A DNA stretch of 64,000 nt from assembly GCA_934141555.1 (NCBI GenBank), contig CAKPCK010000007.1, positions 3,155 to 67,154 of the forward strand, in the 5' to 3' direction. This document shows, in pieces, positions 1 to 64,000 of the stretch. Every line of letters starts with the position of its first letter. Position 1 is the first letter of the stretch. A model generated the notes under the pieces. That model made no database searches. It was not told where the DNA came from and saw only the letters and a program-made list of their open reading frames with translations. Source of the DNA: an uncultured Clostridia bacterium. GTDB taxonomy: Bacteria > Bacillota > Clostridia > TANB77 > CAG-508. A program made the translations under genes and the position numbers.

Positions 1-1395
1 GATCTTGATAAAGCTATAAGAATGGAATTTGAGTCTTACTGCACAGAAAAAGGATATAATGCAAATCTAATGGAAACTAGATATGCATGTGTAGATGATA
101 CAGATACTACGGAAAGAATAAGAGTAATAAATATTAGTGAAAGTTTAACAGAATTAAATAAAATTAATGAAAATTTAGGAGATAAAAAGTTAGAATCAAT
201 TTTGCCACTTCCTATGGTATTACCTAATATTGTTGAATTAAATGGAAAAGAAAATGTAATAATTGTTAATTTAGAACAAAATACAACAATAACAACAATA
301 CATGGTAAATATATTTTCGATATTCAAACAATGGAAGAGGGAAGTGCCACAATATTAGAAAATATATCAAAAAAAGAAAATTCACTTGCTAAATCATATG
401 AAATGTTGAAAAATACTACAATATATACAAGTAATTTAGAAACACAAGATTTAGAAGAAAACAATGAACAGATGAAATACTTGGAAGATATACTACCAAG
501 TTTATATTCAATTATTTCAAAAGTACAAGAAATTGCTAGCCAAAGTGTGGAAAGGATTGAAAAGATATATCTTACTGGAACATTAGCTAATATAAATAAT
601 ATAGATTTATATTTCCAAGAATATTTTGGTGAAAATACAAGATGTGAAATATTAAAACCATCAATTATAAAAAACAATTATAAAGATGAAAATATTAAAG
701 AATATATAGAAGTTAATTCTGCTATTTCATTAGCTCTTCAAGGATTAGGTAAAGGAATAAAAGGAATAAATTTCAAAAAAGATATTTTCAAAATGGATTT
801 GAAAGATATATTTAGTTCAAAAACTTTAAAATTACCAAAAAAATCAAAAAAAGATAAAAAAGAGTTTTATAGTTTTAGTGGAAAAATGACTAAAGATGAA
901 ACGTGGCTTGTGAGACTTTCAATGGCAAGTATTATTTTTATAATATCATATGTTATATTTTCTCAAGTTTTAGTTAAACAAATAAAACAAAAACAAGAAG
1001 AGGTAACAAGTGTAACGTCATCGATAAAAAGTGAAATTAATAAAATAGTTGCTGATACTGCAACATTAAATGGTAAAGCAACAAAATATTCAACATTAAT
1101 AGATCAATTAAATGAAATAAATCAAAAAATAAGTGCAGTTGCAGAAAATAAGTACTTGATACCAAATTTATTGGCACAAATAGCAAGGTCTATTGATAAT
1201 ACTGTTCAAATAACATCAATTTCAAATCCATATGATAAACATATAGTAATAGAAGCACAATCTAATGAATATCCAGGTTTAGGATATTTTAAAACAAAAT
1301 TAGACAAGAGTAATATATTACAGAATGTTGTAGCAGGAGGAGGAATAAAACAAGGAGATGTAATTACAGTAACGATAGAAGGTGATTTACCATGA
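1..1395 (+). CDS. pilM: Type IV pilus assembly protein: PilM-like actin-fold domain fused to a PilN-like membrane-anchored coiled-coil C-terminus (5' end probably cut by the window edge)
   Basis: The frame is open from nt 1 (DLDKAIR-MEFES...), so the ATG at 22 may be internal. KIYLTGTLANINNIDLYFQEYFG...VNSAISLALQGLG resembles the C-terminal part of PilM/FtsA-like proteins. A TM helix (WLVRLSMASIIFIISYVIFSQVLV) and coiled coil follow, as in PilN. ATGA overlap with the next gene at 1392. Lies in a pilus locus. Confidence 0.6.
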   Translation, partial: DLDKAIRMEFESYCTEKGYNANLMETRYACVDDTDTTERIRVINISESLTELNKINENLGDKKLESILPLPMVLPNIVELNGKENVIIVNLEQNTTITTIHGKYIFDIQTMEEGSATILENISKKENSLAKSYEMLKNTTIYTSNLETQDLEENNEQMKYLEDILPSLYSIISKVQEIASQSVERIEKIYLTGTLANINNIDLYFQEYFGENTRCEILKPSIIKNNYKDENIKEYIEVNSAISLALQGLGKGIKGINFKKDIFKMDLKDIFSSKTLKLPKKSKKDKKEFYSFSGKMTKDETWLVRLSMASIIFIISYVIFSQVLVKQIKQKQEEVTSVTSSIKSEINKIVADTATLNGKATKYSTLIDQLNEINQKISAVAENKYLIPNLLAQIARSIDNTVQITSISNPYDKHIVIEAQSNEYPGLGYFKTKLDKSNILQNVVAGGGIKQGDVITVTIEGDLP

Positions 1396-2111
1396 GAAAA
1401 ATATTAATATATATAGTTTCAATAGCTTTAGTAGTCGTAGCAGTACTAATGGTATGTAAAGGAGTGAGCTTGGGAGGAATACAAGTAAATAGTTATTCAG
1501 CCATATCAGAAGAAAACAAAAAATTAAATAATTTAATATCTGAGGCTAACAATCAAAAAGAAAGTGTTTATAATAAACGAAAAGAAGGATTAAATTCAGC
1601 TTATAAATTATTAGAGTCAAACAAAGAAAGCTATCAACAATTATTAGAAATAGGTGTTGACTCAAATGGAGTTCCATTAAGTAAAATTCAAGAATATGAA
1701 ATAGAAAAAATATGGATAGATATAGGAAATTATGCCAAAAAAGAAGGCGTTGATACTAAAATGGATATTACTGTAAATAATTCTGTATCTGGTACATATG
1801 ACTTGAATTTTACAGTTGTTGGAACTTATAGCAGTATAGAAGATTTTTTACGAGATCTACAGGGAGATAATACTCTTATATTTAAAATTGAAAATTTTAA
1901 ATTAGTAGCTGGAGGAGAAAATAATTCAGCTGATGCAGATAATTCTGAAAGTTTAACTGCAACATTTGTATGTAAAGATATAAAACTTAATATTGTAGAA
2001 AATACATCAACTGATGATAGCAATACAGATGGAAGTTCACAAACAACTACTCAATCAACAACTCAGGCAACAACATCATCAACTACTCAAAGTACAACAC
2101 AAACAAACTAA
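1392..2111 (+). CDS. PilO-like pilus assembly protein (N-terminal TM, coiled coil, globular domain, Thr/Ser/Gln-rich tail)
   Basis: Translationally coupled to the pilM/N gene. Has an N-terminal TM helix (ILIYIVSIALVVVAVLMVC) then a coiled coil, matching PilO position and topology. C-terminal tail is TSTDDSNTDGSSQTTTQSTTQATTSSTTQSTTQTN. Confidence 0.45.
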   Translation: MRKILIYIVSIALVVVAVLMVCKGVSLGGIQVNSYSAISEENKKLNNLISEANNQKESVYNKRKEGLNSAYKLLESNKESYQQLLEIGVDSNGVPLSKIQEYEIEKIWIDIGNYAKKEGVDTKMDITVNNSVSGTYDLNFTVVGTYSSIEDFLRDLQGDNTLIFKIENFKLVAGGENNSADADNSESLTATFVCKDIKLNIVENTSTDDSNTDGSSQTTTQSTTQATTSSTTQSTTQTN

Positions 2112-2142
2112 AATTAAATAATATTAGAAAGGAAGGATTATT

Positions 2143-2553
2143 ATGAATTGGATTAAAGAATTAATAATTTCATTATTAGTTTGTTTATTGGTTCTAATTG
2201 GACTAAGTTTCTTATTTTATAATTTTATTCCAAATAATAAAGTTATACCAGAAAAAATAGAATATAAAGCTAGTGATGAAATAAAAAAAGAACTTAATTC
2301 CGAAGTTGATAATAGTTCTGATAAGATTATTAAAACATATGAAATAACAGCAAGTGATTTGGAACAATATCAAAAGAATAATGAATATAATCCTGGCAAA
2401 AAAAATCCATTTGCACCAATATCACAAGAAAGTACTGAAGATAATACAACAGATTCAGATGGAACAAATTCAAGTGGAAGTTCTAATGGAGGTAGTTCAA
2501 ATAATACAAGCAATAATGGTGGTTCATTATTTGAGCCAGCTGGTACAAAATAG
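2143..2553 (+). CDS. Hypothetical membrane-anchored protein in the pilus locus (Ser/Asn/Gly-rich tail)
   Basis: RBS aaggaaggat lies upstream of the ATG. One N-terminal TM helix. Low-complexity tail DNTTDSDGTNSSGSSNGGSSNNTSNNGGS. I recognise no family. Confidence 0.4.
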   Translation: MNWIKELIISLLVCLLVLIGLSFLFYNFIPNNKVIPEKIEYKASDEIKKELNSEVDNSSDKIIKTYEITASDLEQYQKNNEYNPGKKNPFAPISQESTEDNTTDSDGTNSSGSSNGGSSNNTSNNGGSLFEPAGTK

Positions 2554-2606
2554 TTATTAAAATTTTAATATAAATCTTTGGACGAAAGAGAAAGGAGGGG
2601 GAGTTT

Positions 2607-3248
2607 TTGAAGAAAACAATTGGTATTTCAGCAACAAAAGTGCTTTTGATAATTGTTGCTATTCTTATAGTAGTATTACTTGTTCCTCAACTTTATAGAA
2701 AAATAAACAATAATAGTTCAGAAAACAATAAAAATTTATCAGAAAATTCTAAAAGAGAAGATGAAATAATACAAAATATTAGAAGTGCATTTGATACTAT
2801 TAGAGAAAAATTTATAATTAATGAGGCTACTATTGAAGGATACCAACCAGTAGAAACACATACAAATGATGAAGGTGTTGAAACAGGAACAGCTTTTGAT
2901 TTAAAAAATATGATAATTTCTAGTTTAGGAGAAAATACAGTAGATGAATCAAAAGATAACGTGATAGATCATTTTAGTTTAGATATGTTTATAAAAGATG
3001 AAGGACAAGTTGTTGAACTTAGTGATGGATATCATGTATATTTAAGTAATGGAGAAGAGGAAAATGAAAAATTTATAACAATTGTTTATAAAGATTCAGT
3101 ATTTGAGCATGGAATGGCACATTATGATACTGAAAATAATTTAGTTATAGATAAAACCAATGATACTTATCCAGTACTTGTGGCTCAAATAAGATTGTCA
3201 AATGATGATGTTGCATATTATTTAGAGCCAGTAAAAAGTGTAAAATAA
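2607..3248 (+). CDS. Hypothetical membrane-anchored protein in the pilus locus (possible pseudopilin-like N-terminus)
   Basis: Strong RBS aaaggaggggg before a TTG start. The N-terminus MKKTIGISATKVLLIIVAILIVVLLV is hydrophobic and loosely pilin-like (G-I-S) but has no acidic +5 residue. Confidence 0.4.
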   Translation: MKKTIGISATKVLLIIVAILIVVLLVPQLYRKINNNSSENNKNLSENSKREDEIIQNIRSAFDTIREKFIINEATIEGYQPVETHTNDEGVETGTAFDLKNMIISSLGENTVDESKDNVIDHFSLDMFIKDEGQVVELSDGYHVYLSNGEEENEKFITIVYKDSVFEHGMAHYDTENNLVIDKTNDTYPVLVAQIRLSNDDVAYYLEPVKSVK

Positions 3249-3279
3249 AATTTTTAAAAATTGAAAGGAAGAAAAAATT

Positions 3280-3849
3280 ATGAAAAAGAATCAAAATGGT
3301 GTAACACTTATTGCATTAGCTGTTACAATTATAGTAATGTTAATATTAGCAGGAGTAACAATGGCTACTCTAACAGGAGATACAGGAATAATAACACAAT
3401 CAAGAAGAACTGCAGCAGCAAGTACAGAAGGAACTGTAAAAGAAAATATGAGTGCAGCTTTTACATCTGTATCAATGGAAGTACAAACAGAAAGAGCAGT
3501 AAGTGCAGCATATAGTGCAGAAGATCATATTAGTGAATATTTGCAAATAGCAGCAGACCAAATCGGAAAAGATGTAGTAATTGATACTGCAACAACTCTT
3601 ACAGAAGGAAAATCAATAAGTGATTTAGCTTCTAATAAAGGAAAATATACTGTATATGTAGTAAAAAAAGATAGTAAAAGTTATATTTATATAGATTATA
3701 TTGATAATACATTTTGTTTAACAGCTAATACAACTTCAGCAACAAAAACAAAAGCAACAAACAAAAATGAATATCCAATGTTAAGAGCAAAAATCTTATT
3801 TGAAACAAACTCAGTATCATTAGATGGGCCTTATACAAATGCTATATAG
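3280..3849 (+). CDS. pilA: Type IV pilin (probable major pilin) with a non-canonical prepilin N-terminus
   Basis: MKKNQNG|VTLIALAVTIIVMLILAGV has a short basic leader ending in Gly followed by a ~20-residue hydrophobic helix. RBS gaaaggaag. Strong hairpin directly downstream. Lies in the pilus locus. Position +5 is Ala, not Glu. Confidence 0.7.
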   Translation: MKKNQNGVTLIALAVTIIVMLILAGVTMATLTGDTGIITQSRRTAAASTEGTVKENMSAAFTSVSMEVQTERAVSAAYSAEDHISEYLQIAADQIGKDVVIDTATTLTEGKSISDLASNKGKYTVYVVKKDSKSYIYIDYIDNTFCLTANTTSATKTKATNKNEYPMLRAKILFETNSVSLDGPYTNAI

Positions 3850-3870
3850 TAATGGAAAATAATTAAAACA

Positions 3871-3898
3871 TCAGGCATATACATTTGTATATGCCTGA
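3871..3898 (+). terminator. Stem-loop after the pilin gene (11-bp perfect stem tcaggcatata/tatatgcctga)
   Basis: The inverted repeat is read directly. No clear U-tract follows, so it may be an attenuator or stabiliser rather than a full terminator. Confidence 0.4.
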
Positions 3899-3971
3899 AC
3901 TAATATAATGAGAAATACAATAGAAAAATAGCAGAGAGGAGAAAGTTAGTTTTTAACTAACCAAAAGAGAA

Positions 3972-4772
3972 ATGAACATATTTTTATATGCAATAATTTT
4001 TATATGTGGTACAATGTTTGGAAGTTTTTATACATTAGCAGTATATAGAATTCCAAAAAATATTGATATAGTAAAAAAACATTCATATTGTCCAAATTGT
4101 AATCACAAATTAGGATTTTTTGATTTACTACCAATATTAAGTTATATATTCCTAGGAGGTAAATGTAGATATTGTAAACAAAAAATAAGGCCTAGATATT
4201 TGATTTTAGAAGTATTAAGTGGAATTGCATTTGTATTATTGGCTTTAGTATTGAAAGTAAATGTTTATACAATAACATTTAAATCTATAATACCTTTTAT
4301 ATTTATGGTATTATATTTTACTGCAATTGTTTTAATATCAGCAATAGATAAGGAATATAGAAATATTAATAAAAAAGTTCTTGCATATGGAATAATTATA
4401 TCTCTTTTATATATGATATATCTATATGTAATAGAACCAATTAGTATATATAGATATGCCATATATTTGGCAATATATATAATTTTATTAATTATAAATA
4501 CATTTATATTAAGAAGATTTGCAAAAGATGAATATTTAATTGACTTATTAATGTATTTTATGATAATGATGATGTTTATGGAAGGATTGATTTCACTTAT
4601 AACATTAATCATATTTGGTTTTGAAATATTGTTATATATTTTTCTAAAAAATAAGAAAAAGGCTAGAAATGGTAATGTACCAATTAAAATTGAACAAATT
4701 CCATTTGGATATTTTTTAGGTGTTAGTAATATAATTACAATATTGGTTATGTGTATATTAAATTTAATTTGA
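3972..4772 (+). CDS. Prepilin peptidase-like membrane protein (A24 family, divergent)
   Basis: The N-terminal Cys motif CPNCNHKL...GGKCRYCKQKI is typical of PilD N-terminal domains. SAIDKEY is a candidate first Asp and IPFGYFLG a C-terminal motif. The canonical GxGD(V/I)K motif is not recognisable (closest is YLIDLLM). Confidence 0.6.
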   Translation: MNIFLYAIIFICGTMFGSFYTLAVYRIPKNIDIVKKHSYCPNCNHKLGFFDLLPILSYIFLGGKCRYCKQKIRPRYLILEVLSGIAFVLLALVLKVNVYTITFKSIIPFIFMVLYFTAIVLISAIDKEYRNINKKVLAYGIIISLLYMIYLYVIEPISIYRYAIYLAIYIILLIINTFILRRFAKDEYLIDLLMYFMIMMMFMEGLISLITLIIFGFEILLYIFLKNKKKARNGNVPIKIEQIPFGYFLGVSNIITILVMCILNLI

Positions 4773-4787
4773 GTTTAGGAGGAAATA

Positions 4788-5204
4788 ATGAAATCTGAGA
4801 AAGGTATATCACTAGTATCATTAATTATATATTTAATAGTTATGACTATAGTTGTTACTATTATTGCAAGGATTTCAACATATTTCTATAAAAATGTAAG
4901 TTCTACAGATTCTAATTTGGAGCAAAATGAACAGCTTGTAAAATTCAATGCATTTATTACTAAAGAAATAAATATACAAGATAATAGAGTTAATGATATA
5001 GGAGATAATGGAAAATATATTATATTTAATAAAACCAAAAATCAATATACATTCGAAAATGGGGCTCTCTATATAAATAAAGTCAAGATTTGTTCAAAGA
5101 TAAATACTAATGACTCCAAATTTGATATAAATGGTGATGTTGTAATAGTATATTTAACTATGGAAAACGGAACAAGGTTTACAAATTGTTATAAAATAAA
5201 TTAA
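4788..5204 (+). CDS. Minor pilin / pseudopilin-like protein
   Basis: MKSEKG|ISLVSLIIYLIVMTIVVTII has a short basic leader, a Gly, then a hydrophobic helix. RBS taggagga. Sits between the peptidase-like gene and pilB. Confidence 0.5.
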   Translation: MKSEKGISLVSLIIYLIVMTIVVTIIARISTYFYKNVSSTDSNLEQNEQLVKFNAFITKEINIQDNRVNDIGDNGKYIIFNKTKNQYTFENGALYINKVKICSKINTNDSKFDINGDVVIVYLTMENGTRFTNCYKIN

Positions 5205-5217
5205 TAGAAAGGATAAA

Positions 5218-6891
5218 ATGTTAGTAAATCCTAACAGGTACAAAAGTAAAATGGCATTTGGAAAACGTCAACCAATTGGGGTTGAACTTGTTAAAAGGGG
5301 AATAATTACAGAGGAAGATGTACAAAGAGCTTTATTAGAGCAAAAGAAAAATCCAAATAAAAAACTTGGAGAAATAATTAAAGAAATGGATATATGTGAT
5401 CCTAGAGTATTAATTCAATCAATAGGTGAAATTTTAGGAGTTAAAGGAGTAATTTTAACACCAGAATCAGTTAAAGTTAATATTTTAGATTTTATATCAC
5501 TAGAAATGGCTAAAAAGTATCATGTTGTACCATTTGAAGTTGAAAATGGCAAAGTTAAAGTTTGTTTTTCTGATACAACAAATAAAAGAAATTATGATGC
5601 AATAAAAATGTTAATGTTAAATAGAGGATTACTTATTGATCCATATATTACTTATATATCACTAATAGATAATATATTAAGCAATATTGGTGGAGAAACA
5701 AATGAAAAAAATATGGCTCAAATAGGACAAGAAGAAAATATAACAGAATTAGTTGATTCTATTATAAAAACTGGTATGAAAAAAAGAGCAAGTGATATAC
5801 ATATTGAACCACAAAAAGATGAGATTAGAGTAAGATACAGAATAGATGGTGAATTATTTTTAGCAACAAAAATTTCTAAAGATAAATTACCACAAATAGT
5901 TGGAAGATTAAAAGCAATCTCAAATATGCATCAAGAAAAACAAGAATCACAAGATGGTAGAATTTTGTTATATGATGATTATAATATACGTGTTTCTTCA
6001 CAAAGAAATGTTTGTGGTGAAAAATTTGTATTAAGATTGTTAAAGAAAAATAACTCAATTCAAAGCATATTTGATTTAGGTTATCCAGGGACACCAGAGG
6101 AATTAGACAAAAGCATTGATAAAAGAAATAGTATTACAGTAATAGCTGCACCAACTGGAGAAGGAAAAACAACATCATTATATAGTATGTTAGATTATTT
6201 AAATAAACCAAATATAAATGTTACAACAATTGAAGACCCAGTAGAAATTCGTATACCAGGATTAAACCAAATAGAAGTAGATGCAAAATCAACATTTTCA
6301 GATAATTTGAGAACAATCTTAAGACAAGACCCTGATATTATACTTGTTGGAGAGATCAGAGATAAAGAAACAGCAGAAATTGCTATGCAAGCTGGACAAA
6401 CAGGTCATTATGTATTATCAACAATACATACAATAGATGCAATTGAAGTTATAACTAGATTAAGGAAAATAGGAATATCTGATTATGATATTGCAAGTAC
6501 ATTAGCAACAGCAATTTCTCAAAGACTAGTAAGAAGAGTATGCCCAAATTGTAGAAAAGAAAGAAAATTTAACGATCAAGAGAAAAAGATTATAAATTCT
6601 GTTGCTGAAAAATATAATGTGAAATTTGATTTAGATAAAGCAAAAACATATGATGCTGTAGGTTGTTCAAAGTGTAATAATTCTGGATATGTAGGAAGAA
6701 TTGCAGTTTTTGAAATTCTTAATTTAGATGATGAAGTAAAAGAATTAGTAATGAATGGGGCATCAAGTATTGAAATAAGAAAGAATGCTTTACAAAGAAC
6801 TTATAGACCACTTATAGTTGATGGAATAAGAAAAGTTGTTAATGGAATAACTACTTTAGAAGAATTAAATAGAAAATTAAAAGTTTTTTAA
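5218..6891 (+). CDS. pilB: Type IV pilus assembly ATPase PilB (GspE family)
   Basis: N-terminal GspE_N/MshEN-like domain; ASDIHIEP; Walker A APTGEGKTT; TIEDPVE; Walker B/His box DPDIILVGEIRD...STIHT; tetra-Cys CPNC...CSKC. Confidence 0.9.
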   Translation: MLVNPNRYKSKMAFGKRQPIGVELVKRGIITEEDVQRALLEQKKNPNKKLGEIIKEMDICDPRVLIQSIGEILGVKGVILTPESVKVNILDFISLEMAKKYHVVPFEVENGKVKVCFSDTTNKRNYDAIKMLMLNRGLLIDPYITYISLIDNILSNIGGETNEKNMAQIGQEENITELVDSIIKTGMKKRASDIHIEPQKDEIRVRYRIDGELFLATKISKDKLPQIVGRLKAISNMHQEKQESQDGRILLYDDYNIRVSSQRNVCGEKFVLRLLKKNNSIQSIFDLGYPGTPEELDKSIDKRNSITVIAAPTGEGKTTSLYSMLDYLNKPNINVTTIEDPVEIRIPGLNQIEVDAKSTFSDNLRTILRQDPDIILVGEIRDKETAEIAMQAGQTGHYVLSTIHTIDAIEVITRLRKIGISDYDIASTLATAISQRLVRRVCPNCRKERKFNDQEKKIINSVAEKYNVKFDLDKAKTYDAVGCSKCNNSGYVGRIAVFEILNLDDEVKELVMNGASSIEIRKNALQRTYRPLIVDGIRKVVNGITTLEELNRKLKVF

Positions 6892-6916
6892 ATTTGATTA
6901 ACAGGGAGAGGAAAAT

Positions 6917-8047
6917 ATGATAGATGTAGATAAAATTATTAGAGCTGCTATAAAAAAAGGAGCGTCAGATATTCATTTAGTATCTGGTCAACATCCTATA
7001 TTTAGAGTATCAAAAGCACTAATTAATTATGAAGAAGTTCCAGAATTAAAAGAAGAAGATATGTTTGAAATATCTGATTTTATGATAAATGGAAATATAG
7101 ATAAGGCTAAAATGTATGATGAAACGAGAAAACTAGATACTTCTTATGTGTGTGATGGAATACGTCTAAGGGTAAATGCTTCATATGCTAATGAAATTCC
7201 AGTATTTACAATGAGAATTATAAAAAATGAATTACCTCCTTTTGAAGCTTTAGGAGTACCTGATGTTGTAAGAAGAATGACATATCAACCACAAGGGTTG
7301 ATATTAGTTACAGGTAAAACAAACTCTGGTAAATCAACAACACTTAGTGCATTAATTGCACATATAAATGAAACACAAAATAAGAAAATATTAACACTAG
7401 AAAGTCCGATAGAATATATGCATAAATCTAAGAACTCATTAATAATTCAAAAAGAAGTAGGAAGTGGACGTGATTGCTTAACATATCATGATGGTGTAAA
7501 AAATGCTTTAAGAGAGGATTGTGATATATTAGTAATAGGAGAAATTAGAGATAAGATAACAATGGAAGCTGCAATTGAAATGGCAGAATCAGGACATTTA
7601 GTAATAGGAACATTACATACAAAATCTTGTGCAGAAACAATAGATAGAATGATAAACTTCTATGAGGTTAGAGATCAGGCACAAATAAAATATTTACTAT
7701 CATCATTATTAAAATTGGTTGTTTCTCAAAGGTTATTACAAGGAAAAAATGAAAAAATGGTATTAATTCCAGAAGTAATGGTGGTTGATAATGTTGTATC
7801 AGGTGTTATAAGAAGAGATAAGATAAGCGTTTCTGAAATAGAAGATGCTATACAGAGTGCAACTGATAAAGGTAGTGTAAGTTTAATTACTTCACTTGCA
7901 CAATTATTTATAGATGATAAAATTACATTAGAACAAGCTAAAGGACAAATAGAAGAAAAAAATATTGAAATATTAAATAGAACAATTATGCAATTAAAAA
8001 TTAAACAAGGTAAAAATGGGATGATGTACATGAATAAAAACAACTAG
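6917..8047 (+). CDS. pilT: Twitching-motility retraction ATPase PilT
   Basis: GASDIHL; Walker A GKTNSGKSTT; LESPIEY; DILVIGEIRD; GHLVIGTLHT. About 375 aa with no GspE_N domain. Confidence 0.9.
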   Translation: MIDVDKIIRAAIKKGASDIHLVSGQHPIFRVSKALINYEEVPELKEEDMFEISDFMINGNIDKAKMYDETRKLDTSYVCDGIRLRVNASYANEIPVFTMRIIKNELPPFEALGVPDVVRRMTYQPQGLILVTGKTNSGKSTTLSALIAHINETQNKKILTLESPIEYMHKSKNSLIIQKEVGSGRDCLTYHDGVKNALREDCDILVIGEIRDKITMEAAIEMAESGHLVIGTLHTKSCAETIDRMINFYEVRDQAQIKYLLSSLLKLVVSQRLLQGKNEKMVLIPEVMVVDNVVSGVIRRDKISVSEIEDAIQSATDKGSVSLITSLAQLFIDDKITLEQAKGQIEEKNIEILNRTIMQLKIKQGKNGMMYMNKNN

Positions 8048-8059
8048 AAGGAGGAGAAA

Positions 8060-9412
8060 ATGCCAGTATATAAATATAAAGGAATTACAGATAAGGGATT
8101 AGTTGTAAGTAATACAATTGAAGCAGAGAGCAAACAAAAAGTAATATTACAATTAAAAGAAAATGGAATAACCCCCATTGAAATATTACAAAGAGGTTTG
8201 ACATTAAATAAGAAAAAACCTAGAAGAAATATGGCTCAGAGCAAAGAAATATTTAAAGAAGTAAGTGTTGCACAAGTTTCAACTCAAAATAGTAAATCAA
8301 AAACCAAATCAGAAATTTCAGAAAGAATGAGTAGATATTTTGAAGTAACAAAAAAAATAACAACAAGAGATATTGTAATATTTACGCAAGATTTATATTT
8401 GTTGAAAAAAGCTAATTTTAACAATATACATGCATTATCAACTATTATCCAAACAACTGAAAATCCATCATTTAAAGGAATATTAGAAGATATTTTAGCA
8501 GGACTAGAATCAGGGGAATATATGTATACCACAATGGAGTATTATTCAGATGTATTTCCATATATATATACTAATATGGTAAAAGTAGGTGAGTTATCAG
8601 GTTCTTTAATGAATTCTTTAGATCAAGCTGTAAGATATCTAGAAGAATCTACAGAATTAACAAAGAAAATCAAGAAGATATTAATACCTAATATTTTACA
8701 ATTTGTTGGAATATTAGTCTTATTAGTAGCTGGAACATTGATAGCTGTACCACAAATCCAAAACTTGTTTGATGAGATGGGATCAAGTGCTCAATTACCT
8801 AAATTAACAATTTGGTTTAAGAATTTTCTTGATAAATTTTTCATATATTGGCCTATTCCAACAGCTATAATAGCTGGAATAGCAGGTGTAATAATATTTT
8901 ATATTAATACTCCAAGAGGAAGATATAATTTTCATTATTTTAAATATACAATGCCGATTTTTGGAAATTTAATATTCTTATTAGATTTTTCAAGATTCAT
9001 TCAGGCGCTTGAATTAAATATATCAAATGGTATGAGAATTCAAGAGGCATTAGATGTTAGTAAAAATATTACTAACAATCAAGTAATGTTAGCAATAATA
9101 GAAACATCTATGAATAATATGCTTACTGGTAATTCATGGATACAACCATTTGAAGATTCTGGATTGTGTTCTGCAATGCATACTGAAATGTTAAAAATAG
9201 GTATGCAAACAGATTTACCAGAAATGTTGAGAAAACTTAATGAGTATATGACTATGGATATAAAAAATGCAATAGATAAAATTACAGCAATATTACCACA
9301 AGTTGTTTATTCATTTGTTGGTGCTTTCTTAATTTTCTTCGTATGTGTAGTATTAGTTCCTGTTATCCAAGTTTATATGGGTGGATTTATGTTTGAAGGA
9401 ACAGGTGTATAA
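8060..9412 (+). CDS. pilC: Type IV pilus platform protein PilC (GspF family)
   Basis: Two GspF-like repeats with three or more TM segments. Directly follows pilB/pilT. Confidence 0.85.
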   Translation: MPVYKYKGITDKGLVVSNTIEAESKQKVILQLKENGITPIEILQRGLTLNKKKPRRNMAQSKEIFKEVSVAQVSTQNSKSKTKSEISERMSRYFEVTKKITTRDIVIFTQDLYLLKKANFNNIHALSTIIQTTENPSFKGILEDILAGLESGEYMYTTMEYYSDVFPYIYTNMVKVGELSGSLMNSLDQAVRYLEESTELTKKIKKILIPNILQFVGILVLLVAGTLIAVPQIQNLFDEMGSSAQLPKLTIWFKNFLDKFFIYWPIPTAIIAGIAGVIIFYINTPRGRYNFHYFKYTMPIFGNLIFLLDFSRFIQALELNISNGMRIQEALDVSKNITNNQVMLAIIETSMNNMLTGNSWIQPFEDSGLCSAMHTEMLKIGMQTDLPEMLRKLNEYMTMDIKNAIDKITAILPQVVYSFVGAFLIFFVCVVLVPVIQVYMGGFMFEGTGV

Positions 9413-9433
9413 AATTAAAAAGTTAAAAGTAAT

Positions 9434-9467
9434 GGGGAATAGAAAAATTCCTCATTATTTATTTTTT
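9434..9467 (+). terminator. Intrinsic terminator after pilC
   Basis: Stem ggggaat/attcctc (7 bp including one G-U), 6-nt loop, then a T-rich run attatttatttttt. Confidence 0.5.
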
Positions 9468-9472
9468 CTTAC

Positions 9473-9500
9473 TAAAAAAACTCGGAAATAAAATTCCGAG
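9473..9500 (-). terminator. Intrinsic terminator after rpsI (bidirectional hairpin)
   Basis: Stem ctcggaa/ttccgag, with an A-run on the + strand (a U-tract for the minus transcript) and tttt on the other side. Confidence 0.6.
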
Positions 9501-9511
9501 TTTTGTATTTT

Positions 9512-9913
9512 CTATCTCTTTGAGAATTGAGGTGCTTTTCTTGCTTTTTTTAGACCATATTTCTTTCTTTCTTTCATACGAGAATCTCTTGTTAAGAATC
9601 CGTTTGATTTTAAAGCAGGTCTATATTCAGCATTAGCTTCATTTAAAGCTCTAGCGATACCATGTCTAACTGCACCAGCTTGACCAGTAACACCTCCACC
9701 ATAAACAGAACAAACAACATCATATTTTGTTAATGTATTTGTAACTGTTAATGGTTGTCTAACAATAACTTTTAAAGTATCTAAATCGAAATATTCTTCG
9801 ATATCTTTTCCATTTATTGTTATTTTTCCAGTTCCTTCAACTAATCTAACTCTAGCTACTGAACTTTTTCTTCTACCTGTACCTAAGTATGTTATTTTAT
9901 TTGACTTAGCCAT
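9512..9913 (-). CDS. rpsI: 30S ribosomal protein S9
   Basis: [14 protein letters not shown]...[19 protein letters not shown]...[17 protein letters not shown] is unmistakable. Confidence 0.97.
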
Positions 9914-9930
9914 TATTGTTCCTCCTTAAA

Positions 9931-10365
9931 TTAAAAATTCCAAATTTCTGGTTTTTGTGCTTGAAGATTGTGTTCGCTTCCAGCAAATGTTCTTAATTTT
10001 GTTGCCATTTGTCTTCCTAAAGAAGTATGTGGCAACATTCCTTTAACAGCTAACATCATAGCTTTTTCTGGATTTTTTGCCATCATTACAGCAGCTGGAG
10101 TTTCTTTCATTCCTCCAATATATCCTGAATGATGTCTGTAAATTTTTGAATTCATTTTATTTCCTGTTAATTTTGCGTCTTTGCAATTAATGATGATAAC
10201 ATTATCACCTGTATCAATATTTGGTGTGAAAGTTGGTTTATGTTTTCCTCTAAGTAATCTAGCAGCTTCAGTAGCAACTCTACCAAGTGGCTTGTCTGTA
10301 GCATCGATTATATACCATTTTCTTTCAACTTCTGATTTTTTTGCACTATATGTAACATTGTTCAT
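9931..10365 (-). CDS. rplM: 50S ribosomal protein L13
   Basis: RKWYIIDA...[22 protein letters not shown]...[10 protein letters not shown]. Confidence 0.97.
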
Positions 10366-10585
10366 GGTAGTACTAATCCTCCTATTTAAAATTTTAATTT
10401 TATTTATATGAAATTTAAATTTTAAACTACCGGGGAGAAGTTCAAATTTAAATCATATTTCAATATTCACTCAAATATTTTAATACAAAATGTGATTTTT
10501 GTCAATGAATTTTATTAAAGTTATTGATATTTTTGGTTTTTATGTATATAATTTACAAGATTGAATTGATAGTTAGGAGGACAAA

Positions 10586-12214
10586 ATGACTGAAGAAAAA
10601 ACAAAAGTAAAAAAAGAAAGTTTTATGCAAGGTGTAATGACTATAATGTTTTCTCAAATTTTGATAAAAGTTTTGGGATTAATATATACATTATATTTAA
10701 CAAATAGAGATGGTTTTGGAGATGCAGGAAATGCAATATATATTAGTGGATATCAAATATATGCATTATTACTTACAATTTCATCAATAGGTGTACCAAA
10801 TGCAATATCTAAATTAGTTTCAGAAAGATTAGCATTAGGAGATAATAAAGGTGCTAATAGAATATTTAAAGTAGCATTAGCAACTTTTGGAATAATTGGT
10901 GCAATTGGAACAATGTTATTATTTTTTGGAGCACATACGATTGCATATAATTGGATTCAAATTCCAGAAGCAGAACTAACATTAATTGCACTATCACCAG
11001 CAATATTTTTCGTATCAATATCATCTGTATTTAGAGGATATTTTAATGGTAGAAGAACATTAAAAATTACAGCAAGAGCCCAGACATTAGAACAAATATT
11101 TAAAACAGTATTGACTATAGTAATAGTAGAGATTGTTGCATATGTAACATCAACTTCAACAGAAATGATGGCTGCAGGAGCAAATGTGGCAACAACAATA
11201 GCAACATTTTCAAGTTTTGCATATATGTTTATATATTATAGAACAAAAAGAAAAGAAATTGGAAATGAAATTGCTCAAACAGTAAATTATAAATATGAAG
11301 ATGTAAAAACAATTGTAAAGAAAATTTTAATGGTATCAATTCCGCTAACATTAAGCTCAATAATGACATCATTTAATAAAAATATAGATTCATTTACAGT
11401 AAAAAGAATATTGAATACATATCTATCATCAGATGTAGCCAAAAAATTATATGGGATATTAGGTGGGAAAGTTGATACAATAACAAATTTGCCACTTGCA
11501 ATAAATATTGCATTTTCAACAGCTTTAGTACCAGCAATATCAGCAGCAAAAGCTAAAAATGATCATGAAACAGCAACAAAAAGAGTATCATTCTCATTGA
11601 TGACATCAATGTTAATTGGACTTCCATGTGTAATTGGATTAGTTGTATTTGCACAACCAATTTTAAATTTATTATATCCAAGGGCAAATGAAGGAGCACT
11701 ATTGTTAAAACTTGTTGCAATTGGTGTAATATTCTCAATATTAAATCAAACAATAAGTGGAGCATTACAAGGATTCGGAAAAGTAATGGTTCCAGCATTT
11801 GCATTAGGAGCTGGATGTGTAGTTAAATTAATATTAAATTTGATTTTATTAAGAATACCATCATTAAATGTATACGGTGCAGCAATTGCAACAATTGCAT
11901 GTCATGCAACAGCATTTACAATAGTATTTATAGTATTACAAAAATATATAAAATTAGATTTACCATTTAAGAAATTTGTTGTTAAACCAGGAATTGCAGC
12001 AGGTATAATGGGAGTATGTTCATATACAATTTATACTTTATTAAACAATACATTTTTACATGGAAATAAGGCAACAATAATTTCAATAATATTTGCTGTT
12101 ATAGTATATTTGATGGCAGTAGTTGCACTAAAGATTTATAGTAAAGAAGACATAAAAATGCTTCCAAAAGGTGATAAACTTTTAAATATTTTAACAAAAA
12201 TGAAAATTTATTAA
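10586..12214 (+). CDS. MOP-superfamily flippase (SpoVB / MurJ-like polysaccharide biosynthesis protein)
   Basis: 542 aa with about 14 TM segments. N-terminus (GVMTIMFSQILIKVLGLIYTLYLTN...G) and overall pattern are typical of SpoVB/MurJ-type proteins. Confidence 0.6.
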   Translation: MTEEKTKVKKESFMQGVMTIMFSQILIKVLGLIYTLYLTNRDGFGDAGNAIYISGYQIYALLLTISSIGVPNAISKLVSERLALGDNKGANRIFKVALATFGIIGAIGTMLLFFGAHTIAYNWIQIPEAELTLIALSPAIFFVSISSVFRGYFNGRRTLKITARAQTLEQIFKTVLTIVIVEIVAYVTSTSTEMMAAGANVATTIATFSSFAYMFIYYRTKRKEIGNEIAQTVNYKYEDVKTIVKKILMVSIPLTLSSIMTSFNKNIDSFTVKRILNTYLSSDVAKKLYGILGGKVDTITNLPLAINIAFSTALVPAISAAKAKNDHETATKRVSFSLMTSMLIGLPCVIGLVVFAQPILNLLYPRANEGALLLKLVAIGVIFSILNQTISGALQGFGKVMVPAFALGAGCVVKLILNLILLRIPSLNVYGAAIATIACHATAFTIVFIVLQKYIKLDLPFKKFVVKPGIAAGIMGVCSYTIYTLLNNTFLHGNKATIISIIFAVIVYLMAVVALKIYSKEDIKMLPKGDKLLNILTKMKIY

Positions 12215-12335
12215 AAAAAAAGAGGGATTTTATAATATTTTGGAGAATAAATAAACAGAAAAGTACAGATATTGCTTAAATACTGCAATATAAGTACATA
12301 TTATTATTACAAAAATATATAGGAGGTAATTCATA

Positions 12336-12611
12336 ATGAACAAAGCTGAATTAGTAGCAGCAATGTCTGCAAAAACAGGAGAATCAAAGAAAGTAACAGA
12401 AGAAACATTAAACGCATTTGTTGAAGTTGTTTCTGAAGCATTAAAAGGAGGAGACAAAATTCAATTAGTTGGATTTGGATCATTCGAAGTTAGAAAAAGA
12501 GCTGCAAGAAAAGGTAGAAATCCTCAAACTAAAGAAGAGATAAAAATACCTGCATCAAAAGCTCCAGTATTCAAAGCTGGTAAAGCATTAAAAGAAACAG
12601 TAAATAAATAA
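12336..12611 (+). CDS. hup: DNA-binding protein HU
   Basis: MNKAELV...VQLVGFGSFEVRKRAARKGRNPQTKEEIKIPASKAPVFKAGKALK. Confidence 0.95.
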   Translation: MNKAELVAAMSAKTGESKKVTEETLNAFVEVVSEALKGGDKIQLVGFGSFEVRKRAARKGRNPQTKEEIKIPASKAPVFKAGKALKETVNK

Positions 12612-12625
12612 TTGTTATATAGAAG

Positions 12626-12657
12626 CAGTTGGAAAATTTTTTTCTAACTGTTTTTTT
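12626..12657 (+). terminator. Intrinsic terminator after hup
   Basis: Stem cagttgga.../...tctaactg followed by ttttttt. Confidence 0.6.
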
Positions 12658-12741
12658 ATTTTCTATTGATTTTATTAATGATTATTGATATATTATATAT
12701 TAGTAATACAAATGATTGGAAAGGAAATTGAGTAAAATTAC

Positions 12742-13152
12742 ATGAAGAAAAGGTTATATAAAAAATTTAAAGAAGAAAAAGGAATAACTGGAATTGATGC
12801 TACAATTGCAGTTATTATATTAGTAGTTTTTGTTCCATTAGTTGCAAGTTTATTTGGAAATATTGCAAATGTATCTAAAAAAATTTCTAGAAAAGCAACA
12901 GCCACAAATATTGCTGTTCAAACAATAGAATCAATAAAAATGTTGCAATATGATTCTATTCAAGTAGGAGATATAGATATAGGAAGTATAAATGATGTGA
13001 GTGGAAGCTTAACTAATATTCCTAATGGATATAGTGTTAAAATAAATGTTGTAAAAAATTTAAAAAATAAAGAGGTAGAAGTAAGTGTTAGTTATCCTGA
13101 AGATTCATCAACAGAAACACTGAAATTAATAACTAAAATATATCAAGATTAA
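12742..13152 (+). CDS. Prepilin-like small protein (orphan, outside the pilus locus)
   Basis: MKKRLYKKFKEEKG|ITGIDATIAVIILVVFVPLVASLF has a basic leader, a Gly, an acidic Asp at +5, then a hydrophobic helix. Confidence 0.4.
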   Translation: MKKRLYKKFKEEKGITGIDATIAVIILVVFVPLVASLFGNIANVSKKISRKATATNIAVQTIESIKMLQYDSIQVGDIDIGSINDVSGSLTNIPNGYSVKINVVKNLKNKEVEVSVSYPEDSSTETLKLITKIYQD

Positions 13153-13176
13153 ATACTTTAGAAAGGAAAAATTTAA

Positions 13177-13404
13177 ATGGAAGAAAATAATTTTGAAAAA
13201 TCAATGGAAAGTTTAGAAAAAATAGTAACAGAATTAGAAAATGGTGAGTTGAATTTGGATGAATCTGTGAAAAAATTTGAAGAAGGAATGAAAATAGCTC
13301 AAAAATGTAATAATATTTTAGAAGATGCAGAAAAGAAAATAACAATTTTACTAGAAAAAAATGGTGATCTAGAAGAAAATTCTTTTGATGTAAACAATGA
13401 ATAA
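13177..13404 (+). CDS. xseB: Exodeoxyribonuclease VII small subunit
   Basis: 75 aa. FEKSMESLEKIVTELENGELNLDESVKKFEEGMKIAQKC is the typical XseB pattern. Confidence 0.85.
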   Translation: MEENNFEKSMESLEKIVTELENGELNLDESVKKFEEGMKIAQKCNNILEDAEKKITILLEKNGDLEENSFDVNNE

Positions 13405-13421
13405 TAGGAGATAAAAGCATA

Positions 13422-13862
13422 ATGAATAATTTTCAAAAAATGATTACAAATAAATATTTGTATATACCATTAATATTATGGTTTTGTATACAAACATTTA
13501 AAGTAATATATGAACTAATAAAAACAAAAAAATTTAATTTTAAGAGAATAGTAGGAGCAGGAGGAATGCCAAGCTCACATTCAGCAGTAGCAATGTGTAT
13601 AGCTACAATGATAGGAAAAGCAGAGGGATTTGATTCTAACATATTTGCACTTGCACTAATTTTTGCATTAGTTGTTATGTATGATGCAGCAGGAGTAAGA
13701 AGAGCAGCTGGAAAACAAGCAAAATTACTAAATAAAATAATTGAAACACCAGGTCTTACTAATGTTCAAGTCCAAGAAAAACTTGTAGAAGTACTAGGAC
13801 ATACACCAATCCAAGTATTTGTAGGAGCTTTTCTTGGAATTATTGTTGGCTTATTTACATAA
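13422..13862 (+). CDS. Divergent PAP2 / DUF212 family membrane protein
   Basis: GGMPSSHSA...YDAAGVRRAAGKQA...GHTPIQV motifs. Confidence 0.8.
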   Translation: MNNFQKMITNKYLYIPLILWFCIQTFKVIYELIKTKKFNFKRIVGAGGMPSSHSAVAMCIATMIGKAEGFDSNIFALALIFALVVMYDAAGVRRAAGKQAKLLNKIIETPGLTNVQVQEKLVEVLGHTPIQVFVGAFLGIIVGLFT

Positions 13863-13887
13863 TATTAATGAGAAAGGATGAGAAAAA

Positions 13888-15540
13888 ATGACAGATATAG
13901 AAATTGCAAAACAAGTAAATCTTGAAAATATATTAGACATAGCCAAAAAAACAAATATAGATGAAAATGATGTAGAATTGTATGGAAAATACAAGGCAAA
14001 AATATCAAATTTTGAAAAATATAGTAAAAATTCAAAAGGAAAATTAGTATTAGTAACTGCAATGAGTCCAACACCTTTAGGAGAAGGAAAAACAACGATA
14101 TCAATAGCAATTGCAGATGGATTAAGAAAAATCGGCAAAAAATCAATATTAGCATTAAGAGAACCATCATTAGGGCCAGTATTTGGAATGAAAGGTGGAG
14201 CAACAGGTGGAGGTCATGCTCAAGTTGCTCCAATGGAAGATATAAATTTACATTTCACAGGTGATATACATGCAATAACATCTGCAAATAATTTATTATC
14301 AGCAATGATAGATAATCATATATATTATGGAAATAAGTTACAAATAGAAAAAGTAGTATGGAAAAGATGTATAGATTTAAATGATAGACAATTGAGAAAA
14401 ATCCAAACAGGACTATCAGGAGAAAGTAAAATAGTTCCAAGAGAAGATGGATTTGATATATCAGTTGCTTCAGAGATAATGGCAATAGTATGTTTATCTG
14501 AAGATATTGAAGAATTAAAACAAAGACTTGGAAATATAATAATAGGATATAATAAAGACGAAAAACCAATATTTGCTAAAGATTTAAAGGCAGAAGGAGC
14601 AATGGCAGTATTATTAAAAGATGCAATAAAGCCAAATTTGGTACAAACACTAGAACATACGCCAGCTCTTATACATGGAGGTCCATTTGCTAATATTGCA
14701 CATGGATGTAATTCAATAATAGCGACAAAACTAGGGATGGGACTTGCTGAATATACAATAACAGAAGCTGGATTTGGATCAGATTTAGGAGCAGAAAAAT
14801 TTATTGATATTAAATGTAGAAAAGCTAAGATAAAACCAGATGTTGTAATATGTGTTGCAACAATAAAAGCATTAAAATATCATGGAGGAGTTCCTAAAGA
14901 AGAGATTTTAAATGAAAATATTGAAGCATTAAAAAAAGGAATGAATAATTTATATAAACATATTGATAATTTAAAAAATGTTTTTGGATTAAATGTAATA
15001 GTTGCAATAAATAAATTTAATACAGATACAGATGTTGAAATAAGATATGTAGAAAAAGAATTAACACAAAGAAGTATTCAAGTAGGTATTGTAGAAAGTT
15101 GGGCTAAAGGTGGAGATGGGGCGATAGATATTGCACAAAAAATAGTTAATATACCAGAAAAGCAAGAAATTAAGTATTGTTATGATTTAAATGATAGTAT
15201 AGTAGAAAAAATAAAGAAAGTAGCTCAAAACATCTATGGCGCAAAAAATGTAATATTTTGTGATGAAGCAATAAAAAAAGTAGAAAAAATAAAGAAATTA
15301 GGCTATGGAGATTTACCAATTTGTATTGCAAAAACACAATATTCGTTTTCAGATGATGCAAAAAATATAGAATGTAAAGAAAAATTTGATATAAATATTA
15401 AAGATATAGAACTAAAAGCAGGTGCAGGTTTTATTGTTGTTTATACAGGAAAAATAATGACAATGCCAGGGTTGCCACAGGTACCTTCAGCAGAAAATAT
15501 AGATATTTCAAAAAATGGAGATATAGTTGGGATTTTTTAA
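13888..15540 (+). CDS. fhs: Formate--tetrahydrofolate ligase
   Basis: TPLGEGKTT P-loop, EPSLGPVFGMKGGATGGG and PALIHGGPFANIAHG, about 550 aa. Confidence 0.97.
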   Translation: MTDIEIAKQVNLENILDIAKKTNIDENDVELYGKYKAKISNFEKYSKNSKGKLVLVTAMSPTPLGEGKTTISIAIADGLRKIGKKSILALREPSLGPVFGMKGGATGGGHAQVAPMEDINLHFTGDIHAITSANNLLSAMIDNHIYYGNKLQIEKVVWKRCIDLNDRQLRKIQTGLSGESKIVPREDGFDISVASEIMAIVCLSEDIEELKQRLGNIIIGYNKDEKPIFAKDLKAEGAMAVLLKDAIKPNLVQTLEHTPALIHGGPFANIAHGCNSIIATKLGMGLAEYTITEAGFGSDLGAEKFIDIKCRKAKIKPDVVICVATIKALKYHGGVPKEEILNENIEALKKGMNNLYKHIDNLKNVFGLNVIVAINKFNTDTDVEIRYVEKELTQRSIQVGIVESWAKGGDGAIDIAQKIVNIPEKQEIKYCYDLNDSIVEKIKKVAQNIYGAKNVIFCDEAIKKVEKIKKLGYGDLPICIAKTQYSFSDDAKNIECKEKFDINIKDIELKAGAGFIVVYTGKIMTMPGLPQVPSAENIDISKNGDIVGIF

Positions 15541-15617
15541 ATAATTGGAAACAGAGCACATGTAATGATAAAATATTTTTACAAAAACTGAATTGTAGAA
15601 AAGGAATGTAACTAGAA

Positions 15618-16517
15618 ATGAATGAAAAAATAGGAGCAAGATTAGAATATTGTACAATATGTCCACATAATTGCAAAATTGATAGAACAAAAAATCCAGG
15701 AAGATGTAAATCAACAGATAAAATAAAAATAGCATTATATTCAATTCATAACTTTGAGGAACCATGTATAAGTGGTGAGAAAGGATCTGGAACAATCTTT
15801 TTCTCAAATTGCAATATGAATTGTGTATTTTGTCAAAATTATGAAATAAGTCAACTTGGAAGAGGAAAAGAAATAACAATAGAAGAACTTGCAGATATAA
15901 TGATAAAACAACAAGACAGAAATGTACAAAATATTAATTTAGTAACTCCAACATCATATACATTACATATAATAGAAGCAATCAAAATTGCAAGAAAAAA
16001 AGGTTTAAAAATTCCAATTGTATATAATACAAATGGTTATGAGAGTATAGAAACGTTAAAACTACTTGAAGGATATGTAGACATATATTTACCAGATTTG
16101 AAATATTATTATAATGATTTAGCAAAGAAATATTCAAAAATAGATAATTATTTTGAGATAGCTACAAAAGCAATTCAAGAAATGTATAGACAAGTTGGAG
16201 TACCAGTACTTGATGAAAATGGAGTTATGAAAAAAGGATTAATGATAAGACATTTAATATTACCAAATGAAGTACAAAATAGCAAAAAGGTTTTGAAATG
16301 GATTAAAGAAAATATAGACTCAAATGTATATGTAAGTATAATGGCACAATATTTCCCAACATATAAAGCGAAAGAAATACCAGAACTTGCACGAAAAATA
16401 ACTAAAGAAGAATATGAAAAAGTAGAAAATTATTTATATGAATTAGATTTAGAAAATGGATATATACAAGAATTAGGAGAACATGAAGAAGAATATGTAC
16501 CAACATGGGAATATTAG
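15618..16517 (+). CDS. Radical SAM protein, PflX-like (homolog of pyruvate formate-lyase activases)
   Basis: N-terminal CTICPHNCKIDR...GRCK plus the radical SAM CNMNCVFCQN motif, about 300 aa. Confidence 0.8.
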   Translation: MNEKIGARLEYCTICPHNCKIDRTKNPGRCKSTDKIKIALYSIHNFEEPCISGEKGSGTIFFSNCNMNCVFCQNYEISQLGRGKEITIEELADIMIKQQDRNVQNINLVTPTSYTLHIIEAIKIARKKGLKIPIVYNTNGYESIETLKLLEGYVDIYLPDLKYYYNDLAKKYSKIDNYFEIATKAIQEMYRQVGVPVLDENGVMKKGLMIRHLILPNEVQNSKKVLKWIKENIDSNVYVSIMAQYFPTYKAKEIPELARKITKEEYEKVENYLYELDLENGYIQELGEHEEEYVPTWEY

Positions 16518-16563
16518 GCTATGTTCTAAAAAGTAGAAAGAGTTATAGTGGAGGAAAAAAATA

Positions 16564-17055
16564 ATGTTAAGTATAATAGTAGCAAAAGCAAAGAATAATG
16601 TAATAGGAAAAAATAATGAATTAATAATGAAATTACCAGCAGAATCAAAAAAATTCAGAGAATTAACAGAAGGAAAAAATGTTATAATGGGAAGAAAAAC
16701 ATATGATATATTAGGAAAATATTTAAGAGAAAGAAATGTAATAGTATTTTCAAATAACCCAGATTTTAGAGTAAGTACACCAAATGCAAAAGTTGTTCAC
16801 TCAATGCTTGAGATTCAACAATATATAGAAGATAAAAATGAAAATTATGTAATAGGTGGTGCTATGATATATAGACTACTTATGCAATATGTAACAAAAC
16901 TATATGTGACTGAAATAGATAAAGATTTTGAAGGTGATGCAGTATTCCCAAGAATTAATGAAGAGGTTTGGAAAGAAGTTTCAAGAGATGAAGGACTAAA
17001 AGATGAAGATAATGATTTAACATATGATTTTATAACATATATAAAAAATAATTAG
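16564..17055 (+). CDS. folA: Dihydrofolate reductase (divergent)
   Basis: IVAKAKNNVIGKNNEL...LP...F.ELT.GK.VIMGRKTY...VIGGAMIY pattern, 163 aa. Confidence 0.8.
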   Translation: MLSIIVAKAKNNVIGKNNELIMKLPAESKKFRELTEGKNVIMGRKTYDILGKYLRERNVIVFSNNPDFRVSTPNAKVVHSMLEIQQYIEDKNENYVIGGAMIYRLLMQYVTKLYVTEIDKDFEGDAVFPRINEEVWKEVSRDEGLKDEDNDLTYDFITYIKNN

Positions 17056-17176
17056 ATAAAAAGTAAAATATATAAAAAATTTGTAAAAAATATAGACAAA
17101 ACTGAAAATTATGTATAAAATATACAAAGTATAATTGAAACAGAAGAAAACTGAACTTAAGAAAGGGGTAAAATCA

Positions 17177-18469
17177 ATGAAAATATTGATGCTTACATGG
17201 GAATATCCACCAAGAGTAGTTGGCGGAATATCAAGAGTAGTATATGACCTATCACATAGATTAATAAAAGATGGTCATGAAGTAACTGTAGTAACATACA
17301 GAGATGGGGAAGTTCCATATTATGAAGATGATAAAGGAGTAAAAGTTTATAGAGTAGATAATTATATGATTCAGCCAAATAACTTTATAGACTGGATATT
17401 ACAACTTAACTTTAATATGGTAGAAAAAGCAAGCCAAATAATTGCAGAACAAGGAAAATTTGATGTAATACATGCACATGATTGGCTAGTTGCCAATGCT
17501 GCAAAAACATTAAAACACTCATTTGATATCCCAATAGTAGCAACAATACATGCAACAGAAGCAGGAAGAAATAGTGGAATAAGAGAACCAAATCAAAAAT
17601 ACATAAATGATACAGAATGGATGCTTACATATGAAGCAAATGAAGTAATAGTAAATAGTAATTATATGAAAAGTGAAGTACAAAGATTGTTTGGATTACC
17701 ATTTGAAAAAATAAATGTTGTTCCAAATGGTGTAAATTTAAATAAATTTACTGGTATGGACAGAGATTATTCATTTAGAAGAAAATATGCAATGGATAAT
17801 GAAAAAATTATACTATTTATGGGAAGACTTGTATATGAAAAAGGTGTACAAAACTTAATTGCAGCAATGCCAAAAGTATTAGCTTCATATCATGATGCTA
17901 AATTAGTAATAGCAGGAAAAGGCGGAATGTTAGATGAACTAAAAGCACAAGCAGATTATTTAGGAATTTCAAATAAAGTATATTTTGCAGGATATATGAA
18001 TGGAAATGATGTAGAGAAAATGTATAAAGCAGCAGATATATCAGTATTTCCAAGTACATATGAACCATTTGGAATAGTAGCATTAGAAGGAATGTTGGCA
18101 GAAAGACCAATAGTAGTATCTGATGCTGGTGGATTGGGAGAAATAGTTGAACATAGAGTAACTGGAATGAAGAGTTATTGTGGAAATCCAAATTCAATTG
18201 CAGACTCAATATTAGAATTATTATTTAATCCTGAATTATGTGATAATATTGTAAAAAATGCTAAAATAAAAGTAAAAGAAAATTATAATTGGCAAAAAAT
18301 AGCACAAGATACACACTTTACATATCAAAAGGCAATATGTGAAACAATGGCAGAAAGACAAAAAAAGCAAATAGCACAGGAAAAAGCCAGAATTGAAAGA
18401 AAAAATATATCAACAGAAAAAGAAACAACTAATATATTACCTTTTAAAAAAAGACAAATATTTGCATAA
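17177..18469 (+). CDS. Glycosyltransferase family 4 (GT-B fold)
   Basis: MKILMLTWEYPPRVVGGISRVVYDL...FPSTYEPFGIVALEGM (E-x7-E region). I prefer the ATG at 17177 (RBS gaaagggg) over the TTG at 17135 in the ORF track. Confidence 0.8.
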   Translation: MKILMLTWEYPPRVVGGISRVVYDLSHRLIKDGHEVTVVTYRDGEVPYYEDDKGVKVYRVDNYMIQPNNFIDWILQLNFNMVEKASQIIAEQGKFDVIHAHDWLVANAAKTLKHSFDIPIVATIHATEAGRNSGIREPNQKYINDTEWMLTYEANEVIVNSNYMKSEVQRLFGLPFEKINVVPNGVNLNKFTGMDRDYSFRRKYAMDNEKIILFMGRLVYEKGVQNLIAAMPKVLASYHDAKLVIAGKGGMLDELKAQADYLGISNKVYFAGYMNGNDVEKMYKAADISVFPSTYEPFGIVALEGMLAERPIVVSDAGGLGEIVEHRVTGMKSYCGNPNSIADSILELLFNPELCDNIVKNAKIKVKENYNWQKIAQDTHFTYQKAICETMAERQKKQIAQEKARIERKNISTEKETTNILPFKKRQIFA

Positions 18470-18482
18470 AATATCATAAAAA

Positions 18483-18515
18483 ATAGCAAGGATAACTTGC
18501 TATTTTTATTTTTTT
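18483..18515 (+). terminator. Intrinsic terminator after the GT4 gene
   Basis: Stem atagcaag/cttgctat, loop gataa, then ttttatttttttatt. Confidence 0.65.
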
Positions 18516-18586
18516 ATTATAGAATATAACCATGTTTATAGGTAGCAAAATAAACCTAAATAAAATTACATAAGGCAAGGAATAAT

Positions 18587-20797
18587 ATGGGAAACATAGT
18601 ATTATTAGATGATTTAACAATAAACAAAATAGCGGCTGGAGAAGTAATAGAAAGACCAGCATCAGCAATAAAAGAAATGGTAGAGAACTCAATAGATGCA
18701 GGAGCAACAAATATAACAGTAGAAATAAAAAATGGTGGAATATCATATATAAGAATAACAGATAACGGAAAAGGAATTGCAGAAGATGATTTAGAAATAG
18801 CATTTGAAAGACATGCAACAAGTAAAATAAGATCAGCAGAAGATTTAAGCACAGTAAAATCTATGGGGTTCCGTGGAGAAGCATTGGCAAGTATTGCTGC
18901 AATTTCAAGGGTAGAATTAGTTTCAAAAACAGCCACACAAGCAAATGGTCAAAAAATAGTTGTAGAAGGTGGAAATATAATAGAAAAATCTGAAATTGGA
19001 GCAGGAGTTGGAACAACAATAACTGTAACAAATTTATTTTATAATACACCAGTAAGATACAAATTTCTAAGAAAAGATTTTACAGAAGCAGGATATATAG
19101 AAGATGCAATATCAAGAATTGCACTAGCACATCCAGAAATAGCTTTAAAACTAATAAATACAGGAAGAACAGTAATACAAACAAATGGAAATGGAGATTT
19201 AAAAACAGTAATATATAGTTTATACGGAAAAACAGTTGCAAATTCTATAATTGACGTAGATTATGAATTAGAAGATATACATATATATGGAGTTATAGGA
19301 AAACCAGAAATAGCAAGATCAAATAGAGCAAATCAAATATTTTTTGTAAACAAAAGATATGTAAAAGATAAGGTATTATCATCAGCAACAGAAAGAGCAT
19401 ATAAAGATTACATACCATCTGGAAAATTTGCATTTGCAGTATTAAATATAGATATGAATCCAAGAAAAGTTGATGTAAATGTTCATCCAGCAAAATTAGA
19501 AGTAAGATTTGAAAATGAAAATACAATATTTAAAGCAGTATATAATTCAATAAAAGAAAAACTATTGTCTGATGAAAATAATAATGCAGAAGAAAAAAAT
19601 GAATTTCAACCAAGAAAAGAAACTATTGTAGAACAAATATATAATCAAAGAAAACTTCAAGAAATGGGATTGATTGAAGAACAACCAAAAGAAAAAATAG
19701 AAAATAATAATGAGACAATAATTAAAACTGAAATTCCAAAAGTAGAAGAATCTAAAGTAGAAGAAATAAAACAAGATATTAGAGATGATGAAAGTTCAGA
19801 ATTTGTTGGAAACGCGGTATATGACAAGAATCAAGAAGTATTAAGGAAATTACAAGAATTAAAGCAAAAAGTATTAAATGATGACTTTTCAACATCAAAT
19901 GTACAAGAATATAAGATAAGTGAAAATTTAGATGTAAATAAATATGAATATGAACAACCAAAAGAAATTGATATAGAAAAAATTCAAGAAAAACCAATTA
20001 AAGATGAGGTTTCAGGTCAAGAAGAAAAAATAGAAAAAGAAAATGAAACAAAAAAGAAAACAAGATTTTCACCAGAGTTTGAAGAAATGTATATGAAAAC
20101 ATTTGGAACAAGACCACTAGAAGAACAAAATAAAATAGAAAAAGAAGAAGATAGTGTTGAAGACATAACAACACAAGTTGATAATATATCTATATTTGAT
20201 AAATTCCCTGAAAACCAAAAAGTAAATTATAAATTTATAGGTATTGCATTTGAAAATTATGCTATATTAGAAATAAATCAAGATATGTATATATTAAATC
20301 AAAGAAAAGCAAGGGAAAGAATTTTGTATGAAGCACTAAAAAACAATTATTATAATGAAAAACAAAATCAATCACAATTATTATTATTACCAGATGTTAT
20401 AACACTATCCAAAAAAGATATGGAAATAGCTAGAGATAATATAGAAATGTTAAATAAAGCTGGATTTATATTTGAACCATTTGGAGATGATACAATAAAA
20501 TTAACAGAAGTTCCAGAAATATGTGTTGAGATGGAAACAAAAGAATTATTTATGGAAATTTTAAAAGAAATAAATTCTGTTGCAAGAACAGAGAAAAAAG
20601 AAATAGAAGAAAAATTTTTACAGACAATTGCCAAAAAAGTTGTTGAAAATGAAAAAAATAATAATACAAAAGAAGAGACTCAAAATATAATAGAAAAATT
20701 ATTATCACTAACAGATCCATTTGAAAATTCAAAAGGAAACCCAATAGCAATAAAAATGTCAAAATATGATATTGAAAGAAAGTTCTCTAGAAAATAA
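18587..20797 (+). CDS. mutL: DNA mismatch repair protein MutL
   Basis: LDDLTINKIAAGEVIERPASAIKEMVENSIDAGAT...TDNGKGI...GFRGEALASI. Has a long Lys/Glu-rich linker. Confidence 0.95.
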   Translation: MGNIVLLDDLTINKIAAGEVIERPASAIKEMVENSIDAGATNITVEIKNGGISYIRITDNGKGIAEDDLEIAFERHATSKIRSAEDLSTVKSMGFRGEALASIAAISRVELVSKTATQANGQKIVVEGGNIIEKSEIGAGVGTTITVTNLFYNTPVRYKFLRKDFTEAGYIEDAISRIALAHPEIALKLINTGRTVIQTNGNGDLKTVIYSLYGKTVANSIIDVDYELEDIHIYGVIGKPEIARSNRANQIFFVNKRYVKDKVLSSATERAYKDYIPSGKFAFAVLNIDMNPRKVDVNVHPAKLEVRFENENTIFKAVYNSIKEKLLSDENNNAEEKNEFQPRKETIVEQIYNQRKLQEMGLIEEQPKEKIENNNETIIKTEIPKVEESKVEEIKQDIRDDESSEFVGNAVYDKNQEVLRKLQELKQKVLNDDFSTSNVQEYKISENLDVNKYEYEQPKEIDIEKIQEKPIKDEVSGQEEKIEKENETKKKTRFSPEFEEMYMKTFGTRPLEEQNKIEKEEDSVEDITTQVDNISIFDKFPENQKVNYKFIGIAFENYAILEINQDMYILNQRKARERILYEALKNNYYNEKQNQSQLLLLPDVITLSKKDMEIARDNIEMLNKAGFIFEPFGDDTIKLTEVPEICVEMETKELFMEILKEINSVARTEKKEIEEKFLQTIAKKVVENEKNNNTKEETQNIIEKLLSLTDPFENSKGNPIAIKMSKYDIERKFSRK

Positions 20798-20811
20798 GGA
20801 AGGGTATATTA

Positions 20812-21243
20812 ATGAATACAATAATTACTGTAATATCAATAATACTATTTTTAGTATTAAGTATAATTATTTATAATGGACTAAATGGAATGAATCAAAA
20901 AAAGAAAATTATAATATTTTTTATAGAAATCATTGTGTGTTTTGTATTTACGACAATATTATTTAACCTTTCTTCAATAGGAATAGAGTATTTAAACAGT
21001 AAAAATAAAGGAATAGCAATGAGAACATTAGTTGCAATATTTACTCCTATAAATGGTATAATATTATTACCTAATATTACAAGAATAATAAATGAAAGCC
21101 AAAATGGTGAAATAAATAAAGAAGAATGTAAGAAAAGATTGAAGAAATCATTAATAGTATTTATATTGTTAGTTATAATAGAATTTGTTTATTTAAAGAA
21201 TACTCAAATAGGTATTTTAAATAATTATAATATGCAAAAATAA
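20812..21243 (+). CDS. Hypothetical membrane protein (4 TM)
   Basis: Hydrophobic segments. Tightly packed between mutL and miaA. I recognise no family. Confidence 0.5.
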   Translation: MNTIITVISIILFLVLSIIIYNGLNGMNQKKKIIIFFIEIIVCFVFTTILFNLSSIGIEYLNSKNKGIAMRTLVAIFTPINGIILLPNITRIINESQNGEINKEECKKRLKKSLIVFILLVIIEFVYLKNTQIGILNNYNMQK

Positions 21244-21261
21244 TTGCAGAATGGAGACGAA

Positions 21262-22185
21262 ATGCATAAAACTAAAGTAATTGTGATATGTGGACCAACA
21301 GCATCTGGAAAAACAGCATTATCAATAGAATTAGCAAAAAAAATAAATGGAGAGATTATATCATGTGATTCTATGCAGATATATAAGGATATGAACATAG
21401 GAACTGCAAAAGTTACAGAAGAAGAAATGCAAGGAATTAAACATTATATGATTGATTTTGTTTCTCCAGATGAGAGATATAGTGTAGCAGATTACAAAAA
21501 TGATGCAGAAAAAATAATTGAAATTATTACTAATAAAGGAAAGATACCAATAATTGTTGGAGGAACAGGACTATATGTTGATTCACTAATATATAATATA
21601 GAATATCCAAAAATAAATCTTGATGAAGATTATAGACAAAAATTAGAAAAAGAAGTTGAAGAAAAAGGATTAAAATATTTATATGATGTTGCAAAAAAAA
21701 TTGATGAGCAAGCTGTGCAAAAAATTAGTATTAATGATAAAAAAAGAATAATGCGAGTCTTAGAAATATATCATGCAACAGGAAAAACAAAAACAGAGCA
21801 AGAAGTAGAATCTAGAAAAAAAGAAGTAAAATATGATTATAAAATATTTGCAATTAATATGGACAGAGAAAAACTATATCAAAGAATTAATTTAAGAGTT
21901 GATAAGATGATAGAAAATGGTTTAATTGAAGAAGTTGAAAATTTACAAAAACAATATAACCATTTTCCAACAGCGATGCAGGGCTTAGGGTATAAAGAAG
22001 TTGTTGAATATTTGCAAAATGAAATTACAAAAGATGAAATGATAGAAAAAATCAAGCAAGAAAGTAGAAGATATGCTAAAAGGCAATTGACTTGGTTTAG
22101 AAAAAATAAACAAACCATTTGGATAGACGGACTTAAAAATATAGAATACAATGTTTCAATTATAGAAAAAGAAATAAGTAAGTAA
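21262..22185 (+). CDS. miaA: tRNA dimethylallyltransferase
   Basis: VIVICGPTASGKTALSIELAKK...ISCDSMQIYKDMNIGTAK...GGTGLY. I prefer the ATG at 21262 over the TTG at 21244. Confidence 0.93.
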   Translation: MHKTKVIVICGPTASGKTALSIELAKKINGEIISCDSMQIYKDMNIGTAKVTEEEMQGIKHYMIDFVSPDERYSVADYKNDAEKIIEIITNKGKIPIIVGGTGLYVDSLIYNIEYPKINLDEDYRQKLEKEVEEKGLKYLYDVAKKIDEQAVQKISINDKKRIMRVLEIYHATGKTKTEQEVESRKKEVKYDYKIFAINMDREKLYQRINLRVDKMIENGLIEEVENLQKQYNHFPTAMQGLGYKEVVEYLQNEITKDEMIEKIKQESRRYAKRQLTWFRKNKQTIWIDGLKNIEYNVSIIEKEISK

Positions 22186-22203
22186 TATCTAAAATGATAG
22201 GAG

Positions 22204-23433
22204 ATGATGGAAACGAAAAAACTTAAGAAAATATTGGCAATAATAGTTTGTATATGTTTAATAATATATTTTTTATATGCAGTGATTTTACTTATAATGA
22301 ATCCAACAGATATATATGTATTAACAAAAGGTGAGATAATAGAAGAAGATGAAACAGTTGGGTATATTATAAGAAATGAAACAATAATAAAAGATGATAC
22401 TAATTCAAATGGAATATATGCAATAGCTACAGAAGGACAGAAAGTAGCTAAAGATGAAATTATTTTTAGATATTATAAAGATAGTGAAAAAGAAATAACA
22501 GATAATATAAAACAAATAGATTACCAAATTCAAGAAGAACTAGAAAAAGATAAAACAACTCCATCATCAGCAGATATTAAGGTTATAGAAAATCAAATTG
22601 AAGAAAAATTAGTTTCATTAAATAGTTTATCAAATTATCAAGAAATGAAAGAATATAAAGATAATATAGATAATCTAATTGCTAAAAAAATAAAATATAT
22701 TGGAGAAATTACTGATAATAAGGAAATAAAACAATTAGTAAAAGAAAGAAATGAATATGAGAAACAATTAACAAATGGAGTATTGTATAAAAAATCTACA
22801 ACAAGTGGTATTGTTTCTTATAGAGTAGATGGATTAGAAGAAAAATTAAGAGCAGATAATTTAGCAGAAATTACAGATACGTTTTTAGAAAATTTGGATT
22901 TAAAAACAGGACAAATAATATCTACAAGTAATGAATCTGGAAAAATTATAGATAATTTTAAATATTATATAGCAGTTATAATAAATACAGAACTTAGTAA
23001 TAAAGCTAAAGTTGGAGATAATGTAACATTAAAAATATCAGGAGCAGAAGAAGAAAATGCAAAAGTTGTTCAAATAAATGAAGGAAGCGGAAAAAGAACA
23101 ATAATTTTTGAAATTAATAGAATGAGTTCAACAGTTATAAATCATAGAAAATTGTCAGTTGATGTAATTTGGTGGAAAAAGACAGGATTTAAAGTGCCAA
23201 ATCAAGCTATATATACTGAAAATATAAATGATAAAGATATAAATTATGTATTGATAAATAAATCTGGAATAGAAAATAAGTGTTATGTAAAAGTTGAAAA
23301 ACAAAATGAGACATTTTCTATAATTTCATCTTATGAGATAAAGGAATTACAAGAACTAGGAATTGATGAAAATGATATTAAGAATTATAAAAAAATATCT
23401 AATTATGATGAAATAATTTTGAAGACACATTAA
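22204..23433 (+). CDS. Hypothetical membrane-anchored coiled-coil protein (HlyD-like architecture possible)
   Basis: N-terminal TM, long coiled-coil middle, beta-rich C-terminus. Assignment is weak. Confidence 0.45.
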   Translation: MMETKKLKKILAIIVCICLIIYFLYAVILLIMNPTDIYVLTKGEIIEEDETVGYIIRNETIIKDDTNSNGIYAIATEGQKVAKDEIIFRYYKDSEKEITDNIKQIDYQIQEELEKDKTTPSSADIKVIENQIEEKLVSLNSLSNYQEMKEYKDNIDNLIAKKIKYIGEITDNKEIKQLVKERNEYEKQLTNGVLYKKSTTSGIVSYRVDGLEEKLRADNLAEITDTFLENLDLKTGQIISTSNESGKIIDNFKYYIAVIINTELSNKAKVGDNVTLKISGAEEENAKVVQINEGSGKRTIIFEINRMSSTVINHRKLSVDVIWWKKTGFKVPNQAIYTENINDKDINYVLINKSGIENKCYVKVEKQNETFSIISSYEIKELQELGIDENDIKNYKKISNYDEIILKTH

Positions 23434-23434
23434 A

Positions 23435-23476
23435 TGTTACAATAGTGTTACAAAAATATTAAATTTTTGTAACACT
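23435..23476. repeat. Cluster of three TGT(T/A)ACA heptamers including a 14-bp perfect inverted repeat, just upstream of the sepF promoter
   Basis: TGTTACA at 23435 and 23446, TGTAACA at 23468. Inverted repeat agtgttacaaaaat (23444-57) / atttttgtaacact (23463-76). TTGACA at 23488. Confidence 0.4.
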
Positions 23477-23588
23477 ATGATAAAGTATTGACAAAAGCCT
23501 AAAAAAGTTAGATACTATATGCAGGTTAATGAAGTGGAGAAAATTTAACTAATTTCAAAAAAAGTGTAAAATATTAGGAGGTTAAAAA

Positions 23589-24077
23589 ATGGCAGGAGCT
23601 ATAATGGACAAAATCTGGGGAGTTATTGGAATGAATAATAATCAATCAGAAGCAGAAGATATGGATGATGAAGAATATGATGTAGATACATATGATAATA
23701 ATTATGAAGAAGAGGAAGAAGACAAAAAGTTTTTTGGAAGAAAAAGTAAAGTTGTTCCAATGACACAACAATCACAAGCTATAAAAATGGTTATATCACA
23801 ACCAACTACATTTGAACAATCAGAAGAAATATGTAGTCTATTAAAAGAAAAAAAATCAGTTATAGTAAATTTAGAATATGTTAGCAAAGAAGTTGCAAGA
23901 AGAATTGTAGATTTTATTAGTGGTGGAGTATATGCATTAGATGGTCACATTCAAAAAATATCAAATTCAATATTCTTAATTGCACCAATGAATTATGAAA
24001 TTACAAATGAAATGGCAAGAGAAGAAATAAAAAATAAATTATCTGTTTCTTGGTTAAAAAATAACAATATAAATTAA
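23589..24077 (+). CDS. sepF: Cell division protein SepF
   Basis: Acidic N-terminal linker, then the conserved core SQPTTFEQSEEICSLLKEKKSVIVNLEYVSKEVARRIVDFISGGVYALDGHIQKIS..IFLIAP. Confidence 0.9.
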   Translation: MAGAIMDKIWGVIGMNNNQSEAEDMDDEEYDVDTYDNNYEEEEEDKKFFGRKSKVVPMTQQSQAIKMVISQPTTFEQSEEICSLLKEKKSVIVNLEYVSKEVARRIVDFISGGVYALDGHIQKISNSIFLIAPMNYEITNEMAREEIKNKLSVSWLKNNNIN

Positions 24078-24102
24078 ATTCATAGAAATGGAGGATTCTA
24101 AT

Positions 24103-24591
24103 ATGATTACACCATTAGATATAGAAAATAAAAAGTTTAGCAAACAAATGATGAATGGATATAATGTAGAAGATGTAGATGACTTTTTAGATGAATTAGT
24201 TATAGATTATGAAAAAAATTATAAAGAATTAGCAGAAGCAAATGAAAAGATTGATAAATTAACAAATGAATTAGAACAGTATAAAAATTTAGAAAAAACA
24301 TTGCAAAATACTTTAGTTATGGCACAAACAACAGCAGAAGAAGTCAAAGTAGCTGCCAAACAACAAGCAGATCAGATAATTAATGATGCCAAAACTAGAG
24401 CTGATGAAATTCAAAGAGATGGTAATGAATCATCTTTAAAAAGATTAGATGAAATTGAGAAACAAATTGCTATTAAGGAAAAAAGGTTTGAAGAAGTAAA
24501 AGAACAATTTGACGTTTATAAAGCAAAAATGGAATCATTATTAATTTCTCAAGAAGAGTTAATTAAAGAGATAAACAAAGAAGAAGAATAA
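24103..24591 (+). CDS. divIVA: DivIVA domain protein
   Basis: MITPLDIENKKFSKQMMNGYNVEDVDDFLDELVIDYE followed by coiled coil. I prefer the ATG at 24103 (GGAGGA 8 nt upstream) over 24088. Confidence 0.9.
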   Translation: MITPLDIENKKFSKQMMNGYNVEDVDDFLDELVIDYEKNYKELAEANEKIDKLTNELEQYKNLEKTLQNTLVMAQTTAEEVKVAAKQQADQIINDAKTRADEIQRDGNESSLKRLDEIEKQIAIKEKRFEEVKEQFDVYKAKMESLLISQEELIKEINKEEE

Positions 24592-24620
24592 ATAGCGAGG
24601 ATTTTCTTGCTATTTTTTAT
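24592..24620 (+). terminator. Intrinsic terminator after divIVA
   Basis: Stem atagcgag/cttgctat (one G-U) followed by tttttt. Confidence 0.6.
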
Positions 24621-24654
24621 TTTATATAATAGGAAAACAAAAGGAGAATGAAAT

Positions 24655-25026
24655 ATGAATAAAGTTCATCAAGAAAAAGGTATAACATTAATTGCACTTG
24701 CGGTAACAATTATAGTAATTTTAATTATTGCAGGAATATCTATAGGGACAATATCTGGAAACGATAGTACAATAAATAAGGCAAATGACGTAAGAAATGC
24801 TGTGAACAATAAAGAAGAGAGTGATGCTATTAAAATAGCTATACAAGAAACAATGTTATTGAATGATAAGGGAGAATTAGATGCTGAAAATTTTGAAAGA
24901 ATTTTGAGAGAACATCTAGTGGAAGTTTATAATTTCTATTATGACGAAACACAAAAAAAATATACTTTTACAGCATATCCAAGTGGAATAACATATGTAG
25001 TAAATTCTAAAGGAGAAATTGAATAA
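24655..25026 (+). CDS. Orphan type IV pilin-like protein (same non-canonical N-terminus as the locus pilin)
   Basis: MNKVHQEKG|ITLIALAVTIIVILIIAGI shares the identical stretch TLIALAVTIIV with the 3280 pilin. RBS aaaggaga. Confidence 0.6.
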   Translation: MNKVHQEKGITLIALAVTIIVILIIAGISIGTISGNDSTINKANDVRNAVNNKEESDAIKIAIQETMLLNDKGELDAENFERILREHLVEVYNFYYDETQKKYTFTAYPSGITYVVNSKGEIE

Positions 25027-25033
25027 CTTTAAG

Positions 25034-25071
25034 TGTTGCAAATGTTACAAAAGTATTAAATGTATGTTACA
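25034..25071. repeat. Second cluster of three TGTT(A/G)CA heptamers just upstream of the rsmD promoter
   Basis: TGTTGCA at 25034, TGTTACA at 25043 and 25065. The shared core gttacaaaa(a/g)tattaaat also occurs at 23448. TTGACA at 25087, 16-nt spacer, TAAAAT at 25109. Confidence 0.4.
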
Positions 25072-25147
25072 ATTTTATTAAGACTATTGACATTATACAA
25101 AAAAAGGATAAAATAGTAATATATGAATGAAAGGTAACATTATAAAT

Positions 25148-25723
25148 ATGAGAATAATAAGTGGAAAAGCAAGAGGAACAAAATTATATACATTAGAGGG
25201 AATAGCAACAAGACCAACATTAGACAGAGTAAAAGAATCACTATTTAATATAATACAAAATGATATTGAAGATTCCACTGTATTAGATTTATTTTCAGGA
25301 AGTGGAGCAATAGGACTAGAATTTTTAAGTAGAGGAGCTAAGAGAGCTGTTTTATGTGATAATTCAAAAGATGCTATAAAAATCATAAAACAAAATGTAC
25401 AAAAAACTCATTTTGAAGAAATTGCAGAAATATATAATATTGAATTTACAAAATTAATTGAAAGATTACAAAATCAGAAATTTGATATTATATATATAGA
25501 TCCACCTTATGCCACAGATTTCATAAAAATATCAATTGAAAAAATTATCGAATATAAATTGGTTAATGAAAATACTAAAATTATAGTAGAAACAGATGAT
25601 GAAAAAAGAATATTAAAACAAATAGAAAAAATGGATGTTGAAATTACAGATAAAAGAAAATATGGAAGAGCAACAATAATATTCTTAAAATATATTAAAA
25701 CACAAATACCTAGAAAGGGGTAA
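25148..25723 (+). CDS. rsmD: 16S rRNA (guanine966-N2)-methyltransferase RsmD
   Basis: MRIISGKARGTKL....TRPTLDRVKESLFNI...LDLFSGSGAIGLEFLSRGA...IYIDPPY. An alternative start at 25127 cannot be excluded. Confidence 0.9.
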   Translation: MRIISGKARGTKLYTLEGIATRPTLDRVKESLFNIIQNDIEDSTVLDLFSGSGAIGLEFLSRGAKRAVLCDNSKDAIKIIKQNVQKTHFEEIAEIYNIEFTKLIERLQNQKFDIIYIDPPYATDFIKISIEKIIEYKLVNENTKIIVETDDEKRILKQIEKMDVEITDKRKYGRATIIFLKYIKTQIPRKG

Positions 25724-25726
25724 AAA

Positions 25727-26230
25727 ATGGAAATATTCACATTATTAGAAACTTTAGAAGATATATTAGAAAATAGCAAGGGGCTACCTTTTACCAATAA
25801 AACAATGGTTGATAAAGAAGAACTATTAGAAATAATAAAAGAAATAAGAATAAAATTACCAGATGAATTGAAACAAGCTAAATGGGTAAAAGAAGAAAGA
25901 CAAAGAATATTAGCTGAAGCTCAAAAAGAAGCTGATGGTATAGTTAAAGAAGCTGAAAATAGAATAATTGCAATGATTGATGAACATGAAATAACAAGAA
26001 AGGCATATGAACAAAAGGCAGAAATAATAGAAACAGCTAATGAGATGTCAAGAGAAATTTCACAAGGAACAAAAGAATATGCAAATAATTTATTAAATTC
26101 AACAGAAAAAGTTTTAACAGATACATTAGCAAAATTAGAAAAAGATATAAGTGAAGCAGCAAACATAATGCAAATGTCATTAGAAGGTACAATTAAGACA
26201 ATTCAAGACAGCAAAAAAGAATTACAATAA
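25727..26230 (+). CDS. Hypothetical coiled-coil protein (ATPase subunit b/H-like repeats)
   Basis: The E/K/A-rich helix ...ERQRILAEAQKEADGIVKEAENRI... resembles ATP-synthase stalk-like proteins. Function unknown. Confidence 0.5.
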   Translation: MEIFTLLETLEDILENSKGLPFTNKTMVDKEELLEIIKEIRIKLPDELKQAKWVKEERQRILAEAQKEADGIVKEAENRIIAMIDEHEITRKAYEQKAEIIETANEMSREISQGTKEYANNLLNSTEKVLTDTLAKLEKDISEAANIMQMSLEGTIKTIQDSKKELQ

Positions 26231-26373
26231 TCTAAAAAGGATAGGTTTTATAGACCCGTCCCCATAGTATAAATATAGAAATTAAAAAGATGGGGACACC
26301 CTTATGTTTATTCACATAAGGTGTGTCCTCATCAAAGTTTAAAGGAAAGTAAAATGCTGGAAGGGGTAGAAAA

Positions 26374-28863
26374 ATGGCAAAAAGAAAAAGTAGTAAAAAA
26401 AAGAAACAACAGAAAAAACAAGATATATCACTAATAGTAGTAATTATTTTAAGTGTATTATTAACAGTATTAATATATGCACAATCAGGAGCAATTGGAA
26501 TTGCCTTAAGTGATTTCTTTGGTGGAATGATAGGAATATTAAAATATATATTACCATTAGGAGCGTTTGCTGTTGCAATAAAAATGGCATGTATAGATGA
26601 TGATGGATATATATCATCAAAAATAGGTCAATATGTATTATTGTTAATATTTATTGCTGTAATATTAAGTGTTTATCAAATATATAATGGAGAAATAAAT
26701 ATAGAACAAGACATATCAGAAATAGTAAAAGATGCTTATCAGTTAGGAGAAAACAATATTGGTGGAGGAGCATTAGGAACAATTGTAGCAGTTCCATTAT
26801 TTAAGTTATTTGGAAAAATTGGTACAATTATAGTAAGCATAGGAGTAGCAGTAATTCTATTTGCTACAACATTTGGAATTGATGTTGCTGAAATAATAAG
26901 AGCAATAATACAATCAGGAGTAGAAAATAGTAAAACAAAACATGAATTAAAAATAGAAGAAAAAGAAGCTAGACATCAAGAAAAATTAGAAAAAATAGCA
27001 ATGATGAAAGAACAAGAAGGAACAGAAAAATTAAGCAAAAAAGAAATGAAAGCCAAACTAAGAGAAGAAAATAGAAAAGCATATCTAGAAAATACAGAAG
27101 AAGACAGTGAAGGACAAATAAAAATAAATTTAAATGGAAGAGCAATAGAAGAAATAGATGAAAATGGTCGTACTAAATTTAAACATGGAAAACATGATTT
27201 AATTCCATTGACAAAAGAAAAGAAAAAAGCAAATATTACAAATGTAGCAAGTTCAATTGGAGAAAAAGAAAATATAGATCCAGACTATATTGAAAATGAT
27301 TTATTTAAAAAAGAAGAAGAACAAAAAGAAGATAAAACAAAACAAGTTTTACAACTTGAACATGCAATGATAGTCGAAGACGAAAATTATCAATATCCTC
27401 CAATTGAGATATTAAGTAAAGGCGAAAAAAAGGCTATAAAAGGTGGAGCAAAGGCATTAACAGATGTTGCAACAAGATTACAAAAAACATTATATAGTTT
27501 TGGAGTACAAGCAAAAGTAGAAAATGTAACAGTAGGACCAGCAATAACAAGATATGAATTAAAACCAGCTGAAGGAGTAAGAGTTAGTAAAATTGCAAAT
27601 TTAGCAGATGATATAGCATTAAATTTAGCTGCAGAGACAATAAGAATAGAAGCACCAATTCCAGGAAAGCAAGCAGTAGGAATAGAAGTACCAAATCAAG
27701 AAAAAGAAATGGTACATTTAAGAGAAGTATTAGAATCAGACGAATTTGCTGAAAGTAAATCAAAGATGAGTGTAGCCTTAGGAAAAGATGTTGCAGGAAA
27801 AGTAACAATTGCTGATATGGCAAAAATGCCACACACATTAATTGCAGGTTCAACAGGTTCAGGAAAGAGTGTTTGTATAAATACAATAATAACAAGCATA
27901 ATATATAAAGCAAAACCAAGTGAAGTAAAACTTGTAATGGTAGACCCAAAAGTAGTTGAATTATCAGTATATAATGGAATACCACATTTATTAATACCAG
28001 TAGTAACAGACCCTAAAAAAGCAGCAGGTGCATTAGCATGGGCTGTACAAGAAATGGATAATAGATATAATTTATTTGCACAAAAAGGTGTAAGAGATTT
28101 AAAAGGATATAATGCATTAATAGAAAAAGAAGAAGGAGTAGGAAAATTACCACAAATATTAATTATAATTGATGAGTTAGCAGACTTAATGATGGTTGCA
28201 GCAAAAGAAGTAGAAGATTCAATTTGTCGTCTAGCTCAAAAAGCAAGAGCTGCAGGAATGCACTTAATAATAGCAACACAAAGACCATCTGTTGATGTAA
28301 TCACAGGTATAATTAAAGCCAATATACCATCAAGAATAGCATTTGCAGTATCTTCACAAGTAGACTCAAGAACAATATTAGATCAAGTTGGAGCAGAGAA
28401 ATTATTAGGAAAAGGTGATATGTTGTTTTATCCAACAGGTGCAGCAAAACCAACAAGAATACAAGGAGCATTTGTATCTGATGAAGAAGTAGAAAAAATA
28501 GTATCATTTGTAAAAACAAATGGAGAGGCAACATATAATGAAGATATATTAGATTCAATAGAAAAAAGTGGTAAAACAGACAAAGAAATTCAAGATGCAA
28601 ATTCAAAAGATCCAGATGATAATACAGATGAACATTTAATGGAAGCAATAGACTTAGTTGTTGAAACAGGTCAAGCATCAACATCATTTATACAAAGAAA
28701 ATTTAATGTAGGGTATGCAAGAGCAGGAAGAATAATAGATCAAATGGAAGAAAGAGGAATTATTTCAGGATATCAAGGAAGCAAACCACGTCAAGTATTA
28801 ATGTCAAAAGAAAGATGGGAAGAATTAAAAATGGGAACACCACCTGAAGGTAATCAAGAATAG
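26374..28863 (+). CDS. ftsK: DNA translocase FtsK/SpoIIIE
   Basis: N-terminal TM domain, linker, Walker A GSTGSGKS, IIIDELADLMM, ATQRPSVDVITG, and a C-terminal gamma (winged-helix) domain. Confidence 0.95.
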   Translation: MAKRKSSKKKKQQKKQDISLIVVIILSVLLTVLIYAQSGAIGIALSDFFGGMIGILKYILPLGAFAVAIKMACIDDDGYISSKIGQYVLLLIFIAVILSVYQIYNGEINIEQDISEIVKDAYQLGENNIGGGALGTIVAVPLFKLFGKIGTIIVSIGVAVILFATTFGIDVAEIIRAIIQSGVENSKTKHELKIEEKEARHQEKLEKIAMMKEQEGTEKLSKKEMKAKLREENRKAYLENTEEDSEGQIKINLNGRAIEEIDENGRTKFKHGKHDLIPLTKEKKKANITNVASSIGEKENIDPDYIENDLFKKEEEQKEDKTKQVLQLEHAMIVEDENYQYPPIEILSKGEKKAIKGGAKALTDVATRLQKTLYSFGVQAKVENVTVGPAITRYELKPAEGVRVSKIANLADDIALNLAAETIRIEAPIPGKQAVGIEVPNQEKEMVHLREVLESDEFAESKSKMSVALGKDVAGKVTIADMAKMPHTLIAGSTGSGKSVCINTIITSIIYKAKPSEVKLVMVDPKVVELSVYNGIPHLLIPVVTDPKKAAGALAWAVQEMDNRYNLFAQKGVRDLKGYNALIEKEEGVGKLPQILIIIDELADLMMVAAKEVEDSICRLAQKARAAGMHLIIATQRPSVDVITGIIKANIPSRIAFAVSSQVDSRTILDQVGAEKLLGKGDMLFYPTGAAKPTRIQGAFVSDEEVEKIVSFVKTNGEATYNEDILDSIEKSGKTDKEIQDANSKDPDDNTDEHLMEAIDLVVETGQASTSFIQRKFNVGYARAGRIIDQMEERGIISGYQGSKPRQVLMSKERWEELKMGTPPEGNQE

Positions 28864-28887
28864 ATACAAAAGAAAGGAGGAGAAGAT

Positions 28888-30414
28888 ATGTTTGAAAGAT
28901 TTATAAAAAAAGATCGTAATGAGATATTAGAATCTGTATTAGATCAAAAAGATGTAGATGAAAGAACTAAAAATCTTCTCCAGGGAATTTTATATAAAAT
29001 AGATGTATCATATAAAGATTATCAAAAAGCAAAAGTAATTCAACGAAACAAAAAAGAATATGTAGATGAAATCAACAAAAATATAAAAAGAAAATGTAAT
29101 AAAATTGTAACAGTAAGTTTCAATGAAAAAATCGAAAACGAAAAAATAAGAAAAAGCTTAGAAAAAAACAAATTTTATATTGATGAAAATCAAATAATAA
29201 CATATCCAATTGAAGAAAAAATATTATATGCAATAGAAAAAAGCATAAATAACAATAAAATAGTAAATAGCAAATATGAAATTATATCAAAACCATTATC
29301 AGACTTAATAATGACAGGTAAAAGTTTAGATAGAGTAGAAGTATTAAGAGATTTTAATGGATGGTCATGGACAACAATAAAAACAGAAATAGAAAGTATT
29401 ACTTCAAATCTTGTATATCAAGTTCTTCAAATATTGATAGGAGAAGAATTTTTAGATAATTGGAGTTTGGATACAGATGGAATAATAGATTATTATAATA
29501 TGTTTAAACAAAAAATATCTGATAAATATGGAACGGAAATTTCGCAAAAACTTTATGAAACAATAGAAAGAATTGCTATAATGAATGAAATTGAGCAAGA
29601 TATAGATTTTAAAGTTGAAAAAATACAACAATTAAATGAAATTGATATTGATATGAAAAAAAGAACAAATGTAGAATTATATATTAATGAATTGACAGAG
29701 GAAAAAAAGAAATCAGAAAAGGAAATAGCAGTAATTCAGAAAATATTAAGTTCGGAAAAAGAACTTAAAAATCAATATCAAAAAGTAAATGAAGGTGTTC
29801 CAATAGAAAAAAAAGTCTTTAGTGTAAGGGTATTAAGACAACAATTAGTTTCAAAAAAACAAGAGAATTTAAAGAATATAGAAAATATAAATTTTAAATT
29901 ATTACCATATAATTATATAGAAAGTAAAGAGAAAATAACTCAAAAGAAAAAATTATTAGAAACAATATATTATACAGAAGAAGAACAAAAAGAAGTTTAC
30001 TTAAGATTTATAAATACTTTTTTAGAATGTTTTAAACAAGAAATAAAACAATCAAATAAAGATATATTGTTAAATTTAATATATAAATTTAGATATTATA
30101 TGTTAATACCATTTAATACTCAAAATTCAATAAAAGATGTCCCAGAATTAAAAGAGGAAATAATTGAGATTGAAAAAGAATTTATGAAAATTGGAAAAAG
30201 GGAAAAAATAATATCAAAAGAAGTTCCATTTGAAGTATGGACACATATATTTGAAACAAGAATAATTGATTTAGAAGAATTATATTATAAAATTTTTACT
30301 GAATATGATAAAAAGTATTTTCAATTATTTGATGACAATATTTCAGAAGAAAAATTTATAATAAACAATATTGAAAAGAATAAGATAAATAAGAAGATAA
30401 AAATCTTCAATTAA
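28888..30414 (+). CDS. Hypothetical Lys/Glu/Ile-rich 508-aa protein
   Basis: RBS aaaggaggag. Long uninterrupted ORF tightly packed between ftsK and the beta-CASP gene. I recognise no motif. Confidence 0.55.
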   Translation: MFERFIKKDRNEILESVLDQKDVDERTKNLLQGILYKIDVSYKDYQKAKVIQRNKKEYVDEINKNIKRKCNKIVTVSFNEKIENEKIRKSLEKNKFYIDENQIITYPIEEKILYAIEKSINNNKIVNSKYEIISKPLSDLIMTGKSLDRVEVLRDFNGWSWTTIKTEIESITSNLVYQVLQILIGEEFLDNWSLDTDGIIDYYNMFKQKISDKYGTEISQKLYETIERIAIMNEIEQDIDFKVEKIQQLNEIDIDMKKRTNVELYINELTEEKKKSEKEIAVIQKILSSEKELKNQYQKVNEGVPIEKKVFSVRVLRQQLVSKKQENLKNIENINFKLLPYNYIESKEKITQKKKLLETIYYTEEEQKEVYLRFINTFLECFKQEIKQSNKDILLNLIYKFRYYMLIPFNTQNSIKDVPELKEEIIEIEKEFMKIGKREKIISKEVPFEVWTHIFETRIIDLEELYYKIFTEYDKKYFQLFDDNISEEKFIINNIEKNKINKKIKIFN

Positions 30415-30432
30415 AAAACGGAGGAATAATAA

Positions 30433-32076
30433 ATGAAAATAACTTTTTTAGGAGCTACAAAAATAGTAACAGGTTCAAATTTTTTAGTTGAAGCTGCAGG
30501 AAAGAAGTTTTTAGTTGATTGTGGACTATATCAAGGAAAAGCAGAGTTAGAAGAACAAAATTATAGAGATTTTGATTATAATCCTGCAGAAATAGATTTT
30601 ATGTTATTAACACATGCACATATAGACCATTCTGGAAGAATACCTAAATTGTATAATGATGGATTTAAAGGGCCAATATATGCACATAAAGCAACATGTG
30701 ATTTATGCCAAATAATGTTACCAGATAGTGGGCATATTCAAGAAATGGAAGCAGAGTGGAAAAATAAAAAAAGATTAAGAAAAGGTCAACCAACAAGAGG
30801 CCCACTTTATACAGCAGAAGATGCATTAAAATGTATGGAAATATTTATACCTGTAAAATATGACGAAATAATACAAGTATCTGAAAATATATATGTTAGA
30901 TTTAATGATGCCGGACATATGTTAGGCTCAAGTACAATAGAAATATGGGCAAAAGAAGATGGAAAAGAAACAAAAGCAGTATTCTCAGGAGATTTAGGAA
31001 ATAATGATATTCCACTTTTATCAGAACCAACAATGATAGATAATTGTGATTATTTAGTAATGGAATCAACATATGGAAGTAGATTACATGTAAGAAATGA
31101 TCAAAAAGCAGAATTATTCTTAAAAATAGTCTCTGAAACTATTGATAATGGAGGAACAGTAGTAATCCCATCATTTGCAGTAGGAAGAACACAAGAAATT
31201 TTATATGAAATTAATAAAATAAAAGAAAATAGGCATGATGAAGAATTTTTAAGAGAATATAGAACATTAATGAAAGTGCCAGTATATGTTGATAGTCCAC
31301 TTGCAATATCAGCAACACAAGTATTTAAAGAAAATATGGACTTATTTGAAGATGAAGTAAAAGAAGAAATGGAAAGAGGAAATAATCCATTAGAATTTCC
31401 AGGTTTAAAATTTACTCAAACAGCAGATGAATCAAAAGCATTAAATGAAAGTGATGAACCAGCAATAATTATTTCAGCAAGTGGTATGTGTGATGTAGGA
31501 AGAATAAAACACCATTTAAAACATAATATCTGGAATCCAAAAAGTACAATATTATTTGTAGGATATCAAGCACCGGGAACATTAGGATATGAAATTGTAA
31601 ATGGAGCTAAAAAGGTTACAATATTTGGAGAAGAATTTGCAGTGAATGCAAGAATTGAATATATTGAAGGATATTCTGGTCATGCTGACCAAGAATGGCT
31701 TATGAATTTTGTATACTCATTCTATAATAAACCAAAACATATATTTTTAGTACATGGTGAAGAAGAATCACAAGAAGTATTAAGAAACAAGATATTAGAA
31801 AATACAGGAATTGGGGTAACAATACCTGAATATGGTGAAACATATCAATTAGATGATGAATTAAGAATTGTAAATAGAATCAAGATAAAGAAAACATTAA
31901 CATTAAAGAATGAAGTTCTAGAAAGACTAGAAAAATTAAAAGATGAACTTGCAGATATGGAAGTTATGGTAAAAGAAGATATGACAGATGATGAATTACG
32001 AGATGAAGACATATTTAGAATAAATGAAAAAATCAAAGATTTAGAAAAACAAATTCTAAATGTAGTTGAAGGATAA
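30433..32076 (+). CDS. MBL-fold beta-CASP family ribonuclease with a C-terminal coiled-coil extension
   Basis: The HAHIDHSG metallo-beta-lactamase motif, the later D/H motifs (ESTYG, GHAD) and a CPSF-like length. Confidence 0.85.
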   Translation: MKITFLGATKIVTGSNFLVEAAGKKFLVDCGLYQGKAELEEQNYRDFDYNPAEIDFMLLTHAHIDHSGRIPKLYNDGFKGPIYAHKATCDLCQIMLPDSGHIQEMEAEWKNKKRLRKGQPTRGPLYTAEDALKCMEIFIPVKYDEIIQVSENIYVRFNDAGHMLGSSTIEIWAKEDGKETKAVFSGDLGNNDIPLLSEPTMIDNCDYLVMESTYGSRLHVRNDQKAELFLKIVSETIDNGGTVVIPSFAVGRTQEILYEINKIKENRHDEEFLREYRTLMKVPVYVDSPLAISATQVFKENMDLFEDEVKEEMERGNNPLEFPGLKFTQTADESKALNESDEPAIIISASGMCDVGRIKHHLKHNIWNPKSTILFVGYQAPGTLGYEIVNGAKKVTIFGEEFAVNARIEYIEGYSGHADQEWLMNFVYSFYNKPKHIFLVHGEEESQEVLRNKILENTGIGVTIPEYGETYQLDDELRIVNRIKIKKTLTLKNEVLERLEKLKDELADMEVMVKEDMTDDELRDEDIFRINEKIKDLEKQILNVVEG

Positions 32077-32094
32077 AATAAGGAGAAAGGAAGG

Positions 32095-34035
32095 GTGCCA
32101 GAAATTAATCTGGCATCTAATCAAAATACAATGGAAAAATATTTAAATGATGCAATAATAGGAAATAGAAAAATGCTTGCAACATTTTCAAGCAAAGGAG
32201 AAATGCTAAGATTATCATATCCAAATCATGATAATAGGCAATATTTGAAATATTTTCATACAGGAGTAAAAGTAAATGACTCAAATATAATATATTTGCA
32301 TGATGATATAAACAATACATATATACAATATTATGATAAAGATACAAATATTTTAAATACAGAAATAACAAATACATATTTTAATTTAAAAATAGTTCAA
32401 ACAGATTTTGTAACTATAAAAGAAGATGTATTAGTAAAGAAATATTCATTTATAAATGATAGTAATATAGAACAAGATATAAAATTTTTAATTCATTCAG
32501 AATTATTATCAGACCAAAATAATTTTGTAAGTGGTATGGAATTAGATAATGGAATGATTCAATTTGCCCATGATTTTTCAATGGCAACATTTGCAAAATC
32601 AGAGAAAATATTATCATGTCAGGTAAATGGAACATCAAATAATATAGGAAGCGGAATTATAGGTGGAAAAGATTATGTAGGAATGTCAAAAGATTCAAGT
32701 ATAAGTTTTGATATTGGAAAGCTTAAAGCAGGACATAGAAAAGATATTGAAATATGTATATATATTGATGAAAAACAAAAGACTATGCATGATTTTATTG
32801 ATGAGGTTGAAAGAATAAGAAAAATAGATTTTAATAAAGAATTAAATGATACAAAAGCATATTGGAAAAAATATGTAAAAGAACATGATGGATTAAAAAT
32901 AAAAGAAACACAGAATAGTTATGAAGAAAAAATATTAAATATATATAAAAGAAGTATATTATTATTTCCATTATTAATAAATGAAGAAACAGGTGGGATT
33001 ATTGCATCACCAGAAGTTGATGAAGAATTATCTCAATGTGGAAGATATGGATATTGTTGGCCAAGAGATGCAGTATTTATAACACAAGCTTTAGATATTT
33101 TAAATATGAGTAGTGAAGCAGATAAATTTTATAATAAATTTTGTAGGATGACACAAAGTAAAAATGGAATGTGGGAACAAAGATTTTACACAGATGGAAG
33201 ATTAGCACCTTGTTGGGGATATCAAGTTGATGAAACTGCAAGTGTCGTATATGGAGTGTATAATCATTATGAATATACAAAAAATGAAGAATTTTTGAAA
33301 GAAAATTTACATATGTGTGAACTAGCAATTACATTTTTGAAAAAATATGTATATGATGTATTAGAAGATACGAAAAAATATCATGTAAGTTATGATATTT
33401 GGGAAGAGAATGATAAAGGAATACATATGTATTCTTTGGCAAGTATTTTTTCATCATTTGATACTATGAAAAAAATATATAAAGCATTAGGAAAAAATGT
33501 TTCAGATTTTGAAAACAATAGATTAAAAGAAGAAAAAATAAACAAAAATATTAAAGAAATAGATGAATTAATGTTAAAAGTAAAAGAATATATTGAACAA
33601 AATTTATATGATGAAAATAGAAAATCATATGTAAGAAATACAAAAGATAGAAGAATTGATATAAGTTTACTTGGAGCAGTTTATCCATTTAATGTTTTTT
33701 CACCAAAAGAGAAGAAGATTTTAAACACAATAGAGAATATAAATTTAACACTTAGAACATATACTGGAGGATATCAAAGATATGAAAATGATGGATATAG
33801 AAATGGATCTCCATGGATAATTGCTAATTTATGGATGACATTGTATTATTTAGAAATAGGAGAAAAGAAGAAAGCTAAAGAAACATTTGACTTTGTATTA
33901 AAAACAGTTGGAAAGCATAGTTTATTAGGAGAGCAAATTGATAATTCAACATTAAAACCAAATTGGGTTATTGGATTAGGCTGGTCACATGCGATGTTTA
34001 TTATAGTTTTAGAGAAACTTTTTAATGTGAGATGA
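32095..34035 (+). CDS. Glycoside hydrolase family 15 (glucoamylase/glucodextranase-like)
   Basis: GGIIASPE....RYGYCWPRDAVF and the (alpha/alpha)6 catalytic region pattern (WEE, NLWMT). GTG start after aaggagaaagg. Confidence 0.85.
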   Translation: MPEINLASNQNTMEKYLNDAIIGNRKMLATFSSKGEMLRLSYPNHDNRQYLKYFHTGVKVNDSNIIYLHDDINNTYIQYYDKDTNILNTEITNTYFNLKIVQTDFVTIKEDVLVKKYSFINDSNIEQDIKFLIHSELLSDQNNFVSGMELDNGMIQFAHDFSMATFAKSEKILSCQVNGTSNNIGSGIIGGKDYVGMSKDSSISFDIGKLKAGHRKDIEICIYIDEKQKTMHDFIDEVERIRKIDFNKELNDTKAYWKKYVKEHDGLKIKETQNSYEEKILNIYKRSILLFPLLINEETGGIIASPEVDEELSQCGRYGYCWPRDAVFITQALDILNMSSEADKFYNKFCRMTQSKNGMWEQRFYTDGRLAPCWGYQVDETASVVYGVYNHYEYTKNEEFLKENLHMCELAITFLKKYVYDVLEDTKKYHVSYDIWEENDKGIHMYSLASIFSSFDTMKKIYKALGKNVSDFENNRLKEEKINKNIKEIDELMLKVKEYIEQNLYDENRKSYVRNTKDRRIDISLLGAVYPFNVFSPKEKKILNTIENINLTLRTYTGGYQRYENDGYRNGSPWIIANLWMTLYYLEIGEKKKAKETFDFVLKTVGKHSLLGEQIDNSTLKPNWVIGLGWSHAMFIIVLEKLFNVR

Positions 34036-34048
34036 AAGGAAAAAATAA

Positions 34049-34216
34049 ATGGAACAAAGTAAATGGGTTATTGTAAGAAGAGAAACAGGTTTTGAAAAAT
34101 TTAAAAGAAGTATAAAAAATATATTTTTTAAATTATTTAGGAAAGACAAAGATTTAAAAAAGATGAAGAATAAAGTAAAAAATAGTGGAGAAATAGTAGT
34201 AGAAATTATTTGTTAA
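34049..34216 (+). CDS. Possible small basic protein (55 aa), not in the ORF track
   Basis: ATG at 34049 preceded by aaagga. Translates as MEQSKWVIVRRETGFEKFKRSIKNIFFKLFRKDKDLKKMKNKVKNSGEIVVEIIC, with the stop at 34214-16. The only support is the RBS and the open frame. Confidence 0.3.
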   Translation: MEQSKWVIVRRETGFEKFKRSIKNIFFKLFRKDKDLKKMKNKVKNSGEIVVEIIC

Positions 34217-34247
34217 AAATAAAAAGAATATTAATAATAATAAAAAC

Positions 34248-34277
34248 ACAGCCAGCCGAAAAATTTCAGCTGGCTGT
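34248..34277. terminator. Bidirectional intrinsic terminator between the GH15/small ORF and the GC-rich minus-strand gene
   Basis: 9-bp stem acagccagc/gctggctgt with a 12-nt loop. The A-run at 34242-46 gives a U-tract for the minus transcript. tttt at 34277-80 serves the plus transcript. Confidence 0.7.
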
Positions 34278-34286
34278 TTTGGGTTT
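34277..34286. repeat. Left arm (TTTTGGGTTT) of a perfect 10-bp inverted repeat bracketing the GC-rich gene
   Basis: It is the exact reverse complement of 35483-35492. Confidence 0.6.
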
Positions 34287-34308
34287 GCTAGTGGCTTGCT
34301 CCAAAGTA

Positions 34309-35463
34309 TTACTTCAGAGCATTGACGATGGAAGAGAGGGTCTCAACCATCTTATGGTTGTGGAGCATCTCCTTGATAGAGAAGCCGATAGATTCTGCTT
34401 CTACCAGGGACTTTGCATCCTCGACAGTGAACCCTTTAGCCTCGAGAGCACGGAGCATGTCGCCATACTTGTTCAGCACCTCAACAGTGTGGGTGAGTGC
34501 AGCGACGTTGTTTTCCTGTTTGGAAGCGATGCTGGTGGAATCTTCTTCCTCGGAGGTGTTTGCCTCAGGGGTGGATTCCTTTTCCACAGCGACCTCTTCG
34601 GTGGCAGGTTCTTCAGAAGAAGCACTGTCAGAGGAAGAGACTTCTTCACAGGGGTCGGTCTCGGTGGGCGTGGGCTGTTCCTCATATTTGGGGAAGTCGT
34701 TCGGGTTGAGTCCTTTGAATGGACAGTTGCCACTGGGAATGACTTCCGGAATGGGAGAGGAGGCCTTCAGGGTGCGGATGAGCTTGCCAAGTTCAGGCGC
34801 GATGGTTACCAGGACGGCACGGGTCTGGTCTGCACATTTGACGTTCTTGAGAACATCAGAGATTTCGGCAGGCTTACCGCTCAGGAGATGCTTAGCATCT
34901 TCTTCCGTCATGTAAGACGCGGTCTGACAGGCGATATACCGGACGATGGGGTGCCAGATTTTCTTGGAAATATTATCCAGTTCGGTGGGGCAGTTGTGCA
35001 GGATGTCTGCATCAATTGCACAGAACTGGGGATGTTCCTTCTGGTAACCGTCGAACAAGTAGATAACCAGCTCGGGGATTTCATACTTGCAGATGCTTTC
35101 CTTGCCTTCTGCCTTGGCGGCAGTGAAGCCCAGAATGTTCAGAGACTTTTCCGTTTCGGAAGAGATCTCCTTGGCGGACTTGGTGTCCACATTCATCTTC
35201 AGCAGCAGGCTGAGCACAGCACTGAAATCAGCTCGCTTGTTCCGGCCATCAGCTGGATGAGCGGAGAGGAGCAGATCCAGAGCCTTCTTAAAGGACTCTG
35301 CATTGGTCTTGGGAGATGCAACAACTTCGGAAGGGGCAGCTTCGATAGCTGCGTTGTTTTCAGAAGTGGTGGAGCAGGAAGCAACCTTGGTGGCAGCTTT
35401 CTTCATCAGAGCACTCTGAAAAGCCTTCTTGTTGGCGGCGGACTTGGTGTTATTCTTGGTCAT
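34309..35463 (-). CDS. Orphan 384-aa protein of unknown family, encoded by a compositionally foreign (about 45-60% G+C) gene
   Basis: ATG preceded by ataGGAGGAaactatc. Followed by the terminator at 34248-77. About 21 of the first 30 codons end in G/C (AAG, CTG, ACC, TCC, GCC), whereas neighbouring genes use A/T-ending codons. The opposite-strand ORF translates to G/R/L-rich nonsense. Confidence 0.8.
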   Translation of the reverse strand: MTKNNTKSAANKKAFQSALMKKAATKVASCSTTSENNAAIEAAPSEVVASPKTNAESFKKALDLLLSAHPADGRNKRADFSAVLSLLLKMNVDTKSAKEISSETEKSLNILGFTAAKAEGKESICKYEIPELVIYLFDGYQKEHPQFCAIDADILHNCPTELDNISKKIWHPIVRYIACQTASYMTEEDAKHLLSGKPAEISDVLKNVKCADQTRAVLVTIAPELGKLIRTLKASSPIPEVIPSGNCPFKGLNPNDFPKYEEQPTPTETDPCEEVSSSDSASSEEPATEEVAVEKESTPEANTSEEEDSTSIASKQENNVAALTHTVEVLNKYGDMLRALEAKGFTVEDAKSLVEAESIGFSIKEMLHNHKMVETLSSIVNALK

Positions 35464-35482
35464 GATAGTTTCCTCCTATAAG

Positions 35483-35492
35483 AAACCCAAAA
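35483..35492. repeat. Right arm (AAACCCAAAA) of the 10-bp inverted repeat bracketing the GC-rich gene
   Basis: It is the exact reverse complement of 34277-34286 and lies in the 5' UTR between the promoter and the RBS. Confidence 0.6.
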
Positions 35493-35510
35493 AAAATATA
35501 CGATAAATAT

Positions 35511-35539
35511 ATTATAATATATTTTACATAATTTGTCAA
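35511..35539 (-). promoter_or_regulatory. Perfect consensus SigA-type promoter for the GC-rich gene
   Basis: On the minus strand: TTGACA (35539-35534), a 17-nt spacer aattatgtaaaatatat, then TATAAT (35516-35511). It lies about 45 nt upstream of the ATG. Confidence 0.65.
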
Positions 35540-35582
35540 CATAGGTTAAAGCGATAAAAAGTAACAAAATTTTACAAAATAC

Positions 35583-35611
35583 TTGCAAAAATTTATTGAG
35601 ATTTATATAAT
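35583..35611 (+). promoter_or_regulatory. Divergent promoter for the DUF975 gene
   Basis: TTGCAA (35583-88), 17-nt spacer, TATAAT (35606-11). Confidence 0.5.
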
Positions 35612-35662
35612 AATAATGGTATTATTTATAATATATAATTACAAAAGAAGGGAGGAATAAAA

Positions 35663-36481
35663 ATGGTAGCAACAAACATAAGAAAAGAAGCAAGAGAATC
35701 ATTAAAAGGAAAATGGGGTAAAGCAATTGCAATGCTTTTTATTGAAGCAATAATAATTGGAATAATTAGTGGAATTGAAGGAGCATTAAAAGACAATTCT
35801 ATAATAAAGCCAATAATTTCAATTTTAGAAGTTGTTATACAAGTTCCATTAGCATTTGGGTTGGTATATGCATTTATAAAATTAAAAAGAAATGAAGAAG
35901 TAAATTATTTTGATTTTATAAAAATTGGTTTTGAAAATTTTAGCAGATCTTGGGCAATATGTTTTAGAACATTAATAAAAATGATATTACCAATAATTTG
36001 CATTATTGTAGCATTAATATTAGTTGGAATAATGTTTGCTGTTGGAGGAGTTACTGGAATAGCAATGGGTGCTGGACAACAAGCATTAGGAATAATTATA
36101 TTAGCTATTGCAATATATGTTGCAGCAATAGCATATGCAGTAATTATTGGACTAAAATATGCATTAGCTACATATATAGCTTATGATAATCAAGATATGA
36201 CAGCTAAAGACATAGTTGAAAAAAGTGCTGAATTAATGGTTGGACATAGAGGAGATTTATTTGTATTAGTTTTATCATTTTTAGGATGGGCAATATTATG
36301 TTATGTTCCATTAATGTTAGCATATGCAACTATATTAATAATACCTGCAGCAATTATTTTTGGAATATGCACGGTACTTGCAATATTAGGTTTAGGAGCA
36401 TATGTACAAACATCAAAAGTATGTTTTTATGATGATGTTTTACAATTAAAATCAGAAAAAAATACAGAAATTCAAGAATAG
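35663..36481 (+). CDS. DUF975 family integral membrane protein
   Basis: The N-terminus IRKEARESLKGKWGKAIAMLFI followed by multiple TM helices is typical of DUF975. Confidence 0.8.
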   Translation: MVATNIRKEARESLKGKWGKAIAMLFIEAIIIGIISGIEGALKDNSIIKPIISILEVVIQVPLAFGLVYAFIKLKRNEEVNYFDFIKIGFENFSRSWAICFRTLIKMILPIICIIVALILVGIMFAVGGVTGIAMGAGQQALGIIILAIAIYVAAIAYAVIIGLKYALATYIAYDNQDMTAKDIVEKSAELMVGHRGDLFVLVLSFLGWAILCYVPLMLAYATILIIPAAIIFGICTVLAILGLGAYVQTSKVCFYDDVLQLKSEKNTEIQE

Positions 36482-36491
36482 AAAATAGAAT

Positions 36492-36520
36492 GGGATGAGC
36501 TAAATCATCTCATTTTTTTC
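36492..36520 (+). terminator. Intrinsic terminator after the DUF975 gene
   Basis: Stem gggatga/tcatctc (one G-U) followed by attttttt. Confidence 0.5.
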
Positions 36521-36537
36521 TTATTTTAAATTTTCTA

Positions 36538-36566
36538 TTGAAAGTTTTTGAATATTGTTATATAAT
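36538..36566 (+). promoter_or_regulatory. Promoter for yqeG
   Basis: TTGAAA (36538-43), 17-nt spacer, TATAAT (36561-66). This places the ORF-track ATG at 36555 upstream of the transcription start. Confidence 0.5.
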
Positions 36567-36593
36567 TTGAAAAAAAGTACAAGGAGAAAAAAA

Positions 36594-37106
36594 TTGATAC
36601 TATATCCAAAAGCATATTTTAACAATGTAAAAGAAATATCAATAGAATTTTTAAAAAAGAATAATATAAAAGCATTAATATTAGATGTAGACAATACACT
36701 CATAGATTATGATAGAAACATGCCAGATGGAATTGTAGAATGGGTAGAACAACTAAAATATGATGGAATAAAATTTTACATTGTATCAAACACAAATAAA
36801 AAAGATAAAGTTGAACAAGTATCACAAAAACTAAAAATAAAATATAATTATTTTGCAAAAAAACCATTAAAAACAGGACTATTAAAAGCACAAAAGGAAT
36901 TACAAGAAAAGCCAGAAAATGTTGCAGTAGTAGGAGACCAAATCTTTACAGATGTATTAGGGGGAAATAGATGCAAAATGTTTACAATCTTGATAGAACC
37001 AATAGCTGAAAAAGATATATGGCTAACAAAAGTAAAAAGACCAATAGAGATATTTATAAAGAAAAAATATTTTAAGAAAATAAACAAAGGAGGAGATATG
37101 GAATAG
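36594..37106 (+). CDS. yqeG: YqeG-family HAD-IIIA phosphatase
   Basis: ALILDVDNTLI, YIVSNT, KKPL, VGDQIFTDVLGGN. TTG start at 36594, 7 nt after AAGGAG. Confidence 0.85.
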   Translation: MILYPKAYFNNVKEISIEFLKKNNIKALILDVDNTLIDYDRNMPDGIVEWVEQLKYDGIKFYIVSNTNKKDKVEQVSQKLKIKYNYFAKKPLKTGLLKAQKELQEKPENVAVVGDQIFTDVLGGNRCKMFTILIEPIAEKDIWLTKVKRPIEIFIKKKYFKKINKGGDME

Positions 37107-37130
37107 TTTGATCTATCCATACAATAAGAA

Positions 37131-37886
37131 ATGTATATAAATGACACACACATAGGATTTTTTATAGGAATATTTATATTAGGCTTATTAGTAGGCCAGT
37201 TTGTAGATTGGATGAATAAAAGATTACCAGAATACAAAAAAGTTTTCTCAAAAGAAATGTTTCAAGAATATAAAATAAACTTTAAACCCAATTATATGTT
37301 AATGTTAATTACAGCTATATTATATTGTGCAATATTATATAGGTATGGCGTACAGAAAACACTGATAGAAAATTTAAACTTAATAAAATATTTAATTTTA
37401 ACACCAATGCTATTATCAGCATTTGTAATAGATTATAGACAACAAATTATACCAAATAGATTAAATTTAACAATGTTTGAAATAGGATTAATAATAGCAT
37501 TTTTATATGGAATGTCAAATGTAGCAATAACAGTAGATATGTTACTTGGAATGTTAGTTGGTGGAGGAATATTTTTAGCAATAACATTAATAGGAAGTTT
37601 AATATATGGAAAAGAAGCATTAGGATTTGGTGATGTAAAATTAATGGGAGCATTAGGATTATATTTTGGGGTATCAAATATTTTAGCAATAACAGCAATG
37701 TCATTTCTAATAGGTGCAATATTAGGAATAATATTAATAGTTACCAAAATAAAAAAATCAGATGAATATATACCATTTGGACCATTTATAGTAATAGCAA
37801 CATTTATAAGTATATTTGTACCATTTGATATATTATTAAAAATACTTTTAGTAATATTCACATTAGGAACATATAAAGCAGTATAA
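37131..37886 (+). CDS. pilD: Prepilin peptidase (A24 family, canonical catalytic motifs, no N-terminal Cys domain)
   Basis: FVIDYRQQIIPNRL (first Asp), GFGDVKLMGALG (second Asp) and IPFGPFIV near the C-terminus. Confidence 0.85.
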   Translation: MYINDTHIGFFIGIFILGLLVGQFVDWMNKRLPEYKKVFSKEMFQEYKINFKPNYMLMLITAILYCAILYRYGVQKTLIENLNLIKYLILTPMLLSAFVIDYRQQIIPNRLNLTMFEIGLIIAFLYGMSNVAITVDMLLGMLVGGGIFLAITLIGSLIYGKEALGFGDVKLMGALGLYFGVSNILAITAMSFLIGAILGIILIVTKIKKSDEYIPFGPFIVIATFISIFVPFDILLKILLVIFTLGTYKAV

Positions 37887-37912
37887 ATGTATTTGAAAGG
37901 AATTGAATTTGA

Positions 37913-38971
37913 ATGAATAGAAAAATGCAATGGTTGAGAAACAAACTATTGAGTATGGATTTGCAAGGCATGATAGTATCAAATCCAGTAAATATAAGAT
38001 ATTTAACTAATATAAAAGCAGAAGGAATATTATTAGTAACAAGAAAAGAAAATATATTTTTAACAGATTCAAGATATATTGAAGATGTTCACAATACATT
38101 AACATTATTTGATGAAATAGTTGTATATGATATGAGAGGATTATCAATAGATGACTATGAGAACTTCTTTATGTTCTGTGAAAATGTAGGATTTGAAGAA
38201 AATTATGTAACATATGCAAAATACAAAGAATATATGCATAGATTTAAAATAAATAATTTTGTAGAAACAGAAAATATGATAGAAAAACAAAGAATGATAA
38301 AAGATGAAGAAGAAATTGAATCTATACAAAAAGCATGTAAAGTAACAGATGAATGTTTTGAATATATATTAGGATATATAAAGCCTGGTATGACAGAAAA
38401 GCAAATTGCAAGAGAAATTGATGATTACTATTATAAAAATGCAGAAGGAACATCATTTGACACGATAGTTGCATCTGGTGAAAATTCTTCAAAACCACAT
38501 GCAGTTCCAACAGATAGAAAAATACAAGAAAAAGATATTATAACAATAGACATGGGGTGTAAAATTGATGGATATTGTTCAGATATGACAAGAACATTTT
38601 TTGTGGGAGAAGTACCAGAAGAAATGAAAAAAGTATATGATTTAGTACTAAAAAATCAAGTTCAAACATTAAATGATATGAGAGAAGGATATAGTACTAA
38701 AATGTTGGCTAAAATGGTAGATAATGATTTTAGATTAAATGATTATGATTTAATACATGCTTTAGGGCATGGAGTTGGATTAGATATTCATGAATCACCA
38801 ATTATTAGTACAAGATCTGAAAATACACTAAAAGAAAATATGGTTGTAACAGATGAGCCTGGAATTTATATTGCAGGGCAATTTGGTGTTAGAATTGAAG
38901 ATACAGTTTTAATTACTAAAGGTGGTTGCGAAGCATTAACTAAGTCAAATAAGGAGTATGTAGTTATTTAG
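37913..38971 (+). CDS. pepP: Xaa-Pro aminopeptidase / dipeptidase (M24B family)
   Basis: Creatinase-like N-domain, then DMGCKIDGYCSDMTRTF, HGVGLDIHE and GIYI...GVRIED. Confidence 0.9.
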   Translation: MNRKMQWLRNKLLSMDLQGMIVSNPVNIRYLTNIKAEGILLVTRKENIFLTDSRYIEDVHNTLTLFDEIVVYDMRGLSIDDYENFFMFCENVGFEENYVTYAKYKEYMHRFKINNFVETENMIEKQRMIKDEEEIESIQKACKVTDECFEYILGYIKPGMTEKQIAREIDDYYYKNAEGTSFDTIVASGENSSKPHAVPTDRKIQEKDIITIDMGCKIDGYCSDMTRTFFVGEVPEEMKKVYDLVLKNQVQTLNDMREGYSTKMLAKMVDNDFRLNDYDLIHALGHGVGLDIHESPIISTRSENTLKENMVVTDEPGIYIAGQFGVRIEDTVLITKGGCEALTKSNKEYVVI

Positions 38972-39048
38972 AGGATATATAGTATTAAAATTATTGAATA
39001 ATAAGAGATAAAAAAGAGGAAATCCTTAGCCTAAAATAGGGGATAAAA

Positions 39049-39091
39049 GAGCAAGGGAATGCAGATTGCAAACCTTGCTCTAATTTATTTT
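39049..39091 (+). terminator. Intrinsic terminator after pepP
   Basis: 8-bp stem gagcaagg/ccttgctc, 16-nt loop, then taatttatttt. Confidence 0.6.
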
Positions 39092-39147
39092 AAGGAGAGA
39101 ATAAAGTTTAAACAATTAAATAACATTATAGAAATTGTTATTAAGTG

Positions 39148-39176
39148 TTGAATAGTTACGGGAATAATGTTATAAT
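39148..39176 (+). promoter_or_regulatory. Promoter of the orphan 113-aa gene
   Basis: TTGAAT (39148-53), 17-nt spacer, TATAAT (39171-76). Confidence 0.5.
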
Positions 39177-39253
39177 TCTTTGTAGTTATACGAATAGTAA
39201 CCAAAATATTTAATCAGCAAATCTCTAAAAACAATTGTTAGGAGGTATTTTTG

Positions 39254-39595
39254 ATGAAAGAAATTACTCAAAAAGATATTGAAAAAGTGAAATGTGAGTT
39301 AGCTAAAAAACGGAAAGAATTTGATGAATTAACTTTTACAGATTTGGAAGAACAACTTAAGTGGATTCGGGAATTTTTTAATGAATATATCCCAGAATTG
39401 GAAAAGAGGTTTTTTTCGGAAAAAGAGTTAAGAGAATGGAAGTTTTTGCCTAATGAACTTAGAATTTATTTTTATTTATATTTCCCAGAACATGGATTAA
39501 ATATGGCAAATTATTCTCAGGAACTTTGCTATAAACTTGCTGAAGAACGTGAAGGAAAATATCCATATTTAACAGGAAGAAGATTTTTATTTTAA
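39254..39595 (+). CDS. Hypothetical 113-aa cytoplasmic protein (orphan, with its own promoter and terminator)
   Basis: RBS taggaggta, then ATG at 39254. No TM helix and no motif I recognise. Confidence 0.5.
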   Translation: MKEITQKDIEKVKCELAKKRKEFDELTFTDLEEQLKWIREFFNEYIPELEKRFFSEKELREWKFLPNELRIYFYLYFPEHGLNMANYSQELCYKLAEEREGKYPYLTGRRFLF

Positions 39596-39678
39596 GTATA
39601 ATGGTGAAGAATAAATTGATAAAGGTGAAAATATAGTATAAAATTCTTATTTCAATAAATAGAGAAATTCTTTTGCAA

Positions 39679-39722
39679 AGAAAGTAACCTATATAATTTA
39701 TATGTAGATTACTTTCTTTTTA
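39679..39722 (+). terminator. Intrinsic terminator after the orphan gene
   Basis: Long imperfect stem agaaagtaacctatata/tatgtagattactttct followed by tttt. Confidence 0.55.
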
Positions 39723-39769
39723 AATAAATTATTTTTTACTATTTGACTTCTTTATATCTGTGTATAATA

Positions 39770-39872
39770 AGTACAGGAAATGAATAAACGCAGTGAATGT
39801 GGTTACCACTACATAAAAGTATAACAACACATTCGCAATATTGGCATAGAGGAATGTGTTGTTATTTTTATT
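39770..39872 (+). ncRNA. Candidate small RNA or attenuator-type leader ending in a strong intrinsic terminator
   Basis: TATAAT at 39763-68 (TTGACT at 39743, but only a 14-nt spacer). A 12-bp perfect stem aacaacacattc (39823-34) / gaatgtgttgtt (39852-63) plus atttttatt. A duplicate gaatgtg at 39795-801 could pair alternatively with cacattc. Confidence 0.3.
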
Positions 39873-39995
39873 GTAAAAATTGCTTGAAGCGAACAGAAAA
39901 ATACAATAAATATAAAAAATAACAAAAACATCTACACAAAAACAAAATAATGTGTTATAATGATTGCATTAAGTTACAAATAGGAGGAATTAGAG

Positions 39996-40721
39996 ATGTC
40001 AGGACATAGCAAATGGCATAATATACAAGCCAAAAAAGGAAAAGCAGATGCAGCAAGAGGAAAAGTATTCACAAAATTAGGAAGAGAATTATTAATAGCA
40101 GTAAAAGCAGGAGGACCAGATCCAGCAGGAAATTCAAAACTAAAAGATGTTATAGCAAAATGCAAAGCAGCAAATATGCCAAATGATACAATAAACAATG
40201 CAATCAAAAAAGCATCAGGAGAAGGAAGCACAGCTGTGTATGAAGAAATAACATATGAAGGATATGGACCATGTGGAGTTGCAGTAATAGTAAATGCAAA
40301 CACAGATAACAGAAATAGAACAGCTTCAGATGTAAGACATGTATTTGATAAAGCTGGTGGAAACTTAGGAACATCAGGATGTGTATCATATATGTTCAAC
40401 AAAAAAGGTGTAATAGTAATTGAAAAAGAATCAACAGATATGGATGAAGAAGAATTAATGATGTTAGCATTAGATGCTGGAGCAGAAGATTTCACATCAT
40501 CTGATGATGTATATGAAATTACTACAGACCCATCAAATTTCTCAGAAGTTAGAGAAAAACTTGAACAAGCAGGATTAACATTCTTAGAAGCAGATGTTCA
40601 AATGGTTCCAACAACAACAGTTGCATTAGATGATGATGGAGCTGAAAAAATGGAAAGATTAATTGAAAGACTTGAAGAATTAGATGATGTAATGGATGTA
40701 TATCATAATTGGGATATGTAA
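39996..40721 (+). CDS. yebC: YebC/PmpR family DNA-binding transcriptional regulator
   Basis: [31 protein letters not shown]...YEGYGP.GVA. Confidence 0.95.
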
Positions 40722-40823
40722 AAAAATTAATAATTAGTTCTAAAATATAAAGAAAGAGCATATATATATAATATATGTTCTTTTTTGTTGTGTAGAAAAA
40801 TATTTATAAAAAAGGAGGAAAAA

Positions 40824-41718
40824 GTGTCAGAATTAGAAATAGTATTAGAATATTTACCAATAACATTAAGAAAAGAAATAATATCAAATATAGGAACAGA
40901 AGAAGACAAGATAGAAGAAATACGATTAAGAAGTAATAAAAGATTATGTCTAAAAATTGGACAAGAAACAATGTTAACAGAATACATAGTAAGTCAGCAA
41001 GAACTATTACAAACATTTGAAAAAATCTGTGAAAACTCAATATATTCTTATAGAAGACAAATATGTGAAGGCTTTATAACAATAAGAGGAGGAAACAGAG
41101 TAGGAATAGTAGGAAGCGGAGTAATAGAAAATGGACAAATTATAAATATAAATTATATATCAAGTTTAAATATTAGAATAGCAAGACAACAAATTGGATG
41201 TAGTCAAAAAGTAATGTCAAATATAATAAATTCTGAAACAAACACAATATATAACACATTAATAATATCACCACCACGGATGTGGAAAAACAACATTATT
41301 AAGAGATATAATAAGAAATTTAAGTAATGGATTTGGAAGATTTAAAGGACAGACAATAGGAGTAGTTGATGAAAGAGGAGAAATTGCAGCAATATATAAA
41401 GGAATTCCTCAAAATGATATAGGAATAAGAACAGATGTAATAGACAATGTTCCAAAGCCAGAAGCAATGAGAATACTAGTACGCTCTATGGCACCACAAA
41501 TTATAGCATGTGATGAGATAGGAAGTAAAGAAGACATTGAAGCAATAAATTATGTAATGTGTTCAGGAGTTAAAGGAATTTTCACAGCACATGGAAATGA
41601 TATAGAAGATGTATGTAAAAATCCGTGGATGGCACAATTAATAAATAATCATATATTTGAAAGAATAATTCAATTAAATTCTAAACAGAAAGGAGATTCG
41701 AAATGTATTATTGCGTAA
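40824..41718 (+). pseudogene. spoIIIAA: Stage III sporulation protein AA (AAA ATPase) interrupted by a +1 frameshift at the Walker A motif
   Basis: Frame 1 (GTG at 40824 after aaggagga) reads ...NTLIISPP then RMWKNN... and stops at 41327. Shifting by one base after ccaccaC (41277) gives GCGKTTLLRDIIRNLSNG...ACDEIG...TAHG through to 41718. Confidence 0.8.
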
Positions 41719-42215
41719 AAACAATATTATTATTTGCGATATTTTCATTATCGACAGGAATTGGAATTTTAATCTCAAAAATGTATGAAAATAGAGTAAA
41801 AGAATTAAGACAATTTAAAAATATTTTAAACATAATAAAAACAAAAATAAAATTTACATATGAGCCATTGGCAGAAATTTTTAATCAAATATCACAAGAA
41901 AAATCAAGTAAAATCGAAGAGATATTTGAAAATATGACATATAAATTAGCATTTGAAAATGTAAAATATTCTTGGATGGACGCAATTCAAGAAGCAGATA
42001 TAAGTATAACACAAGAAGACAAAGATATTTTAAAAGAATTAGGAAAAGTCTTAGGACAAACTGATGCAGATAGTCAAGTAAATGAGATTGAAGTAACTGA
42101 AAGCTTTTTAAATATACAAATAGAAAAAGCTGAAGAAGCAAGAAAGAAAAATCAAAAAATGTATAAAACATTAGGGGTAGTTGTAGGACTAGTTTTTGTG
42201 ATTATATTGATTTAA
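41703..42215 (+). CDS. spoIIIAB: Stage III sporulation protein AB
   Basis: About 170 aa. N-terminal TM with STGIG, then ...VKELRQFKNILNIIKTKIKFTYEPLAEIF.. as in SpoIIIAB. Operon position fits. Confidence 0.85.
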   Translation: MYYCVKTILLFAIFSLSTGIGILISKMYENRVKELRQFKNILNIIKTKIKFTYEPLAEIFNQISQEKSSKIEEIFENMTYKLAFENVKYSWMDAIQEADISITQEDKDILKELGKVLGQTDADSQVNEIEVTESFLNIQIEKAEEARKKNQKMYKTLGVVVGLVFVIILI

Positions 42216-42260
42216 TTGAAATGTGTATTGCCTTTAGGGAAAAAAGAAAGGATGTTTTTT

Positions 42261-42455
42261 ATGGATATAAACTTATTATTTAAGATTGCTGCAGTCGGAA
42301 TTTTAGTAGCAGTATTGCATCAAGTATTAGTAAGAGCAGGAAGAGAAGATCAAGCAATGATGACAACACTTGCTGGACTTGTAATTGTATTATCAATGGT
42401 TATTCAACAAATAAGTTCGTTATTTAATACAGTTAGAACATTATTTGATTTATAA
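42261..42455 (+). CDS. spoIIIAC: Stage III sporulation protein AC
   Basis: MDINLLFKIAAVGILVAVLHQVLVRAGREDQAMMTTLAGLVIVL...FNTV is the highly conserved SpoIIIAC sequence. I prefer the internal ATG at 42261. Confidence 0.9.
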   Translation: MDINLLFKIAAVGILVAVLHQVLVRAGREDQAMMTTLAGLVIVLSMVIQQISSLFNTVRTLFDL

Positions 42456-42488
42456 GCAATTCCAAATAGAAGGGAATAAGATGGAAAT

Positions 42489-42878
42489 ATGGCAGATGTA
42501 ATTAAAATAATAGGGATAGGTTTACTTGCACTAATAATAATTGTAATTCTAAAACAATATAAGCCAGAATTTGCAATATATGTATCAATGATAGCAGGAG
42601 TATTAATATTAGTATTAGCAATTCAAAAACTAACAGGAATTATTAATTTATTACAATCATTGGCAAATAAAACATATATAAATAAAAGTTTTCTAAGTAT
42701 TTTACTAAAAATTACAGGAATAGCATTTATAACAGAATTTGCTGTAAGTATTTGTTCAGATGCAGGAGAAAAAGCAATAGCAAGTAAAATAGAAATAGGA
42801 AGTAAAGTAATAATTATTGCAATGTCAATACCAATTATAACGAGTTTATTGGAGCTGGTTATAGAAATTTTACCATAA
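42489..42878 (+). CDS. spoIIIAD: Stage III sporulation protein AD
   Basis: About 129 aa with 4 TM. ...ITGIAFITEFAVSICSDAGEKAIASKIE.. is the conserved motif. Confidence 0.9.
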   Translation: MADVIKIIGIGLLALIIIVILKQYKPEFAIYVSMIAGVLILVLAIQKLTGIINLLQSLANKTYINKSFLSILLKITGIAFITEFAVSICSDAGEKAIASKIEIGSKVIIIAMSIPIITSLLELVIEILP

Positions 42879-42895
42879 ATATACAGGAGAAAAAA

Positions 42896-44101
42896 ATGAA
42901 TGAATCAATATTAACTTTTAGATGTTATAGAAAAAAATATAATTTTAGAAAATTAAAAAAATATATAATAATAATGATTATATTCATAAGTATAATTATA
43001 CCAACTAAAGTATTTGCAGATACAGAAAATGAAATAATGAATAGTACACAAGAAAAATTTAATATAAACAACTTTATAAAAGAAGCAGACAAATATACAG
43101 GAGACTTCCTTGAAGATGTAAATTTAGGGGATATGCTAAATCAAGCAATACAAGGAAAAGTAGATAATAAAACATTATATCAAAAAATATTTAAAATGTT
43201 TGGAAAAGAAATAACAGTAAGCTTAAAAACATTAATCAGTATATTAGTAATAATTGTAATTCATGGAATTTTAAAATCAGTAACAGATAATCTAGAAAAT
43301 AAAAATATATCTCAAATAATTTATTTTGTTCAATACATATTAATTGTAACGCTTATAATGTCAAATTTTACAGAAATAATAAAAATTGTTAAAAACACAG
43401 CAGATGATTTAGTTGGATTTATAAATGTATTAATGCCACTATTATTAACATTAATGATGTATACGGGAAGCATAGCAACAACATCATTATTAGAACCAAT
43501 TATATTATTTGCTATAAATTTTATTGCAAATTTAATAAAAAATATATTAATTCCAATTGTTTTAATAATAGTAGTATTTTCAATAATCTCAAAAATTTCA
43601 GAAAAAATGCAAATTGAAAAATTATCAAAATTTCTAAAATCAAGTGTTGTATGGGTATTAGGAATAGTATTAACAATATTTGTTGGTGTTGTATCATTAG
43701 AGGGAACACTAAGTAGTAGTGTTGATGGAATAACTGCCAAAACAGCAAAATCTGCAGTTTCAACAATAATACCAGTTGTTGGGAAAGTTTTAGGTGATGT
43801 TGTAGATAGTGTATTAGGATGTGGAATTATATTAAAAAATGCAATAGGACTAATAGGTGTAATTATAGTAATAGGAATATGTATAACACCTATTATAAAA
43901 ATTGCAACAATGTGCATAATGTATAGTTTAGCATCAGCAGTAGTCCAACCAATAGCAGATGATAAAATAGTAAAAGTATTAGACGAAATGGGAGGAGTAT
44001 TTAAACTATTATTAGGAATATTATGTTCATTATCTGTAATGTTAATAGTTGGAATAACATTAGTTATAAAAATTTCGAATAGTGGGATGATGTATAGATG
44101 A
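42896..44101 (+). CDS. spoIIIAE: Stage III sporulation protein AE
   Basis: About 400 aa, signal/TM then polytopic membrane domain. Operon position fits, and ...DGITAKTAKSAVSTIIPVVGKVLGD... is typical. Confidence 0.9.
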   Translation: MNESILTFRCYRKKYNFRKLKKYIIIMIIFISIIIPTKVFADTENEIMNSTQEKFNINNFIKEADKYTGDFLEDVNLGDMLNQAIQGKVDNKTLYQKIFKMFGKEITVSLKTLISILVIIVIHGILKSVTDNLENKNISQIIYFVQYILIVTLIMSNFTEIIKIVKNTADDLVGFINVLMPLLLTLMMYTGSIATTSLLEPIILFAINFIANLIKNILIPIVLIIVVFSIISKISEKMQIEKLSKFLKSSVVWVLGIVLTIFVGVVSLEGTLSSSVDGITAKTAKSAVSTIIPVVGKVLGDVVDSVLGCGIILKNAIGLIGVIIVIGICITPIIKIATMCIMYSLASAVVQPIADDKIVKVLDEMGGVFKLLLGILCSLSVMLIVGITLVIKISNSGMMYR

Positions 44102-44592
44102 TAAATTTTTTGAGTTCATGGGCAGAACAAGTTATATTAGCAGTCATAATTGCTACAATTTTAGAACTTATTTTACCAAATAGTAAAAATAAAAAATATG
44201 TTCAAATGGTAATTGGTGTTTATGTATTATTTAATATAATATCACCAATTATAAAAAATAAAGAAAAACTAGTATTTAGTGAAATCGATTTAGATAAATA
44301 TATTACAACATCAACAAAAGTAGAACAATCATCAATGGATGCAAGATTAGAAAAAATATATTTAGATGAATTAGAAAATAATATAAAATCAAAATTCAAA
44401 AATGCAGGAATAGAAATAATAAAATGTACTATAGATGCAGAACTAGATACAACCAAGAAGAATGCAGGAATACATTCAATAGATGTAAAAGTAAAAAATG
44501 TTGATGATGAACAGAAAGTTTTAAAACTTAAACAAGAGATAATTGAAGAATATGAGATAAGTGAGGATAAAATCAAAATTATTATAAAATAA
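44098..44592 (+). CDS. spoIIIAF: Stage III sporulation protein AF
   Basis: ATGA overlap with spoIIIAE. N-terminus FLSSWAEQVILAVIIATILELILPNSKNKKYVQMVIGV is typical. Confidence 0.8.
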   Translation: MINFLSSWAEQVILAVIIATILELILPNSKNKKYVQMVIGVYVLFNIISPIIKNKEKLVFSEIDLDKYITTSTKVEQSSMDARLEKIYLDELENNIKSKFKNAGIEIIKCTIDAELDTTKKNAGIHSIDVKVKNVDDEQKVLKLKQEIIEEYEISEDKIKIIIK

Positions 44593-44605
44593 TTTTAAAA
44601 GGAGA

Positions 44606-45205
44606 ATGCTTATGCTAAAGGAATTATTTAAGAAAAGAGAAGAACAGACAGATCAAAAGAAAAAAATAGAGAATATTGTGGCATTTATAATAATATTAAT
44701 TATAACAGTATTAATAATAAATAATATGTGGTCAAAAGATGAAAAGAAAAATACAAATACCACAGGAAAAGTATTAGCTGGAAATGTTGAAAACCAAGTG
44801 TCAACTAGTGAAAATACAGATGATTTAGAAATGAGATTAGAAAATATTTTAGAAACAATTAATGGAGTAGGAAAAGTAAAAGTTTTATTAAAATATTCTG
44901 AAAGTAGTCAAGTTGTAGCAATGTATAATGAAACAAATTCAGAAAATAAAACTGAAGAAAATGACGGAGATGGAGGAACTAAAAATAGTACAGAAACTGA
45001 AACAAAAAGAGAAATTGTATATACAGATGAAAATGGAACTAGTAAACCAATAACAGAAAAAGTAATAATGCCAGTAATTGAAGGAGCTATAATTACAGCA
45101 CAAGGAGCTTCAAATGCAAATATAAAGTCATCAATAGTTAGTGCAGTAGAAGCGGTTACAGGTCTAGCAATACATAAAATACAAGTATTTGAGATGAAAA
45201 ATTAA
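44606..45205 (+). CDS. spoIIIAG: Stage III sporulation protein AG
   Basis: One TM, then LENILETINGVGKVKVLLKY....V and the C-terminal ...PVIEGAIITAQGA pattern. Confidence 0.85.
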   Translation: MLMLKELFKKREEQTDQKKKIENIVAFIIILIITVLIINNMWSKDEKKNTNTTGKVLAGNVENQVSTSENTDDLEMRLENILETINGVGKVKVLLKYSESSQVVAMYNETNSENKTEENDGDGGTKNSTETETKREIVYTDENGTSKPITEKVIMPVIEGAIITAQGASNANIKSSIVSAVEAVTGLAIHKIQVFEMKN

Positions 45206-45237
45206 GTGAAACTTTTTAATGAAAAAGGAGGAATAAT

Positions 45238-45855
45238 ATGGATTTGAAAAAAATTAAATTTAAAACAGGTACAGCAGCAATATATGTACTTGCATTAATG
45301 TTGGTTGGATTAGGATATTGGAATTATGTCTCAACAGAATCAAATAATATTCAAACAGTAGCAGAAACTCAAACTGAAAATTCTGAAGATGAGAATTTAG
45401 GAGATGCACAATTTGTTAGTAGTAATGATGTGACATTAGATACCAAATCAACACAAAGTACAGAAACAAGTACTGAAATAGCCAAAACTGAAAGTACCAA
45501 TAATTCTAATGATTATTATGAAGAATCAAAATTACAAAGAGATACAATGTATTCACAAACATTAGAAACATATAAAGAAATGCTTAATAATTCAAATGTA
45601 TCTGAAGAACAAAAAGCAATAATAACACAAGAAATTGCAAATGTAAATAAAGAGAAAAATGCAATAATGGTTTGTGAAAATTTAATAACAACAAAAGGAT
45701 TTTCTAATTGTGTAATTTTTGTAAATACTGATAGTGTGAGTGTTGTGGTTGAAGATGATAATTTGAAAAGCGAGGAGATTGCTCAAATTCAAAATATTAT
45801 TTCAAGAGAAATGAATGCAAAAGTTGAAAATATACATATCATGACTAAAAAATAA
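45238..45855 (+). CDS. spoIIIAH: Stage III sporulation protein AH
   Basis: N-terminal TM, acidic linker, and a C-terminal YscJ/FliF-like region (...ENLITTKGFSNCVIFVNTDSVSVVV...). It is the last gene of the operon. Confidence 0.8.
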   Translation: MDLKKIKFKTGTAAIYVLALMLVGLGYWNYVSTESNNIQTVAETQTENSEDENLGDAQFVSSNDVTLDTKSTQSTETSTEIAKTESTNNSNDYYEESKLQRDTMYSQTLETYKEMLNNSNVSEEQKAIITQEIANVNKEKNAIMVCENLITTKGFSNCVIFVNTDSVSVVVEDDNLKSEEIAQIQNIISREMNAKVENIHIMTKK

Positions 45856-45856
45856 A

Positions 45857-45909
45857 ATAGAAAAAGAATACTATAAATGGATAACTCCAATATAGTATTC
45901 TTTTTCTAT
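45857..45909. terminator. Bidirectional terminator between spoIIIAH and mutS2 (19-bp perfect stem)
   Basis: atagaaaaagaatactata (45857-75) / tatagtattctttttctat (45891-909), T-rich on both outer sides. The 3' arm overlaps the mutS2 stop codon. Confidence 0.7.
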
Positions 45910-48260
45910 TTTATTTTTAAAGTTACTATTGTAACACCCATTTCGCCTTCACCAAATGTTCCCATTCTGTAAGAATCAACATATTTATTTGTTTTTAAAT
46001 ATTTATGAATACCATTTCTTAATGCTCCAGTACCTTTTCCGTGAACGATACGAACAGGAGAAAGTTTTGCCATAAAACAATCATCTAAATATTTATCAAC
46101 AAGAGGGATAGCTTCATCAACTGTTAAACCAAGTAAGTTAATCTCAGGACTTACAGATTGTGATTTTAAATTATTTCTACTAGTGTATGAATAATTATTT
46201 GTGTTTTTTGATGAAGAAACTTTTTCTTGTAAATATTTAATATCAACTTTAAGTTTCATTGCACCTATTTGGACTTGTACTTTATCATCTTTAGAAATGT
46301 TTGACATTACAATTCCATCAGAATTATAATTTGTAACATATACATTTAATCCGGGCTTTATTAGATCTCTTTGAATAGGATGTTTAACTTCAATTTCCTT
46401 TTTATCAATTTTTGTATTAGAAATTTTTTCATTTAGTTCATTTCTTAATTTATTTGCTTGTGATGCAGATTTGCTAGAGTTTATATCTTTTATAATAGAA
46501 TCAGCAGTTTCTTTTGCATCTAATAATATTTGTTTTGCTTCTAGTTTTGCATTTGCAATTAATTCTTTTTCTTTATTAATAACATCAGTATTTTGATGTT
46601 TTAAAGATTCTTTTAATTCTTTAGCCTCTTGTAAAGCTTGAGAAGTAAGTTCTTTTTCTTTTTCAATTTCAGATTTTGAATCATAAATATTTTTTAGTAA
46701 ATCTTCTAAATTAATAGTTTCTTTATCAATCATAGAAGAAGCTCTATTTATAATTTTTTCGTCTAAACCTAATTTTCTACTAATAGCAAAAGCATTACTT
46801 TTTCCAGGAATACCAACTAATAATTTATAAGTAGGGCGAAGGTTTTCTATATCAAATTCAACACTTGCATTTTTGAAATTAGGTGTAACCAAAGCATATT
46901 TTTTTAATTCTTGATAATGTGATGTTGAAACAACAATTGCACCTAATTCAGAAAAATATTGTAAAATACTTATTGCTAAATTTGCACCTTCTAAAGGGTC
47001 TGTACCAGAACCTAATTCATCAACCAAAATCAAGCTATTTTCTGTTGCTTGTGAGGTTATTTTTACTATATTACTCATGTGTGATGAGAAAGTACTTAAA
47101 GATTCACTAATACTTTGTTCGTCTCCAATATCTGCAAATATTTGATCAAATACATAAATACTTGAATGTTCATCAGCTGGGATATTTAATCCACTACAAG
47201 CCATCGCAGATAAAAGACCTATTGTTTTTAAAGTAACTGTTTTTCCACCAGTATTAGGACCTGTTATAATTAGAACATTAAAATCTTTTCCTAATTCTAT
47301 TGAAGATGGAACAACCTTTTCTTGGTCGATTAATGGATGACGAGCATTTATTAAATTTATTTGTTTTTGCTTATTAATTTCAGGAGTAGAACAATTTAAA
47401 TCAATAGAATAACGTGCTTTTCCAAAAATAAAATCTAATTTTCCAATAAGTTCAGCATTATTTTGTAATTCTTTCGTATATGGAAAAAGTAATCCACTTA
47501 GATTTTGTAAAATTCTTTCAATTTCTTGTTCTTCTTCAATGTGAAGGTTTGAAAGTTCATTATTTAAATCAAACACAACAAGTGGTTCTATAAAGACTGT
47601 TGAGCCACTACTTGATACATCATGAACAAATCCTTTTATAGAAGAACGATATTCCTCTTTTACAGGGATTACATATCTACCACTACGAATTGTAACAAGA
47701 TTTTCTCTCATATATTTTGAATATGTTGAAGAGTGTAGAATAACATTTAATTTTGCCCTAATATCTTGCTCAATTCTTCTTTCTTTTCTTCTGATGTCTT
47801 GTAACTTTGCTGATGCTGTATCTGCTATATTATCTTCATCTATAATTGATTTTGCGAATGTTGAAACTATACTTTGATTTACATATAAATCATTAAAATA
47901 AGGTTCTAATGCAGAAAAATCTGATGTTGATAAAAAATCTTTTGAAAAATATTCTTTTAAATCTTCAGCCATTTGTAAAATATTTTGTAATTCGATTAAT
48001 GCTTTTATGCTTAAAGAACCACAACCATCTAATGTTTTTAGATATATAGTAATATCTGCTATTTCGCCAATTGGGGGAGTACTATTTCTTTGAATTAATA
48101 CAACACCTTGACTTGTTTCGTTTAAGCTTTTTTGCACTTCTTGCACATCTTGTGATGGACGTAAATTAAAAGCATATTTTTTTCCTAAATATGTTTTGCA
48201 AAAATGTGCTATTTTTTCTAATATTTTGTCATATTCTAGTTTCTTTAAATTGTTGTTCAT
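45906..48260 (-). CDS. mutS2: Endonuclease MutS2 (MutS domain plus C-terminal Smr)
   Basis: Walker A ITGPNTGGKT, LVDELGSGTDP, and the C-terminal Smr (LGLTVDEA...VRIVHGKGTGALR). Confidence 0.95.
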   Translation of the reverse strand: MNNNLKKLEYDKILEKIAHFCKTYLGKKYAFNLRPSQDVQEVQKSLNETSQGVVLIQRNSTPPIGEIADITIYLKTLDGCGSLSIKALIELQNILQMAEDLKEYFSKDFLSTSDFSALEPYFNDLYVNQSIVSTFAKSIIDEDNIADTASAKLQDIRRKERRIEQDIRAKLNVILHSSTYSKYMRENLVTIRSGRYVIPVKEEYRSSIKGFVHDVSSSGSTVFIEPLVVFDLNNELSNLHIEEEQEIERILQNLSGLLFPYTKELQNNAELIGKLDFIFGKARYSIDLNCSTPEINKQKQINLINARHPLIDQEKVVPSSIELGKDFNVLIITGPNTGGKTVTLKTIGLLSAMACSGLNIPADEHSSIYVFDQIFADIGDEQSISESLSTFSSHMSNIVKITSQATENSLILVDELGSGTDPLEGANLAISILQYFSELGAIVVSTSHYQELKKYALVTPNFKNASVEFDIENLRPTYKLLVGIPGKSNAFAISRKLGLDEKIINRASSMIDKETINLEDLLKNIYDSKSEIEKEKELTSQALQEAKELKESLKHQNTDVINKEKELIANAKLEAKQILLDAKETADSIIKDINSSKSASQANKLRNELNEKISNTKIDKKEIEVKHPIQRDLIKPGLNVYVTNYNSDGIVMSNISKDDKVQVQIGAMKLKVDIKYLQEKVSSSKNTNNYSYTSRNNLKSQSVSPEINLLGLTVDEAIPLVDKYLDDCFMAKLSPVRIVHGKGTGALRNGIHKYLKTNKYVDSYRMGTFGEGEMGVTIVTLKIK

Positions 48261-48356
48261 TTCTAACTAAATCCTCTTTTCAAATTCAATATATTTATTA
48301 TGCCACAAATGGTAAGAAAATTCAAGGAATATTATTATAGTTTTAAGAAAAAAAGC

Positions 48357-48385
48357 TTGACATTTTCGAACAAATGTTTTAAAAT
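48357..48385 (+). promoter_or_regulatory. Promoter of the ORF6N gene
   Basis: TTGACA (48357-62), 17-nt spacer, TAAAAT (48380-85). Confidence 0.55.
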
Positions 48386-48416
48386 AGATACAACTTGAAA
48401 ATAAGGATGTGAAATT

Positions 48417-49310
48417 ATGGAAGAAAATAAAATAATAATACAAAGGGAATTGTCTATTGAAGATATTAAAAATTTAATATATACAATAAGAGGAAAACAA
48501 GTTATGTTAGATAGTGATGTTGCTGATATGTATTGTTGTGAGACGAAATATGTGAATCGTGTAGTAAAAAGAAATATAGAAAGATTTCCAGAAGAATTCT
48601 GTTTTCAATTAAATGAAGAAGAGTTTAAAGTTTTAAGGTGCCAATTTGTCACCTTAAACGAAAATGGAAGAGGACAACATAGAAAGTATTTACCATATGT
48701 TTTTACAGAGCAGGGAATTGCTATGTTATCTGCTTTGTTGAAAAGTGATATTGCAGTAAAGGTTAGTATAAATATTATGAAAGCATTTATTGAAATGCGA
48801 AAATTTTTAATGGATAATGGACAAATATTTGAAAGATTAACGAAAGTGGAGTACAAACTATTAGAACATGATAAAAAATTTAATGAGGTGTTCAATCAGC
48901 TCCAATTAGAAGAAAATATAAAACAAAAAATATTTTTTGAAGGACAAATATATGATGCATATAGTCTGATAATTGATATTATAAAAAAAGCAAATAAAAA
49001 GATTTTAATAATAGACAATTATATAGATGACAGTATTTTAAAAATGCTTGCTAAGAAAAATAACAATGTAGAAGTTGTGATATTGACTTCAGATAAAAGC
49101 AATATTCAACAAATTGATATTCAAAAATTTAATAAAGAATACCTAATATTAAAGGTTGCAAAGACTAATAAATTTCATGATAGATTTATAGTCATAGACA
49201 ATGGAGAAATGTATCATTTAGGAGCATCAATAAAAGATTTAGGAAAAAAGTGTTTTGGAATAAATAAAATTGAAGATGTAGAAATTATAGAAAAGATTAT
49301 TAACTTATAA
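48417..49310 (+). CDS. ORF6N-domain (KilA-N/Bro-N-like DNA-binding) protein with a C-terminal HKD-like module
   Basis: IYTIRGKQVMLDSDVADMYCCETKYVNRVVKRNIERFPEEFCFQL...HRKYLPYVFTEQGIAMLS is the ORF6N pattern. The C-terminus has FHDRFIVID...YHLGASIKDLGKK (an HxR(x)4D...GAS variant of the phospholipase-D-type HxK(x)4D). Confidence 0.75.
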   Translation: MEENKIIIQRELSIEDIKNLIYTIRGKQVMLDSDVADMYCCETKYVNRVVKRNIERFPEEFCFQLNEEEFKVLRCQFVTLNENGRGQHRKYLPYVFTEQGIAMLSALLKSDIAVKVSINIMKAFIEMRKFLMDNGQIFERLTKVEYKLLEHDKKFNEVFNQLQLEENIKQKIFFEGQIYDAYSLIIDIIKKANKKILIIDNYIDDSILKMLAKKNNNVEVVILTSDKSNIQQIDIQKFNKEYLILKVAKTNKFHDRFIVIDNGEMYHLGASIKDLGKKCFGINKIEDVEIIEKIINL

Positions 49311-49378
49311 AAAATTTCATTTGAATTTTGTGAAAAAGTATGTAATATTCAAGAGTTTTTATCATAAAATCAATTGAG

Positions 49379-50218
49379 GTGATTGTAATAAAAACATATT
49401 ATATAGAAAAAATGGATAAGCACAAAATAATAGGCAGAAAAATACAATTTGAAAATGATAATATCAAAATATATATTGATTTAGAAAAAGGAAAAAATGC
49501 ACGAAAATTAGTGAAAAGATTATTATTAAATGAAACAAATAATGTTGTGATTGATAAAGAACTTATAACATGTGAAAAATTGATAAATTTATTAAAATCA
49601 AATGATATAAAGATATTTGATGGAAAATGGCTTGAAAAATATTTAATTTTAGATATTTTAGAATATATTATAACTAGAAAACAGATAATAAAAGCTGAAA
49701 TAGAAATTGCAATAACTGCAAATGAAATCACAGATTTATTGATTGAAATGATAAAAATATTATCAAAGCAATATAAAAAATTAATTATTGTTACAAATCA
49801 TATAGAAAAATTAAGAAAAATAGAAAAAGAAATTAAAGAAAAAGAAGGCATATTAATAGTTTTATCAAATAATAAAAATAAAAGCCTTTTGAAATCACAA
49901 GTTATTATAAATATGGATTTTAATCAAGAGTTAATTAATCAATATAAAATATATGAAGAAGCAATTATAATAAATGCAGAAGAAAACATAAAAATAGACG
50001 CAATTCGTTTTAATGGTATTGTTATAAATGACTATGAGATTGAAATTGGAAGAAAAGAATTTATTTGGAGAGAAGGAATTGAAAAATATAGACAAAGAGA
50101 TTTGATTGAAGCAGAATTATATGTTAGAGATACATTTAAAAATATAAGAAAAAAGATACAAAAAAATAATATTAAGATAAAAGAATTATATGGTATAAAT
50201 GGAATTGTAAAAATATAA
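49379..50218 (+). CDS. Hypothetical 279-aa Ile/Lys/Glu-rich protein
   Basis: Long open frame. The start is uncertain (GTG at 49379 inside gaggtg, or ATG at 49412). I recognise no motif. Confidence 0.45.
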   Translation: MIVIKTYYIEKMDKHKIIGRKIQFENDNIKIYIDLEKGKNARKLVKRLLLNETNNVVIDKELITCEKLINLLKSNDIKIFDGKWLEKYLILDILEYIITRKQIIKAEIEIAITANEITDLLIEMIKILSKQYKKLIIVTNHIEKLRKIEKEIKEKEGILIVLSNNKNKSLLKSQVIINMDFNQELINQYKIYEEAIIINAEENIKIDAIRFNGIVINDYEIEIGRKEFIWREGIEKYRQRDLIEAELYVRDTFKNIRKKIQKNNIKIKELYGINGIVKI

Positions 50219-50222
50219 ATAA

Positions 50223-50260
50223 AGAAAATGCAGAATATGTTTGTTCTGTATTTTCTTTTT
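50223..50260. terminator. Bidirectional terminator
   Basis: 13-bp stem agaaaatgcagaa/ttctgtattttct (one G-U), 8-nt loop, T-runs on both outer sides. Confidence 0.55.
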
Positions 50261-50420
50261 AACATTTATTTAGTAAATCCTTATTAGCTAATATTGTTGC
50301 TAAAGAGTCACCTAATTGAGTAAAAATAGCGGCTAAGACTGCTAATTCTTCATCTTTGTAATTATCAGCAATTAAGCAAGATAAAAAAGATACTAAAGTA
50401 ACTAGTTCACATGAATTCAT
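50259..50420 (-). CDS. Small 53-aa protein (not in the ORF track) resembling a recurrent clostridial small-protein family
   Basis: RBS caGGAGaatatt before the ATG at 50420. Translates as MNSCELVTLVSFLSCLIADNYKDEELAVLAAIFTQLGDSLATILANKDLLNKC. From memory, the ...ELxxLAAIFTQLGDxLATI motif recurs in small Firmicutes proteins of unknown function. Confidence 0.5.
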   Translation of the reverse strand: MNSCELVTLVSFLSCLIADNYKDEELAVLAAIFTQLGDSLATILANKDLLNKC

Positions 50421-50493
50421 AATATTCTCCTGAAATACTGTATGTAAAGTATGAAAAAATGTTACTATATGGTAAAAAAATTACTCAAAACCC

Positions 50494-50522
50494 TTGCATT
50501 ATTTGGAAAAATAGGGTATAAT
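50494..50522 (+). promoter_or_regulatory. Promoter of the rimP-nusA-infB operon
   Basis: TTGCAT (50494-99), 17-nt spacer, TATAAT (50517-22). Confidence 0.55.
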
Positions 50523-50546
50523 AATAAAGTACTAAAAAGAACGGAG

Positions 50547-50571
50547 AAGAGTAGGAACAAATCCTACTCTT
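50547..50571 (+). promoter_or_regulatory. 10-bp perfect hairpin in the rimP leader
   Basis: aagagtagga / tcctactctt with a 5-nt loop, about 40 nt upstream of the rimP ATG. The U-tract is weak. Confidence 0.35.
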
Positions 50572-50610
50572 TACTTGTACCAAAAGTTCATAAAAATAAA
50601 AGGAGGGCTT

Positions 50611-51066
50611 ATGGCAAAAATAGAAGAAAAAGTCGAGCAACTAGTAAAAGATCCAATCGAAAAATTAGGATATAGCTTATATGACGTAGAATATGTAAAA
50701 GAAGGACCAGAATATTATTTAAGAATATATATAGATAAAGAATCTGGAATAGACTTAAATGATTGTGAAAAAGTAAGCAATGAGATAAATGAAATATTAG
50801 ATAAAGCAGATTACATAAAAGAACAATACTATTTAGAAGTATCATCACCAGGAATAGAAAGAAGATTAAGAAAAGATAAACACTTAGAACAAAACATTTC
50901 AAAAAATGTAGAAATAAAATTATTTAAGAAAGATAACAATGGAAAAAAAGAATATACAGGAAAGCTAAAAGCATTTAATCAAGAAGAAATAATAATAGAA
51001 GCTGATAAAGAAATTACAATAGAAAGAAAAAATATAGCACAAATAAAAACAATATATGAATGGTAA
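50611..51066 (+). CDS. rimP: Ribosome maturation factor RimP
   Basis: MAKIEEKVEQLV.....LGYSLYDVEYVKEGPEYYLRIYID...EVSSPGIERRL. ATG at 50611 follows aaaggaggg. Confidence 0.9.
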   Translation: MAKIEEKVEQLVKDPIEKLGYSLYDVEYVKEGPEYYLRIYIDKESGIDLNDCEKVSNEINEILDKADYIKEQYYLEVSSPGIERRLRKDKHLEQNISKNVEIKLFKKDNNGKKEYTGKLKAFNQEEIIIEADKEITIERKNIAQIKTIYEW

Positions 51067-51093
51067 ATAAAAAGGAAAGGATGATAAAGAAAA

Positions 51094-52221
51094 ATGAAAG
51101 CGATAGATAATAAAGAATTAATAATAGCTTTAGAAGAATTAGAAAAAGAAAAAGGAATCAAAAAGGAGGAACTTTTAGAATCAATAAGAACAGCATTAAT
51201 CACAGCATATAAAAGAAATTTTGATGCATTAGAAAATGTTGATGTAAAAATGGATGAACAAACAGGAGCAACACATGTATATGCAATAAAAGAAGTAATG
51301 GAAAGAGCAAATGATGATGCATTAGAAATAAGTTTAGAAGATGCAAGAAAAATTAATAAAGAACTAAACTTAGGAGATAGTGTAGAAGTTGAAATTGTTC
51401 CAAGAGACTTTGGAAGAATTGCAGCCCAAACAGCAAAACAAGTAATAATCCAAAAACTAAGAGAAACAGAAAGAAACATGATATTTAATGAATATAATGA
51501 AAGAAAAGGAGAAATAGTAACAGGATTAGTACAAAAAGCTGATAATCATATTGTAGTATTAGATTTAGGAAGACTAGAAGGAATAATGTTATCAAAAGAT
51601 CAAATACCAACAGAACATTATAAAGTAAATGACAAAATAAAAGCATATGTTGTAGATGTAGAAAGAGGAGAAAAAGGAGCACCACAAGCAATTGTATCAA
51701 GAACACATCCAGACTTTGTAAGAAAATTATTAGAATTTGAAATACCAGAAATATATGAAGGATTAATTGAAATAAAGAGTGTCGCAAGAGATCCAGGACA
51801 AAGATGTAAAGTTGCAGTATATTCACAAAATGAGAATATAGATCCAGTAGGATCATGTGTTGGTCAAAAAGGAATACGTATACAAAATGTAATAAATGAA
51901 TTAAATGGTGAAAAAATAGATGTTATAGAATGGAGTCCAGAGCCAAGTACATTTTTAGCATCAGCATTATTACCTGCTCAAATAATGGCAGTAGATATAA
52001 AAGAAGAAGAAAAGTTTGCACAAGTAATAGTTCAAGATGATCAATTATCATTAGCAATAGGAAAAGCTGGTCAAAATGTAAGACTTGCAGCAAAATTAAC
52101 TGGTTGGAAAATAGATATAAAAACAGAAACACAATTTAGAGAATTACTTGCTCAAAAAGCAGAAGAACCAGAAAAAGAAGAAAATGAATCAGAAGAAGTT
52201 CAAGAAAATGTAGAAGAATAA
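51094..52221 (+). CDS. nusA: Transcription termination/antitermination factor NusA
   Basis: NusA N-terminal domain, S1, and two KH domains (...DPVGSCVGQKGIRIQ...LAIGKAGQNVRLAAKLTGWKIDI). Confidence 0.97.
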   Translation: MKAIDNKELIIALEELEKEKGIKKEELLESIRTALITAYKRNFDALENVDVKMDEQTGATHVYAIKEVMERANDDALEISLEDARKINKELNLGDSVEVEIVPRDFGRIAAQTAKQVIIQKLRETERNMIFNEYNERKGEIVTGLVQKADNHIVVLDLGRLEGIMLSKDQIPTEHYKVNDKIKAYVVDVERGEKGAPQAIVSRTHPDFVRKLLEFEIPEIYEGLIEIKSVARDPGQRCKVAVYSQNENIDPVGSCVGQKGIRIQNVINELNGEKIDVIEWSPEPSTFLASALLPAQIMAVDIKEEEKFAQVIVQDDQLSLAIGKAGQNVRLAAKLTGWKIDIKTETQFRELLAQKAEEPEKEENESEEVQENVEE

Positions 52222-52239
52222 AATCTTAGGAGGATTAAA

Positions 52240-52521
52240 TTGACAAATTTACCACAAAGAAGCTGTGTTATATGTAGAGCACAGAAAAATAAAAATGAGT
52301 TATTAAGAATAGTTAAAAATAAAGATAATATAGTAAAAGTAGATGAAAGAGGAAAAGTATCTGGAAGAGGAGCTTATATTTGCTATAATTTAGATTGTTT
52401 AGAAAAAGCAAAGAAGAGTAAGAAGATTGAAAAAAGTTTAGAAATACCAATAAGCGAAGAAATATATTCTCAAATCGAAAATATTATAAAAAAACAAAGT
52501 GGGGGTGATGTTATTGGGTAA
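52240..52521 (+). CDS. ylxR: YlxR (DUF448) RNA-binding protein
   Basis: [21 protein letters not shown]...GRGAYIC. TTG start after taggagga. Confidence 0.85.
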
Positions 52522-55500
52522 GATAAAACTTTATGACATAGCTAAAGAATTTGATATGTCTAGTAAAGATATATTAGCAATAGCTATGAAATTAAATATA
52601 AATGCAAAAAGTCATTTAAGCTCAGTAAGTGATGAAGATGCAGAAAAAATTAGAAAAGAAGCCAAAAATGCGAATAAACAACCAAAAACAAGTAGTGTAA
52701 AAAAAGATAATAAAAAAGTAGCAGATAACAAGGGAGCTACACCAGTAATAATAAGAAGAGAAGTAATTGTTGAAGATACAACAAAGAAATCAGCTATACC
52801 AGAGAAAAAAGAAGATAAAAAATCAAATAATGTTGGATTTGTAGAAAGAAAAAATAAAGATTTTAATATTGTTTATAGAAATAAACCTTCAAAACCAATG
52901 ACATTTGATGAACTATTTGGAAAGAAAAAGGAAGATAAGAAAGAAGAGAAAAAAGTAGAAGAACAACCAAAGGTTCAAGAAAAGGTTGAAGAAAATTTGA
53001 AAATAGAAGAAAAAAAGGATGCTGAAATGAAAGTAGAAACAGAAATGAAAAATGCAAAACAAGAGCAAATTAAAAAGCCAGAAATTATTGAAGAAAAAGT
53101 AGAAAACAAAGTTGAAAGTAAAGAAGAAGTGAAAAAAGATAATAGAAACTTTTCAAGTAATTCTTATAATAATAGAGAACAAGGAAATAAAAATCAAGGA
53201 AATAGAGACTTCAATAATAGAAATCAATATAATAGTGATAATAGAAATAATGATAGATTTGCCAATAAAAATAGATTCAATAATAATGATAGAAATCAAG
53301 ACAGAAATAATAGAAACTTTGATAGAAATGGAAATAGACCATTTGAGAGAAATAATAACAATAGTCAAAGACCACAGTATGACAAAAATAATAATGGTCA
53401 AAGATTTGGAAACAGAAATAATAATCAAAATAATGGAAACAGATTTGACAATAGAAATCATCAAGGAAATAACAAATTTGATAATAATAGCAGATTTGGA
53501 AATAATGGTAATAGAAGACCAATGGATGAAAGAAGTATCGAGAAAAACATTAAAGATATTATGGCTGTTGAAACAATTGAAAAAGAGCCAGCTAGAGAAT
53601 ACAATAAAGCAATAGACAAACAAAAAGAAAATAATAGATTTAATGAAGTAAAAACAAATAAAAAATCAAGCAAATCTAGAAAAAATGGTCAAGATGGTGA
53701 AATTAATGAACATAAATTAAAAGGCTTAAAAAGAGCAGATAGTCTATCAAATATGTTCGAAGAATCTGATGGTGGAATGTTAGATTATTATGATTTAACA
53801 ACACAAAGAGGCAAAAAAGGAAAGAAAAAACAACCAAAAGAATTAGAAGGAAGAAATAAACAAAAAATATTTAAACTAGAAGAAATCACTATTCCAGAAA
53901 ATATAACAGTAAAAGATTTTGCAGCAGAATTAAAGAAAACAACAGCAGAAGTTATCAAAAAATTGCTTGGATATGGAGTAATGGCTACAATAAACAATGA
54001 AATAGATTTTGATACAGCATCATTAATAGCAGATGAATTTGGCGTAAAAGTAAATAAGAAGGAAACTATAACAGAAGAAGATATCTTATTTGATGAGTCT
54101 GAAGATAAAGAAGAAGACTTAGTAACACGTCCACCAGTAGTTGTTGTAATGGGACACGTAGATCATGGAAAAACATCATTATTAGATGCAGTTAAGAAAA
54201 CAAATGTTATAGAAGGAGAAGCTGGAGGAATTACACAACATATAGGTGCATATAAAGTAAAAGTAAATGATAGAGAAATAACATTTTTAGATACACCAGG
54301 ACATGAAGCATTTACAGCAATGAGAGCAAGAGGTGCACAAATAACAGATATAGCAATATTAGTAGTTGCAGCAAATGATGGTGTAATGCCACAAACAGTA
54401 GAAGCTATAAATCATGCTAAATCTGCTGGAATTCCAATAATTGTAGCAATAAATAAAATAGATTTACCAGATGCTAATATTGATAGAGTAAAACAAGAAT
54501 TAATGGCATATGAATTAGTACCAGAAGAATGGGGTGGAGATACAATATATGTTCCAATCTCAGCAAAAAATCATACAAACATTGATCAATTATTAGAAAT
54601 GGTATTGTTAGAAGCAGATGTATTAGACTTAAAAGCAAATCCAAACAAACAAGCAAAAGGTGTTGTAATAGAAGCAAGACTTGATAAGAATAAAGGTGCA
54701 ATTGCTTCAATGCTTGTACAAAGAGGAACACTTGATGTTGGAGATACAATTGTTGTAGGATCTTCAATTGGTAGAATAAGAAGTATGACAGATGAAAAAG
54801 GCAAAAAAGTAAAAAAAGCCGGACCATCTACACCAGTTGAAATAATGGGATTAACAGAAGTTCCACAAGCTGGAGATACATTCTATGAAGTAAAAGACGA
54901 GAAAACAGCAAAACATTTAATTGAAAAGAGAAAACGTCAAGAAAGAGAAAATGCAATAAATGCTGGAACAAAAGTAACATTAGATAATTTATTTAGCCAA
55001 ATGGAAGAAGGAAATTTAAAAGTATTAAACTTAATAGTTAAAGCAGATGTTCAAGGATCTGTTGAAGCAATAAAACAATCTATGGAAAAATTATCAAATG
55101 AAGAAGTAAGAGTAAAAGTTATCCATGCAGCAGCAGGAGCCGTTACTGAAACAGATGTTACACTTGCAAAAGTATCTAATGCAATAATAATAGCATTTAA
55201 TGTAAGACCAATGCCAACAGCAAAAGATATGGCAGAGAAAGAAGAAGTTGAAATAAAACAATATTCTATAATATATCAAGCAATAGATGATGTTCAAGCA
55301 GCAATGAAAGGAATGTTAGCACCAAAATATCAAGAAAAAGTTATAGGAAATGCTGAAATAAGACAAACATTTAAAATTTCAAATGTTGGTACAATTGGTG
55401 GAGCATATGTATTAGATGGAAAACTTGAAAGAAATGCAGGAGTAAGAGTATTAAGAGATAATGTTGTTATACATGAAGGAAAGCTTGCTTCACTTAAGAG

Positions 55501-55624
55501 ATTTAAAGATGATGCAAAAGAAGTTTCTAAAGGATTTGAATGTGGTATTCAAATTGAGAAATTTAATGATATTAAAGAGGGAGACATTCTTGAAGCATAC
55601 ATTTTAGAAGAGATAAAAAGATAG
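52514..55624 (+). CDS. infB: Translation initiation factor IF-2
   Basis: G-domain [29 protein letters not shown] prefer the TTG at 52514 (giving [13 protein letters not shown], 6 nt after gggggtg). The ORF track starts at 52499. Confidence 0.97.
53141..53521 (+). repeat. Asn/Arg/Asp/Gln-rich low-complexity tract inside the IF-2 N-terminal region
   Basis: [74 protein letters not shown]...GNNGNRRP. All three frames on both strands stay open here. Confidence 0.7.
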
Positions 55625-55662
55625 GATTTAAAAGTTAATATAACTTTTGAAAGGAGAGCAAA

Positions 55663-56019
55663 ATGCCAAAGAATAATAATAGACAAGGAAGAATTGACGA
55701 AGAATTTAGAAAAGAATTAAGTCAATTAATAAGCTTTGAACTAAAAGAACCTAGTGTTACAGGAATGGTTAGTGTAACAAAAGTTAAAGTAACACCAGAT
55801 TTAAAATATGCTAAAGTTTCTGTAAGTATTTTAAATTCAAAAAATGTAAAAGAAACACTTGCAGGATTAAAAAAATCATCAGGATTTTTAAGATCAGAAC
55901 TTGCAAAAAGAATTAATTTAAGAAATACTCCAGAATTAGTGTTTGAATTAGATGAATCACTAGAATATGGAGCAAGAATTGATAAGATTATAAATGATTT
56001 GAAAAAAGATAATAAATAG
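55663..56019 (+). CDS. rbfA: Ribosome-binding factor A
   Basis: R..R...E.RKELSQLI..ELKEP...GMVSVTKVKVTPDLKYAKV. Confidence 0.93.
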   Translation: MPKNNNRQGRIDEEFRKELSQLISFELKEPSVTGMVSVTKVKVTPDLKYAKVSVSILNSKNVKETLAGLKKSSGFLRSELAKRINLRNTPELVFELDESLEYGARIDKIINDLKKDNK

Positions 56020-56036
56020 GGTTTGAAAATAATTAC

Positions 56037-56177
56037 AATTTTGGCTGTGTTAAATTTCATTTAAAACGCGGTTACATACACCACGTATGCGCCCTTGCCT
56101 TTTAAATAAAATTTTCAGTTAACACATACTGAGGCTGTAACAAGCAAGCTTTAACAGCCTCAGTGCTCGCCAAAATT
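56037..56177 (+). ncRNA. Highly structured ~140-nt intergenic element (candidate ncRNA or miniature inverted-repeat element); strand unknown
   Basis: Nested helices: aattttggc/gccaaaatt (56037-45/56169-77), tgtgttaa/ttaacaca (56046-53/56119-26), tttaaaa/ttttaaa (56060-66/56100-06), gcg/cgc, catac/gtatg (56075-79/56085-89). There is also a 10-bp side hairpin ctgaggctgt/acagcctcag (56129-38/56154-63). It is visibly more GC-rich than its flanks. Confidence 0.35.
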
Positions 56178-56226
56178 TAATTCTTTCCAAACTTTATAGT
56201 GTATAATCATAAAAGGAGAAAAGAAA

Positions 56227-57183
56227 ATGACTCTAGACAACATATTAGAAGAAATAAAAAAAGCAGAAACAATAGTAGTATTATGTCATGAATCACCAGA
56301 TGGAGATGCTGTAGCCAGCTCTCTATCTGTAATGCATGCAGTAGCAAAATTAGGAAGAGAAGCAGATGTTATAATACCAGAATATTCAAAAGTATTTGAT
56401 TTTTTACCAGGAGCAGATAAAATATTACAAAAAGGAAGAACAAATAAATATGACTTAGCAATATCTGTGGATTGTTCAGATTTAAAAAGACTTGTTGGAG
56501 GAAAAGAATATTTCGAAACAGCAAAAAGAACAATAGAAATAGACCATCATTCTGTAAATTCAATGTTTGCAGACTTTAACTATGTAGATCCTGTAGCACC
56601 AGCTTGTTGTCAAGTATTAATAGGAATGTTTGAATATTTTGGAATAGATATAGACAAAGAACTAGGAACATGTTTATTAACAGGAATTATTACAGATACA
56701 GGTGGATTTCAATATTCATCAGTTACATCAGACACATTTGAATTTGCAGCACAACTTTTAAGAAAAGGTGTAAATATTTCAAAAATCTGTCAAGAAGTAT
56801 TAAGAACTAAAACAAAAGCTCATTGCCAACTTGAAAAATTAATATATGAAAGATTAGAATTTATTGAAAATGGAAAAGTTGCAATTACATATTTAACTTT
56901 AAAGGATTATGCAGAATATAGTAATGATATGGGTGATGACGAAGGTTTAGTAGAATCAATTAGAGATATTGAAGGTGTAGAAGTAGCAGTTTTGTTAAAA
57001 GAAAAAGAAAATGGTGGATTTAAAATATCTATGCGTTCAAAAGATAATGTAAATGTATCAGATATTTGTTTATTACTTGGAGGTGGAGGACACCCAAGAG
57101 CTGCTGGATGTTTTGTAACAGGAGATGTATCACAAGCCAAAACAAAAGTAATAAATACAATAAAACAACAAATAAATAAATAA
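56227..57183 (+). CDS. nrnA: DHH-family phosphoesterase NrnA (oligoribonuclease / pAp phosphatase)
   Basis: CHESPDGDAVAS, IDHH, GIITDTGGFQY, and DHHA1 GGGGHPRAAG. Confidence 0.85.
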   Translation: MTLDNILEEIKKAETIVVLCHESPDGDAVASSLSVMHAVAKLGREADVIIPEYSKVFDFLPGADKILQKGRTNKYDLAISVDCSDLKRLVGGKEYFETAKRTIEIDHHSVNSMFADFNYVDPVAPACCQVLIGMFEYFGIDIDKELGTCLLTGIITDTGGFQYSSVTSDTFEFAAQLLRKGVNISKICQEVLRTKTKAHCQLEKLIYERLEFIENGKVAITYLTLKDYAEYSNDMGDDEGLVESIRDIEGVEVAVLLKEKENGGFKISMRSKDNVNVSDICLLLGGGGHPRAAGCFVTGDVSQAKTKVINTIKQQINK

Positions 57184-57196
57184 TGAGGAAAAAGTA

Positions 57197-59625
<2,429 letters not shown>

Positions 59626-59684
59626 AAGCTGAATGGAGGTTTAGCACATAATTAAGACCTCTAAATTCAATAAAAGGTGGAGTA

Positions 59685-60593
59685 ATGGATTTGATATCAA
59701 TAAGAAGAACATATAATAATAGGAGAAACTTAATTTTTATAGTTTGTATTTTACTAATATGTGTTACATTAATAATTACAACAATAGAAGTTGTAAATAA
59801 TAGACGCGCTAAAAAACTATATTTATCTTATTTGGAACAAGTTCAAAATGCTGAAAATGAAGCAAAAGAACAGGAAAGAATAGCAGAAGAACAAAAAGCA
59901 AAGGAAGAGGAAGAAAGAAGAAAAAAATCACCTCAACTTACAGAAGAAGGAAAAACTAATATGGCAAATATATATAAATCAGATACAAAAAGAGTTTTTT
60001 TGACATTTGATGATGGTCCATCTTCAAATGTAACACCAATGGTGTTAGATACTCTAAAAGCTGAGAATATAAAAGCCACATTCTTTTTGCTTGGAAGTAG
60101 AGTAGAACTTAATCCAGAAATGGTAAAAAGAGAATTTGATGAAGGGCATTATTTAGCAAGTCATGGATATTCACATGTTTATTCACAAATATATGCCTCT
60201 CCTCAAAGTGTTTTAGATGAATATAATAATTGTATAACAGCAATTAGAAATGCAATTGGAATGCCAGATTATAATCCTCATTTATTTAGATTTCCTGGTG
60301 GATATTGGGGAGGAAAGTATGCAAGCATAAAAACAGAGGCATTAACATTGCTTAATGAAAATAATATAGCACATATTGATTGGAATGCTTTAACTTCTGA
60401 TGCGGCAGGGGCCAAAACTACAGAAGAATTCATAGCAGAATTAGATAAAACAGTTCCAAAACATAATAGTGTTGTTGTTCTTATGCATGATGCTGGTGGA
60501 AAAAAGGCTACAGCAGAAGCATTACCTACTATAATTTCTTATTTTAGAAATCGAGGATTTGAATTTGATAATTTTTATAGTATAATAAAATAA
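59685..60593 (+). CDS. Membrane-anchored polysaccharide deacetylase (NodB/CE4 domain)
   Basis: N-terminal TM, Glu/Lys linker, then VFLTFDDGPS, ...ASHGYSH..., LFRFPGG and VVLMHD. Confidence 0.85.
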   Translation: MDLISIRRTYNNRRNLIFIVCILLICVTLIITTIEVVNNRRAKKLYLSYLEQVQNAENEAKEQERIAEEQKAKEEEERRKKSPQLTEEGKTNMANIYKSDTKRVFLTFDDGPSSNVTPMVLDTLKAENIKATFFLLGSRVELNPEMVKREFDEGHYLASHGYSHVYSQIYASPQSVLDEYNNCITAIRNAIGMPDYNPHLFRFPGGYWGGKYASIKTEALTLLNENNIAHIDWNALTSDAAGAKTTEEFIAELDKTVPKHNSVVVLMHDAGGKKATAEALPTIISYFRNRGFEFDNFYSIIK

Positions 60594-60596
60594 AAT

Positions 60597-60624
60597 GGAA
60601 GGAGCTTTGGGCACCTTCCGTTTT
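60597..60624 (+). terminator. Terminator hairpin after the deacetylase gene (overlaps the stop of the convergent crp/fnr gene)
   Basis: ggaagg(a)gc / gc(a)ccttcc followed by gtttt. Confidence 0.5.
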
Positions 60625-61252
60625 AATATAATAATGTAATTTTAGAACCATTTTTTTCAACAAAACCTTCATCAATTAAAAGTTTAAGTTCCCTCATCAT
60701 AGCACTTCTATCAACACTAAGGAAATCTGCTAAATCTGTATAATTGTATGGCAGATTAAAAGTTTTTCTCATAGATCCTTTTGATAATATATCAAAATAA
60801 GAAAGTAATTTATCACGAGTATTTCTTTTGGTTAAGAGTTCAACACGCAAATTTAGTCTAATAATTTCATCTAAAAATAATTCGCTTAAATTACTAATTA
60901 ATTCTTGATGAAAAGAACAATTACATTCACATTTATCAAATAAAGTATCATAAGTAAAATATAATATTTCAGAATTCTTTTTTGCAACAGCAAAAAGTTC
61001 ATTATTAGTATTTGCAGGATAAAAAACTTCACCAAAAACATCATCTTCATTAAAACGACCAATTATAGTTTTATTTCCATTAACATCATATCTGATTAAA
61101 TCAACTTCTCCACTAATGATTATACATATTTGATTACGTTTTTCAATATATGATGTAACAGTTTCACCTTTATTTATTTTTTTTATTTGAATTTTATTAC
61201 AATTTTCTCGAAAATTTTTTATAAAAATTTTTTTATCAAAATTAGTATCCAT
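60623..61252 (-). CDS. Crp/Fnr family transcriptional regulator
   Basis: N-terminal cNMP-binding-like beta-roll (...GE.D.IRYD.NGN..II......DVFGE.F) and C-terminal HTH (...YNYTDLADFLSVDRSAMMRELKLL.DEG). Confidence 0.85.
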   Translation of the reverse strand: MDTNFDKKIFIKNFRENCNKIQIKKINKGETVTSYIEKRNQICIIISGEVDLIRYDVNGNKTIIGRFNEDDVFGEVFYPANTNNELFAVAKKNSEILYFTYDTLFDKCECNCSFHQELISNLSELFLDEIIRLNLRVELLTKRNTRDKLLSYFDILSKGSMRKTFNLPYNYTDLADFLSVDRSAMMRELKLLIDEGFVEKNGSKITLLY

Positions 61253-61519
61253 AACATTACTCCTAAAATTAGCTTTTTCTTAAATATCAAAACTTTCAAA
61301 ATTCGACATAAAAATTATACATCAAATTATGAAAAAATCAAAAGAATTATATTATATTTTTGTTGCTTTTGCAACAGATTTTTATAAAATTAAATGTATA
61401 ATTAGTTTGTACTTGAAGAAAAAACAAGTATAAAAATACTTACAAATAAAAACAAAAATTAATTAAAAATCTAGGATTTTGTAGTGTTTGCATATTTATG
61501 GGGAAGGAAGTAAACAAAG

Positions 61520-63646
61520 ATGAAAGTTATTAAAAGAGACGGAAGAACAATAGACTTTGATCGTGCAAAAATTCAAACAGCTATTGAAAAAGCAAATAAA
61601 GAAGTAAGAGGAAAAGAAAAAGCAACAAAAGAGGAAATTGATGAAATAATATCATATATCGAAGACCTTGGAAAGAAAAGAATGTTAGTTGAAGACATTC
61701 AAGATGTAATTGAAGAAAAATTAATGGAATTAGATAAATATGAATTAGCCAAAAAATATATAGTATATAGATATACAAGAGCATTAGTAAGAAAATCAAA
61801 CACAACAGATGAATCAATATTAGGATTAATCCGTAATGAAAATAAAGAATTAGCAGAAGAAAACTCAAATAAAAATACAATGTTAGCATCAACACAAAGA
61901 GATTATATAGCAGGAGAAGTTTCAAGAGATTTAACAAGAAGAATTTTATTACCAGAAAAAATTTCAAAAGCACATGAAGACGGAATATTACATTTCCATG
62001 ATGCAGACTATTTTGTACAACCAATATTCAACTGTTGTTTAATAAATATAGGAGACATGTTAGATAATGGTACTGTAATGAATGGAAAAATGATTGAAAC
62101 ACCAAAGAGTTTCCAAGTAGCATGTACAGTAACAACACAAATAATTGCAGCAGTTGCAAGTAATCAATATGGTGGACAATCAGTTGATATTAAACATTTA
62201 GGAAAATATTTAAGAAGAAGTCATGACAAAATAAAGAAAAGATTAACAGAAAAATATGGTGGAAAATTACATAAAAATATAATCGAAGATATGGTAAATG
62301 ATAGAGTAAAAGAAGAATTAGCAGCAGGAATTCAAACAATACAATATCAAATAAATACTTTAATGACAACAAATGGTCAATCTCCATTTGTAACATTATT
62401 CTTACACTTAGAGCCAGATGATGAATATATTAATGAAAATGCAATGATAATAGAAGAAATTTTAAAACAAAGAATACAAGGTATAAAAAATGAAGTCGGA
62501 GTTTATGTAACACCAGCATTTCCAAAACTAGTATATGTTTTAGATGAACATAACTGTTTAAAAGGTGGAAAATATGACTATTTAACAAAATTAGCTGTAA
62601 AATGTTCTGCAAAGAGAATGTATCCAGATTATATTTCAGCTAAAAAAATGAAAGAAAACTATGAAGGAAATGTATTTAGTCCAATGGGATGCAGAAGTTT
62701 CTTAATTCCTTGGAAAGATGAAAATGGACAATATAAATTTGAAGGAAGATTTAATCAAGGTGTTGTAAGTATCAATTTACCACAAATAGGAATACTTGCA
62801 CAAGGTGATGAAGAAAAGTTCTGGAAATTATTAGACGAAAGACTTGAATTATGTAAAGAAGCATTAATGTGTAGACATTATTCATTATTAGGAACATCAT
62901 CAGATATATCACCAATACATTGGCAAAATGGTGCAATAGCACGTTTAAAGAAGGGTGAAAAAATTGATAAATACTTAAAAGATGGATATTCAACATTATC
63001 ATTAGGATATATAGGAATATATGAAACAACAAAATTAATGAAAGGTGTATCACAAACAACTCCAGAAGGACATGAATTTGCAATAAGAATAATGAATTAT
63101 TTAAAAGATAGAACAACAAAATGGAGAAATGAATCTGGATTAGGATTTTCATTATATGGAACACCAGCAGAAAGCTTATGTTATAGATTTGCCCGTATTG
63201 ATAAAGAAAAATTTGGAAGTATTCCAGATGTTACAGATAAAGGATATTATACAAATTCATACCATGTTGATGTTAGAGAAAAAATTGACGCATTTAGCAA
63301 ATTGAAATTTGAAAGTGAATTCCAACCATTATCATCAGGTGGAGCAATATCTTATGTTGAAGTTCCAAACATGAAAAATAATCTTGAAGCATTAGAAGAA
63401 GTTGTTAAATTTATATATGATAATATCCAATATGCTGAATTTAACACAAAATCAGACTATTGCCAAGTTTGTGGATATGATGGAGAAATGATTATAAATG
63501 ATCAAAATGAATGGGAATGTCCACAATGTGGAAATAAAGACCATAATAAAATGAATGTTGTTCGTCGTACATGTGGATATTTGGGAGAGAATTTCTGGAA
63601 TGTAGGAAAAACAAAAGAAATTAAATCAAGAGTTTTACATTTGTAA
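61520..63646 (+). CDS. nrdD: Anaerobic ribonucleoside-triphosphate reductase
   Basis: N-terminal ATP-cone (VIKRDGR...FD..KI), a C-terminal zinc ribbon CQVCG...CPQCG, and the glycyl-radical motif VVRRTCGYLG. Confidence 0.97.
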   Translation: MKVIKRDGRTIDFDRAKIQTAIEKANKEVRGKEKATKEEIDEIISYIEDLGKKRMLVEDIQDVIEEKLMELDKYELAKKYIVYRYTRALVRKSNTTDESILGLIRNENKELAEENSNKNTMLASTQRDYIAGEVSRDLTRRILLPEKISKAHEDGILHFHDADYFVQPIFNCCLINIGDMLDNGTVMNGKMIETPKSFQVACTVTTQIIAAVASNQYGGQSVDIKHLGKYLRRSHDKIKKRLTEKYGGKLHKNIIEDMVNDRVKEELAAGIQTIQYQINTLMTTNGQSPFVTLFLHLEPDDEYINENAMIIEEILKQRIQGIKNEVGVYVTPAFPKLVYVLDEHNCLKGGKYDYLTKLAVKCSAKRMYPDYISAKKMKENYEGNVFSPMGCRSFLIPWKDENGQYKFEGRFNQGVVSINLPQIGILAQGDEEKFWKLLDERLELCKEALMCRHYSLLGTSSDISPIHWQNGAIARLKKGEKIDKYLKDGYSTLSLGYIGIYETTKLMKGVSQTTPEGHEFAIRIMNYLKDRTTKWRNESGLGFSLYGTPAESLCYRFARIDKEKFGSIPDVTDKGYYTNSYHVDVREKIDAFSKLKFESEFQPLSSGGAISYVEVPNMKNNLEALEEVVKFIYDNIQYAEFNTKSDYCQVCGYDGEMIINDQNEWECPQCGNKDHNKMNVVRRTCGYLGENFWNVGKTKEIKSRVLHL

Positions 63647-63651
63647 ACAAA

Positions 63652-63675
63652 AAGCCTCAAAAATGAGGCTTTTTA
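63652..63675 (+). terminator. Intrinsic terminator after nrdD
   Basis: aagcctca/tgaggctt with a 4-nt loop, then tttt. Confidence 0.7.
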
Positions 63676-63762
63676 CTATTTTATATATGTAAAATACTTG
63701 CTATTTTTTGTGTTTTAATGTAAAATAGTATAGTATGACTAATAGAAAGGAATGAATTAAAT

Positions 63763-64000
63763 ATGCAAGAAATATTAATTGATATATTAAAAGATACAAC
63801 AATAGATAGTATAAAATTATTACCATTTTTATTTATAACATATTTAATAATGGAATATATAGAACATAAGACAAGTAGTCAAGTAAAAAAAGTTATTCAG
63901 AAATCTGGAAAGCTTGGTCCATTACTTGGAGGAATAGTTGGAATAGTACCACAATGTGGATTTTCAGTATCTGCAACAAATTTATATTCAGCAAGAGTTA
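63763..64000 (+). CDS. Putative permease of the ArsP_2 / 'putative manganese transporter' type (3' end cut by the window edge)
   Basis: MQEILIDILKDTTIDSIKLLPFLFITYLIMEYIEH...GIVGIVPQCGFSVSATNLY. The (I/V)PQCGFS motif is characteristic, from memory. RBS aaagga. Confidence 0.55.
   Translation, partial: MQEILIDILKDTTIDSIKLLPFLFITYLIMEYIEHKTSSQVKKVIQKSGKLGPLLGGIVGIVPQCGFSVSATNLYSARV

What the first reader, a model, noticed from the sequence alone, without database searches (positions are those of the whole stretch)
34277..35492. A perfect 10-bp inverted repeat (TTTTGGGTTT ... AAACCCAAAA) brackets exactly the GC-rich ORF plus its RBS
34277-34286 (ttttgggttt) is the exact reverse complement of 35483-35492 (aaacccaaaa). 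The left arm lies between the stop codon and the terminator. The right arm lies between the promoter and the RBS. Two readings are possible. (a) They are terminal inverted repeats of a minimal cassette or MITE-like vehicle that delivered the gene. (b) They are a 5'UTR-3'UTR pairing (UUUUGGGUUU with AAACCCAAAA) that would circularise and stabilise the mRNA. GGG/CCC cores are rare in the intergenic DNA of this window.
Basis: seen in the sequence. Interest (0 to 1): 0.7.

Follow-up and report, generated by a model that had tools for sequence, protein, structure and literature searches.

The report
Orphan GC-rich gene; flanking repeat probably incidental
The 10-base inverted repeat is really there, but it is not the end of a mobile element: both arms lie in the untranslated ends of one messenger RNA from a stand-alone, unusually GC-rich orphan gene of an uncultured human-gut Clostridia bacterium, and the match is no stronger than chance easily gives.

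Summary
The repeat exists as described: TTTTGGGTTT at 34277-34286 and AAACCCAAAA at 35483-35492. It is weak evidence. Shuffled flanks give a match of 10 bases or more in 6% of trials, and 3 of 60 genes in the window have one.

The mobile-cassette reading fails. Two sister species have empty sites, and what they lack is the terminator, the gene and the promoter together (about 34217-35560). Both arms sit 60-70 bp inside that unit. There are no other copies, no duplicated target site and no recombinase gene nearby.

The mRNA end-pairing reading stays open. Full-length folding pairs the arms with probability 0.77-1.0 in every lineage tested. But 25-34% of shuffled 3'UTRs pair just as well, and no compensatory change is seen. 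The left arm is largely the A/U shoulder of a bidirectional terminator.

The real oddity is the gene at 34309-35463 (-). It encodes a 384-aa protein from an orphan family with no recognisable domain or fold. Its codon usage is the reverse of the host's (GC3 0.62 against about 0.10). It evolves fast under purifying selection, and its synonymous GC may be actively maintained.

The parts
34277..34286 (-). Left arm. It reads AAACCCAAAA in the mRNA, in the 3'UTR 23-32 nt after the stop codon. Its AAAA is the A-tract next to the terminator stem, which is also the TTTT U-tract for + strand transcripts.
   Evidence: AACCCAAAA is invariant in the 12 distinct 3' flanks that retain the normal terminator context
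35483..35492 (-). Right arm. It reads UUUUGGGUUU in the mRNA, in the 5'UTR 5 nt upstream of the SD and about 12 nt after the predicted transcription start.
   Evidence: TGGGTTT is invariant in 19 of the 20 distinct 5' flanks, the exception being the chimeric contig L037
34309..35463 (-). GC-rich CDS encoding a 384-aa all-helical orphan protein. GC is 52% and GC3 is 0.62; dN/dS is 0.23-0.34.
35472..35477 (-). Shine-Dalgarno sequence AGGAGG, 8 nt upstream of the ATG
   Evidence: conserved in all relatives
35511..35539 (-). Sigma-70-type promoter TTGACA-17-TATAAT (12/12 consensus); predicted 5'UTR of about 41 nt
34248..34277 (.). Bidirectional intrinsic terminator hairpin (13-bp stem), shared by the GC-rich gene (- strand) and the convergent GH15-orf55 operon (+ strand)
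   Evidence: hairpin conserved in relatives
34217..35560 (.). Approximate extent of the unit that is present or absent among sister species: terminator + 3'UTR + CDS + 5'UTR + promoter
   Evidence: alignments of filled against empty sites
34049..34216 (+). Conserved 55-aa ORF convergent with the gene; marks the left edge of the indel
35583..35611 (+). Divergent promoter of the DUF975 gene. It is retained at empty sites and marks the right edge of the indel.
34210..35481 (+). 423-codon antisense open frame, codon-aligned with the gene. It is a by-product of the gene having no TTA, CTA or TCA codons, not a gene.

Best explanation
The two arms are not a paired element. They are short stretches of the two untranslated ends of one monocistronic mRNA. 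That mRNA belongs to a self-contained gene unit: a consensus sigma-A-type promoter, a 41-nt 5'UTR with a strong SD, a 384-aa GC-rich orphan CDS, a 31-nt 3'UTR and a bidirectional intrinsic terminator.

The left arm is mostly the A-tract/U-tract shoulder of that terminator plus an adjacent CCC. The right arm is a U-rich spacer with a GGG, upstream of the SD. Their 10-nt complementarity is most likely incidental. It is the kind of match that AT-rich flanks give in about 5% of genes, and it is carried along in relatives by shared descent.

Shown: the whole unit, not the repeat-bounded segment, is what is gained or lost between species. Inferred: the transcript ends, and the absence of a function for the pairing.
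For: Shuffle P=0.06 for a >=10-nt match. 3 of 60 genes in the window have such a match, and the surrounding 2 kb holds at least six perfect inverted repeats of >=10 nt. TGGGTTT is not enriched in the window, 4 found against 6.8 expected.

Duplex energies are within the shuffle range in most lineages, P=0.02-0.4. Of shuffled 3'UTRs, 25-34% pair with the 5'UTR at P>=0.8 in full-length folds, and 3 of 10 non-cognate UTR swaps pair strongly.

In the L001/L010 lineage the 5' U-run is replaced (caaUGGG) with no change on the 3' side, which leaves only 7 bp. The exact 10-mer pair exists only in the window's own species and in one recombinant.

The 3'UTR as a whole is fairly well conserved, so invariance of AACCCAAAA is not exceptional. 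The AAAA/TTTT part is accounted for by the terminator. Empty sites place the indel edges outside both arms.
Against: By information content this is the strongest flank complement among the 60 genes. GGGTTT is a conserved island between variable 5'UTR segments in seven haplotypes, even though the spacing to the SD changes.

Full-length folding pairs the arms with P=0.77-1.0 in all lineages. The distant L052 homolog lacks both motifs yet has a different 13-bp complement between its 3'UTR and its SD region, with duplex P about 0.06.
Confidence: 0.5

Rival explanations
1. Functional 5'UTR-3'UTR pairing. UUUUGGGUUU, 5 nt upstream of the SD, pairs with AAACCCAAAA just before the terminator. This closes the mRNA into a loop and limits RNase Y or RNase J1 access to the leader, as in B. 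subtilis hbs, or modulates initiation.
For: Both arms lie in one predicted transcript. Full-length partition-function folding gives P=0.77-1.0 for the pairing in W, L001, L005, L007 and L012. It gives 0.86 and 0.99 for different complements in the distant homologs L052 and L055. The core UGGGUU/AACCCA is invariant in all haplotypes of the clade. In L052 both motifs are lost together. Duplex P is 0.02-0.04 in W, L007 and L012. There is precedent in hbs, a 14-bp 5'/3' UTR helix (PMC5737220), and in icaR (PMC3868564).
Against: Tail probabilities against shuffled 3'UTRs are only 0.09, 0.34 and 0.09; my own Fisher combination of these gives about 0.07. Non-cognate swaps often pair as well. There is no compensatory substitution. 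The helix shrinks to 7 bp in L001/L010. The position relative to the SD differs between lineages: upstream of it in W, over it in L052. No common mechanism is therefore evident.
Confidence: 0.35
2. Terminal inverted repeats of a minimal mobile cassette or MITE-like vehicle that delivered the ORF and its RBS.
For: A perfect 10-bp repeat brackets a compositionally foreign ORF. The gene is patchily distributed among sister species.
Against: The empty sites lack the promoter and terminator too, so the indel edges lie about 60 and 70 bp outside the arms. There is no direct repeat flanking the arms. Each arm is unique in the window, and in 63 loci it is found only at the orthologous position. The gene sits at the same chromosomal site in about 50 contigs. 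There is no transposase or recombinase among the neighbours. There are no homologs in phage, plasmid or IMG/VR collections. The arms shorten to 7-9 nt in relatives.
Confidence: 0.02
3. A DNA-level pair of sites. Either the repeat marks the ends of an invertible segment (a gene-flipping phase switch), or it is two inverted binding sites for one regulator that loops the gene.
For: The arms are one and the same double-stranded site in inverted orientation. They separate the ORF and RBS from the promoter. The core is conserved.
Against: Every assembled contig has the ORF in the promoter-proximal orientation, apart from one chimeric contig and one rearranged contig. There is no invertase or recombinase gene nearby. 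Arms of 7-10 bp are short for known invertons (own knowledge). The motif does not recur at other promoters in the window.
Confidence: 0.05

Closest known systems
B. subtilis hbs mRNA 5'/3'-UTR interaction (Braun, Durand and Condon 2017, PMC5737220)
   Same: Firmicute; monocistronic; strongly expressed gene with a strong SD. Complementary stretches lie in the leader and just upstream of the terminator, and would form a long-range helix outside the ORF.
   Different: hbs has a 14-bp helix that overlaps a mapped RNase Y site, with experimental proof. Here the match is 7-10 bp, no cleavage site is known, the statistics are at chance level, and there is no experiment.
S. aureus icaR 3'UTR-SD pairing (Ruiz de los Mozos et al. 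2013, PMC3868564)
   Same: [quoted passage not shown] The distant homolog in L052 does have a 3'UTR stretch (GUGAAAUCCUCAA) complementary to its SD region.
   Different: In the window the pairing lies upstream of the SD and contains no anti-SD motif. icaR has a 3'UTR longer than 100 nt, whereas here it is 31 nt.
MITEs and other TIR-bounded non-autonomous elements
   Same: A short perfect inverted repeat flanks a segment of foreign composition.
   Different: The repeat is not at the edges of the presence/absence polymorphism. There is a single copy, no target-site duplication, and a fixed chromosomal site.
Horizontally acquired or orphan gene islets with atypical composition (amelioration framework of Lawrence and Ochman; own knowledge)
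   Same: A single gene with its own promoter and terminator, composition far from that of the host, and patchy presence among sister species.
   Different: No donor lineage was found among about 15 billion proteins. The promoter is host-like (9% GC). GC3 stays at 0.43-0.62 across lineages whose flanking genes have dS up to 0.7, and older synonymous changes are balanced. That is not what simple decay towards host composition predicts.
bldA/TTA codon-dependent regulation in Streptomyces (own knowledge)
   Same: A gene enriched in codons that the rest of the genome almost never uses. Here these are CTG, CTC, ACC, TCC and CCC, against near zero in neighbouring genes.
   Different: This is an analogy only. 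The whole CDS is recoded rather than one codon, and the host tRNA set could not be examined.

Membership tests
TIR-bounded mobile cassette / MITE | The inverted repeats form the termini of the unit that is present or absent | tested here: not met
   The empty sites L049-51 and L057-58 lack about 34217-35560. The arms are internal to this by about 60 and 70 bp.
TIR-bounded mobile cassette / MITE | Target-site duplication flanking the repeats | tested here: not met
   The sequence outside the arms is CAGCTGGCTG on one side and AAAATATACG on the other; there is no direct repeat.
TIR-bounded mobile cassette / MITE | Multiple copies, or copies at different genomic sites | tested here: not met
   Each arm is unique in the 64-kb window. 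In 63 loci it is found only at the orthologous position. All close homologs with flanking sequence sit at the same site. A complete genome was not available.
Functional 5'/3'-UTR pairing (hbs / icaR type) | Both arms lie on one transcript | tested here: met
   Met in silico only: consensus promoter and intrinsic terminator predictions. No transcript data were available.
Functional 5'/3'-UTR pairing (hbs / icaR type) | Complementarity stronger than composition-matched controls | tested here: inconclusive
   Exact-match P is 0.06. Duplex P is 0.02-0.4. Tails for full-length folds are 0.09, 0.34 and 0.09.
Functional 5'/3'-UTR pairing (hbs / icaR type) | Pairing preserved by compensatory changes in relatives | tested here: inconclusive
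   The core is invariant and no double changes are seen. Flanking pairs are lost in L001/L010 without compensation. The L052 clade has a different complement.
Functional 5'/3'-UTR pairing (hbs / icaR type) | Overlap with the SD or an RNase site, and a measurable effect on stability or translation | not testable with these tools
   In W the arm ends 5 nt upstream of the SD. RNase sites and expression effects need experiments.
Inverton (invertible DNA switch) | Both orientations present in populations, and a site-specific recombinase | tested here: not met
   Only one orientation appears in about 50 assembled contigs, and no recombinase is among the neighbours. Read-level data were not examined.
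Horizontally acquired gene islet | Atypical composition and patchy distribution among close relatives | tested here: met
   GC is 52% against 25-27%, and GC3 is 0.62 against 0.08-0.16. The gene is present in the W clade and the L052 clade and absent in the L049 and L057 clades.
Horizontally acquired gene islet | Identifiable donor lineage or mobility genes | tested here: not met
   Only 24 representatives were found among 1.84 billion proteins. Every member whose genomic context was examined lies in low-GC gut Clostridia contigs. There are no phage or plasmid hits.

The most novel reading that the evidence does not exclude
The GC-rich composition of this orphan gene is not an un-decayed relic. 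It is actively maintained against the host's strong AT mutation pressure. Recent synonymous changes run 38 GC-to-AT against 5 AT-to-GC, while older ones are balanced at 23 against 21. The conserved complementary UTR blocks close the mRNA. Together these would make an insulated transcript, for example one resistant to AU-directed RNases, or one whose translation depends on tRNAs the rest of the genome barely uses.
Probability: 0.15. Interest if true: 0.65.

Novelty: new member of a known kind. Interest (0 to 1): 0.33.

Why it matters
For the repeat itself the value lies in the negative result. A neat-looking inverted repeat around a foreign-looking gene is shown, by empty sites, not to be a vehicle for gene delivery.

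The gene is the more useful lead. It belongs to a narrow, fast-evolving orphan family of abundant uncultured human-gut Clostridia, and its codon usage is the mirror image of its genome's. If that bias is selected, it offers a natural test case for why a cell would keep one mRNA compositionally foreign. Possible reasons are RNase evasion, dependence on rare tRNAs, or escape from proteins that bind AT-rich nucleic acid. If the UTR helix is real, it would add a third bacterial example of 5'-3' UTR pairing.

Tried and rejected
- **Function of the protein.** Pfam, NCBIfam, PADLOC and PHROGs gave no credible hit. A PDB sequence search found nothing. The AlphaFold2 model (pLDDT 62.8, all-helical) gave no Foldseek hit at E<0.08 against either PDB or BFVD. 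The function remains unknown.
- **Known RNA families.** Rfam found none in 33900-35800.
- **Mobile-element carriage.** There are no homologs in IMG/VR, GenBank phages or PLSDB plasmids.
- **More lineages for covariation.** Three further GH15-ortholog look-ups (L059-L063) landed in genomes with a different downstream context and no homolog. The look-up quota was then exhausted, so UTRs of P0165-P0170 and P0182 could not be fetched.
- **Antisense 423-codon ORF as the true gene.** Rejected. It is codon-aligned with a sense frame that has a strong SD, a coding-type GC1/2/3 pattern, dN/dS of 0.23-0.34 and in-frame indels.
- **MazF-type ACA avoidance.** Rejected; ACA occurs 17-27 times per CDS.
- **L037 as a second genomic context or donor.** Rejected as a low-coverage chimeric contig.
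- **Lactobacillus crispatus 56-aa proteins listed in the P0001 cluster.** Their sequences are unrelated; this is a clustering artefact.
- **A formal pair-count covariation test.** Not run, because the paired core never varies.

Full report
**Observation.** The window carries TTTTGGGTTT at 34277-34286 and its exact reverse complement AAACCCAAAA at 35483-35492. The match cannot be extended, and each 10-mer is unique in the 64 kb.

Between the arms lies a 384-codon ORF on the minus strand (34309-35463). Its SD, AGGAGG, is at 35472-35477. Upstream is a 12/12-consensus sigma-70-type promoter, with hexamers spanning 35539 to 35511. Downstream is a 13-bp terminator hairpin at 34248-34277. The ORF is the only stretch of the window above 40% GC: 52% against 25-27%. 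On the left the GC-rich block runs on through the 3'UTR and terminator to 34248. On the right it decays within the 5'UTR, and the promoter is 9% GC.

**Is the repeat more than chance?** Only marginally.
- Dinucleotide shuffles of the two flanks give an exact inverted match of >=10 nt in 6.1% of trials.
- Among 60 genes in the window, 3 have a >=10-nt complement between their own flanks. This one ranks first by information content, 20.3 bits against 17.2.
- The 2-kb neighbourhood holds at least six perfect inverted repeats of >=10 nt.
- TGGGTTT is not enriched in the window.
- Intergenic GGG/CCC are not rare: 32 in 4.4 kb.

**What the locus is.** The protein has no Pfam, NCBIfam, PADLOC, PHROG or PDB match. 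Its AlphaFold2 model has mean pLDDT 62.8. It shows a helical core at residues 55-237, an acidic disordered linker and a C-terminal helical domain. No Foldseek hit has E below 0.08 in either PDB or BFVD.

Homologs are few. There are 44 clusters among 5.8 billion cluster representatives, and 24 representatives among 1.84 billion proteins. All are unnamed. They come from human-gut metagenomes and from MAGs labelled uncultured Clostridia, Clostridiales or Lachnospiraceae.

It is a real coding gene. dN/dS is 0.23-0.34, indels are in frame, and GC1/2/3 is 0.54/0.40/0.62. It evolves fast. Its amino-acid identity to relatives is 58-90%, while the adjacent GH15 protein and the RNase J-like (beta-CASP) protein are 93% and 98-99% identical. 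Its dS is 3-5 times that of the flanking genes.

**Test of reading (a), a mobile cassette.** In about 50 contigs the gene sits at one chromosomal site. It lies between the convergent GH15-orf55 operon and the divergent DUF975 gene, always in the same orientation and with the same promoter and terminator.

Two sister species lack it: L049-51, with GH15 83% identical, and L057-58, at 81%. In both, the orf55-type ORF's stop codon runs within about 10-50 nt into the retained DUF975 promoter region. Alignments A3 and A4 show that the missing unit is about 34217-35560, that is terminator + 3'UTR + CDS + 5'UTR + promoter. The arms therefore lie about 60 and 70 bp inside it.

A more distant species (L052/53, GH15 79%) has a very divergent homolog at the same place and on the same strand. 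It matches P0183, which hits the family profile at E=2.7e-13. This suggests an old gene lost in some lineages.

There is no target-site duplication and no extra copy of either arm. No recombinase gene is nearby. There is no phage, plasmid or IMG/VR homolog. Reading (a) is refuted.

**Test of reading (b), UTR pairing.** Both arms fall within the predicted transcript.

Evidence in favour:
- The core UGGGUU/AACCCA is invariant in the 19 distinct 5' flanks and 12 distinct 3' flanks that retain the normal context. The complement length varies from 7 to 10 nt.
- Partition-function folding of the full 1.1-1.3-kb mRNAs pairs the 5' motif with the 3'UTR at P=0.77-1.0 in five haplotypes.
- It also pairs other, unrelated complements in the distant homologs L052 (P=0.86, over the SD region) and L055 (P=0.99).

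Evidence against:
- Duplex energies beat shuffles only at P=0.02-0.4.
- 3 of 10 non-cognate UTR swaps pair strongly.
- 25-34% of dinucleotide-shuffled 3'UTRs reach P>=0.8. The observed values lie at the 0.09, 0.34 and 0.09 tails; my own Fisher combination gives about 0.07.
- AU-rich ends around a GC-rich CDS tend to find each other in silico in any case.
- No compensatory change exists. In L001/L010 the 5' U-run is lost without a 3' response.
- The exact 10-mer pair is confined to the window's species plus one recombinant.
- The AAAA/TTTT part of the left arm is the A/U shoulder of a bidirectional terminator.
- The 3'UTR is fairly conserved throughout.

My estimates are about 0.35 that the pairing is functional and about 0.5 that it is incidental. 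Known precedents are hbs (14 bp, modulating RNase Y cleavage; PMC5737220) and icaR (an anti-SD motif in a long 3'UTR; PMC3868564).

**The larger anomaly.** The codon usage of the CDS is the inverse of the host's.
- It has zero ATA, TTA, AGA, ACA, TCA and CAA codons. Six neighbouring genes use these 129, 127, 66, 83, 47 and 54 times.
- It has 17 CTG, 12 CTC, 19 ACC, 17 TCC and 11 CCC codons. The neighbours use each of these 0-1 times.
- This explains the 423-codon antisense open frame.
- GC3 is 0.62, 0.57, 0.52 and 0.43 in four lineages, against 0.08-0.12 for almost all flanking genes (one orf55 homolog reaches 0.23). This holds although the flanking genes have diverged to dS of about 0.7.

Parsimony counts at conserved-residue third positions give GC-to-AT against AT-to-GC of 38:5 on terminal branches and 23:21 on internal branches. 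This pattern is compatible with selection, or biased gene conversion, removing AT-ward changes. The GH15 control shows the opposite skew, which warns of parsimony bias where composition is extreme. This result is suggestive only.

**Verdict.** The repeat is real but ordinary. It is not a transposon end, and its RNA-pairing role is unproven. The gene it flanks is a new, compositionally aberrant orphan gene unit that is present in some sister species and absent in others.

Noticed in passing
window 34309-35463 (-): Codon usage is the inverse of the host's. GC3 is 0.62 against 0.08-0.16. The host's favourite A-ending codons are absent, and codons the host almost never uses are frequent. The GC-rich block spans 34248 to about 35489, while the promoter is only 9% GC.
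   Followed up: partly
GC-gene alleles in the window, L001-L036, L040-L041 and L045-L048 (L037, L043 and L044 excluded): Synonymous third-position changes run 38 GC-to-AT against 5 AT-to-GC on terminal branches, but 23 against 21 on internal branches. This hints that GC3 is maintained by selection or biased gene conversion. The GH15 control is skewed the other way.
   Followed up: partly
window 34210-35481 (+): A 423-codon antisense open frame runs through the whole gene and the terminator. It is codon-aligned with the sense frame and is explained by the absence of TTA, CTA and TCA codons.
   Followed up: yes
alignment A1 (P0022-P0033): Several family members carry different in-frame internal deletions in the linker and late core region. 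Others look like mosaics of two allele types. L012 combines an L005-like 5'UTR and CDS with a W-like 3'UTR. These point to frequent recombination at this locus.
   Followed up: no
window 35663-36481 (+) and 34049-34216 (+): The neighbouring DUF975 membrane protein (68% identity) and the 55-aa ORF (76-85%) also diverge much faster than GH15 (93%) and the RNase J-like protein (98-99%). In L057 the small ORF is expanded to 112 aa.
   Followed up: partly
L052 7117-7170 and 8167-8215: The distant homolog lacks both GGGTTT and AAACCC. However, its 3'UTR stretch GUGAAAUCCUCAA is complementary to its own SD region UUGAGGAgguaAUUUCAC (duplex -14.0 kcal/mol, shuffle P about 0.06).
   Followed up: partly
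L037 612-2849: A low-coverage contig fuses a UvrD/PcrA-like helicase N-terminus in frame to residues from about 57 onward of the family protein. This is most likely a chimeric assembly.
   Followed up: partly
L059 about 6290-6400: Three tandem copies of a 38-nt unit (AAAGCGGTTTTACTGTATCCATTCAAAAACAGGCTTAT) lie in a 780-bp gene-free stretch downstream of GH15 in another species.
   Followed up: no
cluster of P0001: The 90%-identity cluster also lists 55-57-aa Lactobacillus crispatus hypothetical proteins with no visible similarity to the family. This appears to be a clustering artefact in the database.
   Followed up: yes
window 34309-35463 (-), sense strand: GGG is the most under-represented trinucleotide in the mRNA-sense CDS across lineages (observed/expected 0.36), and the sense strand has more C than G. 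The 3'UTR CCC therefore has few competing partners inside the CDS.
   Followed up: no
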